Shown: piece by piece, positions 1 to 64,000 of the stretch | Numbering within the stretch: position 1 is the first letter of the stretch | How the letters are laid out: each line of letters begins with the position of its first letter | Assembly: GCA_005223085.1 (NCBI GenBank) | Contig: NJBP01000005.1 | Location: forward strand, 2,815-66,814 | Reading direction: 5' to 3' | Origin: Candidatus Aerophobetes bacterium Ae_b3b | GTDB taxonomy: Bacteria; Aerophobota; Aerophobia; Aerophobales; AE-B3A | Length of the DNA: 64,000 nt | Notes under the pieces: generated by a model | What the model was told of the DNA's origin: nothing | Seen by the model: the letters and a program-made list of their open reading frames with translations, nothing else | Databases searched by the model: none | Translations under genes and position numbers: made by a program

Positions 1-41
1 CAGTTTATTGAAGGGGAAAACCCTGAGGAGGGATTAAAAAG

Positions 42-431
42 ATGTCTTTGCAAATTAGATTAATGGCCATATTGGCGTCTTGCGTGATGCTGATAATTGT
101 GGTGGATCTTATCCGAAGAGAAAAACTGAGAGCCCAATATTCACTGTTCTGGCTTCTGGTGGGATTCATTTTTTTAATCTTTTCTCTCTGGACGAATTTG
201 TTGAACCTGGTGGCCAGAATTATAGGTATTTATACTCTTCCCAATGCTCTGTTCTTTATCGGATTCGTCGGGACAGTGGTTATTCTCCTTCATTTTTCAG
301 TCATCATCTCCACATTATCAATTGAAAATAAAAAGCTGGTAGAGAGATTGAGCATCCTCAGCTGGAGGGTAGAGGAGTTGGAAAAAGGTACAAAACCAAG
401 GGGGAAGCGTAAGAATAAATCAAATTCATAG
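42..431 (+). CDS. small integral membrane protein, DUF2304-like
   Basis: 129-aa ORF with several hydrophobic helices, motif 'DLIRREKLRAQYSLFWLL' and a charged C-terminal tail. It is the first gene of the co-oriented glycan locus. Confidence 0.45.
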   Translation: MSLQIRLMAILASCVMLIIVVDLIRREKLRAQYSLFWLLVGFIFLIFSLWTNLLNLVARIIGIYTLPNALFFIGFVGTVVILLHFSVIISTLSIENKKLVERLSILSWRVEELEKGTKPRGKRKNKSNS

Positions 432-468
432 TCGTTTCAAAGGTCTCTCACTAGGTGAGCTTCTTCCC

Positions 469-2451
469 ATGATGAGAAGTCTGGTAAGGAAGATTGGCTG
501 GATCGTACTGGCTGGTTGGGTGGTCTTTATCTACGGTAGTTATCTTCGGCGGGGAATAGATGTCTGGGTGAGAGTAGGAGAGACCTTTTTCAGAATCTTT
601 CTTCTTTTGCTTTTTATTCTGGTAGCGGCCGGCCTGGGAAGAAAGATTTTAAAAAGGTTACGGTTTGAGGCTAGTTTTCCCTTAGAATTTTCGTTATTTG
701 CTTTGGCTATAGGCTTAGGAGTATTTACTTATCTACTCATCGGTTTTGGCCTCGTGGGGCTTTTTAGCCCCTGGGCTGTAAATCTCATCATAGGAGGGAT
801 GTTCTTTTTTACTTATAGAGAGATAAGAGAGATTGTTCAGGAGACGAAGGCTAAATTCCAAAGCTTAATTACCTCAAAAATACCCCTCATAGAGACAGCA
901 TTAATCCTGGTTTTTTTTGTCCAGTTAGTTTTTAATTTAGTGGGAGCTTTGGTTCTGCCTTCCAGTTGGGATGGCCTGGGTCAGCACCTTGCCATTGCTA
1001 AAGAATGGGTGCGGCATCAGCGTCTGGCCTGGGTTCCCTATATTGATATCGGTCGTAACCTGGAGCCATTTAACATTCCTGTTCTATATGGGATGGCCCT
1101 GCTGGTTAAAGGCGCTATCCTGGCGAAGCTCGTTCACTTTACTTTTGGTGTCTTAACCGCAGTGGCAGTGTATACTCTGGGCAGAAGATATCTCTCCCAT
1201 CAAATGGGATTGTTGGCTGGCACAATCTTTTATACCGTGCCGATTGTTGGCTGGGAATCCACCACAGCCCTGGTTGACTTAGGATTTACTTTCTATGCCA
1301 TCCTGTCAGTCTACGCTCTCGTTAATTGGATTGTTTCCCGTAGGAGGGGTTGGTTGGTGATCTCAGCGGTGATGAGCGGCCTGTCTCTTGGTTCTCATAA
1401 TGCAGGGTTTTTGCCCATGGCGATTCTCTCTCTGGGGATTCTGCTAAGCGGCTGGCCCTTTAACCGAGGAAAATTGGTAATGGCATTCAAAGGTCTTATT
1501 TTATTTGTCGCCGTAGCTGGATTAATCGGTTGTTTCTGGTATCTGAGGCACTTCATCTTTAGCGGAGAGTCGATTTTTGATTTTTTGCACTCCTATTCCT
1601 GGAGTTTTAGACATTTATTTAGGCGGCTATTTTCGTTGGTTACCGGAACACCGGCTTTGGCCAGTGGTTTTCGTCTTCGTCCTCTGACACCATATTTTCT
1701 TCTTCCCTGGAAGATTACCGTGTATCCCGGTAAATTCCATGGTCTTGGTGCCATTGGATTCTCCTTCCTCGTCTTTTTGCCATTTCTCGTTTTCACCCGA
1801 ATCTGGGAAGATAGGCCGCTAAGGTTCATCCTATACTATTCCGCGGTGTATTTTGTCTTCTGGGCCGTTTGTGCATCTGACAAGCACTACCTGGTACCAC
1901 TCCTGCCTTTTTTTAGCATCCTGGCAGCCTATGTAGTAGGGGAGTTCTCGCGTTCCGGTAGGGTGCTTAAGGGTGGTCTTTTTACTTTTCTTATCCTCAC
2001 CTTTGTCTTTCAGATGGTTTATCAGGCCCCTGAGGGCCTGGATAAAGTGCATCAGCGATTCTTGGTTTTTGCTGGTTTGAAATCCCAGGAAGATTACATT
2101 TTGGAGAATGAGGAGACTTACCCTGTCTATAATTGGATCAATGAGAACCTGCCCTCTCAGGCCAAAATCTTTGTGGTAAATGACCTTCGTGCTTTTTACT
2201 GTGATCGTTCTTATGTTACAGCTATCATTGAGGGAAAGAAGCCCCTTAATTACTCCTCACTTCAAAATGGCCTGGAACTTCTGGCAAAATTCAAGCAGGC
2301 CCAAATTACTCACGTGGTAATTAATCAATATCGCTGGGATGTTCGTTTTGGTAAAGATAGGTGGCCTAAGCTTATGGAAGAGCTTAGAAAAGAGCACCTC
2401 CAGATTCTTTACCATCGATATCCTTTTCGAGTCCTCAAAGTAATCTACTAA
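469..2451 (+). CDS. GT-C fold membrane glycosyltransferase (ArnT/PMT_2-like) with C-terminal soluble domain
   Basis: 660-aa ORF. The N-terminal ~520 aa are polytopic and aromatic-rich; the C-terminal ~130 aa are hydrophilic. A polyprenyl-P sugar synthase lies nearby. Confidence 0.5.
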   Translation: MMRSLVRKIGWIVLAGWVVFIYGSYLRRGIDVWVRVGETFFRIFLLLLFILVAAGLGRKILKRLRFEASFPLEFSLFALAIGLGVFTYLLIGFGLVGLFSPWAVNLIIGGMFFFTYREIREIVQETKAKFQSLITSKIPLIETALILVFFVQLVFNLVGALVLPSSWDGLGQHLAIAKEWVRHQRLAWVPYIDIGRNLEPFNIPVLYGMALLVKGAILAKLVHFTFGVLTAVAVYTLGRRYLSHQMGLLAGTIFYTVPIVGWESTTALVDLGFTFYAILSVYALVNWIVSRRRGWLVISAVMSGLSLGSHNAGFLPMAILSLGILLSGWPFNRGKLVMAFKGLILFVAVAGLIGCFWYLRHFIFSGESIFDFLHSYSWSFRHLFRRLFSLVTGTPALASGFRLRPLTPYFLLPWKITVYPGKFHGLGAIGFSFLVFLPFLVFTRIWEDRPLRFILYYSAVYFVFWAVCASDKHYLVPLLPFFSILAAYVVGEFSRSGRVLKGGLFTFLILTFVFQMVYQAPEGLDKVHQRFLVFAGLKSQEDYILENEETYPVYNWINENLPSQAKIFVVNDLRAFYCDRSYVTAIIEGKKPLNYSSLQNGLELLAKFKQAQITHVVINQYRWDVRFGKDRWPKLMEELRKEHLQILYHRYPFRVLKVIY

Positions 2452-2467
2452 GTGATTATGAATACAG

Positions 2468-2610
2468 TGGTAAATGCTTAGTAAACGCCGTGTCACATTG
2501 AATTTTCAGGGTAGCCGCACCCTTTAGGGTGCGCATAAACGCAGGCTAAGATTTTGCGCAGGCTGAAGCCTGCGACTACCAAAAATGACGGGGTTCACTG
2601 AATACTTACG
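2468..2610. repeat. MITE-like palindromic element with REP-doublet core (copy 1)
   Basis: Near-identical to 36764-36882. Core REPs are GGTAGCCGCACCCTTTAGGGTGCG (2510-2533) and CGCAGGCTGAAGCCTGCGACTACC (2557-2580). The outer arms are imperfect inverted repeats, and the element is flanked by direct TACAG (2463-2467, 2611-2615). Confidence 0.75.
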
Positions 2611-2651
2611 TACAGGGAAAGCAACTTGTAATCATTTAAGGAAAGAAAGGT

Positions 2652-3980
2652 ATGAGTAAGATAAAGAGAATCGCCGGATTTTTTAAAGGCTCCTATTTGA
2701 ACTTAATTCCCTCTACATATCGCCAGGATGCATCGGAGCTAACTACCCTATATAAGTGGCTCTTGATTGGGCTTTTAATTAGATTAGCCTTTATGCCTTT
2801 CACCGTCTATTATCCTGATCTTTTGGCGCTTTACTGGCGTTCTTCCTGGATAGCCTACCAAGGACGAGTTCACACCATAGGTGGAGGTGATCTAATTATT
2901 CATTTTTTCCATGCCTTTTTTTTATGGATCTTCAAGCCGTTAATGCCTTATTTTGACACAATTCTTAACGACCCAAAAATGGGTCCCGCCGCCACCTACC
3001 GAATGTTTCAGACTTTCGGTATGCATCCGTATGTGTTCCGAACGCTCTTCCTTTTTAAGGTACCCTACTTGATTTTTGATTTAGGATGCGCATTTTTGTT
3101 TTTGCACCTTTTTAAGGACCGTAAAAAAGGATCAGCAGCCTTTAAGTTTTGGATGGTCAATCCCATTGTTATATTTGCCACCTATATTGCAGCAAGATAT
3201 GAATCAGTGGTTATATTCTTTGTTCTATTAAGTTTATACTTTGCTAAAAATAACCAATGGCGAAAATCAGCCCTCTGTCTGGGCGGAGGTATCATTATCA
3301 AATTCTATCCCCTTTTTTTCTTGCCTTTGTTCATAATTCTTCGGGGAAAGAAGTGGCTAAAATCTCTAGAGTTTGCCTTCCTGGCTTTCATTCCTTACGC
3401 ATTCCTACTTTTTTTAGCTCACTCATTTCAGCGGGCCGGAGAAGTAGTAGGAGTGGTCAGAATTTATAATGTGGATCATCTCTTAAGAATGAATTTTTCT
3501 CTTGTAGGATTGGATGTCATATTTGTTTTTGTGGCAGCATACATGGTCATACTGTTGTCCCTTGCCACTTATTCAGAGTACTCATACGAGAAACTATGGA
3601 AATCTATGTTTGTGGTAATGTTGCTCCTTTTTGCCACCTGTCATTTCCATGTCCATTATTTTATGTGGCTAATTCCATTGTTAACGCTTCAAGTTGCAGA
3701 AGATAAAAGATTCACCAGACTCTTTATTGTTCAGGTTCTATGTTTTGTGGTTTATAGCTGGCAGTGGAACAGACATTTTTTTGGTTACCTCTTTACCCCG
3801 CTTAACTTCCCTTATTTTGCCTGGGGGGTACCAAATCCACTGGATATTGTAGCTCGATTTTATTCATATACCAGAACTCTGGGTATTGCTCGTAGTATAT
3901 TTTCGGCAGTTTGTATCTGGATGATATATTTGGTGGTGAGAGACGCTTTCATAAAAAAGGCAAAGCTTGGTGAATTATAA
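2652..3980 (+). CDS. polytopic GT-C-like membrane glycosyltransferase (DUF2029/GT87-like), paralog A
   Basis: 442-aa, ~12-TM ORF. Shares 'LIGLLIRLAFMPF', 'FKPLMP', 'LFLFKVPYLIFDLGCAFLF' and 'FKFWMVNPIVIFA' blocks with the ORF at 6041-7354. Confidence 0.45.
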   Translation: MSKIKRIAGFFKGSYLNLIPSTYRQDASELTTLYKWLLIGLLIRLAFMPFTVYYPDLLALYWRSSWIAYQGRVHTIGGGDLIIHFFHAFFLWIFKPLMPYFDTILNDPKMGPAATYRMFQTFGMHPYVFRTLFLFKVPYLIFDLGCAFLFLHLFKDRKKGSAAFKFWMVNPIVIFATYIAARYESVVIFFVLLSLYFAKNNQWRKSALCLGGGIIIKFYPLFFLPLFIILRGKKWLKSLEFAFLAFIPYAFLLFLAHSFQRAGEVVGVVRIYNVDHLLRMNFSLVGLDVIFVFVAAYMVILLSLATYSEYSYEKLWKSMFVVMLLLFATCHFHVHYFMWLIPLLTLQVAEDKRFTRLFIVQVLCFVVYSWQWNRHFFGYLFTPLNFPYFAWGVPNPLDIVARFYSYTRTLGIARSIFSAVCIWMIYLVVRDAFIKKAKLGEL

Positions 3981-4103
3981 AAATTCCCGGATTGTATGGT
4001 GGTAGGTCTCCTTCAACAGATGGTGTGTTGCAGGATTATGGGAATCTGGTAAATTAGGGGTATTGAGGAAAGACGGCAGAAAAATCGGAGGCTACGTATT
4101 CTC

Positions 4104-4835
4104 ATGGCCAAAATTTCAGTGATTTTACCAACCTACAACGAAAAAGGAAACATAGTGAAGCTCATAGAGAAGATCTTCAGCAACTTACCTGAAGATATCG
4201 AGATAATTGTGGTTGATGACGATTCTCCGGATGGGACCTGGAAGGTGGTAGAAAACATCAGCAAAAGAGATGGCAGAGTAAAATTAGTCAGAAGAATTAA
4301 CCAACGGGGTTTAACGAGTGCTATTACCCAGGGAATTTCCTCATCTAAAGGACAAATAGTTGTTTGGATGGATGGTGATTTCTCTATGCCTCCAGACGTT
4401 CTTCCTCGACTGGTGGGAGAAATAGGTGCTTTTGATATTGTAGTTGGCTCACGCTATGTTAAGGGTGGAAAGGATATGAGATCTTCGCGTTTTAGAGTCC
4501 TGATCAGTAAGGTATTTGATACACTTGCTCAGGTATTTCTCCAGGTGCCGGTCAGGGATCTTACTACCGGTTTTGTATCGGCCAAAAAAGAAGTCTTTAA
4601 TACAGTTAGTATATCGGGAGAGTATGGGGAGTATTGTGTAGATTTTCTGTACCGGGCTGTAAAACAAGGATTCAAAGTAAAGGAGATCCCATACGTATGT
4701 CTACCCAGATTGACAGGGCAAACCAAGACCAACCCCAATATTTTTAAACTCATCCGACACGGATGCATATATATATGGACAGTCCTGAAATTAAGGTTCT
4801 CTAGACATAGTTTATCTACTAAAAGGAGAGGTTAG
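4104..4835 (+). CDS. GT2 polyprenyl-phosphate sugar synthase (Dpm1/ArnC-like)
   Basis: 'ISVILPTYNEKGNI' and 'IIVVDDDSPDGT' GT-A motifs in a 243-aa ORF, the usual size for dolichyl/undecaprenyl-phosphate glycosyl synthases. Confidence 0.7.
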   Translation: MAKISVILPTYNEKGNIVKLIEKIFSNLPEDIEIIVVDDDSPDGTWKVVENISKRDGRVKLVRRINQRGLTSAITQGISSSKGQIVVWMDGDFSMPPDVLPRLVGEIGAFDIVVGSRYVKGGKDMRSSRFRVLISKVFDTLAQVFLQVPVRDLTTGFVSAKKEVFNTVSISGEYGEYCVDFLYRAVKQGFKVKEIPYVCLPRLTGQTKTNPNIFKLIRHGCIYIWTVLKLRFSRHSLSTKRRG

Positions 4836-4839
4836 TCGA

Positions 4840-6036
4840 ATGATCAAAAAGATCGAGCTAAATTTGAAAGAGTTAGGAGATTTGGCGAAGATAATTCCCG
4901 GTCCAGAGCCAAGATTAAGAGTCTCACCAACTCTGGGCAGGATCATCCCCGTTTGCGAGCCAAAATTGGATGGCAACGAATCTACATACGTGGCCAGATG
5001 TCTGGAGACAAACTGGATTTCCTCTACCGGAAATAATATTGAGCAATTTGAAAAAAAATTCGCCAGATGTTGTGGGACCAGATATGGAATATCCTGCACT
5101 AGTGGAACTACCGCTTTACACTTAGCTTTAGTCACCCTGGGTATTGGAAAAGGAGATGAGGTCATCATACCAACATTTACTATGATCGCTACGGCTAACG
5201 CGGTTACCTATACAGGCGCAACACCTGTTCTCGTCGACGCAGAGCCTGATACCTGGAATATAGATACAGAACAAATTGAAGAGAAGATAACCGAAAGAAC
5301 CAGGGCCGTAATAGTGGTTCATACCTATGGTCATCCGGCAGATATGGATAAGATCCTGAGTATAGCAAAAAAATATCATTTATATGTGGTAGAAGATGCG
5401 GCTGAAGCTCACGGAGCTGAGTACAAGGGAAAAAAAATAGGAAGCATCGGGAATATTGCCTGCTTCAGTTTCTATGCTAACAAGATTATCACCACCGGGG
5501 AAGGTGGTATGCTTACCACTAATGATAAGAAGATAGCTGAAGTAGCAAAAGAACTCAGAAGTCATGCATTTTCAAAAGAGAGACATTTCTGGCACCAGTA
5601 TATTGGTTACAACTACCGCATGACCAATCTCCAGGCAGCTATCGGTCTTGCACAGGTGGAAAGATTTGATGAATTTGTCCAGTTGAGAATAGAACACGCC
5701 AGGTTATATAATTCTATGTTGAAAGGGATAAAAGGGATAACCCTTCCTCCTGAAACCAAGGATGTAAAGAACGTTTATTGGATGTATTCAATTCTGGTAG
5801 AAGATGAGCTTGGCATTAGTAGAGATGAGCTCAGAGGGAGGCTGGCAGAAAGAGGGGTAGAGACCCGGACATTTTTCATCCCCATGCACCTGCAGCCGAT
5901 TTATTTCCGCAGATACCCTCAAAGGTTTCCCATAGCTGAGGAACTATGCCGAAAGGGAATGTATCTTCCCTCCGCTTCCAGTCTAACAGAGAAAGAGATT
6001 AATTACGTTGTGAAATCGATAATATCTGTGATCTAA
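4840..6036 (+). CDS. DegT/DnrJ/EryC1/StrS-family PLP-dependent sugar aminotransferase
   Basis: 398-aa ORF with 'GDEVIIPTFTMIATANA', 'VVEDAAEAHGAEYKGKKIGS' and 'SFYANKIITTGEGGM' (PLP-lysine region). Starts 5 nt after the previous gene. Confidence 0.8.
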   Translation: MIKKIELNLKELGDLAKIIPGPEPRLRVSPTLGRIIPVCEPKLDGNESTYVARCLETNWISSTGNNIEQFEKKFARCCGTRYGISCTSGTTALHLALVTLGIGKGDEVIIPTFTMIATANAVTYTGATPVLVDAEPDTWNIDTEQIEEKITERTRAVIVVHTYGHPADMDKILSIAKKYHLYVVEDAAEAHGAEYKGKKIGSIGNIACFSFYANKIITTGEGGMLTTNDKKIAEVAKELRSHAFSKERHFWHQYIGYNYRMTNLQAAIGLAQVERFDEFVQLRIEHARLYNSMLKGIKGITLPPETKDVKNVYWMYSILVEDELGISRDELRGRLAERGVETRTFFIPMHLQPIYFRRYPQRFPIAEELCRKGMYLPSASSLTEKEINYVVKSIISVI

Positions 6037-6040
6037 GGTT

Positions 6041-7354
6041 ATGGCTAGCACAAAGGGAATTTCTTTCAGAAAGCTGGTGGTCTTTGTAACGTGGATCTAT
6101 CGAATGTTCATAATGAGAGTGTTTCCTGAGGAAGATCGACTCATTTTTCTAAAATGGACTCTCATCGGTCTTCTTATCCGCCTGGCATTCATGCCTTTTG
6201 CCCTGCATGGAGACCTGGTGGGTATAAATAAGTTCGCCTTCCTTTTGATTCATCGAGGCTATATTCCTTCTGCTCGAATGGACTATCCCCCTCTAGCTTA
6301 TTTTAGTATAGCTTTTTTCCAGTTTTTGTTTAAACCACTCATGCCGGACTTCGGATATGCTCTAGATTCGGGAAATCCTCTTTGGGGTGAGAGTCCCCAT
6401 CTTTTCAGGTATCTTTTCCTTTTAAAGTTCCCTTATCTCATTTTTGATTTCGGAATCGCATTTTTACTGCTTCGGTTGGTAGACAATAGAGAAAAAAGAC
6501 TGACGGTTTTCAAATTGTGGATGCTAAATCCCCTCATAATTTTTGCCTGTTACCTTCATGGACAGTTTGACATTATGCCCACTTTCCTGGTAGCATTGAG
6601 CCTTTATTATGTTTGGAAGGGAAAGTTAACCGTCTCCCTTATTTTATTGGGACTGGGGGCCTCCTTGAAGCAGTTTCCCCTCTTGTTTTTGATTCCAGCT
6701 CTTATCCTTCTCGGAAGGACTAAGCTGCAGAAATTCAGGCTCTTGCTTTGGGCGGTAGTTCCTTACCTGCTTCTGACCTTTCCCTATTGGGGAGCTGGCG
6801 GCTTTAGACAAATTTTTACCACCGGGGGTGGCTACGATGAGAGAGTTTTAGAGTTATATGTAAACATAGGTTCTCACAGGGTATATGTCTTTGTAATAGG
6901 ATACGCAATAATCTTGGCCTTTATCTATTTTCACAGCCTTGCTAGGAGTTCTAAACAAGCATTTCAAAAATTATTACTAGCTGAACTGGTAATCTGTTTG
7001 TGGTTCTATGCTACAGTTTATTTTCACCCCCAGTGGGTTGTCTGGATAATGCCTATGCTAACTCTTTTTGTGGTAGGACACAGGAAGCTAACTACTCTTT
7101 ACTGGATGCTAATTATTTGCGTTTTCGTTTATTTTACCCTGGAGTGGGGTGGGTTGTTAACAACCTGGCTCTTTAGTCCCATCGACCGAGTCTTTTTTCA
7201 TTCCCTCATAGGTCCGGGTGAAATTGTTTCTTATTTTTATCCCTCTCGTAAGTTTCTCTATATTTTTCATAGTATTTTCATCGGAATATCGTTTTGGCTA
7301 ATATATCAAGCTTTCAGGAGTTTTCTCCAGGAGAGGAGCGAAAATGAAGAATAA
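6041..7354 (+). CDS. polytopic GT-C-like membrane glycosyltransferase, paralog B
   Basis: 437-aa ORF, collinear with 2652-3980: 'LIGLLIRLAFMPF', 'FKPLMPDF', 'LFLLKFPYLIFDFGIAFLL', 'FKLWMLNPLIIFA'. Confidence 0.45.
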   Translation: MASTKGISFRKLVVFVTWIYRMFIMRVFPEEDRLIFLKWTLIGLLIRLAFMPFALHGDLVGINKFAFLLIHRGYIPSARMDYPPLAYFSIAFFQFLFKPLMPDFGYALDSGNPLWGESPHLFRYLFLLKFPYLIFDFGIAFLLLRLVDNREKRLTVFKLWMLNPLIIFACYLHGQFDIMPTFLVALSLYYVWKGKLTVSLILLGLGASLKQFPLLFLIPALILLGRTKLQKFRLLLWAVVPYLLLTFPYWGAGGFRQIFTTGGGYDERVLELYVNIGSHRVYVFVIGYAIILAFIYFHSLARSSKQAFQKLLLAELVICLWFYATVYFHPQWVVWIMPMLTLFVVGHRKLTTLYWMLIICVFVYFTLEWGGLLTTWLFSPIDRVFFHSLIGPGEIVSYFYPSRKFLYIFHSIFIGISFWLIYQAFRSFLQERSENEE

Positions 7355-8912
7355 GAAAATTATTTTAGCGGCTGTAACATTACTACTGCCAGTGGCTTTT
7401 GGCTATTTTTGGGGCACAGGATCAAGAGGTTCTCAGATTGGTTCAGATAATCTCGTTCTCAACGGCGGTTTTGAGACTCTAAGCAGGGGCCGACCTGTTT
7501 CCTGGAAAGAGAGTAGGAAGAGGGGCTGGAAGATTGAGACAGAGCAACCTTATGAGGGAGATAGGACCATGCAGGCCACCATAGCCTGGAGTTGGCTCCA
7601 GCAAGAAATTAAGGCCAAAGCTAACAGAAATTACATCCTGAAAGCTTATATAAGATCGGATATCGCTATACCTGAGAAGGAAGATTATGCCAATACTTTT
7701 CTAACTCTGGAGTGTCTGAATTGGAGAAAAAAGATTATCAAAAGGGATTATGGCATCGTTAATGCTGCCTCTTCCTGGCAATTAAAAATAAAAGAGATTC
7801 ATGCTCCTTCAGGGACCAGGAAAATCAGAATAAAGCTAGCCAAAAGGCAGGGAGAGGGAAGTGTTTGGTTTGATGAGGTTAAGTTATTTGAAGTGCCACC
7901 AAGCTTGGTACTTAATCCCAGTTTTGAAGTTCTAAAGAAGGACAGGCCTGTTTCCTGGAAAGAAGATCCTCTGGGTGGCTGGAAGATTGAGACAGAGCAG
8001 CCTTATGAGGGAGATAGGGCCATGCAGGCCACCATAGCCTGGAGTTGGCTCCAGCAAAAAGTTCAGGTTAAACCAGGCAAGTACTATCTCCTGCAAGCTT
8101 ATGTAAGATCGAATATAGCTATACCTGAAAAAAAAGATTATGACAACACTTTCCTTGGCCTGCAGTGCCTGGATGAGAAGGGCCAGCTTATCAAAGAAAA
8201 CTACGGTATTACTAATGCTACTTCTTCCTGGCAGCCAAAGATGCAGCAAATCTATACTTCTCTTAAGACAAAGAAGATCAGAATAAAGCTAGCCAAAAGA
8301 TTGGGAGAGGGTTCTGTTTGGTTTGATAATGTCAAATTGTTTGAGATTCCTTTCTGTGTAGTCTTTAACCCCGGATTTGAAATTCTATCCGGGGATAAAC
8401 CGGATTCCTGGAGGGAAGATCCTAAGGGAGGATGGAAGGTTACCACAGAGGAGCCTCACGCAGGGAAAAACTGCATGCAAGCTACCACAGCCTGGAGTTG
8501 GTTATGGCAGGATATTTCGATCAGACCTAGAAAATACTATATTTTGAGAGCCTACGTGAGGTCAAATATTATTGTGGTTGGGAAAGAAGACCGTGACAAT
8601 GCTTTTTTCTCTCTTGAGTGCTTAGACAAAAAGAGTAAGGTCATTACACAGACATACCAGACTTTTAATGCTAATTCTTCCTGGGAGCAAAAGGAAGGGG
8701 CTATCTGGACCGCGGAAGACACCGATAAGATCAGAATAAAGCTAGCTAAAAGGCAGGGAGAGGGAAGTGTTTGGTTTGATGATGTCGAGCTGGTAAAACA
8801 TCCAGTCGTGGCCAACATTTTCAAGGATAAAGGATTCTTTATCTTCTACATTTCTCTATATCTGATCCTGGGAATATCTCTCCTGAGGCTGGTTCTGAAG
8901 AAAGGTGGTTGA
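7344..8912 (+). CDS. bitopic protein with three tandem CBM4_9/galactose-binding-like modules
   Basis: 522-aa ORF with an N-terminal hydrophobic anchor or signal and a C-terminal TM ('FFIFYISLYLILGISLL'). It carries three 151-aa repeats, each opening 'N(G/P)(G/S)FE' and ending 'GEGSVWFD.V.L'. Overlaps the upstream gene by 11 nt. Confidence 0.6.
   Translation: MKNKKIILAAVTLLLPVAFGYFWGTGSRGSQIGSDNLVLNGGFETLSRGRPVSWKESRKRGWKIETEQPYEGDRTMQATIAWSWLQQEIKAKANRNYILKAYIRSDIAIPEKEDYANTFLTLECLNWRKKIIKRDYGIVNAASSWQLKIKEIHAPSGTRKIRIKLAKRQGEGSVWFDEVKLFEVPPSLVLNPSFEVLKKDRPVSWKEDPLGGWKIETEQPYEGDRAMQATIAWSWLQQKVQVKPGKYYLLQAYVRSNIAIPEKKDYDNTFLGLQCLDEKGQLIKENYGITNATSSWQPKMQQIYTSLKTKKIRIKLAKRLGEGSVWFDNVKLFEIPFCVVFNPGFEILSGDKPDSWREDPKGGWKVTTEEPHAGKNCMQATTAWSWLWQDISIRPRKYYILRAYVRSNIIVVGKEDRDNAFFSLECLDKKSKVITQTYQTFNANSSWEQKEGAIWTAEDTDKIRIKLAKRQGEGSVWFDDVELVKHPVVANIFKDKGFFIFYISLYLILGISLLRLVLKKGG
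7449..8804 (+). repeat. in-frame tandem repeat, 3 x 453 nt (151 aa)
   Basis: Units start at 7449, 7902 and 8355. About 85 nt (7524-7610 vs 7977-8063) differ at only 2 positions between units 1 and 2. Confidence 0.9.
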
Positions 8913-9017
8913 GAATTAGAAAAAGCTAGTCGGTGGTTTTAATATAGGCCCGGATACAGAAGGCTGAATTTTCTCATAAAAACAAGGGAGTATCCAATTA
9001 CAGAAGAAACTAGGGGA

Positions 9018-10562
9018 GTGTATCGAAAACAGATAGCCAGAGCTACAATGGTGGTGGCATTAGTGGTGGTTACCAATAAATTATTAGTTTTTGTACTAGA
9101 GATTCTACTGGCGGCCTGGTTTGGCACTACCTTCATCAAGGATGCTTATCTGGTAGCTCTAGTGATACCAAATCTTATTTTTATAGTTGGAGTTGAGGCA
9201 ATCACTGTCACTTTGGTTCCCTTGTTTATGAGGTTGTTGTCCAGAGAAAACTCCGAGGAGACCTGGTCCATTGTCAGCTCAATAGTCAACATTACCTTAA
9301 TTTCTTTAGGTGGAATCTGTGTAGTCTACGTTCTTTTAGCTCCCTGGATAATTTCTCTGATCGCCCCCGGGTTTAGCCAGCAAAATCTGGTCTTGGCCAC
9401 TAAATTGACCCGTATCATCTCTCCTATCATAATCTGGGGAGGACTCATAGGACTTTTGGTTGGCATACTAAACTCCTTTAAGCGATTTACACTCGCTGCC
9501 TTTAGACTAACTTTCTACAATCTAATAGTCATTGGTTTTGTTTACCTTTTTCATTCTCGATGGGGTATAATTTCATTGGCCCTGGCAGTTACTGGAGCCT
9601 CATTCTTTCAGGTGGTGGTACTTTTATTAGGTCTGTGGGAGAAAAGGAGGAACTATAGACTGAGTATAGATATTAGTCATCCTCCCCTTAAGGGAATGGC
9701 AATGGCAATGACTCTCGTCATATTAGGAGTTACTCTAACCCAGTTGAATTTCCTCATCGAGCGGGCCATGGCCTCGGGATTGGCAGAGGGGAGCATTTCC
9801 TCTCTTGATTTTGCCTATAAGCTAATGAGGATGCCGTTTGAGATCTTCGCCGTAGCCATAGCTACGGTAGTTTTCCCCAATATTACCGGCTTGGTCATTA
9901 CTGAGGATGCTTCTAAACTAAGAGAACTTTTTGCTTCAGCGTTAAGAATGACCGCTTTTATTACTATACCGGCGACGGTTATTCTGATAGCACTCAGGAC
10001 CCCGCTCATTCGAATATTGTTTGAACGAGGAGAATTTAGCGCCGGTTCCACCCGGATGACAGCCACGGCATTGTTCTATTATTCTTTTGGTTTGCTCTTC
10101 CACGGACTGAATTATGTCATTATTCGAACCTACTATGCTTTCAAAGATTACAAGACACCTCTCAAGATGGGTTTAATAGCCATAGGGTTATATATTCTTT
10201 TTAATTTAGTTCTGGTTCGTCGTCTGGCTCATGGGGGACTCGCACTCGGTTGTTCTCTGGCTGCTATGTCTTACACGGTGATGCTGCTGAAGAATATCAA
10301 GATAAAGATGAAGGATTTACAAGCCATTATTTTTTTAAAACCGCTGGCTAAAATAGTAGTTAGTTCAGCTCTTATGGGTGGGGTATTTATTTTTATGAGT
10401 AGAGCGCCCATTTATTCTCCCATCCTGAGATTTGTGCTGATTCTAGGAGCAGGTGGGCTGACCTATTTTACCGTCTGCTTTTTCTTAAAGGTCCAGGAAG
10501 CATCACAGATTCTCAAGACATCAATTGAATTTATAAGGGGAACTAATATCCGAAGTCTGTGA
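9018..10562 (+). CDS. murJ: MurJ/MviN-family lipid II (or lipid-linked glycan) flippase
   Basis: 514-aa, ~14-TM ORF with N-terminal 'FGTTFIKDAYLVALVIPNLIF', matching the MurJ signature FG..DAF.VAF.IPN. GTG start; start position uncertain. Confidence 0.7.
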   Translation: MYRKQIARATMVVALVVVTNKLLVFVLEILLAAWFGTTFIKDAYLVALVIPNLIFIVGVEAITVTLVPLFMRLLSRENSEETWSIVSSIVNITLISLGGICVVYVLLAPWIISLIAPGFSQQNLVLATKLTRIISPIIIWGGLIGLLVGILNSFKRFTLAAFRLTFYNLIVIGFVYLFHSRWGIISLALAVTGASFFQVVVLLLGLWEKRRNYRLSIDISHPPLKGMAMAMTLVILGVTLTQLNFLIERAMASGLAEGSISSLDFAYKLMRMPFEIFAVAIATVVFPNITGLVITEDASKLRELFASALRMTAFITIPATVILIALRTPLIRILFERGEFSAGSTRMTATALFYYSFGLLFHGLNYVIIRTYYAFKDYKTPLKMGLIAIGLYILFNLVLVRRLAHGGLALGCSLAAMSYTVMLLKNIKIKMKDLQAIIFLKPLAKIVVSSALMGGVFIFMSRAPIYSPILRFVLILGAGGLTYFTVCFFLKVQEASQILKTSIEFIRGTNIRSL

Positions 10563-10670
10563 GATGAATCAAAGCAATTGTTAGATACATTTTCCCAAAT
10601 TCCCATTGCAGTAAGGAATTTTCTCCCTGAATATCTTGAAGAAATATAAGAAGAATTAAGAAAGACTCTC

Positions 10671-12116
10671 ATGAATGAGGCCATAATCAAAAAGTTAGGT
10701 TTGTCTTTATATAAGGATAAGCGATTGCTGATACTGGCGGTAATAGTTTTCTGCCTTACTCTTAGCATTCTTTACTCCCTGGAAATTTTATCACTAGAAT
10801 TGGTGTTTGCCATGTCAATTCTACCTTTTCTTCCGTGCTTGTTTCTCCTTCGTCAAGAGGCGCTACTCCTTGCATTAGTGGCTACTTATTTTGGTGCCAC
10901 ATATTTTTCTAGCAGTCTAGTAATAGAAGGTTTGATAAGAGGGCTATTTTTATTGTTCATAGGACTAGTATTATTACTAAAGTCAGGAGCAAAAAAAGTT
11001 ATCACCCGAATTTCAACCCCTCTGGATAAGATAATTGTTATCTGGTTCATTATTATTTTGTTTTCCTTCATCTATGGTTTCTTTTTCAAACATAATAATG
11101 GCAGGTATCTCATGGGGGATCTATATAAATTTGTGGAAATATTCTTGGTATTCTGGCTGACCACTTTAATCGTTAAAAATGATAGACAGACCAGGTTCCT
11201 CATCTGGGGGTTTTTGATGCTTGCCCTTATGTTCGGAGCTGTTGATTCGATAATTTTTTTAAAGAGATGGTCTCTAGTGGGTAGCGCTCTCCTGGCAAGA
11301 GTGAGGGCGGCAGCTCAATTCTCTTCAATTTTCGCCTTGATATTAGGGATCTGTTTAATTTTGCATGAAAGAAGAATAATAGTTAGAGCTGTTTTAATGT
11401 TTTTGAGCTTTGGTCTTCTAGTTAGCTTTCTTTTGACTTTCCTTAGAACAGGCTATATCGTTCTTCCTGCCACTGTTTCCTTTGTTATCTTTTTGTATCT
11501 ATATAAAAACAGGAGATATCCTTGGGCAGGCATTATGAAGTTCATCATTTTTGGAGTGTTTTTATTGATATTCGTGGGTTTGTTTAATCTGATTGTCGCC
11601 AGTATTTATCCCGGCATGGACATAATCAAAAGTACCTCAGCTCGTTTTGGTTCCCTTGTTGATCCTGTAGGAGCTGATCCCATGGGGGTTAGAATGCTGG
11701 AAATTAATTCTATAATCTCTGGAGTGATAGCTCTCAGTCCTTTCCTCGGAAATGGATTGGGGGGAGAATATTATAGTGCTACTTTGGTCGATGGAGAGCT
11801 ACAATGGGGTATGAAACATTTTGTCCACAACAATTATTTTGACTTTCTGGTAAGAACAGGGATGCTTGGACTGATTGTATTTTTAGTTTTTGTCTTTATC
11901 TATTTAAGAAATTCCATAAAGTTCTACCTGAGATCAAGTAGTGGTTTTCACCAGGGAGTGTTATTAGGTACTATAGGAATTTTTGTTTCTTCTTGTCTGA
12001 TCGCTTTGTCTACCAGTCCCATTTATTCTCCCTTCCTGTTTATGATGGTGGCCTTAACTTACTGTGTGACACACTTAGAAGAGAAAAGGACTCCAGGGGA
12101 GCCGAAGGTTGAATGA
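10671..12116 (+). CDS. O-antigen ligase/polymerase-like (Wzy_C domain) membrane protein
   Basis: 481-aa polytopic ORF with a periplasmic loop 'GNGLGGEYY...HFVHNNYFDFLVRTGMLGL' typical of the Wzy_C/O-antigen ligase family. Very AT-rich. Confidence 0.6.
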   Translation: MNEAIIKKLGLSLYKDKRLLILAVIVFCLTLSILYSLEILSLELVFAMSILPFLPCLFLLRQEALLLALVATYFGATYFSSSLVIEGLIRGLFLLFIGLVLLLKSGAKKVITRISTPLDKIIVIWFIIILFSFIYGFFFKHNNGRYLMGDLYKFVEIFLVFWLTTLIVKNDRQTRFLIWGFLMLALMFGAVDSIIFLKRWSLVGSALLARVRAAAQFSSIFALILGICLILHERRIIVRAVLMFLSFGLLVSFLLTFLRTGYIVLPATVSFVIFLYLYKNRRYPWAGIMKFIIFGVFLLIFVGLFNLIVASIYPGMDIIKSTSARFGSLVDPVGADPMGVRMLEINSIISGVIALSPFLGNGLGGEYYSATLVDGELQWGMKHFVHNNYFDFLVRTGMLGLIVFLVFVFIYLRNSIKFYLRSSSGFHQGVLLGTIGIFVSSCLIALSTSPIYSPFLFMMVALTYCVTHLEEKRTPGEPKVE

Positions 12117-13086
12117 GATAGATCTTGCGGTAGTTATGGTAAGTTATAATACGAAGGAGTTGCTCAAGAGGAGTCTGAAATCAATTTATCAGAATGTTAA
12201 AGGAATTAGTTTTGAGATTATAGTGGTGGATAATGGCTCCAGCGATAATAGTGTGAAGATGATTAGAAATAAGTTTCCTCAAGTCAGGTTAATTGAAAAC
12301 CGAGAAAATCTCGGATTTGCCAGGGCTAATAACCAGGCAATTGAGCAAAGTAGAGCCAGGTATTTTCTTTTGTTTAATCCTGATAGTAGCTTCAAGGCCA
12401 GTTCACCTCATAAAATGATTAAATTTATGGATAATCATCCTGAAATAGGTATCCTTGGATGCAGGATCTTGAACACTGATGGAACGATTCAACCATCCAA
12501 TAGTAGTTTTCCTAATCTGTTTACTGAATTTTTGCGAGCCTTTCAGTTAAAGAAGTTAATTTCCGGGGTAAGATTAAGGGAAAAAATTGGAGAAAAATGG
12601 AGCGGGATATTAGGCTCGACGTTGAGAGAATACTTTCGAGTTTACTGGGATTCCGAAAGAATCAGAGAGGTTGATTGGGTAACCGGTGCCTGTTTACTGG
12701 TCAGAAGAAAGGCTATAGAGGAGGTGGGGCTGCTGGATGAGAATTTCTTTATGTACTATGAAGATGCTGATTGGTGCTACCGAATGAGAGAAAAAGATTG
12801 GAAGACCCATTATTTTCCTTTCTTTGAGGTGGTTCATTATGTTGGCAAAAGCAATAGTAGATTTAGTCCCAGGACTTTCATTGAACGACACAAAAGTATG
12901 TATCATTATTTCAGGAAACATAAGGGTAAGAAAGCAGTTTTTTTGCTGAGACTCTTTATCTTTGGTGGTTTAGCTCTGAGGTGGGTAGGATTATTGGTGA
13001 TTTATCCATTTACTAAGAAAAAACAAGCGGAATTAAGAAACAGGCTTTACGCTTATTTAAAGGTCATTGAGGTAAAAGGCTTCTAA
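12109..13086 (+). CDS. GT2 family glycosyltransferase
   Basis: 'VVMVSYNTKELL' and 'IIVVDNGSSDNS' plus the 'DED/YYEDADW' region. TTG start overlaps the previous stop by 8 nt. Confidence 0.75.
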   Translation: MNEIDLAVVMVSYNTKELLKRSLKSIYQNVKGISFEIIVVDNGSSDNSVKMIRNKFPQVRLIENRENLGFARANNQAIEQSRARYFLLFNPDSSFKASSPHKMIKFMDNHPEIGILGCRILNTDGTIQPSNSSFPNLFTEFLRAFQLKKLISGVRLREKIGEKWSGILGSTLREYFRVYWDSERIREVDWVTGACLLVRRKAIEEVGLLDENFFMYYEDADWCYRMREKDWKTHYFPFFEVVHYVGKSNSRFSPRTFIERHKSMYHYFRKHKGKKAVFLLRLFIFGGLALRWVGLLVIYPFTKKKQAELRNRLYAYLKVIEVKGF

Positions 13087-13102
13087 AGTTTTAAAAAAAA
13101 AT

Positions 13103-13813
13103 ATGAAGGCTGTGATATTGGTCGGAGGTTTAGGCAAGCGGTTAAGAAAGGTAGTAAGGGATAAACCTAAATCGATGGCTCCTGTGCTGGGAAAACCTTT
13201 CCTGCAGTATCAGATTGAACAGTTGAAAAAATATAATATAATCGAGATAGTGCTCTGCGTTGGCTATTTGGCAAATCAGATTAAGAATTATTTCAAGGAT
13301 GGAGCAAAATTTGGTGTGAATATTAGATATGCAGAGGAAGAGAGACCTCTGGGAACGGCCGGGGCTCTTAAAAATTCTCGAGATTATCTAGAGGATGAGG
13401 CATTTCTGGCTTTGAATGGTGACTCTTATTCAGAGGTTGACTTTCTTAAATTCATTCAATTTCATAGAGAAAAAAAGGGGATGGGAGCGATTCTTTTAAC
13501 CAGAGTTTCTCGCCCGGAAGATTATGGGTTGGTGAAGATGGATGAGGATAACCGGATCACCGGGTTCTTTGAAAAGCCTGGAAAGACCCCCTCCAGCAGC
13601 ATAATTAATGCTGGAGTTTATTTTCTGGAACCCCGGGTTTTGAACTATATCCCTGAGGGAAGGCAAATCTCTTTAGAAAGAGAAATCTTTCCCCATCTTT
13701 TGGAAAAGAAGGTACCTTTATTTGGCTATCTAACTTCTGATTACTTTATTGATATTGGATCACCCCAAAAATATGCTCAAATTCAAAAGGACATGAAGGA
13801 AATGATAAGATGA
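13103..13813 (+). CDS. hddC: D-glycero-alpha-D-manno-heptose 1-phosphate guanylyltransferase-like nucleotidyltransferase
   Basis: 'MKAVILVGGLGKRLR' NTP-transferase P-loop in a 236-aa ORF. Immediately followed by hddA and gmhA. Confidence 0.7.
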   Translation: MKAVILVGGLGKRLRKVVRDKPKSMAPVLGKPFLQYQIEQLKKYNIIEIVLCVGYLANQIKNYFKDGAKFGVNIRYAEEERPLGTAGALKNSRDYLEDEAFLALNGDSYSEVDFLKFIQFHREKKGMGAILLTRVSRPEDYGLVKMDEDNRITGFFEKPGKTPSSSIINAGVYFLEPRVLNYIPEGRQISLEREIFPHLLEKKVPLFGYLTSDYFIDIGSPQKYAQIQKDMKEMIR

Positions 13814-14823
13814 TGGTGAGAAGTAAAGCACCCTTAAGAATTAGTTTTGCTGGGGGAGGAACCGACGTTCCGCCATATCCTCAGGAGCGAGGGGGGATGG
13901 TACTTAGCGCTACCATAAACAAATATGTCTATTCTTCCCTGATTCCTCTTAAAGGTAAAAATCGGGTAGAGGTTAATTCTCTGGATTACAATATGACAGT
14001 AAAGTATGAAAATGAAGAGGATTTAAAATACAACGGACAGTTGGATCTGGTAAAATCGGTACTCAAGAAAATGAAAGTTATGGGGAAAGGAATTAGGATT
14101 TATCTTCACAGTGATGCTCCGCCTGGGTCAGGATTGGGTGCTTCATCCACCATGGTCGTCTGTTTAATTGGCCTTTTCAAGCACTGGCTGAATAAACCCT
14201 TAACTAACTATGATATTGCTGATTTGGCCTATGAGATTGAAAGAGTCGATTTAGGAATAAAAGGAGGGCTGCAGGACCAATATGCAGCAACATTTGGGGG
14301 ATTTAATTTTATCGAGTTCCTCAAGGATGCTATTATTGTCAATCCTTTAAAAATCCCTCCGGATACCGTTAATGAACTCAATTATAATTTGCTCCTTTGT
14401 TACACTGGTAGAAGAAGGCTATCCGCCCACATTATTGAAGAGCAGGTCGAAAGATTTGTAAAAAAGAAAAAAGGGGTAGTCAAAGCCATGGATGAGCTAA
14501 AGAAAGTTACTATTGAAATGAAAAATGCTCTTCTTCAGGTAAGACTGGATGACTTTGGGAAGCTTCTGCGCTGTGCCTGGGAAAATAAGAAGAAGATGGC
14601 CAGCAAGATCACGGCACCTTTTATAGATGAGATGTATGAGACTGCCCTCAAGAGAGGAGCCCTGGGTGGTAAGATCTTAGGAGCCGGTGGGGGAGGTTAC
14701 CTTTTACTCTATGTCCCTTTTAACAAAAAACAGGCAGTTGCTGAGGGTCTGGAACTACTGGGAGGCCGAATGGTTGACTTCAATTTTGAGTTTGAGGGAC
14801 TTCGAACCTGGGAGGTTAAATAA
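13810..14823 (+). CDS. hddA: GHMP kinase, D-glycero-alpha-D-manno-heptose 7-phosphate kinase-like
   Basis: 'SKAPLRISFAGGGTDVPPY' and the GHMP motif 'PPGSGLGASS'. ATGA overlap with hddC. Confidence 0.75.
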   Translation: MMVRSKAPLRISFAGGGTDVPPYPQERGGMVLSATINKYVYSSLIPLKGKNRVEVNSLDYNMTVKYENEEDLKYNGQLDLVKSVLKKMKVMGKGIRIYLHSDAPPGSGLGASSTMVVCLIGLFKHWLNKPLTNYDIADLAYEIERVDLGIKGGLQDQYAATFGGFNFIEFLKDAIIVNPLKIPPDTVNELNYNLLLCYTGRRRLSAHIIEEQVERFVKKKKGVVKAMDELKKVTIEMKNALLQVRLDDFGKLLRCAWENKKKMASKITAPFIDEMYETALKRGALGGKILGAGGGGYLLLYVPFNKKQAVAEGLELLGGRMVDFNFEFEGLRTWEVK

Positions 14824-14843
14824 GCTCGGAAGGAGAGCGAGAA

Positions 14844-15434
14844 GTGGATAAAATCATCAAACAAATCTTAAGCGAGAGTATCAAAGTCAAAAACAAAATA
14901 CTTGATGATCCATCTTTGCTGGATCAAATCGGGAAGATATCCTCAGTAATTATAGAGGCTTACAAAAGGAAGAATAAAGTGATTTTGTTTGGGAACGGAG
15001 GTAGTGCTGCCGATGCTCAGCATGTAGCAGGAGAACTGGTGAATAAGTTCCAATTGGAACGAGAGGCTCTACCGGCAATTGCCCTTACTACAGATAGCTC
15101 GGTATTAACTTCCATCGCCAATGACTATGATTACTCCAGAATTTTCGCCCGTCAAGTAGAGGCTTGGGCTAAAGAAGGTGACGTGGTGATCGGCATAAGT
15201 ACCAGTGGAAATTCGGCCAATGTAATGGAGGCAGTAAAGGTAGCCAAAGAAAAAGGGGCAAAAACAATAGGTTTTACGGGAAGAAGTGGAGGAAAACTGG
15301 CTAAACTAGTGGATCTTGCGGTAAGAGTGCCTTCTGATGAGACCCCGAGAATTCAGGAAAGTCATATTACCATTTTGCATATCATTTGTTATCTGGTAGA
15401 AAGAGGACTGTTTGGTTCTCAGTCTAGGGCTTAA
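14844..15434 (+). CDS. gmhA: phosphoheptose (sedoheptulose-7-P) isomerase, SIS domain
   Basis: 'GNGGSAADAQHVAGELVNKF', 'ALTTDSSVLTSIANDYDY' and 'GISTSGNS'. GTG start. Confidence 0.85.
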   Translation: MDKIIKQILSESIKVKNKILDDPSLLDQIGKISSVIIEAYKRKNKVILFGNGGSAADAQHVAGELVNKFQLEREALPAIALTTDSSVLTSIANDYDYSRIFARQVEAWAKEGDVVIGISTSGNSANVMEAVKVAKEKGAKTIGFTGRSGGKLAKLVDLAVRVPSDETPRIQESHITILHIICYLVERGLFGSQSRA

Positions 15435-15435
15435 T

Positions 15436-16611
15436 ATGAAGAAAATTTTAATTTTATGCTCCCGGATTCCCTATCCCTTGATTGGGGGAGATAGAATAAG
15501 AATTTACAACACTGGCAAAGTCCTTTCCAGCCAATATAAGGTTGATTTGGCCTGTATAAGCGAGGGAGAAGTGAGAAAGGAGTATGTTGAGGAGCTAAAA
15601 GAGATATTCCATAAAGTCATTCTCTTTTCATATCCTCGCTCAAAATTCAGATGGAATACTTTTAAAGGAATTTTTTCCAACGAGCCCTTGCAAGCTCATT
15701 ATTATTACTTTCCTGAGGTTCAAAACTGGATAGATAAAAACTTTGGAAGTTATGACTTGATATTTGCCCATCACATTCGTACAGCAAAATACATAGAGCA
15801 TATTGATCGTCCCAAAGTAGTCGATTTACATGATGCCATCTCAATGAATTACCTCAAAGCGGTAAAGAAGGTGAATGGTTTGTGGAAGCTTATTTATGGG
15901 ATTGAAAATAGGAGAGTTTTGCCCTATGAAATAAAGACCATTAACTGCTTTAATAGATCGTTCATTGTATCAGATGTGGACAGAAATTACTTCATTGAGC
16001 ACGGAGCCGATCAAGAAAAGATTATCACTATACCGGTAGCGGTGAAGGATGAAGTGATTAATAGATCCCCCCAGGTAAAAGAAAAAAACCAGATTGTCTT
16101 TTTAGCAAAAATGGATACTCTCGCTAATAGGGATGCCGCTATTTATTTTGCCAAAAAGGTATTGCCGTTGTTAAAGAAGGAAAACAAAAAGATAAGTTTT
16201 TTCATCGTAGGGGCTAGACCTCCTGAGGAGGTTCTTAATTTGGGGAAAATAGAAGGGATTAAAGTGACCGGGTTTGTAAAGGATCCTTATGAATATCTTG
16301 AGGCATCGAAGGTAGTTGTAGCACCCATACGATTTGGTGCCGGGATACAAAACAAGGTCCTGGAGGCTATGGCATTAAGAAAACCGGTAGTGACCAGCTC
16401 CCTGGGAGCACAAGGAATTAAGGGAAAAGATGGCGAACATTTCTTAGTTGCCGACAGGGCGGAGGAGATGACCGAGAAGATATTAAGTCTATTAGAAGAT
16501 AGGGAGAAGAGAAAATCTATGGGAAAGAAAGCCAGGGCTTTAATAGAAAAAGAGTATACCTGGGACACTATCGGAGAAAAATTTTTAACGGAAATTGAAC
16601 AGATTATTTAA
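15436..16611 (+). CDS. GT4 (GT-B fold) glycosyltransferase
   Basis: C-terminal 'RFGAGIQNKVLEAMALRKPVV' EX7E-type motif. ATG at 15436 ('MKKILILCS') is preferred to the ORF-track start at 15412, which overlaps gmhA. Confidence 0.75.
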   Translation: MKKILILCSRIPYPLIGGDRIRIYNTGKVLSSQYKVDLACISEGEVRKEYVEELKEIFHKVILFSYPRSKFRWNTFKGIFSNEPLQAHYYYFPEVQNWIDKNFGSYDLIFAHHIRTAKYIEHIDRPKVVDLHDAISMNYLKAVKKVNGLWKLIYGIENRRVLPYEIKTINCFNRSFIVSDVDRNYFIEHGADQEKIITIPVAVKDEVINRSPQVKEKNQIVFLAKMDTLANRDAAIYFAKKVLPLLKKENKKISFFIVGARPPEEVLNLGKIEGIKVTGFVKDPYEYLEASKVVVAPIRFGAGIQNKVLEAMALRKPVVTSSLGAQGIKGKDGEHFLVADRAEEMTEKILSLLEDREKRKSMGKKARALIEKEYTWDTIGEKFLTEIEQII

Positions 16612-16677
16612 AAGTCACTCGTGATTTATAAGTAAATCCCAACTTAGTAAGCTAATTGGGAAGAGAGTGATTGCATT

Positions 16678-16706
16678 TTGACTTTTTTAGCAAAGGTTGC
16701 TATATT
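16678..16706 (+). promoter_or_regulatory. sigma70-like promoter (TTGACT-17-TATATT)
   Basis: TTGACT 16678-16683, 17-nt spacer, TATATT 16701-16706, about 37 nt upstream of the WecA/MraY-family start. Confidence 0.4.
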
Positions 16707-16742
16707 GTAACATCGATTATCCTGCTTCGAGCGAGATTGTAA

Positions 16743-17801
16743 ATGTGGCCCAAATTCCTGACAGTGTTTGCTATTGCCCTTATTTCCACTATGTCCTTAA
16801 CTCCTCTAGTGAGAAAGCTTGCCTTAAAATTTGGTATTGTAGATAAATCTAACCCGCGCAAATCACACAAGAGGGTTATCACCTGTCTGGGGGGAGTGGC
16901 TATATATGCTGGTTTTATCATAAGTTTGGTCTGCGCCTCCTTTCTCTTCCTTGGAAATCTTAACTCCTCTTTTCTTCGCAATCTGGTTGGTCTACTTAGC
17001 GGAGCTACCGTTATTTTGATTTTAGGATTAATTGATGATACGTACGGTACCACTGCTCCGGTGAAAGTTGGATTACAGGTAGCGGCGGCTCTGGTGACAT
17101 CCGCTATCTTCGGTATTAAGATAACCTACTTGATTCTTCCTACTTTAGGAAAGATCGATTTTGGAATATTAAGCGTACCTATCACTCTTATCTGGGTGGT
17201 AGGTTTAACCAATGCTCTCAATTGGGCAGATGGTTTGGACGGTTTGGCAGCAGGGATTACCTCCATTGCTTGCGTTTCTCTACTCATAATTGGCTGGCGT
17301 GGAGGAGAATTAGTTAGCGTCGTAATAATAATTGCTCTTCTGGGAGCCACCTTAGGTTTTTTAAAGTATAACTTTTATCCAGCTAAGGTGTTTATGGGAG
17401 ACACGGGAAGTAATTTTTTAGGCTTTGTTCTGGCCAATGTGGCTATCATGGGAAGCCTTAAGTCGGCAGCCGTCCTTTCTTTAATGATTCCGATTCTAAT
17501 TCTGGGTGTTCCCATTTTTGATAGCCTATTTTCGGTGTGGCGAAGATTGCGTTTAAAAAGAAGTCCTATCGAGCCAGATAGAGATCATTTTCATTATCGC
17601 TTGCTTAAGTTAGGACTCACTCATCGACAGGCCGTTTTGGTAATTTATGCCATATGTGGTGTTTTAAGTCTATGTGCTATCTTTCTGCATCGAAGTCCTA
17701 CCCTTACTTCCGTGGCCGGTGTTGTCTTAATTGTGGGTCTGCTGGTGGTGGCCGCCTGGAGACTGAATCTGCTCTCCGTAGCTTTTAAAAACGATAGATA
17801 G
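16743..17801 (+). CDS. polyprenyl-phosphate HexNAc-1-phosphate transferase (MraY/WecA/TagO family)
   Basis: 352-aa, ~10-TM ORF with 'NALNWADGLDGLAAG', 'YPAKVFMGDTGSNFLGF' and 'PIFDSLFSVWRR'. Confidence 0.8.
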   Translation: MWPKFLTVFAIALISTMSLTPLVRKLALKFGIVDKSNPRKSHKRVITCLGGVAIYAGFIISLVCASFLFLGNLNSSFLRNLVGLLSGATVILILGLIDDTYGTTAPVKVGLQVAAALVTSAIFGIKITYLILPTLGKIDFGILSVPITLIWVVGLTNALNWADGLDGLAAGITSIACVSLLIIGWRGGELVSVVIIIALLGATLGFLKYNFYPAKVFMGDTGSNFLGFVLANVAIMGSLKSAAVLSLMIPILILGVPIFDSLFSVWRRLRLKRSPIEPDRDHFHYRLLKLGLTHRQAVLVIYAICGVLSLCAIFLHRSPTLTSVAGVVLIVGLLVVAAWRLNLLSVAFKNDR

Positions 17802-17841
17802 AGTTATCGAGCATAAGATTGGTTTTACGGGATAGACAAGA

Positions 17842-18981
17842 ATGTACGATGTTGTAGTCGTGGGAGGTGGACCCATTGGTGGCTATACGGCGTGCCAACT
17901 TGCCGACCAGGGATTTGAGGTATGTCTCTTTGAGGAAGATGATGAAGTTGGTAAGGATGTTATCTGTACCGGAGTGATAGGGACTGAGGCCTTCAGGCAT
18001 TTTAACCTTCCGCAAACCGCTATAATCCGCGGGATAAAGTCTATTATTTTTTTCTCACCCTCTTTTCTTACCTTTGATTATACTCCATCTGATACTTTTG
18101 CCTACGTGGTGGATAGAGGTATATTCGACAGCAAAATCTTAGAATGGGCCAGGGAAAAGGGAGTAGAGGTTCATTTGGGCAGGCAAGTCCGCCGGATCAA
18201 AATAAATGAGAATTTGGCTGAGGTAGAGATTGGGAATGAGGATTCTTCTCAAACTGTCCAGGCGAGGGTCATAGTGCTGGCCACAGGGATCAAGTACCAG
18301 CTTCATAAAAGCTTGGGACTAAGGGGGCCTCCGGCTTTTCTCCAGGGAGTTCAGGTGGAGACAGAGGTAAAGGATCTTTCCTGTACCGAGATCTATGTGG
18401 GTAGTGAAGTTTCCCCAGGATCTTTTGCCTGGGCCGTGCCTCTTGATCATCAAAGGGCACGCATAGGCCTTTTAACCGGAAAAAGAGGGACTTTTTATCT
18501 TAATAATTTCCTTAAAAGTAGGTTTAAAGGCAGGATTAATGAGCCGAATCCGAAAATTTTACAGAAAAGCATAGCCCATGGTCCAGTCCAGGGAAGTGTC
18601 GGTGATCGTATCTTAGCGGTGGGTGAAGCGGCGGGGCAGGTAAAGACCACTACCGGGGGTGGTATCTACTACGGCCTTTTATGCTCTGAAATAGCTGTCG
18701 AGGTTCTTAAACAATCCCTCCATAAAGGAGATTTGAGCCTCAAGCAGTTGGTTAAATATGAAAATCTATGGAAGTCGAAACTGGGAGGAGAATTCAGAGC
18801 TGGACTCTGGGCCAGAAAAATTATGGGTAAACTCAGCGACCAACAGATAGATATGATCTTTAAGTTTGTTCAAAAAAAGCCAAAGGTAAAAGAGCTTATG
18901 GAAAGGAAGGTTAAGTTCGATTATCACTCAGACCTGATTTCCTTCGGACTAAAACTTCTCAAGGGATTCATTCTGGGTTAA
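17842..18981 (+). CDS. geranylgeranyl reductase-family FAD-dependent oxidoreductase
   Basis: 'MYDVVVVGGGPIGG' dinucleotide fold and 'LAVGEAAGQVKTTTGGGIYYG'. 379 aa. Confidence 0.65.
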   Translation: MYDVVVVGGGPIGGYTACQLADQGFEVCLFEEDDEVGKDVICTGVIGTEAFRHFNLPQTAIIRGIKSIIFFSPSFLTFDYTPSDTFAYVVDRGIFDSKILEWAREKGVEVHLGRQVRRIKINENLAEVEIGNEDSSQTVQARVIVLATGIKYQLHKSLGLRGPPAFLQGVQVETEVKDLSCTEIYVGSEVSPGSFAWAVPLDHQRARIGLLTGKRGTFYLNNFLKSRFKGRINEPNPKILQKSIAHGPVQGSVGDRILAVGEAAGQVKTTTGGGIYYGLLCSEIAVEVLKQSLHKGDLSLKQLVKYENLWKSKLGGEFRAGLWARKIMGKLSDQQIDMIFKFVQKKPKVKELMERKVKFDYHSDLISFGLKLLKGFILG

Positions 18982-19100
18982 GGAAAGGCGAGGGAGCAAA
19001 TTATTTGATATTAATACCAGTTTTTTGAAAATTCTGCCTCGCTAAGAACTCTCTCACCAGAAGCTTTTTGAGATTCTCGAGGAACTCCCAGGTATAGATA

Positions 19101-19128
19101 TTGACATTTGATGTTGAATCCATATGCT
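19101..19128 (+). promoter_or_regulatory. sigma70-like promoter with repeated GATATTGA boxes upstream of vapBC
   Basis: TTGACA 19101-19106, 16-nt spacer, TATGCT 19123-19128. GATATTGA occurs twice (about 19097 and 19129), possibly an antitoxin operator. Confidence 0.35.
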
Positions 19129-19164
19129 GATATTGATCATCATACTGATAAGGAGGTTCTTATT

Positions 19165-19416
19165 ATGGCTACTCTAACTAAAAAGACTCAGATCCTTTTT
19201 TCTGAGGAGCAACTGGAACTGTTGAAAAAGATAGCTGAGGAAAAGGGTACCTCCATGGGGGCTCTAATTCGGGAAGCGGTGGAGAAGGTATATCTGAAAG
19301 AAATTAAATACCAGCGTCTGGAAATAGCAAAACGCCTTATAAATATGCAGCTTCCGGTGGATGAGTGGGAAAAAATGGAGAAAGAAATAACCGATGGAGC
19401 CAGGGAGGAGCGATGA
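19165..19416 (+). CDS. vapB: ribbon-helix-helix (CopG/VapB-like) antitoxin
   Basis: ATG at 19165 preceded by AAGGAGG. 'TQILFSEEQLELLKKIAEEKGTSMGALIREAVEKVY' is an RHH fold pattern. The stop overlaps the next start (ATGA). Confidence 0.7.
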   Translation: MATLTKKTQILFSEEQLELLKKIAEEKGTSMGALIREAVEKVYLKEIKYQRLEIAKRLINMQLPVDEWEKMEKEITDGAREER

Positions 19417-19835
19417 TATTTATTGACGCTAATATTGTGATGTACGCAGTAGGTAGGCCTCATAGGTACAAGGAGGCATGTGCCAGGATCATAGTGGATA
19501 TTTCAGAGGGCAAAATTCCTACAGTTACTGATTGCGAAATTCTGCAAGAAATTCTTTATCGGTACTGGTATATCCGTGAACTGGAAAAAGGCCTTCAGGT
19601 GTTTGAAGATTTTCAAAACTTGGTACCTAAAATCTTTCCCATCGGGAGGGAGGATTTAATTGAGAGTGCTCAGATTTTAAGAGAAAATTTCCCCGTTTCT
19701 CCAAGAGATGCCTTGCATGTGGCGGTAATGAGAAATAATGGTGTGAACAGCATCTTGAGTACTGATACACATTTTGACCTTATCCCTAGAATTCAGCGTA
19801 AAGACCCCCTGACCATGAGTGATGAATCTGTATGA
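19413..19835 (+). CDS. vapC: PIN-domain ribonuclease toxin
   Basis: 'MIFIDANIVMYA', 'SPRDALHVAVM' and 'STDTHFD' supply the conserved acidic PIN residues. Confidence 0.75.
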   Translation: MIFIDANIVMYAVGRPHRYKEACARIIVDISEGKIPTVTDCEILQEILYRYWYIRELEKGLQVFEDFQNLVPKIFPIGREDLIESAQILRENFPVSPRDALHVAVMRNNGVNSILSTDTHFDLIPRIQRKDPLTMSDESV

Positions 19836-19947
19836 TTGCTCCTTTGGTGGCCGAAGAAGAAAGCTTCAGTACTGAAGAGGATAAAAAATTCTGGGACAAT
19901 TAACCTTTTGAGCCATCAGGTGTGAGCTGGAAAAGGAGGTGTAAGCG

Positions 19948-20502
19948 ATGACCAGATTAAACATGAAGATTAAGTTCACCTATAAGGACTACAAGAGCCT
20001 ACCAGAGTCCGAAACCAAGCGCTACGAACTTATAGAGGGAGAGTTAATTATGGTTCCATCGCCAAATGAATATCACCAGCGTATCTCAGGAAGACTTGAG
20101 TTTATTCTGCGAGCATTTGTGGAGGGTAAGAACCTGGGAAGAGTTTATGATGCGCCTTTCGATGTTGTCTTTTCCAAGGAGGATGTTGTTCAGCCAGATA
20201 TTCTCTTTATCTCTAAAGCTCGTTCTAAGATTATCACGAAGGAGGAAATTCTGGGAGCACCTGATTTAGTGATAGAAATTCTTTCCCCAGCTACAGCTGA
20301 GAGAGATCGCACTTATAAGAAGACGCTTTATGCCCGACACGGCGTCCGGGAGTACTGGATTATAGATCCAGAAGAGAAAACCGTCGAAGTAATGACTCTG
20401 GGCAAGGCAGGATTTGAGTCCTCCGGGGTCTACGGGAAAATGGACACCTTGAAGTCCACCATCTTTCTTGGCTTAACCATCAACCTTTCTGATGTTTTTT
20501 GA
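19948..20502 (+). CDS. Uma2-family (DUF820) restriction-endonuclease-like protein
   Basis: 'YELIEGELIMVPSP...H', 'PDILFIS', 'PDLVIEILSPATAERDRTYKKTLYARHGVREYWIIDPEEKTVEV'. Confidence 0.8.
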   Translation: MTRLNMKIKFTYKDYKSLPESETKRYELIEGELIMVPSPNEYHQRISGRLEFILRAFVEGKNLGRVYDAPFDVVFSKEDVVQPDILFISKARSKIITKEEILGAPDLVIEILSPATAERDRTYKKTLYARHGVREYWIIDPEEKTVEVMTLGKAGFESSGVYGKMDTLKSTIFLGLTINLSDVF

Positions 20503-20559
20503 CCCCGGACATAGGACTTCGGACCTCGGACTTGAGGCAGTTTTTCATGGAGATAGAAG

Positions 20560-21249
20560 ATGAAAAAAGGCATCCTTTATCCGGTAGGAACTCCTATCGG
20601 AAATTTGAAGGATATTAGTTTAAGAGCCTTGGAGCTCTTAAAGGAGGTGAGCCTCATTGCCGCCGAAGACACCAGACACACCCGTAAGCTTTTGTCCCAT
20701 TATGATATTCACACTTCTTTAACCAGCTTCTATGAGCATAACCAGCTACGAAAAATTCCCTATTTAATCAAAAAGTTAACCACAGGAAAAGACATTGCAT
20801 TAGTGAGTAAAGCAGGAATGCCAGGAATCTCAGATCCTGGTTATCATCTGATAAAAGAAGCAGTAAAGGAGGGAATTGAGGTTGTTCCTATTCCTGGTCC
20901 CACTGCCTTGGCTCTTGGCCTGGTTGCCTCAGGTCTTCCCACTCAGAGTTTTGTCTTTGAGGGATTTCTGGGAAGAAAGAAGGTTGAATGGTTAAAGAAG
21001 CTAAACCGATTGAAAGAAGAGGAAAGAACCATTGTCATCTATGAAGCACCTCACAGGATAAGAAAGATTTTGCCGGAAATTCGAAAGATTCTGGGAGATC
21101 GTCAGATAGCGGTAGCCAGGGAACTCACCAAAAAATTTGAGGAGATAATAAGAGGGAAGGTAAGTGAAGTAGAGGCTGTCTTTGAGGAGAAAAAACCCAG
21201 GGGGGAATTCACCCTAATCATTGAAGGTAAATCTCTTACAATGACCTGA
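20560..21249 (+). CDS. rsmI: 16S rRNA (cytidine1402-2'-O)-methyltransferase
   Basis: 'GILYPVGTPIGNLKDISLRALELLKEVSLIAAEDTRHTRKLL' and 'SDPGYHLI'. Confidence 0.85.
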   Translation: MKKGILYPVGTPIGNLKDISLRALELLKEVSLIAAEDTRHTRKLLSHYDIHTSLTSFYEHNQLRKIPYLIKKLTTGKDIALVSKAGMPGISDPGYHLIKEAVKEGIEVVPIPGPTALALGLVASGLPTQSFVFEGFLGRKKVEWLKKLNRLKEEERTIVIYEAPHRIRKILPEIRKILGDRQIAVARELTKKFEEIIRGKVSEVEAVFEEKKPRGEFTLIIEGKSLTMT

Positions 21250-21286
21250 TTACATTTGTCAGTTCTTGCTGGACAAGTGAAGGACC

Positions 21287-22000
21287 ATGGATTCTTTTAA
21301 GGATATGAAAAGATTCTTTTCTCTAGTTATAGCAGAAACGGTGCTTTCCCTTCTTTTCCTTATTCCGGCCTCTGGTGAAGCTGGTTTAAATCTAGGAATA
21401 TCCACTGGTTACTACCTTCCCAGTTTTGGGAGAATCAATCAACAATTGGTACGGTATTACAACAATGTCTACGGAACAAATTTGAAACTCAGAGATGGCT
21501 TGGTCTCAGGAGTGCAGGTTGAACTTGAATTTCCCTCGGGATTTAAGATCCGAGTGGAAAACTTCTCTTTCAAAGCAATTACCCAGGACTCTTACAGTGT
21601 TGATTCTGCTCCCTATCGTCAACAAGTTGACCACGACATAAAAGTAACTACTAATCCCTTTTTCATAAGTGGCATCTGGGATGTTTCCTTGGAAGAGAGT
21701 TTCTCTCTTTACCTGGGATGTGGGATTGGGATCTTTCCTACTGACGTGAGACTTTTTGGAACTACTAAATACTACTCTGGTTCTACTCTGGTCAGCCAAG
21801 AATCGTGGGCAGATTGGCAGCGTAGCGACCCTATAGGATTTCAGTATCTAGGCGGATTTCGACATACCTTTAAGGGCGGCTTAACCATATCCGGAGAAAT
21901 GAAGATTTTTGCTGTGGCAATGGCGGAGTTAGATAATCTGTCTACTAGCGTAGACTGGAACGGCCCCCTTTTTTCTCTGGTTGCTAGTTATCGATTCTAG
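21287..22000 (+). CDS. putative outer-membrane beta-barrel protein
   Basis: Signal-like N-terminus, alternating amphipathic strands, aromatic C-terminus '...LVASYRF'. No family recognised. Confidence 0.4.
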   Translation: MDSFKDMKRFFSLVIAETVLSLLFLIPASGEAGLNLGISTGYYLPSFGRINQQLVRYYNNVYGTNLKLRDGLVSGVQVELEFPSGFKIRVENFSFKAITQDSYSVDSAPYRQQVDHDIKVTTNPFFISGIWDVSLEESFSLYLGCGIGIFPTDVRLFGTTKYYSGSTLVSQESWADWQRSDPIGFQYLGGFRHTFKGGLTISGEMKIFAVAMAELDNLSTSVDWNGPLFSLVASYRF

Positions 22001-22108
22001 GGGTCTTCCGAACTGTCTCTTACTGCTCCCATTGAATACGATATTGAATTGAGCTCCACTTGACATGTTATGAGGATAAGATAGGGTGATAACGACAATA
22101 AGAGAAAG

Positions 22109-22672
22109 ATGAGGGTATTTATAGCGGTAGAGATTTCTGACTCCATCAGGAGCACGATAGCTCAGATTCAAGGTAAGCTTAGAGGAACAGAAGATAAAAT
22201 TAAATGGGTGGATCCATCTTTAATTCATCTTACCCTAAAGTTTTTAGGGGAAGTAAGAAAAGAGAGACTGGGAGCGGTAATTGAGGTGGCACAAAAAATA
22301 GCTCCCAAGTTTTCTCCTTTCTTTATGGAAGTTAAAAGAGTGGGTGCTTTTCCTACTTCCTCTTCTCCCAGAGTTATATGGCTGGGAGTGGATAGGGGGA
22401 GCACTAATCTGCAAAGACTAGCTAGCGAGCTGGAAAACCATCTAGCAAAGGATGGGTTTTCTAAAGAAAAGAAGAAGTGGACTCCCCACCTAACTCTCGG
22501 CAGGGTGAAATCGTTAGTAGAACCACAGAAATTAAGTGGTCTTATCTTAGGAGAAAAAGAGGTTGTGGCAGGAGAGATGGAGGTAAAGGAGATCAGCGTA
22601 ATTGAGAGTCGCCTCACTCCCAGTGGACCAATTTATACTGTTTTAGAGCGAATCAGGCTAAAGGGAATGTAG
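22109..22672 (+). CDS. thpR: RNA 2',3'-cyclic phosphodiesterase (2H family, LigT/ThpR)
   Basis: Two HxTx motifs, 'IHLTLKFLG' and 'PHLTLGR'. 187 aa. Confidence 0.85.
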   Translation: MRVFIAVEISDSIRSTIAQIQGKLRGTEDKIKWVDPSLIHLTLKFLGEVRKERLGAVIEVAQKIAPKFSPFFMEVKRVGAFPTSSSPRVIWLGVDRGSTNLQRLASELENHLAKDGFSKEKKKWTPHLTLGRVKSLVEPQKLSGLILGEKEVVAGEMEVKEISVIESRLTPSGPIYTVLERIRLKGM

Positions 22673-22758
22673 GATATAAAAAGTACAAAGTTGAGAGATC
22701 GGACCATTTGCTAAGATTCTGAGACCCTTGAGAGTAGCAGGAAAATATTAGCATTCAG

Positions 22759-22970
22759 GAGATTTATACGCGTATCGAGGGACTTTGCCCGAAGGAGCCT
22801 TATATCAGCCACCTTAACGAGTCTTCGAGTTAAGGAAGAAGAAAGACGTGATGTCTGAGGAGCGGAGCGAGGAGTTTCACGTCTTTCCCGAGACGAGAAG
22901 ACGAGCAGAAACAATCGAAAGTCGATATACAGCGACGAAGGGGAACAGTCCCGAGATATCCTTGAGGAGG
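22759..22970 (+). repeat. structured intergenic element, copy A (abuts the recA start)
   Basis: Aligns with 31961-32218. Conserved hairpin GAAAGACGTGA(22841-22851)/TCACGTCTTTC(22877-22887). The ends TATCGAGGGAC (22773-22783) and GTCCCGAGATA (22948-22958) are complementary. The 3' end supplies GAGGAGG, 6 nt before the recA ATG. Confidence 0.75.
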
Positions 22971-22976
22971 ATAGAT

Positions 22977-24011
22977 ATGAGAGAAGAGAAGATGAAAGCT
23001 CTGGATATAGCCAGGCAGCAGATAGAGCGCCAATTTGGCAAAGGATCACTTATGCGCCTGGGGGAAAGAGCGGCCAGGATGGATGTGGATGTAATTCCCA
23101 CAGGGAATATTGCCGTGGACGCGGCTCTGGGTATAGGAGGGCTTCCCCGGGGAAGAGTAGTGGAGATATTCGGTCCTGAAGGGGGTGGTAAAACTACTCT
23201 GGCTTTGCATGCTGCTGCTGAAGCTCAAAAAATGGATGGAGTAGTTGCTTTTATTGATGCGGAGCACGCCTTAGATCCTACCTATGCAAAAAATTTGGGG
23301 GTGGATATGGAAAACCTTCTCATCTCCCAGCCTGACTCTGGAGAGGAGGCTCTGGAGATAGCTGAACTTTTAGTACGCAGTAATGCCATAGATTTGATTA
23401 TCATAGACTCAGTGGCTGCTCTGGTTCCCCGGGCCGAGCTGGAAGGGGATATGGGTGATTCCCACGTTGGGCTTCAGGCAAGGCTTATGTCTCAAGCACT
23501 TCGTAAGTTAACCGGAGCGATAAGCAATTCTAAGACCTGTACCATCTTTGTCAATCAATTGAGAATGAAGATTGGAGTAATGTTTGGCAATCCAGAGGTA
23601 ACTCCAGGAGGTCGGGCTCTCAAGTTTTATGCCAGCATAAGAATAGATATTCGAAGGAAAGCATCTTTGACCAAGGGGGATGTGCAGATAGGCAACAGAA
23701 CCAAAATCACTGTGGTTAAGAACAAGCTCGCTCCACCTTTCAGGAAAGCTGAATTTGACCTACTTTTTGGAGAGGGGATGTCTCAGGAGGGAAGCATTTT
23801 GGATCTGGGAGAAGATCTTGGCATTCTTAAAAAATCGGGAAGCTGGTATTCTTACGGAGATACCCAATTGGGGCAGGGAAAGGAAAGTGCCCGAGAGTTT
23901 CTTAAGGATGTAAAAAATGCTACTCTGAGGAACGAAATTGAGCAAAAAATTGGGGGAAAATTGGGTTTTATAAGAAAAAAGAAGGAGACGGTTAAGGCTA
24001 AGGTTGAGTAA
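22977..24011 (+). CDS. recA: recombinase RecA
   Basis: '[23 protein letters not shown]', Walker A 'GPEGGGKTT', '[10 protein letters not shown]', 'IIIDSVAAL'. The ATG at 22977 with its GAGGAGG SD is preferred to the 22848 ORF start, which reads through the repeat. Confidence 0.95.
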
Positions 24012-24054
24012 AACAGCACCAGATTCAAGTAAGACACATAGAAGTTGAAGCAGA

Positions 24055-25209
24055 ATGAATAAGATCAGCAAAATATTAATCCTTCTTGCTTCTTTACTCT
24101 TGTTCGCTTCTTCCGCAAAGGCCTATCAAGATTATGGAGTTGAGAAAGTAGGTTTTCACTCCTATCTCACCTATACCCGGATAGTTCTGGAGATATCTGG
24201 CGAAGTTGGTTACATTGTCAGGGATCTAACCAGTCCACCTCGATTGCTGATTAACCTTTATCCGGCTAAACTTACTTCTTTGGAGCGAAAAATTGATGTA
24301 AAAGATAGATTTATTAGGGGGCTTCGTCTCTCGCAGGATAGCAAACATGTGACCAGGGTCGTCCTGGATTTAACGAATTTTGAGTCTACCTATAATATCT
24401 TTTCCTTGAAGGGGCCTCATCGTCTAGTTATCGAGGTAAAAAGTCCGAAGAAAGATCCAATAGCGGATCTATTGAAACCACAAGGATTTCCTTACTATTT
24501 GCGTGAATCGGTTTCGGAGGAATACAGGAGAGTTTATAAAGTAATATTAGATCCTGGACATGGGGGGGAAGATCCGGGAGCAATTGGCCCCACTGGTTTA
24601 AAAGAGAAAGATGTTGCCCTTGCCGTGACCCTGGAGGTAGCTAATCTCTTAAAAGAGGAAGCAGGGATTGACATTTATCTAACCAGGACGGATGATTCTT
24701 TTATTCATCTGGATCTGAGGACAGAGTTGGCTAACCAATGGGGAGGGGATCTTTTTGTATCCATACATGCCAATGCAGCTTTTAACCAAAAGGCAAGCGG
24801 TATAGAGACTTTTTTTAATTCCCGGTACCCATATGGAGAAGGGGCAGCAGCAGTGGCGGCCAGAGAAAATACTTCTCTGGGAGCTGACGACGTTTCAGGG
24901 GAAATTAAGGCCATTCTCTGGGATTTAGTGCAGAATCGATATCGAGACGAAAGCAACGAATTATCCCATTTTGTGCAGAGGCAATTATGCCAGGCTATAG
25001 ACGTCGAGGATAGAGGGGTAAAATCAGCCGGATTTTATGTCCTAAGGGGAGCAGCCATGCCTGCTATTTTGGTAGAGATAGGATTTATCTCCAATCCCTG
25101 GGAGGAGCAAAAACTAAGAAAAGGTGAATTTAGAAAAAAAATTGCTCGGGGCATCTTTAGAGGAATAAAAGATTATCTTGAAAGTTATGATGAGAGATCA
25201 AGTAGGTAA
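24055..25209 (+). CDS. N-acetylmuramoyl-L-alanine amidase (Amidase_3) with N-terminal AMIN-like domain
   Basis: Signal peptide, 'ILDPGHGGEDPGAIG', 'VSIHANA', 'VLRGAAMPAILVEIGFISN'. Confidence 0.85.
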   Translation: MNKISKILILLASLLLFASSAKAYQDYGVEKVGFHSYLTYTRIVLEISGEVGYIVRDLTSPPRLLINLYPAKLTSLERKIDVKDRFIRGLRLSQDSKHVTRVVLDLTNFESTYNIFSLKGPHRLVIEVKSPKKDPIADLLKPQGFPYYLRESVSEEYRRVYKVILDPGHGGEDPGAIGPTGLKEKDVALAVTLEVANLLKEEAGIDIYLTRTDDSFIHLDLRTELANQWGGDLFVSIHANAAFNQKASGIETFFNSRYPYGEGAAAVAARENTSLGADDVSGEIKAILWDLVQNRYRDESNELSHFVQRQLCQAIDVEDRGVKSAGFYVLRGAAMPAILVEIGFISNPWEEQKLRKGEFRKKIARGIFRGIKDYLESYDERSSR

Positions 25210-25255
25210 ACCCTGTTAGATGATCACTACCTAACAGGGTAAATGAGAGGCTAAG

Positions 25256-25834
25256 TTGGCTTCACGCAAAAAGAGGCGAAAATATCTGTTAGTTTATATC
25301 CTCGTTGTAGTAGGGGTCTTTGTGGTGGGAGTATTGGTAGGTCCATTGCTCAGAGAAAAGGGATATCAGATTAAAGATTGGGTTATTCAGCCCCGTCCTC
25401 CTCGAGAGATGAAGGTGGTGAAACTGTACTTTTCTGATCCCCAAGCAGAACATCTCATCCTTGAGGAAAGAAAAGTGGTAGCCTTACCTGATATGAGTGA
25501 GGAGGCTAAAGAAATATTGAAAGAATTAATTAAAGGCCCTCTTGATAGCTCCCTTAAGCCAACCATTCCTCTTCAAACAGAGGTGGAAGATGTTTATTTG
25601 AAGGATGACTGTTTTTATGTAAATTTTTCTTTGGCTTTAAAAGAGAAGCATCCTGGAGGATCTAGCGGGGAACTACTTACTGTATACTCCATAGTTAATA
25701 CCCTCCTTATTAACTTTCCCTCCCAATCGCGGGTACAAATCTTAATCCAGGATAAACCTGTGGAAACTCTCGCCGGACACATTGATATTAGAAACCCTTT
25801 GCGCCAGAGACTCGATATTGCAAAGGAACCCTGA
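25256..25834 (+). CDS. GerMN domain-containing membrane-anchored protein
   Basis: N-terminal TM, 'VKLYFSD...LILEERKV', 'LKELIKGP', 'TLAGHIDI'. TTG start. The amidase-GerMN pairing is common. Confidence 0.55.
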   Translation: MASRKKRRKYLLVYILVVVGVFVVGVLVGPLLREKGYQIKDWVIQPRPPREMKVVKLYFSDPQAEHLILEERKVVALPDMSEEAKEILKELIKGPLDSSLKPTIPLQTEVEDVYLKDDCFYVNFSLALKEKHPGGSSGELLTVYSIVNTLLINFPSQSRVQILIQDKPVETLAGHIDIRNPLRQRLDIAKEP

Positions 25835-25838
25835 GAAG

Positions 25839-25982
25839 ATGAACTCCCGTTCAGAATCAGAAAGTGCAAGAATAGCTGTCTTTGACTCAGGTGTAGGAGG
25901 ACTTACTGTTGTTTCGGAAATAATGAAGCTTCTTCCTGGGGAGGGGAAGAGTCCCGAGATATTTCTTGATTTGGAAGGATAA
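25839..25982 (+). pseudogene. murI: glutamate racemase N-terminal fragment (truncated)
   Basis: 47 codons. 'RIAVFDSGVGGLTVVSEIMKLLPGE' matches the MurI N-terminal active-site region, after which the frame runs into the 19-nt repeat and stops. Full-length MurI is about 260 aa. Confidence 0.7.
25951..25969 (+). repeat. 19-nt dispersed motif GTCCCGAGATATTTCTTGA
   Basis: Exact copy, identical to 35049-35067. Lies at the point where murI similarity ends. Confidence 0.9.
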
Positions 25983-26001
25983 GGATAACTAAAGGATCAC
26001 C

Positions 26002-26679
26002 ATGTTTCAGGAGAAAAACTCAGTGATTTTCCAGGGAAAAGAATTTGCTTTTACCATTTTATGCAGCATCTTCATCGGGTCACTGGTGATTTCCGAGGTA
26101 TTGGCCAGTAAAATTGTTGCTCTAGGGGAGATCTACGTCCCGGCGGGAGTAGTTGCCTACGCGGTAACTTTTGCCATGACCGATACCATTGAAGAAATCT
26201 GGGGGAAGAGGTATGCCAGAGCCGTAGTGATTGGCGGACTTCTAACACTGGGTGTGGTTCTTTTTCTAATGTGGCTTGCCGTAATCTTGCCTTCTGCTCC
26301 ATTCTGGAAAGAAGAAAAAGCATTTACGCGTATTTTAGGAATAAAGGCAGGAGCAATCAGAATAACTATGGCTAGCATAGTTGCTTATTTTGTCAGCCAG
26401 TACCACGATGTCTGGGCCTTTAATTTTTGGAGACGGATCACCAGAGGACGATGGCTCTGGCTGCGTAATAACGCTTCCACCCTTGTTTCTCAGGCTATAG
26501 ATACTTCTCTGTTTATATCTTTAGCCTTCTATGGAGTTGTTCCCGTTGTGCCTTTAATTCTAGGACAGTATTTCGTTAAATTGTGTATTGCTCTCCTTGA
26601 CACTCCCCTGGTCTATCTCCTCGTCTACTGTGTGAGAGGGAAAACCACAGTGACCGAAGAGTCCCGCGGTGTTTCTTGA
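26002..26679 (+). CDS. yhhQ: queuosine-precursor transporter (YhhQ/DUF165, VUT family)
   Basis: 225-aa, 6-TM ORF with 'VPAGVVAYAVTFAMTDTIEEIWGKR' and 'NNASTLVSQAIDTSLF'. Confidence 0.7.
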   Translation: MFQEKNSVIFQGKEFAFTILCSIFIGSLVISEVLASKIVALGEIYVPAGVVAYAVTFAMTDTIEEIWGKRYARAVVIGGLLTLGVVLFLMWLAVILPSAPFWKEEKAFTRILGIKAGAIRITMASIVAYFVSQYHDVWAFNFWRRITRGRWLWLRNNASTLVSQAIDTSLFISLAFYGVVPVVPLILGQYFVKLCIALLDTPLVYLLVYCVRGKTTVTEESRGVS

Positions 26680-26745
26680 CAACTCTCCTTTTTTGTCTTA
26701 GAATTTATTTACCAATTCCGTCAAGCAGTTGCTAGGAGGCAGATT

Positions 26746-27918
26746 ATGATCAGTAAGGTGATAATGCCCAAGTTGGGAGAAACTATGGAGGAGGGAGAGA
26801 TTATCCAGTGGTTAAAACACCAGGGAGACAGAGTCAAGGAAGGAGAACCGCTCTTGGAAATTGCCACTGATAAGGCCAATATGGAGGTAGAGGCACTTTC
26901 TTCTGGATTCTTGAGAGAAATTGTTGCTCCGGCAGGTGAGATTGTACCAGTAACCAAAACCATTGCTTATATTGCCGATACTATGCAGGAAGAGATTTCT
27001 CAGGAGGCAGAGGCACCCGAGAAACCGGCTCAGAAAAAAGTCCCAGAAGAACCGCTCATCCAGTCACCTATTAAGGCCTCCCCCCTGGCCAAAAAGCTAG
27101 CCAGAGACTATGGGATTGACCTTTCTACTGTAAAGGGAAGTGGTCCAGGAGGAAGAGTGCTTAAGGAGGATGTAATTAAATTAGCCGAGGAAAAAGAAAC
27201 TGTCGCGGAAAAGGCAGTTTCTCTTTCGCGGATAGAAAAAGTCATGGTCCAGCGAATGGAGAAGAGCAAAAGGGAAATTCCCCATTTCTATCTTACTGTA
27301 GAAGTTGACTTCTCGAAATCCCAAGCCCTGCGAGATGATTTACTAAAAGAATTTGAGCAGAGAGAAAAAGTTCGACTTTCCTACACGGATCTATTAATTA
27401 AGTCTTGTGGCCGTGCTTTGAGTAAATTTCCCCGGGTAAATTCAACTTTCGAGGCCGGCAGAATCACTTCACACTCAGAGTTTAATGTAGGACGAGCTGT
27501 GGCTACACCCAAAGGGCTCATCGTCCCGGTGATTAAGGATGTAGATAAAAAAAATCTTTTCCAAATAGCTAGGAAAAGAAAAGAGTTGGTTAAAAAGGCA
27601 AATGAAGACCGTCTTTCTCTAGAGGAATTAGAGGGAGCCGCCTTCACTCTTTCTAACCTGGGAATGTTTGGAATTAAGACATTCGTTGCCATAATCAACC
27701 CTCCACAGGCATCTCTTCTAGCTACTGGAGAAATTAAAGAAAGGCCAGTGGCCATAGATAATAGAATAGAGATAAGGCCTATGATGGAGATGACTCTATC
27801 TTGCGATCATCGAGTGATGGATGGATACCTAGGAGCAAAATTCCTGCAGGAGATAAAGCGGGGATTGGAAAGGCCTTCTCTTTTATTAATTGAGATTGCT
27901 TCACTCCGTTCGCAATGA
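26746..27918 (+). CDS. 2-oxoacid dehydrogenase E2 (dihydrolipoamide acyltransferase)
   Basis: Lipoyl domain 'LLEIATDKANMEVEA', E3-binding 'SPLAKKLARDYGIDLSTVKGSGPGGRV', catalytic 'LSCDHRVMDG'. No E1 or E3 gene is adjacent. Confidence 0.85.
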   Translation: MISKVIMPKLGETMEEGEIIQWLKHQGDRVKEGEPLLEIATDKANMEVEALSSGFLREIVAPAGEIVPVTKTIAYIADTMQEEISQEAEAPEKPAQKKVPEEPLIQSPIKASPLAKKLARDYGIDLSTVKGSGPGGRVLKEDVIKLAEEKETVAEKAVSLSRIEKVMVQRMEKSKREIPHFYLTVEVDFSKSQALRDDLLKEFEQREKVRLSYTDLLIKSCGRALSKFPRVNSTFEAGRITSHSEFNVGRAVATPKGLIVPVIKDVDKKNLFQIARKRKELVKKANEDRLSLEELEGAAFTLSNLGMFGIKTFVAIINPPQASLLATGEIKERPVAIDNRIEIRPMMEMTLSCDHRVMDGYLGAKFLQEIKRGLERPSLLLIEIASLRSQ

Positions 27919-27965
27919 CCAGCGAGTGATCTCGCTCGTAATGACGTGGTTGAGTGAATACTTAG
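27897..27965. repeat. short variant of the MITE-like element (arms only)
   Basis: 'TGCTTCACTCCGTTCGCAATGA' and 'AATGACGTGGTTGAGTGAATACTTAG' resemble the left and right arms of copies at 2468 and 36764. The centre is replaced by the hairpin GCGAG-TGAT-CTCGC. Overlaps the last codons and stop of the E2 gene. Confidence 0.5.
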
Positions 27966-27977
27966 ATGGAGAGGGCC

Positions 27978-28616
27978 ATGTTTACCGGAATAATAGAGGA
28001 GATGGGGACAGTAGAAAAATTATGGATTGGCTCTTCTTATAGGTTGAGAATAAGAGCAAAGAAAGTATTGCCGGGAACCAAACCTTCCCACAGTATAGCG
28101 GTAGACGGGGTTTGTTTAACGGCGACTGAGGTAGACCGGGAAAGTTTCTCGGTCGAAATAATGGCTCAAACCCTGAATAAAACTAATTTATCTCTGATGA
28201 AAGAAGGAGATAAAGTCAACCTAGAAAGAGCGACATCTCTATCATCTCTCTTAGGGGGACATATAGTAACTGGGGATGTGGATGGAGTGGGCAGGATATC
28301 GAGAATAGATAAAAGGGTGGGGGAGACCGTAATGCAGATTGAATTTCTCCCACGTCTGGCAAAATATATAGTCAATCAAGGTCGTGTGTCTTTGGATGGG
28401 GTTAGTTTAACCGTAGCTGATTGTCGAGCTTCGAATTTTACCGTCCACCTTATTCCTTTTACCTTAAACAACACCACCCTGGGTCTAAAAAAAAGAGGGA
28501 ATTTGCTTAACCTGGAGGTAGATATAATTTCTAAATATATAGAGAAAATGATCCATAATCAAAGTGGTTCTGGCTCGAGAATAGATAGAGGATTTTTAAA
28601 AGCTATGGGGTATTGA
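27978..28616 (+). CDS. ribE: riboflavin synthase
   Basis: 'MFTGIIEEMGTV', 'SIAVDGVCLT', 'VSLDGVSLTV' (duplicated lumazine-binding repeats). ATG at 27978 preferred. Confidence 0.9.
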   Translation: MFTGIIEEMGTVEKLWIGSSYRLRIRAKKVLPGTKPSHSIAVDGVCLTATEVDRESFSVEIMAQTLNKTNLSLMKEGDKVNLERATSLSSLLGGHIVTGDVDGVGRISRIDKRVGETVMQIEFLPRLAKYIVNQGRVSLDGVSLTVADCRASNFTVHLIPFTLNNTTLGLKKRGNLLNLEVDIISKYIEKMIHNQSGSGSRIDRGFLKAMGY

Positions 28617-28683
28617 ACTGAAAACCAGAAAAGTGCCAATAAGAATTTGTAAGGTTCCCAAGTAATTTACAAGAGGTGAGATA

Positions 28684-29892
28684 ATGAAGTTTAATCCCAT
28701 AGATGAAATTATGAAGGACTTCAAAAAAGGTAAGATGGTGATCGTGGTGGACGACAAGGATAGAGAAAATGAGGGTGATCTTATAGTCCCCGCTTCCCAA
28801 GCCACTCCTGAGGTGATAAACTTTATGGCTAAATATGGAAGAGGGTTGATTTGTCTGGCTATCACTTCTGAGAGGGCCCGGGAGTTGGGGCTTAGTCCCA
28901 TGGTAAATGAAAACACCTCTCTCAAAGGGACTCCCTTTACTGTCTCCGTGGATGCCAAGCATAATACTACTACTGGAATATCTGCCTATGACCGAGCCCG
29001 GACTGTAGGAGTTCTCATTCACCCTCAGACTAAAGAGGAAGATCTGGCAAAGCCTGGTCATGTGTTCCCATTAATTAGTAAGAATGGAGGAGTTCTCGTA
29101 AGAGCCGGTCATACCGAGGCAGCGGTAGATTTAGCCAGATTAGCGGGATTTTACCCGGCAGGGGTTCTCTGTGAGATGATGGGAGAAGATGGCAGGATGG
29201 CCAGACTTCCTGAGCTTTTATCTTTCGCTGCTCACCATGGTTTGAAGATATGTAGCCTGGCCGACATCATATCATATCGTTGGAAGAAGGAAAAACTGGT
29301 TAAAAGAGAAGTTGTTACCGATCTTCCTACTCACTACGGGAATTTTAAACTCATCGCCTACAGGACTCTCCTCGAGGATAGGATTCATCTTGCTCTGATA
29401 AAAGGAAAAGTAAGAAATAAAGAGGATGTTCTGGTGAGGGTGCATTCTCAATGCCTTACGGGAGATGTTTTCAGATCCCTTCGCTGTGACTGCGGGGATC
29501 AGCTTGAGATTGCCTTATACATGATAGGAAAGGCAAGCCATGGCGTGGTACTTTACTTAAACCAGGAGGGGCGTGGAATCGGATTATTAAATAAGCTCAA
29601 AACATATGTGCTTCAGGACAGAGGGATGGATACGGTGGAGGCAAATCAGAAGCTTGGTTTTGAGCCAGATTTACGTAGTTATGGAATTGGAGCTCAGATC
29701 CTTGCCGATTTAGGACTTCACCGGATCAGACTTTTAACCAATAACCCTCGCAAAATAGTGGGTTTAGAGGGGTATGGGTTGGAGATTAGCGAACGCACTC
29801 CTTTAGAGATAAAGCCTAACCGCGTAAACAGGGAGTATTTGAAGACCAAGCAGAAGAAACTCGGTCACCTGCTGAGTTTCGATAAGGAATAG
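28684..29892 (+). CDS. ribBA: bifunctional 3,4-dihydroxy-2-butanone-4-phosphate synthase / GTP cyclohydrolase II
   Basis: '[14 protein letters not shown]', '[16 protein letters not shown]', '[24 protein letters not shown]', '[11 protein letters not shown]'. Confidence 0.95.
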
Positions 29893-29921
29893 TATTAAGT
29901 ACTAAGCATTAAGTACTAAGT

Positions 29922-30464
29922 GGTAGCCGCAGGCTTCAGCCTGCGTAGAGAAATGATAAACAGAAATGTTAGAGAAAAGAAACACCGGTTACCTCTGCAC
30001 TGCTACCTGGGGCAGGTAAGGGTAACCTTCACTCTTTGTATTGAAGACAAAAGACCCTTTTTTGTGGAAAAGGCAATAGTGGATAAGTTCATAGAAATCC
30101 TAAGAGAAGCGAAGGAAAAGTATAATTGTAAAAATTGGGTATATATGTTCATGCCAGATCATTTGCACGTCGTTAATGAAGGTATTTCAGACAGTTCTGA
30201 TTTATGGAAAATGATGAATTTTTTCAAACAAAAGACTGGTTTTTGGCTATCGCGGAATAAAAAAGGAACGAAATGGCAAAAAGATTTTTATGACCATGTT
30301 CATCGGAAAGAAGATGATTTAAAGAAGCACATAATCTACATTCTGGATAATCCAGTAAGAAAAGGGTTAGTCTCTGATTGGAAAGATTATCCTTCCAAAG
30401 GGTCACTGGATTTTAGCTTGGAAGATATTATTTCATGAAACGCAGGATAAATCCTGCGGCTACC
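29922..30464 (+). mobile_element. REP-RAYT unit (tyrosine transposase gene bracketed by inverted REP hairpins)
   Basis: REP-L is GGTAGCCGCAGGCTTCAGCCTGCG (29922-29945). REP-R is CGCAGGATAAATCCTGCGGCTACC (30441-30464), the reverse complement of the same head plus hairpin. The unit sits between ribBA and ribH. Confidence 0.8.
29953..30438 (+). CDS. REP-associated tyrosine transposase (IS200/IS605 TnpA-like Y1 HUH enzyme)
   Basis: HUH motif 'MPDHLHVV' and C-terminal '[32 protein letters not shown]' (catalytic Tyr region). ATG at 29953 is preferred to GTG at 29920, which lies inside REP-L. Confidence 0.75.
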
Positions 30465-30515
30465 AATTCAAAAAAGGCAAATATTTTTGACAATACCGCC
30501 GAATGGGAGGAAGTT

Positions 30516-30983
30516 ATGAAAAATTATAAAGGGAAGATAAGGGGTAAAGGACTAAGATTTGGAATAATAGTTTCACGTTTTAATGAGTTTGTCACTGAGA
30601 AACTTTTGGAAGGAGCCCTGGACGCACTCGAGAGGCATGAGGTGGAGGAAGAAAATATTGAGATTATTTGGGTTCCTGGTTCTTTTGAAATCTCGGCTCT
30701 AGCCTCAAAGCTAGCCAAAAAGGAAAGATTTAATGCTCTGATCTGCTTGGGGGCTATTATTCGGGGTGAGACACCTCATTTTGAGCTGATATCATCTCAA
30801 GTAGCTCGAGGAATCGCCACCTTAGCTTTAAAGGAAGAAATCCCCGTTATTTTTGGAGTCATTACTGCCGATACTTTGGAGCAGGCAATCGAGAGAGCAG
30901 GTACTAAAGCAGGAAACCGAGGTTGGAACGCAGCCGTGTCTGCTATGGAAATGGTGGATCTTTATCAACAGGTGCAGAAATAG
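30516..30983 (+). CDS. ribH: 6,7-dimethyl-8-ribityllumazine synthase
   Basis: '[20 protein letters not shown]', 'IWVPGSFEI', '[13 protein letters not shown]'. ATG at 30516 with a GGGAGG SD. The ORF-track start at 30435 reads through REP-R. Confidence 0.9.
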
Positions 30984-31888
30984 CTAGAGGAAATACAAAG
31001 AGGGCCAACACCAAGATCTGGACAGTTAAGAAGAGCCTCAAGTGGGCTACCCGGTATTTGGAAGAAAGAGGAATCGAGAATCCCTGCCTGACCTCGGAAC
31101 TTCTACTGAGTCAACTTTTACAGAAGAAACGTTTCCATCTTTATCTTGACGGGGATCGAGATCTTCCTGGTTCAGTTCGTACCCTTTTCCTAAATTTGGT
31201 CAAAAAGCGTGGTCAATATGTCCCCCTATCTTATCTTACCGGCAGCCAAGATTTCATGGGTTACAGTTTCAAGGTGAATCCGAGGGTCTACATACCCCGT
31301 CCTGAGACCGAGATATTAGTAGAAAAGGTTCTTGAAGTAACTAGTTTGCCAAGAGGAAGAGAATTTATTGCCGTTGATCTGGGAACGGGCTGTGGAAATA
31401 TTGCCATAACTTTAGCCAAGCAATTAGAAAGATCAAGGATCTGGGCGGTCGATATTTCACCCGAGTCTTTGGAAGTCGCCAGATGCAATGCCCAATTGCA
31501 TTATGTGGATAAAAAGGTTGAGTTTTTAAGGGGAGATTTATTTACTCCTCTTATCAGGCTAGGCTTAGAGAGAAGAGTTGATTTAGTAATTTCCAATCCT
31601 CCCTATGTAGCCTCCACTCAGATGAAGAATTTGCCACCTGAGGTAAGAAAAGAACCGAAGGTGGCTCTGGAAGGCGGGGAAGAAGGATTGAGTGTGCATA
31701 GAAGAATTATCTGGCAAGCTCCTCGTTTTTTGAATAGAGGAGGTCTTCTTGCTCTAGAGATTGGATGCGGTCAGGTCAAGATTATAAAGGATTTAATTTC
31801 GGCCCAACCTCAGCTTTTACCTCCTAAGATTGTCTCGGATTACCAAGGAAAGGAACGGGTAGTGCTTACAAGGAAAAGAAGTGATTAG
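30923..31888 (+). CDS. prmC: release-factor glutamine N5-methyltransferase
   Basis: '[11 protein letters not shown]' SAM motif and 'VISNPPYV' (NPPY). The start is uncertain: the TTG at 30923 overlaps ribH by 61 nt, and no canonical start occurs after the ribH stop. Confidence 0.8.
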
Positions 31889-31960
31889 TGGTCAGGGTTT
31901 AATGAAAAACCAAGAGAGTTACCTAAGGCCTTGATTTCTTGATCAATAGTTTCTTTTCTT

Positions 31961-32218
31961 GAGATTTAGGAATTTATACACTTGTCGAAAGACATTTTCT
32001 GGTCCGAAGGAGGCGCAGCCGGAGCCTTATAGGAGCTACCTTAACGAAGCTTCGAGTTGAGGAAAAAGAAAGACGTGATGTCTGAGGAGCAGAGCGACGA
32101 GTTTCACGTCTTTCCCGGCCGTTAAGGTGCCGCAGGCAACGAGAAGCTGAGCAGAAATAATAAAAGGCTACTATACAGCGACGGAAGAAAATTGTCCTGA
32201 GACATTTTTTTGAGGAGT
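31961..32218 (+). repeat. structured intergenic element, copy B (abuts the mrdA start)
   Basis: Same architecture as 22759-22970. Hairpin GAAAGACGTGA(32068-32078)/TCACGTCTTTC(32104-32114). Ends TGTCGAAAGAC (31983-31993) and GTCCTGAGACA (32194-32204). Carries extra sequence around 32117-32140. Confidence 0.75.
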
Positions 32219-32223
32219 AAATT

Positions 32224-33990
32224 TTGGTTCCAGTAAGAGGCAAAAGAAAGAGATTTGAGACAAGGATTAAGATTTTATGGGTTGTCATAGTCTGTAGTTT
32301 TCTCATTCTTCTGGCAAGGATAGCCTGGCTGCAATTAATAGAAGGAGAAAGATATCTTCGTATTTCTAAGAATTCTCGCCTTCAACTCCTTCCTCTTCCT
32401 TGTACCCGAGGTCTCATTTTGGATAGAAATGGTAAGAAGTTAACTCACAATGAGGCCTCATTTTCAGTAGGGGTAATTCCATCCAATGTAAGCAATCCAG
32501 ACCATCTTCTTGATCGTCTAGCTATTATCTTAAAGCTAGATAAAAAGGCTATTCTGGAAAGAATTCGCCGGGCCCCCAATCCTTTTAAACCTGTGGTGTT
32601 GAAAAAAAATGTGGGTATGTCTACCGTGACTTTTCTCCTGGAGAGAGAGGAAGAGTTTCCCGGAGTTGTCATTATTGCCCAACCAGTACGTACTTATCTT
32701 TACGGCGGACTCGCCTCTCATCTTCTTGGTCACCTGGGAGAGGTGAACCAAGCCGAGCTTGCCCTTAGTTCTGGCTATGGCATCGAGTTGGGAGATCTGG
32801 TGGGGAAGATGGGAGTAGAAAAGGTATGCAATAGATATCTACAAGGAGAAAAGGGAGGTAAACAAATAGAAGTAGATGCTCATGGCCGCGCCTTAAGAAC
32901 AATTTCCGAGAAAGATCCTGTCCCAGGTCATAGTCTCTATTTAACCATAGATCTTCGAATGCAGGAGATTGCTGAAAAAGAGTTGGGAGAAAGGAAAGGG
33001 GTGGTATTGATTGGTGATCCATATACCGGAGGGATCTTTGCTTTGGTGAGTTACCCTGGCTTTGATCCAAATCTTTTTTCCTGGGGTATATCAGAAAGTG
33101 AGTGGAATAGATTAAGAGATGAACCTTTGCATCCCCTGGAGAATCGAGCTACCAGGGGAGAATATCCTCTTGGTTCCGCTATTAAAGTCATAACTGCTTC
33201 AGCGGCTCTGGAGGAGGGAATTATTAGCAAGGAGGATACTTTCTTTTGTGGAGGGAATTTTACCATTGGTAACCGGGTGTTTAAGGGATGGAAAGAAGAA
33301 GGTCATGGGGAAATAAATCTGGAAGAGGCTATTATTCATTCCTGCAATGTCTACTTTTATCAACTGGGCTTGCGCCTGGGAGTAAAACGAATAATCCGAT
33401 ACGCTAGTCTCTTTGGTTTAGGGAAGCCCACCGGTATAGATCTTGGGTCTGAGAAGCCAGGGTTTTTACCCACTCGCGATTGGAAGAAGAAACACAAAGG
33501 GGAGGCCTGGTATGGAGGGGACACGGTCAATCTCTCCATTGGACAGGGGTATATCTTAGTTACCCCGGTTCAAATGCTTAAAGTCATCAGCGTTATAGCC
33601 AATGGAGGATATCTGATTAGGCCCTATTTGATAAAGAAAATAGTAAGTCCGAGAGGTGATCTTATTAAGGAATTTCAACCCCCAAAGATGGAAAGAGTTC
33701 CTCTTTCTTCAGCTACACTCAATTTTCTAAGAAGATCCTTAAGGGGCGTAGTGCGGGAAGGGACAGGGTGGCGGGCAGAAAGTAAAACAGTGGAAATTTC
33801 CGGGAAAACCGGTACGGCAGAGCTATCCGAAGGCGAGAAACCCCATAATTGGTTCATAGGCTATGCTTCATCTACTCATCTCCGTCTGGCTATCGTGGTT
33901 TTGGTAGAAAATCGAGAAGAAGATATACAGATTGCTCCCCAGATTGCCGGAAAAATTTTTTCCCAGATCTTCGAAAAAAATGTACCCTGA
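32224..33990 (+). CDS. mrdA: penicillin-binding protein 2 (elongasome transpeptidase)
   Basis: N-terminal TM, 'RGLILDRNGK', 'PLGSAIKV' (SxxK), 'SCN', 'SGKTGTA' (KTG). TTG start. Confidence 0.9.
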   Translation: MVPVRGKRKRFETRIKILWVVIVCSFLILLARIAWLQLIEGERYLRISKNSRLQLLPLPCTRGLILDRNGKKLTHNEASFSVGVIPSNVSNPDHLLDRLAIILKLDKKAILERIRRAPNPFKPVVLKKNVGMSTVTFLLEREEEFPGVVIIAQPVRTYLYGGLASHLLGHLGEVNQAELALSSGYGIELGDLVGKMGVEKVCNRYLQGEKGGKQIEVDAHGRALRTISEKDPVPGHSLYLTIDLRMQEIAEKELGERKGVVLIGDPYTGGIFALVSYPGFDPNLFSWGISESEWNRLRDEPLHPLENRATRGEYPLGSAIKVITASAALEEGIISKEDTFFCGGNFTIGNRVFKGWKEEGHGEINLEEAIIHSCNVYFYQLGLRLGVKRIIRYASLFGLGKPTGIDLGSEKPGFLPTRDWKKKHKGEAWYGGDTVNLSIGQGYILVTPVQMLKVISVIANGGYLIRPYLIKKIVSPRGDLIKEFQPPKMERVPLSSATLNFLRRSLRGVVREGTGWRAESKTVEISGKTGTAELSEGEKPHNWFIGYASSTHLRLAIVVLVENREEDIQIAPQIAGKIFSQIFEKNVP

Positions 33991-35047
33991 TTCTCGACCA
34001 TACGATTGGCTACTTCTATTGGCGGTCTTAGGTCTTTCTCTGGGTGGACTTTTCCACCTTTATACGATTTCTTTTGTTCATCAGTCTTATTATTTTTTTC
34101 GCCAGATAGCCTGGGTGGGGATAGGATTGGGACTGCTAGTTCTATTTTCTTATCTTCGGATCAGTCTATGGGAGAAGGTAGCTCATCTTTTTTATTTGGC
34201 AATTTTTATTACCCTCCTTTTGGTATTATTTAGAGGAGAAGGTGCACATGGTGCACAGAGGTGGTTCAGGCTGGGGACATTTAGTTTCCAGCCCTCTGAG
34301 TTTGCTAAACTCAGCCTCATCATTGTTTTAGCTAAGTTGCTGGCTGCCAAGGATAATATAGGATGGAGACAAATAGGTCTATCTTTTTGTTTTACTTTCC
34401 CTTTCCTTATCTTAGTCGCCCTGCAACCTGATCTGGGAAGTGCTCTCATTTTGCTTCCACTTTGGCTGGGGATGCTCTTTTTGGCCGGTGTCTCTCCGAG
34501 AAAGCTTCTTACCATTCTGGGAATAGGGGCATCTTCCTTTCCATTTTTTTATTTATTGTTACGTCCCTATCAAAAGATGCGTATTCTGACCTTTTTGAAT
34601 CCCGGTCGAGATCCTCTTGGCACAGGGTGGGCCGTCCTACAGTCTAAGGTTGCTCTAGGTTCAGGAAAATTAGTAGGCAAAGGTATTGGAGGAGCTCTTC
34701 ATACCCAACTCAGTTTTCTTCCTCAACCCTTTACGGATTTTGTATTCGCCAGCATTGGTGAAGAGTGGGGATTTGTTGGAACAGGGATTTTTATAGGACT
34801 GTATTTTGTCATTATAACTAGAGGCATGAAGATAGCTAGACAATCTACCAATGGTTTTACCAGGCTGGTAAGTGGTGGTCTGATCATTCTATTATTTTTC
34901 CAGGTTTTTATTACCGTGGGAATGACGATAGGGATCATGCCTGTTACCGGTATGCCTTTACCTCTGGTGAGCTATGGGGGAAGTTCTATTATAATGTTTT
35001 TTCTGGGGATGGGATTATTGCTCAGTATGAAGAGATTCGGGGAATAG
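33980..35047 (+). CDS. rodA: SEDS-family peptidoglycan glycosyltransferase RodA
   Basis: 'FSFQPSEFAKL', 'QPDLGSALI', 'LPQPFTDFVFASIGEEWGF', 'MPLPLVSYGGSS'. ATG at 33980 overlaps the mrdA stop. Confidence 0.9.
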   Translation: MYPDSRPYDWLLLLAVLGLSLGGLFHLYTISFVHQSYYFFRQIAWVGIGLGLLVLFSYLRISLWEKVAHLFYLAIFITLLLVLFRGEGAHGAQRWFRLGTFSFQPSEFAKLSLIIVLAKLLAAKDNIGWRQIGLSFCFTFPFLILVALQPDLGSALILLPLWLGMLFLAGVSPRKLLTILGIGASSFPFFYLLLRPYQKMRILTFLNPGRDPLGTGWAVLQSKVALGSGKLVGKGIGGALHTQLSFLPQPFTDFVFASIGEEWGFVGTGIFIGLYFVIITRGMKIARQSTNGFTRLVSGGLIILLFFQVFITVGMTIGIMPVTGMPLPLVSYGGSSIIMFFLGMGLLLSMKRFGE

Positions 35048-35048
35048 A

Positions 35049-35067
35049 GTCCCGAGATATTTCTTGA
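35049..35067 (+). repeat. 19-nt dispersed motif GTCCCGAGATATTTCTTGA
   Basis: Exact copy starting 2 nt after the rodA stop. Its TTGA forms part of the TTGACA -35 box. Confidence 0.9.
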
Positions 35068-35091
35068 CAGTTTTATATCCTTCTGTATATT
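35064..35091 (+). promoter_or_regulatory. sigma70-like promoter (TTGACA-16-TATATT)
   Basis: TTGACA 35064-35069 and TATATT 35086-35091, about 190 nt upstream of the leuC start. Confidence 0.45.
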
Positions 35092-35186
35092 GAATGCACC
35101 TGAGGTATAGAATTTCAATAATTTCTCTGAATTGTTATCAAGTAAACCTTGGCAATCGAGATATCAGAAAAAAAAGAGGGGAGCAG

Positions 35187-35281
35187 GCTCGACTTGCTCG
35201 AGCGAAGCGAGAGTCGGCTTTGCCGATCGAGCCGTCGAGGGGGGATATTTCCCCCCTCGAGTATCTTGGTGGGGGATGGGA
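35187..35281 (+). promoter_or_regulatory. hairpin-rich 5' leader of leuC with a possible SD-sequestering switch
   Basis: Hairpins GCTCGA/TCGAGC (35187-35203) and TCGGC-TTT-GCCGA (about 35213-35227). A further 11-bp stem TCGAGGGGGGA/TCCCCCCTCGA (35235-35260, loop TATT). The C6 tract could alternatively pair with the G-rich SD at 35268-35280. Confidence 0.4.
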
Positions 35282-36562
35282 ATGACTTCTGGTTTCACCA
35301 TGCCAATGACCATTACTGAGAAAATCCTAGCTTCTCATTCTGGAACCACCGAGGTGAAAGAAGGAGAATTTGTCGAGGCTCAAGTCGATCTTGCATTTGC
35401 TAATGACATTACTGCTCCCTTGGCCATAAAGAAGTTTGAGGAGTGGGATGGACAGCGAGTTTTTGATTCAGAAAAAGTGGCTTTTGTACTCGATCATTTC
35501 ACACCCAATAAGGATGTAATCACGGCAGACCAATGCAGATTGGTCCGGGAATTTGCGCAGTGCCAAAATATCACCCATTATTTTGAGGCAGGAGCCTGCG
35601 GCATAGAGCATGTTTTGCTCCCGGAAAAGGGACTGGTTCTCCCGGGAGATCTGGTAATTGGAGCTGACTCTCATACCTGTACTGCTGGAGCTTTGGCTGC
35701 CTTTGCCAGTGGAGTAGGCAGTACAGATCTAGCTGCTGTCATGATCACCGGTAAGATCTGGCTTAGGGTCCCCTCAACCATTAGGTTGACATATCATGGT
35801 GAACTTCAGCCATGGACTAGTGCCAAGGATCTGATCCTTTATACAATTGGGGATATAGGCGTTGATGGAGCATCTTATCGGAGTATGGAATTCACCGGCA
35901 GGGTTCTCTCCAGGCTACGCATGGCGGGGCGATTTACCATGTGTAACATGGCTGTAGAAGCCGGAGCCAAGAATGCCATTGTCGAGCCAGACGAGGTTAC
36001 CTTAAATTATATTAAGGGGAGAGGAGAAAGGGATTTCAGCCTTTATTACAGTGATCCTGAGGCTGAATATCTGGAGACGAGGGATTACAATGTTAGGAAA
36101 ATTGAGCCTCAGGTGGCCTTACCGTCTCTACCCGCCAATGTTAGGGGAATATCAGAAGTGGAATCAGTAGCCATCGATCAGACGGTTATAGGTAGTTGTA
36201 CTAATGGTCATCTGGAAGACCTAAGAGTTGCTGCAGGAATATTGAAAGGAAAGAAGGTTCATTCAGAGGTTAGGCTGATAATTGTTCCAGCTACTCCTTT
36301 GGTTTACCTCGAGGCTCTAAAAGAAGGATTACTTCAGATTTTCTCAGAGGCAGGTGCACTGATTAGTCCTCCCACCTGTGGACCTTGCATTGGAGGACAT
36401 ATGGGCGTACTGGGGAAAGGGGAGGTGGCAATTGCCACCACCAATCGTAATTTTAGAGGAAGAATGGGTCATCCTGAAAGTGAAGTTTATCTAGCTGGTC
36501 CAGCAATAGCCGCTGCTTCATCAATTAAGGGCAGGATTGCAGGTCCTGATGAGATAAAATAA
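35282..36562 (+). CDS. leuC: 3-isopropylmalate/homoaconitate dehydratase large subunit (aconitase family, archaeal-type LeuC/HacA)
   Basis: 'MTITEKILASHSG', 'DHFTPNKD', 'GADSHTCTAGALAAFASGVGSTD', 'GSCTNG', 'PTCGPCIGGHMG'. No small-subunit gene follows. Confidence 0.85.
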   Translation: MTSGFTMPMTITEKILASHSGTTEVKEGEFVEAQVDLAFANDITAPLAIKKFEEWDGQRVFDSEKVAFVLDHFTPNKDVITADQCRLVREFAQCQNITHYFEAGACGIEHVLLPEKGLVLPGDLVIGADSHTCTAGALAAFASGVGSTDLAAVMITGKIWLRVPSTIRLTYHGELQPWTSAKDLILYTIGDIGVDGASYRSMEFTGRVLSRLRMAGRFTMCNMAVEAGAKNAIVEPDEVTLNYIKGRGERDFSLYYSDPEAEYLETRDYNVRKIEPQVALPSLPANVRGISEVESVAIDQTVIGSCTNGHLEDLRVAAGILKGKKVHSEVRLIIVPATPLVYLEALKEGLLQIFSEAGALISPPTCGPCIGGHMGVLGKGEVAIATTNRNFRGRMGHPESEVYLAGPAIAAASSIKGRIAGPDEIK

Positions 36563-36688
36563 AAGAGTGAAGAGAATGATGCCGGTAGCAGAAAGAATCA
36601 GAAGAATTCCTCCTTTGAGAAAAGAATGCAAGAAGCGGTGGAACGAATTGGGTCAGTATTAACCTGATACCCACAGGAAAAATTCGTC

Positions 36689-36717
36689 TTGACAGTTGGG
36701 AGAGGTTTTGTTAAAAT
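36689..36717 (+). promoter_or_regulatory. sigma70-like promoter (TTGACA-17-TAAAAT)
   Basis: TTGACA 36689-36694 and TAAAAT 36712-36717. The downstream transcript would include MITE copy 2 before the coiled-coil gene at 36977. Confidence 0.45.
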
Positions 36718-36763
36718 AACTTTAAAATCGAAGATATTCGACATACACATAAATAGGTGGGCG

Positions 36764-36882
36764 TGTAAATGCTCAGTAAACGCCGTGTCACATTGAATTT
36801 TCAGGGTAGCCGCACCCTTTAGGGTGCGCAGGCTCTGAGCCTTGCGACTACCAAAAATGACGGGGTTCACTGAATACTTACG
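36764..36882. repeat. MITE-like palindromic element with REP-doublet core (copy 2)
   Basis: Arms near-identical to 2468-2610. REPs at 36805-36828 and 36827-36852. Flanked by direct TGGGCG (36758-36763, 36883-36888). Confidence 0.75.
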
Positions 36883-36976
36883 TGGGCGTTAGGTAAAAAG
36901 CTGATGATTTGTTGGGAAAGGAGGTGAAAGTAAGGTTTTTTCAAAAATACTTGACGAACGGAGGAGGTTCTGAGAA

Positions 36977-37849
36977 ATGTTAACCAAGACTTTTTTGAAA
37001 AGATGTGGGATGGTAGGATTATTAGCATTCGGTATTCTCTGGACTCAGATGCCGGTTAAGGCCCAAGAAAAGTCGGTGAGAGAACAACTCGCAGAAGCTA
37101 AAGCGGCAATTGCTGATCAGGTATGGGTAATCGAGCAGATGAAGGATAATTTCTTCAAAGTAACCGGCCAACTAGAGACAGAGATCAAAAAGCTAAGAGC
37201 AATCAATATCGAACAAGCCAGAAAGATTGAAGAGGTCACCAATGTCTATTCGAGAAAAATTCAAGAGTTGGGAGGTGAACTGGATCGTCTTAAGGCAGCG
37301 TACACTAATCTCGAGGCTGTCAATGTTGAGCAGGCTCAAACCATCAAGCAGATCACCGATAACTACTTTGAGGTAACCGGGAAGCTTGGTGAGGAGCTTG
37401 CTATACTCGAGGCTGCCAATGCTGAGCAGGCTCAAACCATCAAGCAGATCACCGATAATTTCTTTAAGGTAACTGGAGAACTCAACAGCAAACTGGGTTC
37501 ACTCGAGGCTGCCAATGCTTCACTCGAGGCTGCCAATGCTGAGCAGGCTCAAACCATCAAGCAGATCACCGATAATTTCTTTAAGGTAACTGGAGAACTC
37601 AACAGCAAACTGGATTCACTCGAGGCTGCCAATGCTTCACTCGAGGCTGCCAATACCGAGCAGGCTCAAACCATCGAACAGATGAGGGATAATTTCTTGA
37701 AGGTAACAGGTAAGCTAAACGAAGAGGCAAATATGCTCAAGGTGACCATAGACGAGCAAGCTGCCACCATCAAAAAACTTAAAGGTCAGAGAATGCTTCT
37801 CGGTCTTGGATTCCTAATAGCCACAGCTGTATTAATAAGTTGTGACTAA
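36977..37849 (+). CDS. secreted repetitive coiled-coil protein with C-terminal membrane anchor
   Basis: Signal-like N-terminus ('LLAFGILWTQMPVKAQE'). Six or more copies of '..EQAQTIKQITDNFFKVTGEL..' and a C-terminal 'MLLGLGFLIATAVLISCD'. Confidence 0.6.
   Translation: MLTKTFLKRCGMVGLLAFGILWTQMPVKAQEKSVREQLAEAKAAIADQVWVIEQMKDNFFKVTGQLETEIKKLRAINIEQARKIEEVTNVYSRKIQELGGELDRLKAAYTNLEAVNVEQAQTIKQITDNYFEVTGKLGEELAILEAANAEQAQTIKQITDNFFKVTGELNSKLGSLEAANASLEAANAEQAQTIKQITDNFFKVTGELNSKLDSLEAANASLEAANTEQAQTIEQMRDNFLKVTGKLNEEANMLKVTIDEQAATIKKLKGQRMLLGLGFLIATAVLISCD
37310..37715 (+). repeat. in-frame tandem repeats (96-nt then 117-nt units)
   Basis: 'CTCGAGGCTGCCAATGCTGAGCAGGCTCAAACCATCAAGCAGATCACCGATAA...' recurs at 37406, 37523 and 37640, a 117-nt period. 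Units 2 and 3 are nearly identical; a diverged unit starts at 37310. Confidence 0.9.
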
Positions 37850-38081
37850 GATCATTTGAGAATGACGTGGAAAGAGCCGATTTAATGAAACGTATTTCCT
37901 CTGTTGTAAGACCATTGGAGTTTCAATAAAATTCCTATGGCTAAAAAAAACAACATTTAGAGGACAAGACGTTTGAGGTTAGGCTCATATAAAGAATGAG
38001 TAGTGTTTCAATAAAAATGATAGGTTGTTATTATGGATGTGGGAATCATTTGGTAAATAAGTCTTCAAGGGGGTGAAGAAG

Positions 38082-38942
38082 ATGCTTAGGAATGCTGGAA
38101 TAGGAATCTTAGTTTTGGGAACCGGATTGTTTTTGATGAGCGGCATTGGATTAGCCGGGCAGTCTTCCATGGTAAACCTAGAGGAAGCCTTGGCCCAATG
38201 GGAGGGACTTCAGAAGGAAGTCGTTCAGACCGGAAAAATTGCAGCAGAAGCAAAAGAACTTTCTGTAGATACGGTATTGAGAGCTGCTGAGTTTAAGGAA
38301 ATTGTACTGGCCAAGCTGGGGCTGTGGCGAGCAAAAATGGCGGAAGGACTCATGACGACCATAGAAGCAAGAGAAATAGCCCGTAGAGCAGAAGAACAGA
38401 TGAAAATTAATAAGAAACTACAGGGAGATATGGCTACTCTACAAGGAGATGTGACTACTCTACAGGGAGATATGACTACTGTGCAGGAAAAAGTAAAAGG
38501 TCATGAAAAGATCCATCAGGTTCTGAAGAAAGATGTGAAGGATCTTCAGACCAGTGTTTCCGTGGCTAAAGAAATGGCCGCCACTGCAAAAATGGAGGCT
38601 GATCAGGCTAGAAAGGAAATCAAACAATTAGCAAGAGATACACAGGAGAAGACAGATCTATTATTTGCCAAGCTAAACAGTCTGGAAAAGAGGGTAAGAG
38701 CCCTAGAACAGCGAGTGGGAAAAAAACCTCTTAAACTTAAGCCTAAAAAACTCTACCCGGTGAAAAAAATCGGGAAGCTTTATGAAGTGAAGAAAGGTGA
38801 GAGTCTCTGGCGTATCTCAGGACACAAAGATGTTTACAACGACCCTTCCAAATGGAAAAAGATATACGAGGCTAACAAGAATAAGATTGCTAATCCGAAT
38901 GTTGTCTATCCAGGTCAGCGATTGGTAATACCTCCGGAATAA
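38082..38942 (+). CDS. secreted coiled-coil protein with C-terminal LysM peptidoglycan-binding domain
   Basis: N-terminal hydrophobic segment, a long heptad-rich middle containing 'LQGDMATLQGDVTTLQGDMTTVQ' (21-nt x3 at 38418-38486). C-terminal LysM 'YEVKKGESLWRISG...IYEANKNKIANPNVVYPGQRLVIP'. Confidence 0.7.
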   Translation: MLRNAGIGILVLGTGLFLMSGIGLAGQSSMVNLEEALAQWEGLQKEVVQTGKIAAEAKELSVDTVLRAAEFKEIVLAKLGLWRAKMAEGLMTTIEAREIARRAEEQMKINKKLQGDMATLQGDVTTLQGDMTTVQEKVKGHEKIHQVLKKDVKDLQTSVSVAKEMAATAKMEADQARKEIKQLARDTQEKTDLLFAKLNSLEKRVRALEQRVGKKPLKLKPKKLYPVKKIGKLYEVKKGESLWRISGHKDVYNDPSKWKKIYEANKNKIANPNVVYPGQRLVIPPE

Positions 38943-38988
38943 ATAAGGAGGTGTAGCAGACAGAAAAGATAAGGTATTTCCCCGGCCT

Positions 38989-39204
38989 TCAGGTTTGTTT
39001 GGAGGGTGGTTGTTGATACTTTTGTTGGAACTTTTTTATTCTTCCTCCGCTGTCAAGAAATTTCTGTTTACCAGTAAAGAAAGGATGGCAACGGGAGCAT
39101 ATTTCTACCCGCAAGTTCTGCTTGGTAGACCTTGTCTTATATTCTGCACCACAGGCACATCTAATAATTGTCTCCTGGTAAGGGGGGTGTATTTCTTTCT
39201 TCAT
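38989..39204 (-). CDS. rpmE: 50S ribosomal protein L31
   Basis: '[19 protein letters not shown]...[28 protein letters not shown]' (Zn-ribbon type). Confidence 0.95.
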
Positions 39205-39213
39205 GTTATTCTC

Positions 39214-40473
39214 CTAGCTTTTGGAGTTTTTCCCTAGATGAGAAATGACCTCCAGAAATCGTTCATTGTTCTCGGTTTTTTTCATTACTTCTATTAACGC
39301 CTCAATGGGCTCTTTAAGGTTCTGTCGATTAAGATAATCTCGGAGGGTCCATATCATCTTAAGTTCCCTTTCACTCAGCAATAGTTCTTCCTTTCTCGTA
39401 CCCGAGCGGTTAATATCAATGCAAGGGAAGATTCTTCGCTCAGCTAATTCCCTGGTTAGTCGTAGTTCCATGTTGCCTGTCCCCTTAAATTCTTCAAAGA
39501 TAACCTCGTCCATTTTACTTCCTGTTTCTACCAGAGCAGTAGCTAAAATAGTTAAACTTCCGCCTTCTTCTATGTTCCGAGCCGCCCCGAAGAATCTTTT
39601 GGGATAGTGTAAAGTATTAGCATCTATTCCCCCTGAAAGAATTTTACCAGAAGTGGGGACAACCAAGTTATAGGCTCGAGCTAATCTGGTAATGCTGTCT
39701 AAGAGAATTACTACATCGTATTTTTGCTCTACTAATCTTTTAACCTTTTGGATAACTAATTCTGCTACTCGGATATGACGTTTTGGAGGCTCGTCAAAGG
39801 TGGAAAAGGCGATTTCCCCAACCACGGATCGTTGCATATCGGTGACCTCTTCCGGTCGTTCATCAATCAAAAGGACTATAAGTTCTATCTCTGGAAAATT
39901 GGCGGTAATGCTGTTAGCGATTTTTTGCAGTAACATAGTTTTTCCCGTCTTGGGAGGTGCAACAATGAGACCTCTCTGTCCCTTCCCTAAGGGTGCAATA
40001 AGATCAATCAAACGAGGAGAAATGTCACCAGAAGCATCTTCCAGGGTGATGCGTTCTTGAGGATAAAGAGGAGTTAGGTTTTCAAAGATAGTTCTTTTTC
40101 TTGCTTCTTCGGGATCCTTTCCGTTTACCGACTCTACCTTTAACAAGGCAAAGTAATTTTCACCCTCCTTGGGTGGTCTAATCTGGCCACTTACCGTGTC
40201 TCCTTCACGTAGGTCAAATCTTTTAATTTGTGAGGGGGAAACATATATATCATCCGGCCCAGAGACATAGTTTGATCTCAAGAATCCGTATCCCTCAGCA
40301 AGAATATCTAAGACCCCGCATCCGTAAGCTACTTTTTCGCGATCAATCTCATTCTGTATTATCTTAAATATGAGATCCTGTTTTTTCAGATAGCGATAAT
40401 TCTCAATCTTCCTCTCTTCTGCCATCTGATGCAGCTCAGCAATATTTTTCTTTTGTAGCTCAGCAATATTCAC
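39214..40473 (-). CDS. rho: transcription termination factor Rho
   Basis: 'GYGFLR', '[19 protein letters not shown]', Walker A 'PPKTGKT', '[10 protein letters not shown]', '[14 protein letters not shown]'. GTG start. Confidence 0.95.
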
Positions 40474-42019
40474 TTTTCACCCTCCTTATGGCGTCAGGGA
40501 GATTCTCTAAGACATCCCCAGCTATGAGGCTTGTTTCTCCCCTTTTTTGAGCAGCAAGGTCTCCGGCGAGTCCATGAAGATATACCCCAATCTGGGCTGC
40601 TAACAAAGGTGAGAACCCCTGTACTAATAGACCAGCAATGGTACCGGTGAGAACATCTCCGGTTCCTCCACTAGCCATTCCTGGATTGCCAGTGGAGTTG
40701 ATCCAGCTGTTACCTTCTTTGTCAGCTATTATTGTTCCAGCCCCTTTTAGTACAGCAATGGCTCCCGTTTCTCTAGCCAGAGCGACAGTAGATTCAATTC
40801 TATCCTTTTGAACCTCTTCTACCTCAATTTCTAAAAGTCTGCTCGTTTCCCCTGGATGAGGGGTAATGATTAAAGGGGCTCTATATTTTTGGAGTAGAGA
40901 AATTTCACCCACAAGGTTGTTTATCCCATCTGCATCAAGGACCAGAGGAATGTTTAACCCTCTCATAATCATTTTCACCAGTTTTTTAGTTTCCTCGTCT
41001 ACCGAGATACCCGGACCTAAAGCTATTGCCCTACATCTACCACTAAATTCTTCAATTTTTCCGAATGCCCCGGAAGATAAAGTCTTTTGTGAGGTCTCGG
41101 GAAGAGGTAGAGTCATCACTTCAGTCAGTTTGATTTCTAAGATTGGATTTAAACTTTCTGGAATTCCTAATGTTACCAGCCCTGCCCCTACCCTCAGAGC
41201 AGAAAGAGCTGTTAAGGTAGCTGCTCCTGTCATGCCGGGCGATCCAGCAATTATCAAAAGGTGCCCAAAATTTCCCTTGTGAGAAGAGGGTTTTCTGTAA
41301 AATAAATCTTTTTGGATATCAGAGGAGGTAAGAAGATTACATTTGATCCTTTCCTCGCCTAGAAACGAAGGAATTCCTATATCCGCGACTTCTATTTTTC
41401 CCGTATAGTTTATGCCTGGATAAAGATATAGCCCCCTTTTGGGATAGGCAAAGGTCACCGTAACATTTGCCTTAATAGCCTCTCCCGGTACCTCACCCGT
41501 GTCAGCGTGTAAGCCGGTAGGAAGATCTACGGCCATAGTATAGCTTGAGCACTGGTTGATTAAGTCAACGGCTTCTCTCATTAATCCTCTAAGGGGAAGA
41601 GTGGAACCGGTTCCCAGAAGGGCGTCTACAATTATATCAGCATGGGGGAGTTCCTGGCGTAAGAGCTTTAGATCCTGAGCAGAGTTAATTTCCTTTATCT
41701 CTATCCCCAATTTCTCAGCTATGGATAGATTTGTAGCCGCATCTCCTTTGACTCTGTTTTTCTTGGCCAAAAGGAACACTTTTACTCTCACTCTCCGGTT
41801 AAAAAGGTGCCTGGCTATTACCATTCCGTCTCCTCCGTTGCTACCCGGTCCACAGAGGATATAGACTGACTTTTCAGGAAGTGGCGAGTATTCTTTTTCT
41901 ATCACTTCTACTACCTTGATACCAGCATTTTCCATAAGCACTATACTGGGTATTCCTATCGTCTTTATGGTAAGTTCGTCTAACCTTTTCATTTCTTGTG
42001 AGGTAACCACCTTCATCAT
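40460..42019 (-). CDS. nnr: bifunctional NAD(P)H-hydrate epimerase / ADP-dependent dehydratase
   Basis: YjeF_N '[10 protein letters not shown]' plus the C-terminal carbohydrate-kinase motifs '[14 protein letters not shown]' and '[16 protein letters not shown]'. Confidence 0.85.
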
Positions 42020-42393
42020 TGATCCTTTTCCTCTCCAATTGCTATAGCTTGAGCTATAGCATAATCATTATCATGCGATAGACTAATCAAGATCTTTTTT
42101 ACTCCTTTTTGGTCAGCAATTATTTTCATCTTCTTCTGGAGCACAATGTAGGGCTTGTTGTTTTTCTCTGCTAAAACCTCAATATCTTGCCAATATCCAC
42201 CAGTTCCCAGAGATTTGAACACAGCTTCTTTGGCAGCAAATCTTCCTGCTAGATAAGTGAGTCTTGTTCTCCCTTGACTGGCATTAATCTCTTCAGGGGT
42301 AAAAACCTTTCGCTCGAGTCGAGTTCCCCATCTCTGCAAAGCTTTTTTTAATCTCTCTATTTTAATAATGTCTATTCCTATTGCTCTAATCAT
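42016..42393 (-). CDS. acpS: holo-[acyl-carrier-protein] synthase
   Basis: 'MIRAIGIDIIKIERL', 'FAAKEAVFKSLG', 'LSHDNDYAIA'. The internal ATG at 42393 is preferred to the 42459 start, which overlaps pdxJ. Confidence 0.8.
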   Translation of the reverse strand: MIRAIGIDIIKIERLKKALQRWGTRLERKVFTPEEINASQGRTRLTYLAGRFAAKEAVFKSLGTGGYWQDIEVLAEKNNKPYIVLQKKMKIIADQKGVKKILISLSHDNDYAIAQAIAIGEEKDQ

Positions 42394-42401
42394 AAGGGCC
42401 C

Positions 42402-43118
42402 TTACCGGCCAACTAATCTTACCATCTCCCTTACCGCTTCCTTCATTCCGACCAGACATGCCCGGGCAACGATAGAGTGGCCTATACTAACTTCCTCTAT
42501 CTCTTCTATAAGGCAAATTTTTCTTGCGTTCTGGTAGTTTAAACCATGTCCGGCATGCACTTCCAGATCGAGCTTTTTGGCCAGGGCGGCGGCCCCGGCA
42601 ATTCTCTCCAGTTCGGTGGCTGAATCGAGGAAACTAGTTGCTTCGGCATAAGGTCCGGTATGGAGCTCCACTACATTTGCTCCCAATTTGTGTGCTTTTC
42701 TTACACTGTTTGGAGTTGGATTTATGAAGAGAGAAACCGGGATTTCCATTTGGTGAAGGAGGGAGATCACTTCTTTTAACCTGGGGTCTTCTTGGGAAAG
42801 ATCGAGCCCCCCCTCGGTAGTTATCTCGGTCTCTTTTTCTGGAACCAAGGTAGCCAGATCGGGCTTTGTTTTTAAGGCAATTTTCACTATCTCCTCGCTA
42901 GTTCCCATCTCAAGATTCAATTTAGTGTGTATCATCATCCGCAAAAGATCCAAGTCACGCGGCTGGATATGCCTTCTATCTCGTCTTAGATGAATGGTTA
43001 TTCCTTCTGCTCCGCCTAGTTCTGCTAAAAGTGCGGCAGCTGCTGGATCTGGCTCCTTAACTTTTCTAGCCTCACGCAAAGTAGCTACATGGTCAACATT
43101 TACACTTAATCTTGGCAT
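42402..43118 (-). CDS. pdxJ: pyridoxine 5'-phosphate synthase
   Basis: 'LSVNVDHVATLREAR', 'ITIHLRRDRRHI', 'VELHTGPYA', 'VHAGHGLNY'. Confidence 0.9.
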   Translation of the reverse strand: MPRLSVNVDHVATLREARKVKEPDPAAAALLAELGGAEGITIHLRRDRRHIQPRDLDLLRMMIHTKLNLEMGTSEEIVKIALKTKPDLATLVPEKETEITTEGGLDLSQEDPRLKEVISLLHQMEIPVSLFINPTPNSVRKAHKLGANVVELHTGPYAEATSFLDSATELERIAGAAALAKKLDLEVHAGHGLNYQNARKICLIEEIEEVSIGHSIVARACLVGMKEAVREMVRLVGR

Positions 43119-44301
43119 TTAGAAACTCCCTGCTTATCAAATTATCAGCTCTAATTCTTTTTACTGCCTCCTCTAGTCTCTCTTCACTTACTGTCAAGGC
43201 TATTCTAATATAACCCTCTCCGCAGGAGCCAAAGCCAATGCCGGGAGTGACTATCACTCCACACCTCTCCATGAGGAGCTCAGCAAATTCTAAGGAAGAA
43301 AATCTTGAGGGGATCTTTAGCCAGAGATAAAAGGTAGCTTTGGGTAGTTGAATCTGCCAATTTATTCTGGCCAGCCCTTCAGTCAAGATATTTCTTCTTC
43401 TCTGGTAAATCTCTTGTGTCTTTTTCAGGGCGTGTTCGTTCATCCTCAAAGCCTCTATTCCTGCTTCCTGGACAGCCTGAAAAACACCTGAATCTATATT
43501 GGTTTTTACCTCATTCAGAGTCTCAATTATGGCTTTGTTTCCCACGGCAAACCCGATGCGCCAGCCGGTCATGTTAAAAGTTTTTGATAAAGAATGAAAC
43601 TCTATGGCTACTTCCTTAGCCCTTTTTATTTCCATAATGCTGGGGGGTGAGTATCCGTCAAAAGAGATTTCTGAATAAGCAAGATCATGGCAGACAACTA
43701 TATTAAACTCTTTAGCAAAATCTACTATACTCTGAAAGAAATCCTTTGTTGTTACCGCTCCCGTGGGATTGTTAGGATAGTTGATGAATAAAATCTTTGC
43801 TCTCTGGGCTACTTTTTTGTCTATTTTTTCTAGACAGGGTAAAAAGTGATTTTCCTTCCGGAGAGGCAGGAGGTAGGATTTTCCTCCAGCAAATATAACA
43901 CCTGCCCCGTAGACAGGATAAGCTGGATCAGGTACCAAAGCAATATCTCCGGGATTAATCAAGGCTAAAGATATATGAGCTATCCCTTCTTTAGAGCCGA
44001 TAAGGGTAAGGACTTCTTTCTCTGGATCAAGTCCAACCCCAAACCTCCTCTGGTACCATTGAGAGACCGCCCGGCGAAAGGAAAGAAGACCTTGGTAAGA
44101 AGGATAACGATGATTCCGGGGATTCTCAGCCGCCTGGGATAATCTCTTGATAATAGGAGAAGGAGTAGGAAGGTCAGGATCTCCTACTCCCAGGTCGATA
44201 AGATCCTTTCTTTCTTCCCTTAGGCGAGATTTCATTTTGTTTAACTTGGCAAATAAATAGGGTGGAAGTTTGGTTAGCCTTTTCGCTTTATCTATTTTCA
44301 T
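43093..44301 (-). CDS. dapL: class I/II aminotransferase, LL-diaminopimelate aminotransferase-like
   Basis: 'LPPYLFAKLNK', 'IDLGVGDPDLPTP', 'NYPNNPTG', 'SLSKTFNMTGWRIG'. Overlaps dapB, which supports a lysine/DAP role. Confidence 0.55.
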   Translation of the reverse strand: MKIDKAKRLTKLPPYLFAKLNKMKSRLREERKDLIDLGVGDPDLPTPSPIIKRLSQAAENPRNHRYPSYQGLLSFRRAVSQWYQRRFGVGLDPEKEVLTLIGSKEGIAHISLALINPGDIALVPDPAYPVYGAGVIFAGGKSYLLPLRKENHFLPCLEKIDKKVAQRAKILFINYPNNPTGAVTTKDFFQSIVDFAKEFNIVVCHDLAYSEISFDGYSPPSIMEIKRAKEVAIEFHSLSKTFNMTGWRIGFAVGNKAIIETLNEVKTNIDSGVFQAVQEAGIEALRMNEHALKKTQEIYQRRRNILTEGLARINWQIQLPKATFYLWLKIPSRFSSLEFAELLMERCGVIVTPGIGFGSCGEGYIRIALTVSEERLEEAVKRIRADNLISREFLNAKIKCKC

Positions 44302-45091
44302 AATTTCCCTTTTTTAATCCTAATACATCCTGAAGGTCATAGAGCCCCTTTTCTTTGTCTATGATAAACTTTGCTGCTAGAATAGCTCCCCGGGCAAAGA
44401 TACCTCTAGATTCGGCTCGGTGAATGATTTCCAGTCGTTCTCCAGGTCCGGCAAAGAGAACCATGTGGTCCCCGACTACACTTCCTCCTCTTACAGCATG
44501 GATACCAATCTCATCCGGCCTTCTTATTTCTTTTACTCCCTTTCTTCCATACACCCCTACCTTAGCCAGATCTGCGTCTTTCATTCTAGCTATGATTTGA
44601 GCAATTTTTCTTGCTGTGCCGCTGGGTGCATCGGCCTTATTTCGGTGGTGAATTTCTATAATTTCTGCATCAAAATCTTCTCCCAGAACGCTGGCTGTCT
44701 GTTCTACTATTTTGTAAAAGAGGTTAATACCCACACTCATGTTTGGGGAAAGAACCAGAGGGATACTGTGGGAAGCTTCTTTTATTTTCCCATATTGTTC
44801 TCCTTTGAACCCGGTAGTGCCTATGACCATGGGAACCCTTTTGCTTTTAGCGACTTCAAGATGTTCAAGTGTTGCCTGGGGAGTAGTAAAGTCGATTATT
44901 ACAGTATCTGGTCTTATTGCTTCTTCTAGGTCAGGAATAACTTTGATTCCCTTTTCGATTTCTTTGCCTAAAGAAGCATGATTACGAGCCTCTATTGCTC
45001 CAATTAATTTCATCCCCTTTGCCCGATGGACTTTAAAGGTAATCTCCTTACCCATTCTTCCCCGAGCACCACAAACAATAATATTTAGCAT
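44288..45091 (-). CDS. dapB: 4-hydroxy-tetrahydrodipicolinate reductase
   Basis: 'IIVCGARGRMGK', 'VIGTTGF', 'EIIEIHHRNKADAPSGTA'. Confidence 0.9.
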   Translation of the reverse strand: MLNIIVCGARGRMGKEITFKVHRAKGMKLIGAIEARNHASLGKEIEKGIKVIPDLEEAIRPDTVIIDFTTPQATLEHLEVAKSKRVPMVIGTTGFKGEQYGKIKEASHSIPLVLSPNMSVGINLFYKIVEQTASVLGEDFDAEIIEIHHRNKADAPSGTARKIAQIIARMKDADLAKVGVYGRKGVKEIRRPDEIGIHAVRGGSVVGDHMVLFAGPGERLEIIHRAESRGIFARGAILAAKFIIDKEKGLYDLQDVLGLKKGNYENR

Positions 45092-45325
45092 CTTATGAAT
45101 CCTCGATTAAAAACCTGTGGGAAATAGCCGATAAGGTCGGGGGTTTAGATTTTGAACAGCAAACTAGATAAGTTCTGGTGGACTAAACTTTGGCCTGCCA
45201 TCTTAAAAACCATGATGCTATCTTTATTTTACGCATTCTAAGGCGCATTTTTTCCCCAACGGAAAAGAGAGTAGTAAGCAGAATTTGGAAAAACGGTACC
45301 CACTTTTTGATTAGAGGAAGGTATC

Positions 45326-45684
45326 TGGTGGAGGCGGAGGGAATCGAACCCTCGTCCAGAGACAAAACCATCGGAACATCTACATATTTAGTCTACATTT
45401 TGAATTCATCTTTCCTCCCTCCTGTAGACGAGATGAAGGAAAGACTAGCAGCTCTCGAGTATTCGCTTTGTTTCCCATCTGCCTGGAAACAAAGCTAGCT
45501 CTACTTTCTCACGCCTCTTTTACTCCGTAGAGCAAAAGTAAGGAGACGTAGCTACTTAGTTGTAGCTAAAAGCTAACGTTGGATTAGCGTTTAAGTTTAG
45601 TTGCCGGATGGATTTACAAGGTGTCCGGCGACCCTTGCTATGCCATTCCGATTTTTCTATCCCTGTCGAAACCGTTTCGCCCCC
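45326..45684 (-). ncRNA. ssrA: transfer-messenger RNA (tmRNA, SsrA)
   Basis: The reverse complement starts GGGGGCGAAACGGTTTCGACAGGGATAG and ends GGACGAGGGTTCGATTCCCTCCGCCTCCACCA. The acceptor stem has G3:U, and a T-arm is present. It lies 11 nt downstream of smpB. Candidate tag ORF GCT AAT CCA ACG TTA GCT TTT AGC TAC AAC TAA. Confidence 0.9.
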
Positions 45685-45695
45685 TTTCTTCATTT

Positions 45696-46148
45696 CTAAT
45701 GAGGATAGTATCTTTTTCGTTCCTTTAATGTGCGTTTTATTTCCCGGTCTATGGAGATTTCTCGAAGCTTTCTTCTTTTATCATACAATCGTTTTCCTTT
45801 TGCCAAACCTATCCCTACTTTAACTTTCCCTTTTTTAAAGTATATACTTAATGGAATTAATGTCAAGCCCTTCTGAGATAAAGTTCCTATTAGCTTTCTT
45901 ATTTCACCGTGGTGCAGAAGGAGTTTTCGGGGTCTTTTGGGATCAAGATTTGGCTGGCTGGTACGAGCATAGAGAGCTATATGAAGGTTATGTAAAAATA
46001 GCTCTCCGGAGATTACTCGGACAAAAGAATCAATGAAGTTTACTTTCCCCTCCCGGATGGATTTAACTTCTGATCCTTTAAGCACAACTCCTGCCTCCCA
46101 TCTTTCTAATATATGGTAATCATGAGTTGCCTTCTTGTTGGTAATCAT
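45696..46148 (-). CDS. smpB: SsrA-binding protein
   Basis: 'NKKATHDYHILERWEAGVVLKGSEVKSIREGKVN', 'RPRKLLLHHGEIRKL', 'LIPLSIYFKKGKVKVGIGLAKGK'. Confidence 0.95.
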   Translation of the reverse strand: MITNKKATHDYHILERWEAGVVLKGSEVKSIREGKVNFIDSFVRVISGELFLHNLHIALYARTSQPNLDPKRPRKLLLHHGEIRKLIGTLSQKGLTLIPLSIYFKKGKVKVGIGLAKGKRLYDKRRKLREISIDREIKRTLKERKRYYPH

Positions 46149-46153
46149 TTTTT

Positions 46154-46756
46154 TTAACTTCTTCTTTTGGTGAGTACATTTATCAAACCTATTAGTATTC
46201 CCAGGGTGAGAAAGGCACCGGGGGGAAGAATCATAATTACCCAGGGCCGAAAAGAACCACCAAGAATCTGCAAGCCAAATATGGAACCTGAACCCAACAG
46301 TTCCCTTATAGATCCCAGAATAACCAAAGCGCCGGTAAAACCTGCTCCCATGCCAAGAGCATCAACTAAAGATGAAAGAGGGGGATTCTTGGAGGTAAAG
46401 GCCTCTTGTCTTCCTAAGATTATACAATTTACCACAATCAAGGGAAGGTAGGGACCTAATGCCTTGCTTATGGAGGGGTGGTTGGCCTTGAAAAAGTAGT
46501 CAATTATAGTGACGAAACTGGCAATAATTATGGTAAAGGTAGCAATCCTCACTTCGCGAGGAATGAATTTTCTGAATGAGGAGATGATCAGACCTGAGCA
46601 CACCAAGACAAAAATCACCGCAGTCCCCATAGAAAATCCATTTATAGCGGAGTTAGTTACTGCTAAGGTTGGACACATCCCCAGAAGCTGAACAAAGACA
46701 GGATTCTGTTTCCATAATCCCTTAGCGAATTCACCGTAAAGCTGATAAGATTTCAC
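46154..46756 (-). CDS. rnfE: RnfE/NqrD-family ion-translocating oxidoreductase membrane subunit
   Basis: 'NPVFVQLLGMCPTLAVTNS' and 'PLIVVNCIILGRQEAFTSKN'. 200 aa, GTG start. No other rnf or nqr genes are adjacent. Confidence 0.8.
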   Translation of the reverse strand: MKSYQLYGEFAKGLWKQNPVFVQLLGMCPTLAVTNSAINGFSMGTAVIFVLVCSGLIISSFRKFIPREVRIATFTIIIASFVTIIDYFFKANHPSISKALGPYLPLIVVNCIILGRQEAFTSKNPPLSSLVDALGMGAGFTGALVILGSIRELLGSGSIFGLQILGGSFRPWVIMILPPGAFLTLGILIGLINVLTKRRS

Positions 46757-46803
46757 TTATTTCTGTCTCCCTGGCTCCTTTTTTAGAAATCCTTCCCTTA
46801 AGA

Positions 46804-46831
46804 ATATTAATTTTTTCTCCCATAAAGTCAA
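46804..46831 (-). promoter_or_regulatory. sigma70-like promoter for rnfE-smpB-ssrA (TTGACT-16-TAATAT on the minus strand)
   Basis: Plus-strand AGTCAA at 46826-46831 and ATATTA at 46804-46809, about 45 nt upstream of the rnfE GTG. Confidence 0.4.
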
Positions 46832-46863
46832 GGGGTACCTCGAAGCCCGAGAAATCGAGGGGG

Positions 46864-46891
46864 TTGACAAAGCATAAATAGGCCGTATAAT
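46864..46891 (+). promoter_or_regulatory. near-consensus sigma70 promoter (TTGACA-16-TATAAT)
   Basis: TTGACA 46864-46869 and TATAAT 46886-46891. The predicted TSS falls about 7 nt downstream, at the GTG that opens the 46899 ORF. Confidence 0.5.
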
Positions 46892-46898
46892 AGTACAC

Positions 46899-47240
46899 GT
46901 GCACGAAAGCTTAGGAAAAGGATATTGTATAAATACCTTATTAATAAATCATTATCCTCCGGAGGAGTATGCTTTTACCAACCTCACCGTTGCATGTCGG
47001 GGGAACATTGAAGTGTTAGCAAGACAGCATGCCAAGAACCTGCGTATGGTAGATAGTCACCTTCTAGAGAAAGTATCGTATTCTGAAAGAAGGAAAACTC
47101 CCACTGTTAGCGGCCAACCACAAAAATATTCAGAGGACTATATTGAAATTCCTGACTCTATTAAAAGACGAGATAAAAGGAGAGTTCGGGAAAATCACGA
47201 TCACTCAGCCGGTATTAAAGAAGACCTGCTAGCTGGGTGA
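46899..47240 (+). CDS. hypothetical protein (113 aa) or untranslated RNA; unresolved
   Basis: Only long ORF in a 780-nt gap. GTG start with no SD, coincident with the predicted TSS. No recognisable motifs. Contains the palindrome CCTCCGGAGG. Confidence 0.25.
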   Translation: MHESLGKGYCINTLLINHYPPEEYAFTNLTVACRGNIEVLARQHAKNLRMVDSHLLEKVSYSERRKTPTVSGQPQKYSEDYIEIPDSIKRRDKRRVRENHDHSAGIKEDLLAG

Positions 47241-47350
47241 ATAAGTGACAGGACAAAAATTCTCTGAAAAAATTTCTGACCATTAAAGATCGAACCAAAA
47301 TCTAACTATTGAGTAATTTTGTTTGGAATTTCTCTTAAGAGAGCCAGACC

Positions 47351-47538
47351 AGCTAAAAATAGGGCCAGGAGGAGGTAAGAGATAAGAAAGTAAATAGGCC
47401 ATCAGCTGGGACAAAAGGAAAGCTTTCTAAAAAGGAGGAAAACGTTAAATAACTAAATTTCTTTTTGGAAGCCTTCACGGAAAAATGAATTATGTGGGTA
47501 AAAGAATTATCTAGAAACCAACAAAAGGAGGCAGTAGT
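47351..47538 (+). promoter_or_regulatory. conserved leader, copy X (upstream of the sugar ABC operon)
   Basis: Shares blocks AGCTAAAAATAGGGCCAG, AGCTGGGACAAAAGGAAAGCTT, CGTTAAATAACTAAATTTC and the AAAAGGAG SD context with 58353-58526. Confidence 0.6.
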
Positions 47539-48522
47539 ATGAAAACTTGGTTAAGGATGTTGGTGGTTTCAATCCTGGTAGCAGGATTGGTAATTGGTAT
47601 TGGAGGAAGTTCCCTAGCGCAGGCACGAAAGTACACGGTTTATGTGATAGTGCACGGCGGTATTGCGGATCCGTTCTGGAAGGTTTGTGAAAAAGGCGCA
47701 AAGGATGCAGCTGCCCTATATCCCGATCTAGATGTAACCTATGTTGGACCAGCAGTATATAAGTTTGAAGAGTTCATGACCTATGTAGAGTCAGCCATAG
47801 CATATAATCCTGATGCCCTGGTTGTTACCTTGACTGACCCTCCAGCTATGGATGAGTCCCTTCGCGCGGCCATTGCCGCGGGATTACCGGTAGTGGCGAT
47901 CAATGCTCCGGACCTAAGGGAGCCTGTTGAAGCGAGGATACCTGTAATAACTTATGTCGGCGAAGACAGCTATGTGATCGGGGTGACTGCAGCAAAAGAA
48001 ACGTTAGAGCGATTCACCCCCAAACGGGCAGTGTTCGCTAACCACCACCCAGGAGCCGTTAATATTGAGGCAAGAGGAAGAGGCTGGGTAGATACCATGA
48101 AGGAAAAAGGTATACCCGCAGAGCAGCTAGATATCACTGAGGACGCAGTTAAGGGAGCTGAGATAACAGCAGCCTATCTGAGGACACATCCTGACACTGA
48201 TGCCATCTTTGTTTCAAATACACTTCGCACAGAAACGATCGTACCGCGTCTAGAATCAGATGGCATTAAGGTAGGGGTTGAGGTAAAGATTGCTCAAATG
48301 GATATATCCCCGAAGATCCTCGAATACATCGGAGCTGGCAAGGTAATGTTCACAATGGACCAGCAGCAGTATCTGCAAGGTTACCTGGGGGTACTGTTCG
48401 CGTACTTGCACGTGAAATATGGGTTTACACCTCCACCAGCACCAGTCTCGACAGGACCGGGAGTCGTAACCAAAGCGGAGATTCCTGTGCTGGCAACATT
48501 ATCCGAGCAAGGGTATAGATAA
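47539..48522 (+). CDS. sugar ABC transporter substrate-binding protein (Peripla_BP/RbsB-like)
   Basis: Signal peptide, 'VYVIVHGGIADPFW', 'VVAINAPD'. Followed by an RbsC-like permease and an ATPase. Confidence 0.75.
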   Translation: MKTWLRMLVVSILVAGLVIGIGGSSLAQARKYTVYVIVHGGIADPFWKVCEKGAKDAAALYPDLDVTYVGPAVYKFEEFMTYVESAIAYNPDALVVTLTDPPAMDESLRAAIAAGLPVVAINAPDLREPVEARIPVITYVGEDSYVIGVTAAKETLERFTPKRAVFANHHPGAVNIEARGRGWVDTMKEKGIPAEQLDITEDAVKGAEITAAYLRTHPDTDAIFVSNTLRTETIVPRLESDGIKVGVEVKIAQMDISPKILEYIGAGKVMFTMDQQQYLQGYLGVLFAYLHVKYGFTPPPAPVSTGPGVVTKAEIPVLATLSEQGYR

Positions 48523-48560
48523 GGCAGCAACGTTAGGTGCGGAAGTGCTCGGTAGTTCAG

Positions 48561-48593
48561 GTTAGACGGCGTCCGTACCGGACGCCGTCTAAC
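48561..48593 (+). other. perfect 15-bp intercistronic stem-loop
   Basis: GTTAGACGGCGTCCG-TAC-CGGACGCCGTCTAAC, 38 nt after the SBP stop. No U-tract follows, so it is more likely an mRNA-stabilising or partial terminator hairpin. Confidence 0.6.
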
Positions 48594-48634
48594 ACACTGA
48601 TACCTCGGTTACATTTAATCACAGACAAGGATTG

Positions 48635-49630
48635 ATGATGGACAACGTAGATACGGGTATAGGAAGGGTAAAGGAAAATTTGTCTTTATCTCTTTCTCGG
48701 ATACGCCGGTGGCCCGAATTTGGCGTGATACTTGCTTTCTCAACCATATTTATGGTCTTCTCTCTTCTTGCCCCTAAGTTTGTTACTTTGCGTAACCTTA
48801 CCGGGGTATTCACCATAGTATCGGAGTTAGGGATCATAACCATCGGTGTGGCTTTCCTCATGATCGCCGGAGAGTTCGATCTTTCAGTAAGCAGCGTCTA
48901 CGCATTATCAGGTTTCCTCTTTGTGACACTAGCGAACAGCTTTAATTCGCTTTTAGCCCTTATCATCACCCTGGTGGCTGCTGCCTGCATTGGTTTCCTC
49001 AATGGAACGATAACTCTACGAGCCGGCATCCCTTCATTCATAACGACCTTGGGCACGATGATGTTTTTAAGGGGGATCATGCTGGCAGTAACCGGGGGAC
49101 GTTCCGTTGTCTATAATGGTGACCTCATTGTTCCAACCATGCTAACCCGATTTATAGGCCGTGGGTTTCGCCCTTCGCATATTTGGTTCCTCGCCCTGGC
49201 CCTGTTCTTCTCGCTCATACTTACCCGAACACGTTACGGGAATTGGGTATTTGCCACCGGGGGAAAGAAGGAAGTGGCAAGGGCAATGGGGGTAAATGTA
49301 AACAGGGTGAAGGTAGTAAACTTTATGATATCATCGGTGATGGCAGGACTTGCAGGTTGTATTGTCATCAATAGATTTGGGGTAGCAAACGCATCATTTG
49401 GAATGGGGATGGAGTTAGAGGCCATCGCCTCGGCCGTTATCGGGGGAACCTTCTTGATGGGAGGCTATGGCACCATCATTGGGGCATTCTTTGGGGCATT
49501 CCTCATGGGCATGATGAGGACTGGGCTGGTAATGGTTGGAGCACCCGCCTATTGGTACCAGGCATTCGTGGGAGCAATCTTAGTCATAGCAGCAACGATC
49601 AATATTAAGCTGAGGCGCCTGGAGATGTAG
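48635..49630 (+). CDS. sugar ABC transporter permease (BPD_transp_2, RbsC/AraH-like)
   Basis: About 10 TM segments, 'GEFDLSVSS', 'NRFGVANASFGMGMELEAIASAVIGG'. Start ambiguous among 48632, 48635 and 48638. Confidence 0.8.
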   Translation: MMDNVDTGIGRVKENLSLSLSRIRRWPEFGVILAFSTIFMVFSLLAPKFVTLRNLTGVFTIVSELGIITIGVAFLMIAGEFDLSVSSVYALSGFLFVTLANSFNSLLALIITLVAAACIGFLNGTITLRAGIPSFITTLGTMMFLRGIMLAVTGGRSVVYNGDLIVPTMLTRFIGRGFRPSHIWFLALALFFSLILTRTRYGNWVFATGGKKEVARAMGVNVNRVKVVNFMISSVMAGLAGCIVINRFGVANASFGMGMELEAIASAVIGGTFLMGGYGTIIGAFFGAFLMGMMRTGLVMVGAPAYWYQAFVGAILVIAATINIKLRRLEM

Positions 49631-49647
49631 AAGGAGGTTATAGGGCG

Positions 49648-50397
49648 ATGCAGCAGGATTTACCGTTAGTAAGAATGGTAAACATAAATAAGAGATTTGG
49701 CGCGGTCGAGGCATTGAACAATGTGAGTATCGAAGTCCGGCAGAAGGAGGTTTTGGGACTTCTAGGAGATAACGGGGCGGGTAAATCCACTCTGATAAAG
49801 ATCCTGGCAGGTGTGTTTCCTCCGGACGGGGGCGAGATCTATTTCAATGAAGAGCCGTTAAAATTTTCATGCCCAAAAGAGGCCAGGGCAAGGGGGATTG
49901 AGACGGTCCACCAGGAGTTATCATTAGTAGATATGATGACTATCTCGCGGAATTTCTTCCTGGGAAGGGAGCCAACCAAAGGGATAGGCTCAATCGCCCT
50001 GCTTGATAAGAAGAAGATGGACAAAGAGTGCAGGAGGGTTATAGCAGAGATTGGCATAAGGGTAAGGTCACCGAACGAATATGTATCGATCCTATCGGGA
50101 GGGGAGAGACAAGCGATATCAATAGGAAGAGCGATGTATTTTGGGGCCAAGCTCCTCATCCTGGATGAGCCTATGAACGCCCTGTCGGTGAAGGAGACAA
50201 GGATAGTGATAGGGCATATAGAAAAGGCGAGAAAGTTAGGAACTTCGATCATATTCATAACGCACAACGTATACCACGTGTATCCAGTCGCTGACAGATT
50301 CGTGATATTGGACAAAGGGCTCAAGATAGGAGAGTTTGACAAAAAAGAGGTTGAAACTAAGGATATCATAGAAATGATAGCTAGGGGCAAGGTATAA
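49648..50397 (+). CDS. ABC transporter ATP-binding protein (single NBD)
   Basis: Walker A 'GDNGAGKST', signature 'LSGGERQ', Walker B 'LLILDEP'. Confidence 0.85.
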   Translation: MQQDLPLVRMVNINKRFGAVEALNNVSIEVRQKEVLGLLGDNGAGKSTLIKILAGVFPPDGGEIYFNEEPLKFSCPKEARARGIETVHQELSLVDMMTISRNFFLGREPTKGIGSIALLDKKKMDKECRRVIAEIGIRVRSPNEYVSILSGGERQAISIGRAMYFGAKLLILDEPMNALSVKETRIVIGHIEKARKLGTSIIFITHNVYHVYPVADRFVILDKGLKIGEFDKKEVETKDIIEMIARGKV

Positions 50398-50415
50398 GAC
50401 TATGACTTCGTTAGA

Positions 50416-50434
50416 GTCCCGAGATACTTCTTGA
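50416..50434 (+). repeat. 19-nt dispersed motif (GTCCCGAGATACTTCTTGA, 1 mismatch)
   Basis: Intergenic, between two ABC operons. Inverted partner at 57310-57328. Confidence 0.85.
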
Positions 50435-50531
50435 AGAAATTTTGTCCATTAAAAGGAGGTGGTGAATGGGAGAGAGATCAAGATGAGAGGAGATGAGAGT
50501 AGTAGAGATCGTCTAAAAAAGGAGTGTTAAA

Positions 50532-51911
50532 ATGAAGAAATTAAGAGCAAAAAGCGGGATAATGGTAGTTGCCTTGGCGGTAGGTTTGCTTCTGGTGGGA
50601 GGAGCAGTCTCGTATACTCAGGAGACTGAGACTATTACCGTTACTGTCCGTTGCCGGGCGAAACCGCCCATGGAAAACTGGCGCGGTGATAACTTCCTTC
50701 TAGCGACTGAGGAGCTCAATGCTGATCTGAAGGCCGCAGGTGACCCCCGACGGGTTGAGATCGAACTTATACAGGACAACATGGACTGGGGTCCTTACCT
50801 AAGCGAGTTCGTGCTCGGCTTTGGGGCTGGTGAGGCGCCGGACATCTGGCTTACCGGACACGAGTACATCGGTGCTCAGGCCGAGGCGGGCCGGATCATT
50901 GCCCTGGACGAGATGTTGAAGGAGTTCCCCACATTCAACCTTATCATTGACGGCCTCTGGGATTCCACCACGTACAAGGGCAAGATCTGGGGGATCCCCC
51001 AGGATGCTGAGGCTCGACCCCTCTACTTCAACAAGGCTTTGTTGAAGAAGCTCGGTTGGTCCGATGCAGAGATCGCGGCCCTGCCGGGGAAGATCGAGAA
51101 GGGTGAATTCACCCTCTACGACATGCTGGAGACGGCCAAGGAGGCCGTGGCCAGGGGTATCGTCGAGCTGGGCAATGGTTTCTGGACTCGCCCCAAGAAC
51201 GGCCCCGACTTCACTGCCTTCTACTATGCCTTCGGCGGGGAGACCATCGATCCTGCGACCGGCAAGCTGGTCTTTGATACGGCGGCGGGGCTGAAGTACT
51301 ACCAGTTCTTCTACGACGCCGCGCAGACCTACGGGTCAATGGGCTGCCTTGGCTTAGGTTGGGGCGAGGCCTGGCATCCTGGGGTCTCCGGGAGTAAGGT
51401 TCTGTTCTGGATCGGCGGGACGTGGCAGTGGGCCGAGTGGGCAGAGATTTACCTCAAGGACCTCGGCGGTGAGGCCTACATGTGGGAGAACTTCGGCTTC
51501 GGATTGATCCCGGCTGCGGAGAAGGGTGACAAGCCGAACTCCCTCACGCACCCGCTGGCCTATCTTATCAGCTCCCAGTGTAAATACCCGGACCTGGCGC
51601 TGGCCCTAATTGCCAAGGTTAGTAACTATGGACCCAACACCCGTCATGCGATCGCCAGCACCCATCTGGGTATCCTCAAGGGCCAGACAGAGTACAAGTT
51701 CTACAAGGTATCCCGCCTGCTGAGCGAGACTCTCTACATGCTCGATTACACTACTTTTCTGCCCAACAACCCCTACTGGGGCCCCTATTCCACCATTACC
51801 TACGAGGCCCTGGCAGCGGCGGTGGGGGGCGAGTTCACCCCCGAGGAGGCGGTAGACTTCGTGGTAGATGGGCTCCAGCGTGAGCTGGGCGACAAGGTGA
51901 TCATTCGGTGA
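50532..51911 (+). CDS. extracellular solute-binding protein family 1 (carbohydrate ABC SBP)
   Basis: Signal or lipoprotein-like N-terminus, 459 aa, W/Y-rich. Markedly GC-rich relative to the rest of the window. Confidence 0.7.
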   Translation: MKKLRAKSGIMVVALAVGLLLVGGAVSYTQETETITVTVRCRAKPPMENWRGDNFLLATEELNADLKAAGDPRRVEIELIQDNMDWGPYLSEFVLGFGAGEAPDIWLTGHEYIGAQAEAGRIIALDEMLKEFPTFNLIIDGLWDSTTYKGKIWGIPQDAEARPLYFNKALLKKLGWSDAEIAALPGKIEKGEFTLYDMLETAKEAVARGIVELGNGFWTRPKNGPDFTAFYYAFGGETIDPATGKLVFDTAAGLKYYQFFYDAAQTYGSMGCLGLGWGEAWHPGVSGSKVLFWIGGTWQWAEWAEIYLKDLGGEAYMWENFGFGLIPAAEKGDKPNSLTHPLAYLISSQCKYPDLALALIAKVSNYGPNTRHAIASTHLGILKGQTEYKFYKVSRLLSETLYMLDYTTFLPNNPYWGPYSTITYEALAAAVGGEFTPEEAVDFVVDGLQRELGDKVIIR

Positions 51912-52915
51912 AGAAAAAGGGACAAACCGGGGAGGGGGAGCTCCCCCTCCCCATTTCTTCCAAGGCAAAAAACCGGACCTTCTCCCGGTTACAAGGACGA
52001 TTGGCACCGTACGCTTTTCTCGCCCCCGCACTTATAGTAGTAACTCTGTTTTTCTTCATTCCCCTAGTTATGGTTTTTATCTTGAGCTTTACTAACTTGG
52101 ACATGACTAACTTCGGAATCCTTGAGTGGTGGAGACCGGCAAATTGGAGTTTGGATAATTATGTAAAGATCTTCACCAACAGGTTCTTTCCCAAGATTCT
52201 GGGCAATACTCTCATCTATGTAGCCCTGACCCTGGCCTTCTTTAACGTGGGAATGGCCCTGGTTATCGCCCTGATAACCACTCACATCAACCGCCAGGCT
52301 GGCTTTGCTTTCCGAGCACTGTGGCTCCTGCCACGTATTACCCCGGTGGTTGTCTATATAATGATGTGGAAGGCCCTGTCTGGGCCCGCCCCCATGGGCA
52401 TTATAAATAACTTTCTTGGTGTTTTAGGCATCGGTAGGGGAGAATATTTGCTCAACACCCATCCGTGGGTCTTTGTCATCCTGGTCAATGGGTTCATCGG
52501 CGCCTCATTTGGCATGATTCTCTTCTCCTCAGCCATTGAAGCCATTCCCAAGGACTACACCACGGCCTCCAAAGTGGATGGGGCTACAACCTGGCAGACT
52601 ATTCGTTACGTCATTCTTCCCATGATCAAATGGCCACTCCTTTTCGTGACCACCTATCAGACTCTGTCCCTTTTGACTTCTTTCGAGCAAATCATGCTCC
52701 TTACTGATGGAGGTCCCAGACTTTACCAGACTGAAGTTTGGGCTTTGACCGCTTATCACCGGGCTCTAACCAGCTATTTCGGGAATACCCAGTGGGGTTA
52801 TGGCTCGGCCTGGGCGGTGGCGTTGGTAGTCATCGGCATAATAATGGCCATTATATACCTGCGGGTTTTCAAGTTCGGCGAGTTGGTGGAGGAACCGAAG
52901 ATAGATCGGCTATAA
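51908..52915 (+). CDS. carbohydrate ABC permease (MalF/UgpA-like, BPD_transp_1)
   Basis: 'YAFLAPALIVV' and the EAA-type loop 'IEAIPKDYTTASKVDGATTWQTIRYVILP'. GTGA overlap with the SBP gene. Confidence 0.8.
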   Translation: MKKKGQTGEGELPLPISSKAKNRTFSRLQGRLAPYAFLAPALIVVTLFFFIPLVMVFILSFTNLDMTNFGILEWWRPANWSLDNYVKIFTNRFFPKILGNTLIYVALTLAFFNVGMALVIALITTHINRQAGFAFRALWLLPRITPVVVYIMMWKALSGPAPMGIINNFLGVLGIGRGEYLLNTHPWVFVILVNGFIGASFGMILFSSAIEAIPKDYTTASKVDGATTWQTIRYVILPMIKWPLLFVTTYQTLSLLTSFEQIMLLTDGGPRLYQTEVWALTAYHRALTSYFGNTQWGYGSAWAVALVVIGIIMAIIYLRVFKFGELVEEPKIDRL

Positions 52916-52943
52916 TGATGTATACAAGCAAAGGTGCCATAAG

Positions 52944-53834
52944 ATGACCTTACGACAAAAGCTGAGGCCTGCGCTTGCTTACCTGGCTTTAATCGTGCCT
53001 AGCGCCCTCATCCTCCTCGGTTTTCTCTGGCTGTTTATCACCAGCTTCTCGACCAGGACCGAAGGGTTGAGGTCACTGGGATGGACCTGGCGCAACTGGA
53101 GTTTCCTGTGGGAGTCACCTTTCGGTCCCCACTATCCCAGTATCTGGTGGGTAACTTTAAATACATTGGTAATGTCTTTGATCATGACCCTTATCGTGGT
53201 GGCAGTTTCGTCCATGACCGCCTATGCCCTCTCGCGGATGAAATTTGCTGGACGGAAGAGTTTCCTTTCCTTGACCTTGATCCTTCACGCTTTCCCCAGT
53301 GTAACACTGCTGATCCCCATCTATTTTGTGCTCCTTTGGGTCTCGAAAATCCCGGTCATCGGGCGAGGTGTCCCGCTTCTCGGAGGTTTGGGGTATAATA
53401 CCATAGGCGGTGTAGCTTTGGTTATGGTTGCTTTCCAACTCCCATTTGGCATCTGGGTGATGAAGGGCTTTTTTGACAACATATCCTGGGATATGGAGCG
53501 TTCAGCTCTGATCGATGGTGCTTCCCGGTTTAAGGTGTGGTGGCAAATTATGATGCCTAATATCAAGCCGGGTATTGCTGCATTGTCTATCTTTTCTTTC
53601 ATCACTGCCTGGAATGCCTACTTAATCCCACTTACTTTCACCGCAGGTCGTGCTGGAAAGTCCGCGGTTTTATCTCTTTACCTACAGAATTTTATAAGTG
53701 AATCTGTAATGACCGAATGGAACGCGGTAGCAGCGGTAGGGTTATTCCAGCTCATCCCGGTGGTGATCTTTTTCCTCTTCACCCAGCAGGCACTACTCAA
53801 CATCTACGGCGGAGGGAAGAAGGGAGGAGTATAA
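52944..53834 (+). CDS. carbohydrate ABC permease (MalG/UgpE-like)
   Basis: EAA loop 'MERSALIDGASRFKVWWQIMMP'. Six TM segments. Confidence 0.8.
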   Translation: MTLRQKLRPALAYLALIVPSALILLGFLWLFITSFSTRTEGLRSLGWTWRNWSFLWESPFGPHYPSIWWVTLNTLVMSLIMTLIVVAVSSMTAYALSRMKFAGRKSFLSLTLILHAFPSVTLLIPIYFVLLWVSKIPVIGRGVPLLGGLGYNTIGGVALVMVAFQLPFGIWVMKGFFDNISWDMERSALIDGASRFKVWWQIMMPNIKPGIAALSIFSFITAWNAYLIPLTFTAGRAGKSAVLSLYLQNFISESVMTEWNAVAAVGLFQLIPVVIFFLFTQQALLNIYGGGKKGGV

Positions 53835-53869
53835 TTTAAATAGGAACGATGCATCGAGGAAAACAATAA

Positions 53870-54961
53870 ATGAAGATAGCTTTCAAACATTTGTCTAAGT
53901 ATTTTGGCAAAGTGAAGGCGGTTGACAACCTCAATCTGGAGGTGGGGGACGGGGAGTTTGTGGCCTTACTAGGGCCCTCGGGCTGCGGGAAGACCACCAT
54001 CCTTTTGATGATTGCGGGAATATATAAACCCACCAAGGGTTTAATTTATTTTGACCAGAGAGTGGTCAACAATGTCTTACCTAAGGATAGAAAAATAGGC
54101 ATGGTATTTCAGAGTTATGCCCTTTATCCTCATATGGCCGTCTTTGATAACATTGCTTATCCTCTGAAGTTAAAGAAGGTGCATAGGAAGGAAACGAAGG
54201 AAAGAGTTCAGAGGGTTGCTGATATGATGGGGATCGGAGAACTCCTGGATCGTAAGCCAGCCCAGCTCTCTGGTGGCCAGCAGCAGCGGGTGGCTCTGGC
54301 GCGAGCCCTGATTAAAGAGCCAGAGATACTTCTTCTGGATGAGCCTCTTTCTAATCTGGATGCCAGGCTGAGAATAATGATGAGATCGGAGCTCAAGAGG
54401 TTGCAAAAGGATTTGGGTATTACCACCGTTTTTGTGACCCATGATCAACTGGAGGCTCTGACCATGGCTGACAGGGTAGCGGTAGTGAATTTAGGATGCT
54501 TTCAGCAATTCAGCACCCCTGATGAGCTTTACAACCATCCCAAAAACTTATTTGTGGCCGGTTTTATCGGCAGTCCTCCCATTAATTTCATCAATGTCTC
54601 TTTAGAGAAATCCGATGGCAGGTTTCTTTTGAAAAGCAGGGATTTGGAGATACCGCTTCCTAAAGAATTAGGTTCAAAGGCAGGAAATAACTCTACCAGC
54701 TCTGAGGTAGTACTCGGTATCAGACCCGAACATATCCTAATTAATGAAAAGGAGGGTATAGATACCGAGATCTATGTGGTTGAGCCTCTGGGAAGGGAGA
54801 TCCTGGTTAGTGCAAAACTGGGGGACTCGATGATTAAAGTTCTTACCTCACCACCCTTTAAAGCTAATATGGGAGATAGAGTCAGGTTAAGTTTTAACTT
54901 AGACAAAATTATGTTGTTTGATAAGAAAACCGAAAAATCGCTGTTATTAGATAAAGATTAG
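53870..54961 (+). CDS. carbohydrate ABC ATP-binding protein (MalK/UgpC/MsmX-like)
   Basis: 'GPSGCGKTT', '[15 protein letters not shown]', '[11 protein letters not shown]', and a C-terminal TOBE-like domain. Confidence 0.9.
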
Positions 54962-55043
54962 AAGTTGGCCGTGCAGATAACTAATTTTATTATCTTAGAT
55001 ATTAGCTAGCCAGTTCGGTAGAAACTGTGTGGAGTAAACAGAG

Positions 55044-55934
55044 TTGCCGATAAAAGGGGTAGGCATAAATGCTCATTCATACAGAATAAAGGGTGACCCT
55101 GAGTTCCTTGAGGCCGATTTGGCTTTTTTTGAGGAGGTTGGATTTGAATATGTGGAGATACCTATTCACGGCGTAGATGGAGTAGTAGGTGGTGAGCTTA
55201 ACCTCAAGAGCATGGAAAAGGTTAAAGAAGCTTTGGAAAAGCATCGTTTAAAGGCTACTGTCCATTGTCCCGATCCCTTAAATTTAAGAGAGGGAGATTT
55301 TGAGCTGAGCCAAAAAGTTTTTAAATCTTGTATCGAGTTTACCTCAAAGCTAGAAGCGGAAATTCTGGTATACCATGATGGCAATTTTAAAAGAACAAGA
55401 CAAAGGTCGCAGCATCAAGATTTGGCTAGACGAAAGGAAATTGAGGCACTAGAGTCCCTGAGTGATTTTGCGGCTGAGAGAGGAGTCCAGATTTGTGTTG
55501 AAAATGTTGCGGGTTCTCTGGAGGAATTAGTGAGGATGGTGGGGGAGGTAGATAGGGAAAATGTGGGAATAACTTGTGATTTTGGACATGCTTTTCTTTT
55601 CTATAGCGCCTGCGGCAGAAAAGGGGGTTTCTTGGAATCTATTGAGAAAACTGTTCCTTACCTGAGACATGTCCATATTCACGACAATTTCGGTAGATTC
55701 ACTTCAGATTTTGTTCTCGATTCCTTAACCACTCCGTACATTGATAGGCTTCCTTTTGGAGAAGGAGATCTCCATATGCCTCCCGGGATGGGAAAGATAC
55801 CCTATAACAAGATCATTCCCTTGATAAAGGGTTATCGAGGCGTGGTCATAATGGAGATCGATCCAAGATATAAAGATTTTTACCAGGAGGCATTAACCTC
55901 GATTAAGAAAATTTTCGAGGAGAAGTCAAAATAG
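55044..55934 (+). CDS. sugar phosphate isomerase/epimerase (xylose isomerase-like TIM barrel)
   Basis: 'VEIPIHG', 'ICVENV', 'HVHIHDN', 'VIMEI' metal-ligand pattern. TTG start. Confidence 0.65.
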   Translation: MPIKGVGINAHSYRIKGDPEFLEADLAFFEEVGFEYVEIPIHGVDGVVGGELNLKSMEKVKEALEKHRLKATVHCPDPLNLREGDFELSQKVFKSCIEFTSKLEAEILVYHDGNFKRTRQRSQHQDLARRKEIEALESLSDFAAERGVQICVENVAGSLEELVRMVGEVDRENVGITCDFGHAFLFYSACGRKGGFLESIEKTVPYLRHVHIHDNFGRFTSDFVLDSLTTPYIDRLPFGEGDLHMPPGMGKIPYNKIIPLIKGYRGVVIMEIDPRYKDFYQEALTSIKKIFEEKSK

Positions 55935-55942
55935 ACCTAACG

Positions 55943-57238
55943 ATGAGAGGAGATAAAGATCTAAAAGGTAAAGGAGAAAAGGTAATCTCAGGACTAAAGG
56001 GAAATTGTATCGTTGCTCAATCGGGTGGCCCCACCGCAGTCATTAATGAGAGTCTATGTGGAGTTATCCAGGAAGCTCAAAGACACGAAGAAATAGAGGA
56101 AATATACGGGGCCAGAGATGGAATTTTGGGTCTACTTAAGGGAGAATTAATCAATTTAAGAAAAGAGAAGAGCTCTACCATTGATGGCTTGAAAACCGCT
56201 CCCGGGGCGGCATTAGGAAGCTGTAGATACCGCTTGAAGTCATGGAGCGAATCCGGTAAGGATTTTGAAAAGATTATCGAGATTTGCAGGAGATACCATC
56301 TTCGGTATTTTTTCTACATCGGGGGTAATGATTCTATGGATACTGCCAATAAGGTAGATGAGGCAGCTAAGAGAATGAACTACCAGCTGGTGGTCATTGG
56401 AATTCCCAAGACAGTAGATAATGATCTTGTCTTTACCGATCACTGCCCGGGTTTTGGTAGCGCAGCAAAATATTTAGCAATTTCAGTAATGGAAGCGGGA
56501 CGTCACCTAGAAAGCCTTTACGATTCGGAGTCGGTAATCATACTGGAGACGTTAGGAAGAAATACCGGTTGGCTTGCTGGATCCTGTGCGCTGGCTAAGC
56601 GGTCCCCAGAGGATGCTCCTCACTTGATTTATTTTCCAGAAATACCCTTTTCTCTGGATAAGTTTATCAAGGATGCACGCGAGGTTTATCACAAGATTGG
56701 CGGGGTCTTTATTGTGGTAAGTGAGGGTCTTCGAGATGAGAAGGGAAATTACGTTTGTGCCAGGAAGGACAGGATATCTACCGATGCTTTTGGTCATCCG
56801 GAGCTAGAAGGAATTTCCAATTACTTAAAGGAAGTGATAGAATCTCAACTCAAACTAAAGACCAGGACTATCAAACCAGATGTCTGTCAGCAGAGCGCCG
56901 TGCATTTTGCCTCCAAGGTCGACATGGAAGAAGCATATTTGGTGGGAAGGCAAGCTGTTAAGTCGGCACTGGAGGGTAAAAGTGGCTACATGATTACCAT
57001 AAGGAGAGAAAAAGGAAGAGTTTATAAGCGAAGAACTTCTAGAGCTAAGCTCTCTCTAGTTGCTAACATGGAAAAGAGAGTTCCCCCAGGATGGATAAAC
57101 AGAAAGGGAAATTTTGTGACTAAGGAATTCATCGACTACGTGCGTCCTCTTATTCAAGGAGAGGTCGATGTCCCTGTTCAGAAGGGGCTTCCTTACTATC
57201 CTAGATTAGAGAAAAGGAAAATTCTGGCTAAGAAATGA
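55943..57238 (+). CDS. phosphofructokinase-family enzyme, probably PPi-dependent type
   Basis: 'AQSGGPTAVIN', 'IGGNDSMDTA', 'IGIPKTVDNDL'. The Lys in PKTxDND is the residue associated with PPi use. 431 aa. Confidence 0.7.
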   Translation: MRGDKDLKGKGEKVISGLKGNCIVAQSGGPTAVINESLCGVIQEAQRHEEIEEIYGARDGILGLLKGELINLRKEKSSTIDGLKTAPGAALGSCRYRLKSWSESGKDFEKIIEICRRYHLRYFFYIGGNDSMDTANKVDEAAKRMNYQLVVIGIPKTVDNDLVFTDHCPGFGSAAKYLAISVMEAGRHLESLYDSESVIILETLGRNTGWLAGSCALAKRSPEDAPHLIYFPEIPFSLDKFIKDAREVYHKIGGVFIVVSEGLRDEKGNYVCARKDRISTDAFGHPELEGISNYLKEVIESQLKLKTRTIKPDVCQQSAVHFASKVDMEEAYLVGRQAVKSALEGKSGYMITIRREKGRVYKRRTSRAKLSLVANMEKRVPPGWINRKGNFVTKEFIDYVRPLIQGEVDVPVQKGLPYYPRLEKRKILAKK

Positions 57239-57309
57239 AGGGATCGTTTCTCGCGGTACCCAAAGTGTAAGTACTCATCCCTAATTTGTAGTGGTTACCC
57301 CAAGGGTTT

Positions 57310-57328
57310 TCAAGAAATATCTCGGGAC
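57310..57328 (-). repeat. 19-nt dispersed motif, reverse orientation (exact)
   Basis: The plus strand reads TCAAGAAATATCTCGGGAC. Directly abuts the TTG start of the PfkB-family gene. Confidence 0.9.
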
Positions 57329-58279
57329 TTGAATATGCTGGATTTAATAGTGGTGGGAAATTTATCCTATGATGCTATATCGACGCCCAACGGCCGTCGA
57401 AAAGCGGCTTTTGGTGGTTCGGTTGCCTATGCCAGTCTTTGTGCCAGCTACCTTGGTGAGCGAGTGGGTGTGGTAGCTAAGGCTGGCAAAGATTATCACC
57501 TTAAAGATTTGGATAGACTTGTGCGTCGGGACATCGATATTGAGGGAGTAAAGATAGTTTCCCTCGGTCTCACCACTAGATTTGAGAATGTGTATGATGA
57601 GAATGAAAGTAGAAAACAGAGATTGTTAGGCAGAGGCGATCCCATATTTCCTGAGGATGTACCGGATGGGTATCTGAATGTGGATAAGGTATGTTTTTTG
57701 CCAATCTTTCAGGAGTTACCTTGCCAAACGGTGGAAAAGCTTACCAAAAATGGAAAATGTGTCTGCCTGGATCCCCAAGGTTATATCAGGACAACCGGCA
57801 AGGCCGGAGAAATAGTACTGACCGATTGGAAAGAAAAAGAAAAGATTCTTAGAAAAGTGGATATCCTAAGCACAAGTGCTCCGGAACTAAATGCTGTTGC
57901 AGCCACAGCTGATGCTTTAAGTGCCGCTGAAAAACTGAGCAGTCTTGGTCCAGAAATAGTATTTATTACTAGAGAAGGGGGATCAAAGAGTTCTTTGCTC
58001 TATTTTGATGAGAGGTTGGAGGAGGTGCCGATTATCCCTCCCCAGGTTTTTGTGGATCCCGGAGGGGTAGGGGATGCTTCAGCGGTTGCTTTTCTGGTGG
58101 AATATGAAAAAACACACGATCCCTGGTGGTCAGCTTTCTTTGCCTCAGCAGCCTCCTCTTTTGTTATGGAAGCCTACGGAGCCGATAGTTTTGGGAACAG
58201 AGACCAAATTTTAACCAGAATAAAGATTTTTGTCAGTCATAATCGACAGTACCGGGGTTTATGCCAGGGTTTTCTCTAA
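57329..58279 (+). CDS. PfkB/ribokinase-family carbohydrate kinase
   Basis: 'DLIVVGNLSYDAI', 'GGSVAYAS', 'DPGGVGDA'. The start is either TTG 57329 or ATG 57335. Confidence 0.7.
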   Translation: MNMLDLIVVGNLSYDAISTPNGRRKAAFGGSVAYASLCASYLGERVGVVAKAGKDYHLKDLDRLVRRDIDIEGVKIVSLGLTTRFENVYDENESRKQRLLGRGDPIFPEDVPDGYLNVDKVCFLPIFQELPCQTVEKLTKNGKCVCLDPQGYIRTTGKAGEIVLTDWKEKEKILRKVDILSTSAPELNAVAATADALSAAEKLSSLGPEIVFITREGGSKSSLLYFDERLEEVPIIPPQVFVDPGGVGDASAVAFLVEYEKTHDPWWSAFFASAASSFVMEAYGADSFGNRDQILTRIKIFVSHNRQYRGLCQGFL

Positions 58280-58352
58280 TCTTATAAAAAGTAGACTCTG
58301 CTTGACTTGGTGAACATGAAACAAGATGGCAGGGTAATAATGGCAAGGGAAG

Positions 58353-58526
58353 AGCTAAAAATAAGGCCAGAGGGAGGTGAAAAGCAGGTAGGTCGTTAGC
58401 TGGGCAGAAGGAAAGCTTCCCAGAAAGAGGAAGCCGTTAAATAATTAAATTTCCTCAGAGGAAGTTTCAGAAAATAGCTCAGCTATCTCAGCAAAAAGAT
58501 GGGAAAACAAAAAGGAGAGAGTTAAT
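58353..58526 (+). promoter_or_regulatory. conserved leader, copy Y (upstream of the Fe3+-type ABC operon)
   Basis: AGCTAAAAATAAGGCCAG, AGCTGGGCAGAAGGAAAGCTT, CGTTAAATAATTAAATTTC and AAAAAGGAG SD, collinear with 47351-47538. Confidence 0.6.
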
Positions 58527-59561
58527 ATGTTTAGACGATTGCTGGTATTCAGTTTAACGGCAGCCCTACTTTTTGGTCTGGCTGCCACAGGATTTACGGC
58601 CAAAAAGACTCTCCATGTGTATACAGCTTTTGACGTAGACGAGGCTAATATATATATAGAAGCCTTCAAGAAATCGTATCCCGACATAGACGTTAAATGG
58701 GTGCGGATGTCTGCGGGAGAGGTTTTGGCCCGAGTAAGGGCGGAGGCAAAGAATCCTCAGGCGAGTATCTGGTTTGCCGGTCCCAGCACTTCCCACATAG
58801 CTGCCGCGGGACATGACCTACTGGACCCCTATACCGAATCCTTGGCCTGGCAGTACCTTCCCGCTGACTTCAAGGACCCCGAGGGGCGTTGGACTGGCTT
58901 TTACACCGGATTCATCGGCTTCGCTACTAACAAAGAATTTCTCAAAAAGCATGGTGTGGAAGCTCCTACCTCATGGAATGACCTTCTTAAACCGGTGTTC
59001 AAAAAAGAAATCTCCAAAGCCTATCCCTATACTTCAGGTACCGCTTACACCACCTTAATTTCACAGCTTCAAGCTATAGGCCCCAAAAAGCTCGGTTGGG
59101 ACCAGGAAGATGAGGAATATATCAAGAAACTGAGCGCGCAGATACACCACTACACCAAGGCGGGCTCAGCCTGTGTAACCGAAGCAGGGTTGGGTGAGGT
59201 GGCAGTGGGTATTGCCTTCTCTCATGATATCGTGGCCAAGGGTATCGCCAAAGGATATCCGGTGGTGATGAGTTTTCCTAAAGAGGGAACAGGTTACGAG
59301 ATCGGGGCTGTTTCCTTGATCAAAGGCGGGCCTGAACCGCAACTGGCCAGGGTATTCTTTGATTGGCTCATGAGTGCTGAGGCTCAAAGTCTATTTAAGA
59401 AATGGAACAGAGTTCCTTTGAACCCGCAAGCGGAGCTCGCCGAAGGCCTGGTAACAGCGGCCCAGGTCCCGGTAATCGAAGGCTTCGGGGGACAAATCAC
59501 CTGGTATGGTCAGCGCAAGGACGAGATTATCGACCGATGGAGACAAATCACCGGTCGATAA
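58527..59561 (+). CDS. ABC substrate-binding protein, Fe3+/AfuA-FbpA-like (SBP_bac_6-like)
   Basis: Signal peptide, 'LHVYTAFDVDEANIYIEAFKKSYPDIDVKWVRMSAGEV', 'IWFAGPS'. Confidence 0.65.
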   Translation: MFRRLLVFSLTAALLFGLAATGFTAKKTLHVYTAFDVDEANIYIEAFKKSYPDIDVKWVRMSAGEVLARVRAEAKNPQASIWFAGPSTSHIAAAGHDLLDPYTESLAWQYLPADFKDPEGRWTGFYTGFIGFATNKEFLKKHGVEAPTSWNDLLKPVFKKEISKAYPYTSGTAYTTLISQLQAIGPKKLGWDQEDEEYIKKLSAQIHHYTKAGSACVTEAGLGEVAVGIAFSHDIVAKGIAKGYPVVMSFPKEGTGYEIGAVSLIKGGPEPQLARVFFDWLMSAEAQSLFKKWNRVPLNPQAELAEGLVTAAQVPVIEGFGGQITWYGQRKDEIIDRWRQITGR

Positions 59562-59646
59562 TGGAGACTTGGTTCAAACCCAACCGGAGAGGGGAGGATC
59601 TTCTCCTCTCCGGTCCTCTTAATGTCGAGGTCATCGAGGAGATCTA

Positions 59647-61332
59647 TTGAAAATTACTATCTACTTAAGAGAAAGTAGGAACGAAATCAAGAGGTTAATT
59701 AAAGATCCGGTTTTACTTATTAGCATTGTTTTCATCTCCGGACTTCTTTTCCTTTTCATTGCATTTCCACTAATAAAGGTTTTCCAGTACAGCCTCTGGC
59801 CGCGTGGGGAGTTCTCTGCCAAGTATTTTGTGGAATTCTTTCAAAGATCATATCGATGGCGGCCCCTGATTAACAGTTTGACCGTGGGAGCCCTGGTGGC
59901 TCTTCTGGGAACTGTTATTGGCTTCATCTACGCCTATGGGATCACTCGTACAGACATACCATTTAAACGGTTTTTCCGAACCGTAGCCATCTTTCCCATT
60001 ATCTCCCCTCCCTTTCTTATCGCGCTGGCCGCTATTTTTGTTTTTGGAAATCATGGGGTTATAACCGATCTCTTTAACTTAGATTGGGATATATACGGCT
60101 TGGACGGGCTGGTTATGACTGAGACTCTGGCCTACTTCCCCCTCGCCTTTATGGTCCTGGAAGGGGTTCTTTCCAAGGTGGATCCAGCTATGGAAGAGGC
60201 TGCCCTTGACCTGGGGGCATCCAAGCTGAGGACTTTTTTTACGGTAACCCTGCCCCTGGCCACTCCCGGAATAGCCACTGCCCTGCTTTTAGTCTTTATT
60301 AGATCCTTAGAAGATTTTGGTAATCCCATTGTAATTCAGGGTGATTTTCCGGTGCTTACCGTGGAGGCTTTTTTGGCTATTACGGGAATGTACAATATGC
60401 CCTTAGGGGCGACTCTGGCCATCTTTTTACTGGTGCCGACAATGATAATCTTTGTGGTGCAAAAATATTGGGTTTCCCGAAAGTCGTACGTGACTGTGAC
60501 CGGCCGACCATCGGGAGCTGGACTTCTAAGCACAGAAAAACACGCCAAATACCCTGTGATGGTAGCTATGATATTCCTAAGCTCATGTGTACTTCTTTTT
60601 TATGGGGTGGTCTTGTACGGTTCCTTTACCAGACTATGGGGAGTGGACAACAGCCTAACCCTGGAAAACTACCGGTATGTCTTTACAGTAGGCGGTCAAT
60701 ACATTAGCGATACTCTCACCATCGCCCTGATAGCAACGCCTATAGGCGGAATATTAGCCATGATAATAGCCTATTTGGTGGCAAGAAAAAAATTCTTGGG
60801 CAAAGGAGTTATGGATTTTGTCTCCATGCTCAATTTTGCCGTACCGGGGGTGGTGGTGGGCATCGCTTACATATTGGCTTTCAACACCCGCCCTCTACAG
60901 CTTACCGGAACCGCCCTGATTATAATATTGGTCTTTATCTTCCGGAGAATGCCGGTGGGGATAAGAGATGGAATAGCTCAACTGCAACAGATAGATCCGG
61001 GTATTGATGAGGCCTCTACCGACCTGGGAGCTGGTATGTTCAGAACATTTGGGAGGATCACCTTGCCCCTGATTGCTCCCGCCTTTCTCTCGGGTATGGT
61101 TTATATGTTTGTAAGGTGTATGACGGCAATAAGTGCAGTTATCTTTGTTGTTTCTGCTGATTGGCAGCTTCTTACGGTGGCCCTACTTCACGAAGTGGAC
61201 AATGCTGATCTTGCCCAGGCTGCCGCTTACGGATATGTAATCATTGTTATTGTATTAACTGCAATAATTGGGCTGAGACTGGTAGTTGGGGGTTTGTTAG
61301 GCAGAAGAACTACTTTGTTCCAGCCAGAATAA
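59647..61332 (+). CDS. two-domain ABC permease (FbpB/AfuB-like)
   Basis: 561 aa, 12 TM segments, two EAA loops ('MEEAALDLGASKLRTFFTVTLP' and 'IDEASTDLGAGMFRTFGRITLP'). TTG start. Confidence 0.8.
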   Translation: MKITIYLRESRNEIKRLIKDPVLLISIVFISGLLFLFIAFPLIKVFQYSLWPRGEFSAKYFVEFFQRSYRWRPLINSLTVGALVALLGTVIGFIYAYGITRTDIPFKRFFRTVAIFPIISPPFLIALAAIFVFGNHGVITDLFNLDWDIYGLDGLVMTETLAYFPLAFMVLEGVLSKVDPAMEEAALDLGASKLRTFFTVTLPLATPGIATALLLVFIRSLEDFGNPIVIQGDFPVLTVEAFLAITGMYNMPLGATLAIFLLVPTMIIFVVQKYWVSRKSYVTVTGRPSGAGLLSTEKHAKYPVMVAMIFLSSCVLLFYGVVLYGSFTRLWGVDNSLTLENYRYVFTVGGQYISDTLTIALIATPIGGILAMIIAYLVARKKFLGKGVMDFVSMLNFAVPGVVVGIAYILAFNTRPLQLTGTALIIILVFIFRRMPVGIRDGIAQLQQIDPGIDEASTDLGAGMFRTFGRITLPLIAPAFLSGMVYMFVRCMTAISAVIFVVSADWQLLTVALLHEVDNADLAQAAAYGYVIIVIVLTAIIGLRLVVGGLLGRRTTLFQPE

Positions 61333-61347
61333 ACTTGGGAGATACCA

Positions 61348-62433
61348 ATGGCAGAGGCCGAACTAATCCTACAGCATGTGAGCAAGATTTTTGCAGAGGG
61401 TACAACAAGAGAGGTCAAGGCAGTGGACGATCTTTCTCTAGAGGTGAAGAAAGGACTTCTAGTTACGCTCCTGGGACCATCTGGATGTGGAAAAACCACC
61501 ACTTTGAGAATGATTGCCGGATTTGAGTATCCTACCAGAGGAAAAATTTTTATGGGAGATAAACTCATAAATGACATTCCGCCTCAGCGTCGAGACTCAG
61601 CTATGGTTTTCCAGAGTTACGCCCTTTTTCCTCATATGACTGTATTTGAAAACGTAGCCTATGGTTTAAAGGTGAGGAGATTTTCTCGTCAGGAGATTAA
61701 GAGAAAAGTAGTCCAGGCTTTGAAATTGGTCGATCTGGAAGGTCTTGAGGACCGGCCTCCTGGACAACTTTCCGGCGGCCAACAGCAAAGGGTTGCTCTT
61801 TCCAGAGCTCTGGTGACTGAGCCAAAAGTATTATTGTTTGATGAACCCCTTTCCAATCTCGACGCTAAACTAAGGGTGAGTACCAGAGAAGAACTAAGAA
61901 GATTACAGCAGAAACTCTCTATAACCAGTATTTATGTTACCCATGATCAGGCAGAGGCTATGACCATTTCCGATGAGATAACTGTGATGAAAGATGGCCG
62001 GGTCCAGCAAATCGGATTTCCAGAGCAAATTTACCTTCATCCTGAGAATAAATTTGTGGCTGATTTCATTGGCGAGGCCAATTTCTACCGGGGGACCATC
62101 ATCAAATCACAGGATGGCCGCGTTGAGGTCAAGATGTTGGACAGGTTAATAACTATTAATCAGGATGGGGATTTTCACCCCGGGGATGAAGTAGAGGTAG
62201 TGGTGAGACCAGAGACCGTAGATATAGTTGCCCAAGGAAAAGGCGATTTCGACGGAGTGGTAAAATTCTCCCATTATACAGGATCGGCGGCCACTTACCA
62301 CCTAGAATTAAGAGGAGGGCAGAAGATGGAGGTAAAGGTACTAAACCCGCAAGAAAAAGGGCTGCTCAGAGATGAGGAGGTGGTGGGGGTAAAGCTTCAT
62401 AGAAATAACATCCATCTTCTAACTGGGAAGTAA
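61348..62433 (+). CDS. ABC ATP-binding protein (FbpC/PotA-like)
   Basis: 'GPSGCGKTT', '[15 protein letters not shown]', '[11 protein letters not shown]', and a TOBE-like C-terminus. Confidence 0.9.
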   Translation: MAEAELILQHVSKIFAEGTTREVKAVDDLSLEVKKGLLVTLLGPSGCGKTTTLRMIAGFEYPTRGKIFMGDKLINDIPPQRRDSAMVFQSYALFPHMTVFENVAYGLKVRRFSRQEIKRKVVQALKLVDLEGLEDRPPGQLSGGQQQRVALSRALVTEPKVLLFDEPLSNLDAKLRVSTREELRRLQQKLSITSIYVTHDQAEAMTISDEITVMKDGRVQQIGFPEQIYLHPENKFVADFIGEANFYRGTIIKSQDGRVEVKMLDRLITINQDGDFHPGDEVEVVVRPETVDIVAQGKGDFDGVVKFSHYTGSAATYHLELRGGQKMEVKVLNPQEKGLLRDEEVVGVKLHRNNIHLLTGK

Positions 62434-62553
62434 TTGTTTATAAGCTGATGAACTCGACATGAAGATATTCCTCTACATGGAAAACTTTTGGAAATGATCG
62501 AGAAGGCGTTGGAAAAGATGAAGAACAAGAAATAAACGAAAGGGAGGCTATAA

Positions 62554-63747
62554 ATGGGAAAGATGAAGACCGTTACCTTATTTGCTGACTGGGAACCAAA
62601 AAGTGATTTTAAGTTAGGCTTGAAAGATGTGGAAGGAAAGCTCACTTACCTCGGAAGTAAGGTCTGGAAAAATCCTATCCTTAAGATAATGGAAAAGGAT
62701 ATCCCTGAAATTGGTCTTACTGAAGTTCTCATTAAGGTAAAAGCATGCGGTATCTGTGGCAGTGATGTTCATATGGCCCAGTCTGACAATGAGGGATATA
62801 TCTGGTATCCTGGGCTTACCGCCTTTCCTTGTAGTCTGGGACACGAGTTTTCCGGAGTAGTAACTAAAGCGGGAAAGGCCGCAATTAACAAAAGAACCGG
62901 AAAAAAATATGAAGAGGGTGAACCGGTTACCTCGGAGGAGATGCTCTGGTGTGGAGCCTGCCGACCATGCGCTGATGGTTACCCTAACCACTGTGAGGCA
63001 CTGCAGGAGTTGGGTTTTTCCTGTGATGGAGCCTTCGCCGAATATGTGAAGGTAGATGCGAAGTACACCTGGAGTCTGGAGGAGTTAAAGGGAAAATATT
63101 CCGGTGATCAAATATTTTTGGCCGGAAGTCTGGTCGAACCAACGTCGGTGGCCTTTAATGCCGTCATAGAACGGGGAGGTGGTATTCGTCCTGGAGATAA
63201 TGTGGTTATTTTGGGTGGAGGTCCTATTGGTCTGGCAGCGGTGGCTGTTTTAAAAAGGGCAGGAGCGGCTAAGCTAATATTATCGGAACCCTCTGAGTCA
63301 AGAGCAAAGCTAGCCAAAAAGATGGGCGCCGACCATATTATTAATCCCTTAAAAGAGAACTTCACTGAATCTGTATTAAAGTTAACCAATGGTCTGGGGG
63401 CAAAATTGTATCTCGAGGCGACCGGTATTCCGGACAGGGTCTTCGGCGACATAGAACAAACTATCTGGGAAGGAAAGCAGTTGAATAGTGTAGTGGTGAT
63501 TGTGGCCAGGTCAGCTCAAAAAATTCCCCTTACCGGTGAGGTGTTTCAGGTAAGGAGAGCATCCATTGTTGGTTCTCAGGGACACTCCGGTCATGGAACC
63601 TTCCCCAGGGTTATCAGCTCTATGGCGTCAGGAATGAATATGCTTCCCTTAATTACTAAGAGAGTTACTCTAGATGAAGTTCCGGAAAATATAGTTATGC
63701 TCCAGAGTAATCGAACAGAATGTAAAATTACGGCAGTTTTGGAGTAA
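62554..63747 (+). CDS. Zn-dependent medium-chain dehydrogenase, long-N-terminus polyol/ketose type
   Basis: 'CGICGSDVHM', 'GHEFSGVV', structural-Zn Cys cluster 'CGACRPCADGYPNHC', 'ILGGGPIGL'. 397 aa. Confidence 0.75.
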   Translation: MGKMKTVTLFADWEPKSDFKLGLKDVEGKLTYLGSKVWKNPILKIMEKDIPEIGLTEVLIKVKACGICGSDVHMAQSDNEGYIWYPGLTAFPCSLGHEFSGVVTKAGKAAINKRTGKKYEEGEPVTSEEMLWCGACRPCADGYPNHCEALQELGFSCDGAFAEYVKVDAKYTWSLEELKGKYSGDQIFLAGSLVEPTSVAFNAVIERGGGIRPGDNVVILGGGPIGLAAVAVLKRAGAAKLILSEPSESRAKLAKKMGADHIINPLKENFTESVLKLTNGLGAKLYLEATGIPDRVFGDIEQTIWEGKQLNSVVVIVARSAQKIPLTGEVFQVRRASIVGSQGHSGHGTFPRVISSMASGMNMLPLITKRVTLDEVPENIVMLQSNRTECKITAVLE

Positions 63748-63800
63748 GGAAAACTGTTTTTCTGAATAGGTGTAGTTCGACGTACGAGAAAATGGGGCAG

Positions 63801-63821
63801 GGTAGCCGCAACCTTAAGGTG
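63801..63821 (+). repeat. solo REP-like hairpin
   Basis: GGTAGCCGCAACCTTAAGGTG has the same GGTAGCCGCA head as the REPs at 2510, 29922 and 36805. Confidence 0.5.
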
Positions 63822-63827
63822 ATTTAA

Positions 63828-64000
63828 ATGAAAAAGATGTTGGCAGCAGTCTTTGAAGGGGAAGGGAAACTGGCCTTAAAGGAGATTCCGGTTCCCGAGA
63901 TAAAGACCGAAGATGAGGTCTTGTTAGAAGTGGAAGCAGCAGGTATTTGTGGGACAGATGTGCACATTTTGGAGGTGCCTCCTGGCCATCCAGCTACGCC
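63828..64000 (+). CDS. Zn-dependent alcohol/polyol dehydrogenase (5' partial, runs off the window)
   Basis: 'MKKMLAAVFEGEGKLALKEIPVPE...LLEVEAAGICGTDVHI'. Confidence 0.7.
   Translation, partial: MKKMLAAVFEGEGKLALKEIPVPEIKTEDEVLLEVEAAGICGTDVHILEVPPGHPAT

Follow-up and report, generated by a model that had tools for sequence, protein, structure and literature searches.

The cry3A mRNA of Bacillus thuringiensis is stabilised by an extra Shine–Dalgarno sequence (SD) located at about −125 and referred to as STAB-SD (Agaisse & Lereclus, 1996, as summarised in PMC12970973). As far as this summary goes, the STAB-SD is thought to bind the 30S subunit, protecting the mRNA, and is understood to block the 5′ exonuclease RNase J1 (PMC12970973). 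In the hbs mRNA of B. subtilis, a ribosome at a strong SD masks the transcript from attack by RNase Y and RNase J1 (PMC5737220). Another group of leaders carries boxA, with the published sequence GYTCTTTAANA, and the non-rRNA targets of this element are expected to number few per species (PMC5725501).

We describe here a leader RNA from Candidatus Aerophobetes that can be compared with these systems. Aerophobetes are common, uncultured bacteria of marine and subsurface sediment. The genes that follow the leader mostly encode solute-binding proteins (SBPs), which are usually among the most abundant proteins in nutrient-scavenging bacteria. The window that we analysed is a stretch of 64,000 nucleotides from the genome of Candidatus Aerophobetes bacterium Ae_b3b (contig NJBP01000005.1). 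A preliminary description of this window had pointed to two collinear stretches, 47351–47538 and 58353–58526, each upstream of an ABC-transporter operon, and had proposed that they form a common cis-regulatory module, either a riboswitch-like RNA or a shared operator and promoter. The two stretches are members of a family of structured mRNA leaders of about 140–190 nt in Candidatus Aerophobetes, found before dozens of nutrient-uptake genes per genome. Rather than sensing a single nutrient, the leader probably serves mRNA expression or stability in general.

Two copies of the leader in the window

The collinearity of the two stretches is borne out by blastn and by a MAFFT alignment of positions 47241–47545 with positions 58280–58535. 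The two copies (copy A and copy B) are approximately 76–80% identical, and their cores, as delimited by covariance-model matches, lie at 47348–47496 and 58350–58489, respectively. Since each retrieves the other in a reciprocal blastn search of the whole 2.04-Mb genome (E = 5e-15, 76% identity over 111 nt), their similarity is not due to chance. All of the shared blocks that had been listed are present in the MAFFT alignment, namely AGCTAAAAATA(G/A)GGCCAG, GGAGGT, AGCTGGG.CA.AAGGAAAGCTT, AAAG(G)AGGAA, CGTTAAATAA(C/T)TAAATTTC and GGAAG..TTCA. Within the proposed intervals the core is homologous, but the final 30–40 nt before the start codons consist of a variable spacer and the SD of each gene, which are alike only in being purine-rich. 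The proteins encoded downstream are indeed unrelated, being assigned by Pfam to Peripla_BP_4 and to SBP_bac_6/1/11.

On the + strand, the first hairpin of copy A is H1 (47349–47409), the outer helix of which is CCAGCU/AGCUGG (AGCUAA/UUAGCU in the register of the family). The fold and the family covariation place its inner helix between GGCC at 47363–47366 and GGCC at 47397–47400, enclosing a large purine-rich loop. This loop contains an SD-like sequence, GGAGGAGGU (47368–47376), that we call the decoy SD, with the ATG of the gene 163 nt downstream. Folding then gives a long hairpin, H2 (47418–47476; GGAAAGCUUUCUAAAAAGGAGGAAA ... UUUCUUUUUGGAAGCCUUC). The tail that comes next, ACGGAAAAAUGAAUUAUGUG (47477–47496; family consensus AcaGAAAAAUGAACcAUGUC), is conserved and single-stranded. 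The gene itself (47525–48522, counted from its true SD AAGGAGG at 47525–47531) encodes an RbsB-type SBP (Peripla_BP_4) with its ATG at 47539, and opens an ABC operon extending to 50397. The unconstrained fold of copy A is exactly the family consensus. A scan for promoter consensus sequences returned a weak candidate on the + strand about 75 nt 5′ of copy A (GTGACA-17-AAAAAT with TG; 47245–47273) and, farther 5′, a perfect TTGACA-16-TATAAT at 46864–46891.

Copy B, also on the + strand, has the same order of elements. Its H1 (58353–58401) pairs AGCUAA at 58353–58358 with UUAGCU at 58396–58401 and, in the inner helix, GGCC at 58365–58368 with GGUC at 58391–58394, including one G-U pair. The decoy SD, GGGAGGUGA (58372–58380), is again in the H1 loop, with the ATG 147 nt downstream, and H2 lies at 58410–58468 (GGAAAGCUUCCCAGAAAGAGGAAG ... 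UUUCCUCAGAGGAAGUUUC; covariance-model match of 106.5 bits). The tail (58469–58489) is atypical, with AGAAAAUAGCUCAGCUAUCUC replacing ..AAUGAACCAUGUC. The gene (58513–59561, from its true SD AGGAG at 58513–58517; ATG at 58527) encodes an SBP_bac_6/1/11 SBP of the Fe3+/polyamine type and is the first of an ABC operon in which a fused permease and an ATPase come next, up to 62433. Despite its model score, the minimum-energy fold of copy B, when unconstrained, departs from the consensus. Copy B has no recognisable promoter and lies 74 nt past the preceding gene, which is of the pfkB family.

A covarying RNA fold

Across the family, the conserved core has three parts: H1, H2 and the single-stranded tail. 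Many copies appear to start with a good promoter, TTGACA-17-TAATAAT, approximately 45–60 nt upstream of H1, and this putative promoter is followed by a 5′ motif, (A)UGAAGUUAGAUCUUUGACAAA, and then by a purine run. The consensus of H1 comprises the outer helix AGCUAA/UUAGCU, the inner helix GGCC/GGCC and a conserved loop, A(G/A)GGAGGUGAGAAAGUAGGUA, whereas that of H2 reads GGAAAGCUUUCC-AAAGAGAAA [GUGUUAAAUAAUUA] UUUCUCUUU-GGGAGCUUUCC. The tail is conserved as well as single-stranded, and between it and the true SD and start codon there is a variable A-rich spacer of 15–75 nt.

With a plain MAFFT alignment as input, RNAalifold recovered hardly any structure. Aligning the arms of H2 takes a structure-aware method, and we therefore built a covariance model (R1; 139 positions, 28 pairs) from 22 full-length copies. 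When 100 leaders were aligned to the model, which biases the counts towards it, standard pairs occupied 80% of the cells, double-sided changes occurred at 24 of the 28 pairs, and compensatory cells numbered 192 compared with 98 ± 8 in column shuffles, a value that none of 500 shuffles attained. The outer helix of H1 (P1) is 90% paired in the family, with AU and GC exchanging, and the inner helix (P2) is 97% paired. Individual pairs show genuine swaps (for example, AU 51 and GC 28 at one pair; CG 18, GC 18, UA 14 and UG 12 at another). Two further observations argue that the covariation signal is real in spite of the bias of the alignment: sliding the partners by 1–3 columns lowers pairing to 32–61%, and single sequences folded independently of the model agree with it. 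Indeed, H2 folded alone is a single hairpin in 94 of the 100 leaders, averaging 20.8 bp and −18.9 kcal/mol (z = −3.95 versus shuffles). Moreover, G-U pairs are very frequent (for example, GU 81 and AU 8 at one pair), so the fold is one of the sense strand only, which favours RNA over a DNA operator.

The hairpin that had been drawn from the two window copies, AGCT..GGCC[loop with GGAGG]GG(C/T)C..AGCT, is thus correct, as covariation backs it. On the other hand, the adjoining 'palindrome' GAAAGCTTTC does not fold by itself but supplies the 5′ arm of the long hairpin, and the 3′ arm, GGAAGCCTTC or GGAAGTTTC, lies about 45 nt downstream. As to the proposed cis-regulatory module, what is supported is that it is shared and acts as a sense-strand RNA, given the compensatory pairs, the abundant G-U pairs and the co-orientation of all 30 copies in this genome with the gene downstream; a riboswitch for a specific ligand is unlikely.

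Several other readings of individual sequence elements were considered and rejected. The sequence GGAAAGCTTTCC, which resembles a cre/CcpA operator, covaries as RNA with a distal partner. A sigma-54 promoter at CTGGG..N..GC was dismissed by eye, as the two copies are not spaced alike (they are 1 nt apart in this respect) and AAGC would have to serve as the −12 element. A helix closing the 5′ flank onto the tail was also discarded, with the duplex energies not differing between cognate and noncognate combinations (p = 0.43). Finally, 70 of 79 copies have a start codon at the AUG position of the tail, but the resulting ORFs range from 2 to more than 30 codons and nucleotide conservation runs on past the early stops, which indicates an RNA motif and not a leader peptide.

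Family size and distribution

In the Ae_b3b genome, an iterated nhmmer search converged on 30 copies, and the covariance model found 29. At E ≤ 1e-6 (covariance-model E-values being rough), 27 of the 31 phylum genomes examined contained the leader, with 236 copies in total, spread over one order, seven families and 15 genera. No copy was detected by the model in ten outgroup genomes and no match was obtained among 72,556 plasmids, and it is on these ten genomes and the plasmid search that the phylum specificity is based. In addition, at least 120 public metagenome contigs contain the exact 28-nt pattern from H1. The searches of the genome and of metagenomes that the preliminary description had called for, extended here to the phylum, returned many further copies. 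With some 30 copies in this genome and 236 in the phylum, before diverse genes, the leader is not a device co-regulating the two operons of the window in particular.

Pairwise identity between leaders is 59–83%, with a mean of 70% irrespective of homology between the downstream proteins, and leader similarity is uncorrelated with downstream-protein similarity (Spearman 0.02, p = 0.79), on which ground co-duplication of leader and gene was rejected. Since the closest pair is just 83% identical and similarity is independent of the proteins, the copies are, as far as their sequences tell, old and constrained to one consensus, and are neither recent duplications nor transpositions. A recent segmental duplication of a promoter region lacking further copies, the case that had been named as refuting a common module, is refuted by these identities and by their independence of the proteins.

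At gathering thresholds, Rfam matched only the tmRNA in the window, and at permissive E-values it returned nothing but noise for a window copy and for the best copy of the family. The earlier failure to match the leader to a catalogued RNA class is therefore upheld. With hundreds of members and good covariation, the family, which is absent from Rfam, could be deposited there, and its presence is a simple marker of Aerophobetes contigs in metagenomes.

Genes downstream of the leader

All 30 copies in the Ae_b3b genome have a co-oriented ORF that starts 30–125 nt downstream, these distances being approximate because starts were taken from the longest ORF. In the related genomes and metagenome contigs, the downstream ORF was sought on the strand of the leader alone. 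According to Pfam, the gene encodes an SBP at 24 of the 30 copies in this genome, at 18 of 24 when the best copy per related genome is taken and on 53 of 55 metagenome contigs, amounting to 95 of 109 (87%). These SBPs belong to at least six unrelated Pfam groups of ABC and TRAP systems (SBP_bac_1/8, SBP_bac_5, SBP_bac_6/11, Peripla_BP_4, Peripla_BP_6 and TRAP-type DctP), and their substrate types comprise sugars, peptides, amino acids, polyamine/iron-type compounds and TRAP substrates. The remaining genes encode GroES, CstA, short-chain (SDR) and zinc (ADH) dehydrogenases, transketolase, agmatine deiminase, an ASST-like protein, a permease and URO-D. It had been suggested that a catalogue of the downstream genes might reveal a ligand; with at least six SBP family groups and nontransport genes, it indicates no single one. 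The GroES, CstA, SDR, ADH and transketolase targets are what a tag for high expression predicts and a substrate sensor does not. It should be noted that the full leader is present at only 24 of the 48 SBP genes of the genome.

A decoy Shine–Dalgarno sequence in the H1 loop

The 16S rRNA of Ae_b3b ends in GGATCACCTCCTTTC (also read as GGAUCACCUCCUUUC), and the H1 loop carries a near-perfect complement of this 3′ tail (AGGAGGUGA). Of 97 leaders, 84 are perfectly complementary to the 16S tail over at least 7 nt; the median length is 8 nt and the longest stretch 12 nt. A start codon lies 4–13 nt past the decoy in 38 of the 97, just as often as chance predicts, and translation from the decoy is thus not part of the design. 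Folding predicts a decoy that is more open than the remainder of the leader (unpaired probability 0.58 versus 0.45, p = 9e-7), although its predicted openness is moderate.

The association extends beyond complete leaders. The motif GGAGGTG occurs 22–260 nt upstream of 32 of 48 SBP homologues compared with 25 of 1094 other long ORFs (odds ratio 86, p = 9e-35), an enrichment that includes SBP genes without the full leader. One such case is in the window: a lone decoy SD, GGAGGUGGUGA (50455–50465, + strand), is located about 70 nt upstream of the third SBP gene (50532–51911) with neither H1 nor H2, and looks like a minimal version of the feature.

Search for a switch

On the + strand, no terminator-like site was found after H1 or H2. 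The true SD is situated in nonconserved sequence outside the conserved structure. Its predicted unpaired probability is 0.55 with the leader and 0.63 without it overall (0.70 and 0.72 for one of the two window copies and 0.81 and 0.79 for the other), and folding thus predicts no consistent sequestration of the SD and no expression platform of the kind that a riboswitch needs. H1 and H2 do provide the conserved, covarying, aptamer-like structure of a riboswitch, but the gene context, with its several SBP family groups and other genes, is not that of one ligand.

A boxA-like element in some copies

The rrn leader of Ae_b3b (TTGACA...TATACT...ACUAGAUCUUUGAAAACUUGG) contains, at the position typical of boxA, a sequence close to the published one (PMC5725501). 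A sequence like TTAGATCTTTGACAAA, comparable to the rrn boxA TAGATCTTTGAAAA, is present in ten of the 30 copies of the leader in this genome at a fixed 21–24 nt before H1. Genome-wide, four sites are within one mismatch of the rrn 14-mer: the rrn leader itself, one SBP leader, a site just 5′ of the SD of the RNase Y gene (rny) and one other. Across the phylum, 12–29 of 98 leaders have a boxA-like core. As only a minority of leaders carry it, boxA is an optional add-on and does not define the family.

RNA machinery of the lineage

We surveyed RNA-related factors in 17 genomes covering Ae_b3b, its genus, its family and its order. RNase Y, RNase III and Rho are each encoded in all 17 genomes and NusB in 15. 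No genome had RNase J (TIGR00649) over the cut-off, with Ae_b3b and its genus lacking any match, and RNase E/G and Hfq were found in none of the 17. CsrA (PF02599) is present in one genome, which is not that of Ae_b3b. A leader regulated by CsrA was accordingly rejected in spite of the GGA motifs that are present, the gene being absent from Ae_b3b, and Hfq was rejected as a partner for want of its gene in all 17 genomes. Because RNase J was not found, the textbook STAB-SD mechanism, a block to RNase J1, cannot apply as such, and any protection would be against RNase Y or Rho.

Discussion

Our best reading of the leader, to which we would assign a probability of roughly 45%, is a STAB-SD-like module that docks the 30S subunit and boosts or stabilises the mRNAs of uptake genes. 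It builds on the observed sequence, fold, covariation, copy number, gene association, 16S complementarity and nuclease repertoire, and it fits the heterogeneous genes that look highly expressed, the lack of an expression platform, the enrichment of lone decoys and the precedents in Bacillus. The leader would be a generic, constitutive 5′-UTR module, co-transcribed with the downstream gene. The open loop of H1 would offer a complement of 7–12 nt to the 16S rRNA with no start codon, on which a 30S subunit could dock in the untranslated leader, and H2 (about 21 bp) may fold the leader back so as to bring H1 near the tail and the true ribosome-binding site. With a ribosome docked and the two hairpins in place, the long leader would be protected against RNase Y and Rho, and/or a standby ribosome would be kept beside the true start. 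The mRNAs of very abundant proteins, chiefly SBPs, would as a result be more stable and more productive, and the subset of copies bearing boxA could in addition load NusB/NusE for anti-termination.

Several observations stand against this reading. Docking of the 30S subunit does not account for the strong conservation of the tail (..GAAAAAUGAACCAUGUC) or for that of the 3′ half of the H1 loop (GAGAAAGUAGGUAGG), which hints at a further partner. The decoy is predicted to be only moderately open (0.58), only half of the SBP genes (24 of 48) have the full leader and a minority of copies have a boxA-like sequence. The 9-nt duplex between the decoy and the anti-SD could equally be a ribosome trap that lowers expression.

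The unpaired conservation beyond the decoy, in the 3′ half of the H1 loop and in the tail AcaGAAAAAUGAACcAUGUC, is also the best argument for a platform on which a trans-acting global regulator, either an RNA-binding protein or a pyrimidine-rich small RNA, would bind the H1 loop and/or the tail and act as a starvation or carbon switch. The tail resembles the 5′-terminal motif AUGAAGUUAGAUC, as if a single recognition site might be present twice, and the gene content is regulon-like. Yet the usual candidates are missing (CsrA in one of 17 genomes and Hfq in none), the conserved structure excludes the true SD, and GroES, the dehydrogenases and transketolase are misfits in one nutritional regulon, all of which leaves such a platform doubtful. 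The tail enters a different argument if it is compared with the primary 5′ end of other copies, which it looks like: H2 could be a substrate of RNase III and/or the A-rich tail a site for RNase Y, with cleavage uncoupling the SBP cistron from upstream transcripts and leaving a stable 5′ end, so that more SBP is made than the rest of the operon. Both nucleases are encoded throughout the 17 genomes, H2 is long, regular and conserved through covariation, and RNase Y prefers A-rich single-stranded sequence (PMC5737220). Copy B, with no recognisable promoter and a pfkB-family gene only 74 nt before it, may moreover be internal to an operon. We nevertheless consider a processing module unlikely, since many copies have a good putative promoter of their own directly upstream, which makes uncoupling generally unnecessary, and the decoy SD would go unexplained; with 30S docking it has more overlap than conflict.

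If the leader were a riboswitch, responding to a global metabolite or a second messenger, H1 (P1, internal loop, P2 and conserved loop) would be its aptamer, and this architecture and the highly conserved unpaired nucleotides do look the part. Second-messenger riboswitches in multiple copies are known, and with no match in Rfam this one would be a new class. It is nonetheless very improbable: there is no terminator after H1 or H2, the spacer before the SD varies over 15–75 nt with no consistent predicted sequestration (0.55 versus 0.63), the downstream genes are too heterogeneous for a single ligand, and the most conserved 'pocket' is the complement of the 16S 3′ tail. Even harder to credit is a dispersed repeat of a nonadaptive or selfish kind, such as a MITE, a REP-like element or a 'mobile promoter', gathering upstream of genes by chance. 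The copy number is high, promoter and leader sometimes appear to travel jointly and leader similarity is independent of that of the downstream proteins; but all 30 copies in Ae_b3b are co-oriented with their genes, 87% of the genes examined encode SBPs, terminal inverted repeats and near-identical copies (maximum 83%) are lacking, compensatory change maintains the structure across seven families of the phylum, and none of the 72,556 plasmids has a match.

More speculatively, and in our opinion improbably, the leader could be a phylum-wide 'uptake tag' with the ribosome itself as the ligand, in which idle 30S subunits (with NusB/NusE on the boxA copies) would load the leader and set the output of the uptake operons. 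If true, this would be a sensor of growth rate or starvation over about 30 operons in a lineage that apparently lacks RNase J, RNase E/G, Hfq and, mostly, CsrA. One structured leader before most uptake genes would be the main handle on the setting of transport capacity. The family would also offer an unusually clean natural test of whether an SD with no start codon can stabilise or boost an mRNA in a cell with RNase Y and neither RNase J nor RNase E, a question to which the Bacillus mechanism gives no answer.

Comparison with known systems

ROSE elements, like the leader, are structured 5′ UTRs that recur before ABC transporter genes. However, ROSE pairs U(U/C)GCU with the true SD, whereas here the true SD is left unsequestered outside the fold, in the variable spacer, and the Rfam ROSE models gave no match; the leader is thus not a thermometer of this type. 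Putative mobile promoters, reportedly described by Matus-Garcia and co-workers in NAR in 2012, are homologous upstream regions before non-homologous genes, and the leader shares with them one promoter-plus-leader cassette before unrelated genes. It differs from them in that its copies are old (59–83% identical), share an RNA fold that covaries and keep to a single functional class of genes. With the boxA/Nus-factor leaders of rrn, suhB and other non-rRNA targets (PMC5725501), the common points are that a subset of copies opens with a match to the boxA of its own rrn leader and that the lineage encodes NusB (15 of 17 genomes) and Rho (17 of 17), although those copies are a minority.

The closest analogue is the STAB-SD of cry3A as it is portrayed in the summary cited above (PMC12970973): in both cases a 16S-complementary SD with no start codon of its own lies far upstream, here about 120–190 nt before the start, and the genes are, or would be, very highly expressed. 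Unlike the STAB-SD, the decoy described here is part of a larger arrangement, in which one conserved hairpin presents it in a loop and a 21-bp hairpin and a tail, likewise conserved, come after it, and it exists in dozens of copies per genome throughout a phylum. Furthermore, no genome of the 17 has RNase J over the cut-off, so that the block to 5′-to-3′ decay by RNase J1 apparently has no counterpart in this lineage, and the stabilisation that we infer would have to be directed against other factors.

Leader architecture and surroundings of copy A

The consensus of the conserved single-stranded tail of the leader family, (A)AUGAACcAuGUC (window 47477-47496 in copy A, the leader at 47348-47496), is similar to the 5'-terminal motif (A)AUGAAGUUAGAUC, which precedes boxA, the Nus-factor site, at the start of many leaders (for example L012, L016 and L019). 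The tail and the 5' motif look like the two units of a direct repeat that encloses the hairpins H1 and H2. Base pairing of one unit with the other could not be detected.

A 113-codon ORF with a GTG start and without a Pfam match immediately precedes copy A, and a perfect TTGACA-16-TATAAT promoter stands directly before this ORF (window 46864-47240 for the promoter and ORF together). Copy A may also be transcribed from the promoter of the 113-codon ORF.

Repeats and other genes in the window

The leader copy at C65:22043 (locus L004; region C65:21540-21910), elsewhere in the genome, has no gene in the 400 nt downstream. What follows it is a different repeat, ..GGTAGTCGCAGGCTTTAGCCTGCGCACCCTAAAGGGTGCGGCC.., and window positions 2470-2535 and 36765-36830 show this repeat as well. 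It may be that a mobile repeat has been inserted between the L004 leader and its gene. In the repeat scan of the window, a 453-nt unit stands three times in tandem (7455-8785) and a 117-nt unit at least four times (37303-37749, within the region 37130-37749); both arrays are probably repeats within coding sequence.

The window also carries rho, the sole copy in the genome (39241-40470, − strand). A 459-aa ORF (50532-51911), with no Pfam match at E <= 1e-3, is the first gene of a permease–permease–MalK-type ABC operon and thus occupies the binding-protein position.

Nus factors and RNase Y

The gene for NusB lies outside the window (C21:12960-14732, + strand). Its product is about 590 aa long, with NusB as the N-terminal domain; the remainder matches, in Pfam, a poly(A) polymerase/CCA-adding head domain, together with a domain of the tRNA nucleotidyltransferase type (PF01029, PF01743 and PF13735 for the whole protein). 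Among the 15 genomes with NusB, 14 show this long frame, of 568-610 aa.

Likewise beyond the window, rny, which encodes RNase Y (C73:2731-4236, − strand), is preceded by a near-perfect match to the boxA of the genome's own rrn leader, UUGAUCUUUGAAAAU (within C73:4236-4340, − strand). A TTGACA promoter stands directly before this boxA-like site, and the Shine–Dalgarno sequence of rny follows only 5-10 nt after it. The layout is identical to that of E. coli suhB, a gene repressed by Nus factors (PMC5725501). By analogy with suhB, the synthesis of RNase Y may therefore be under Nus-factor control.
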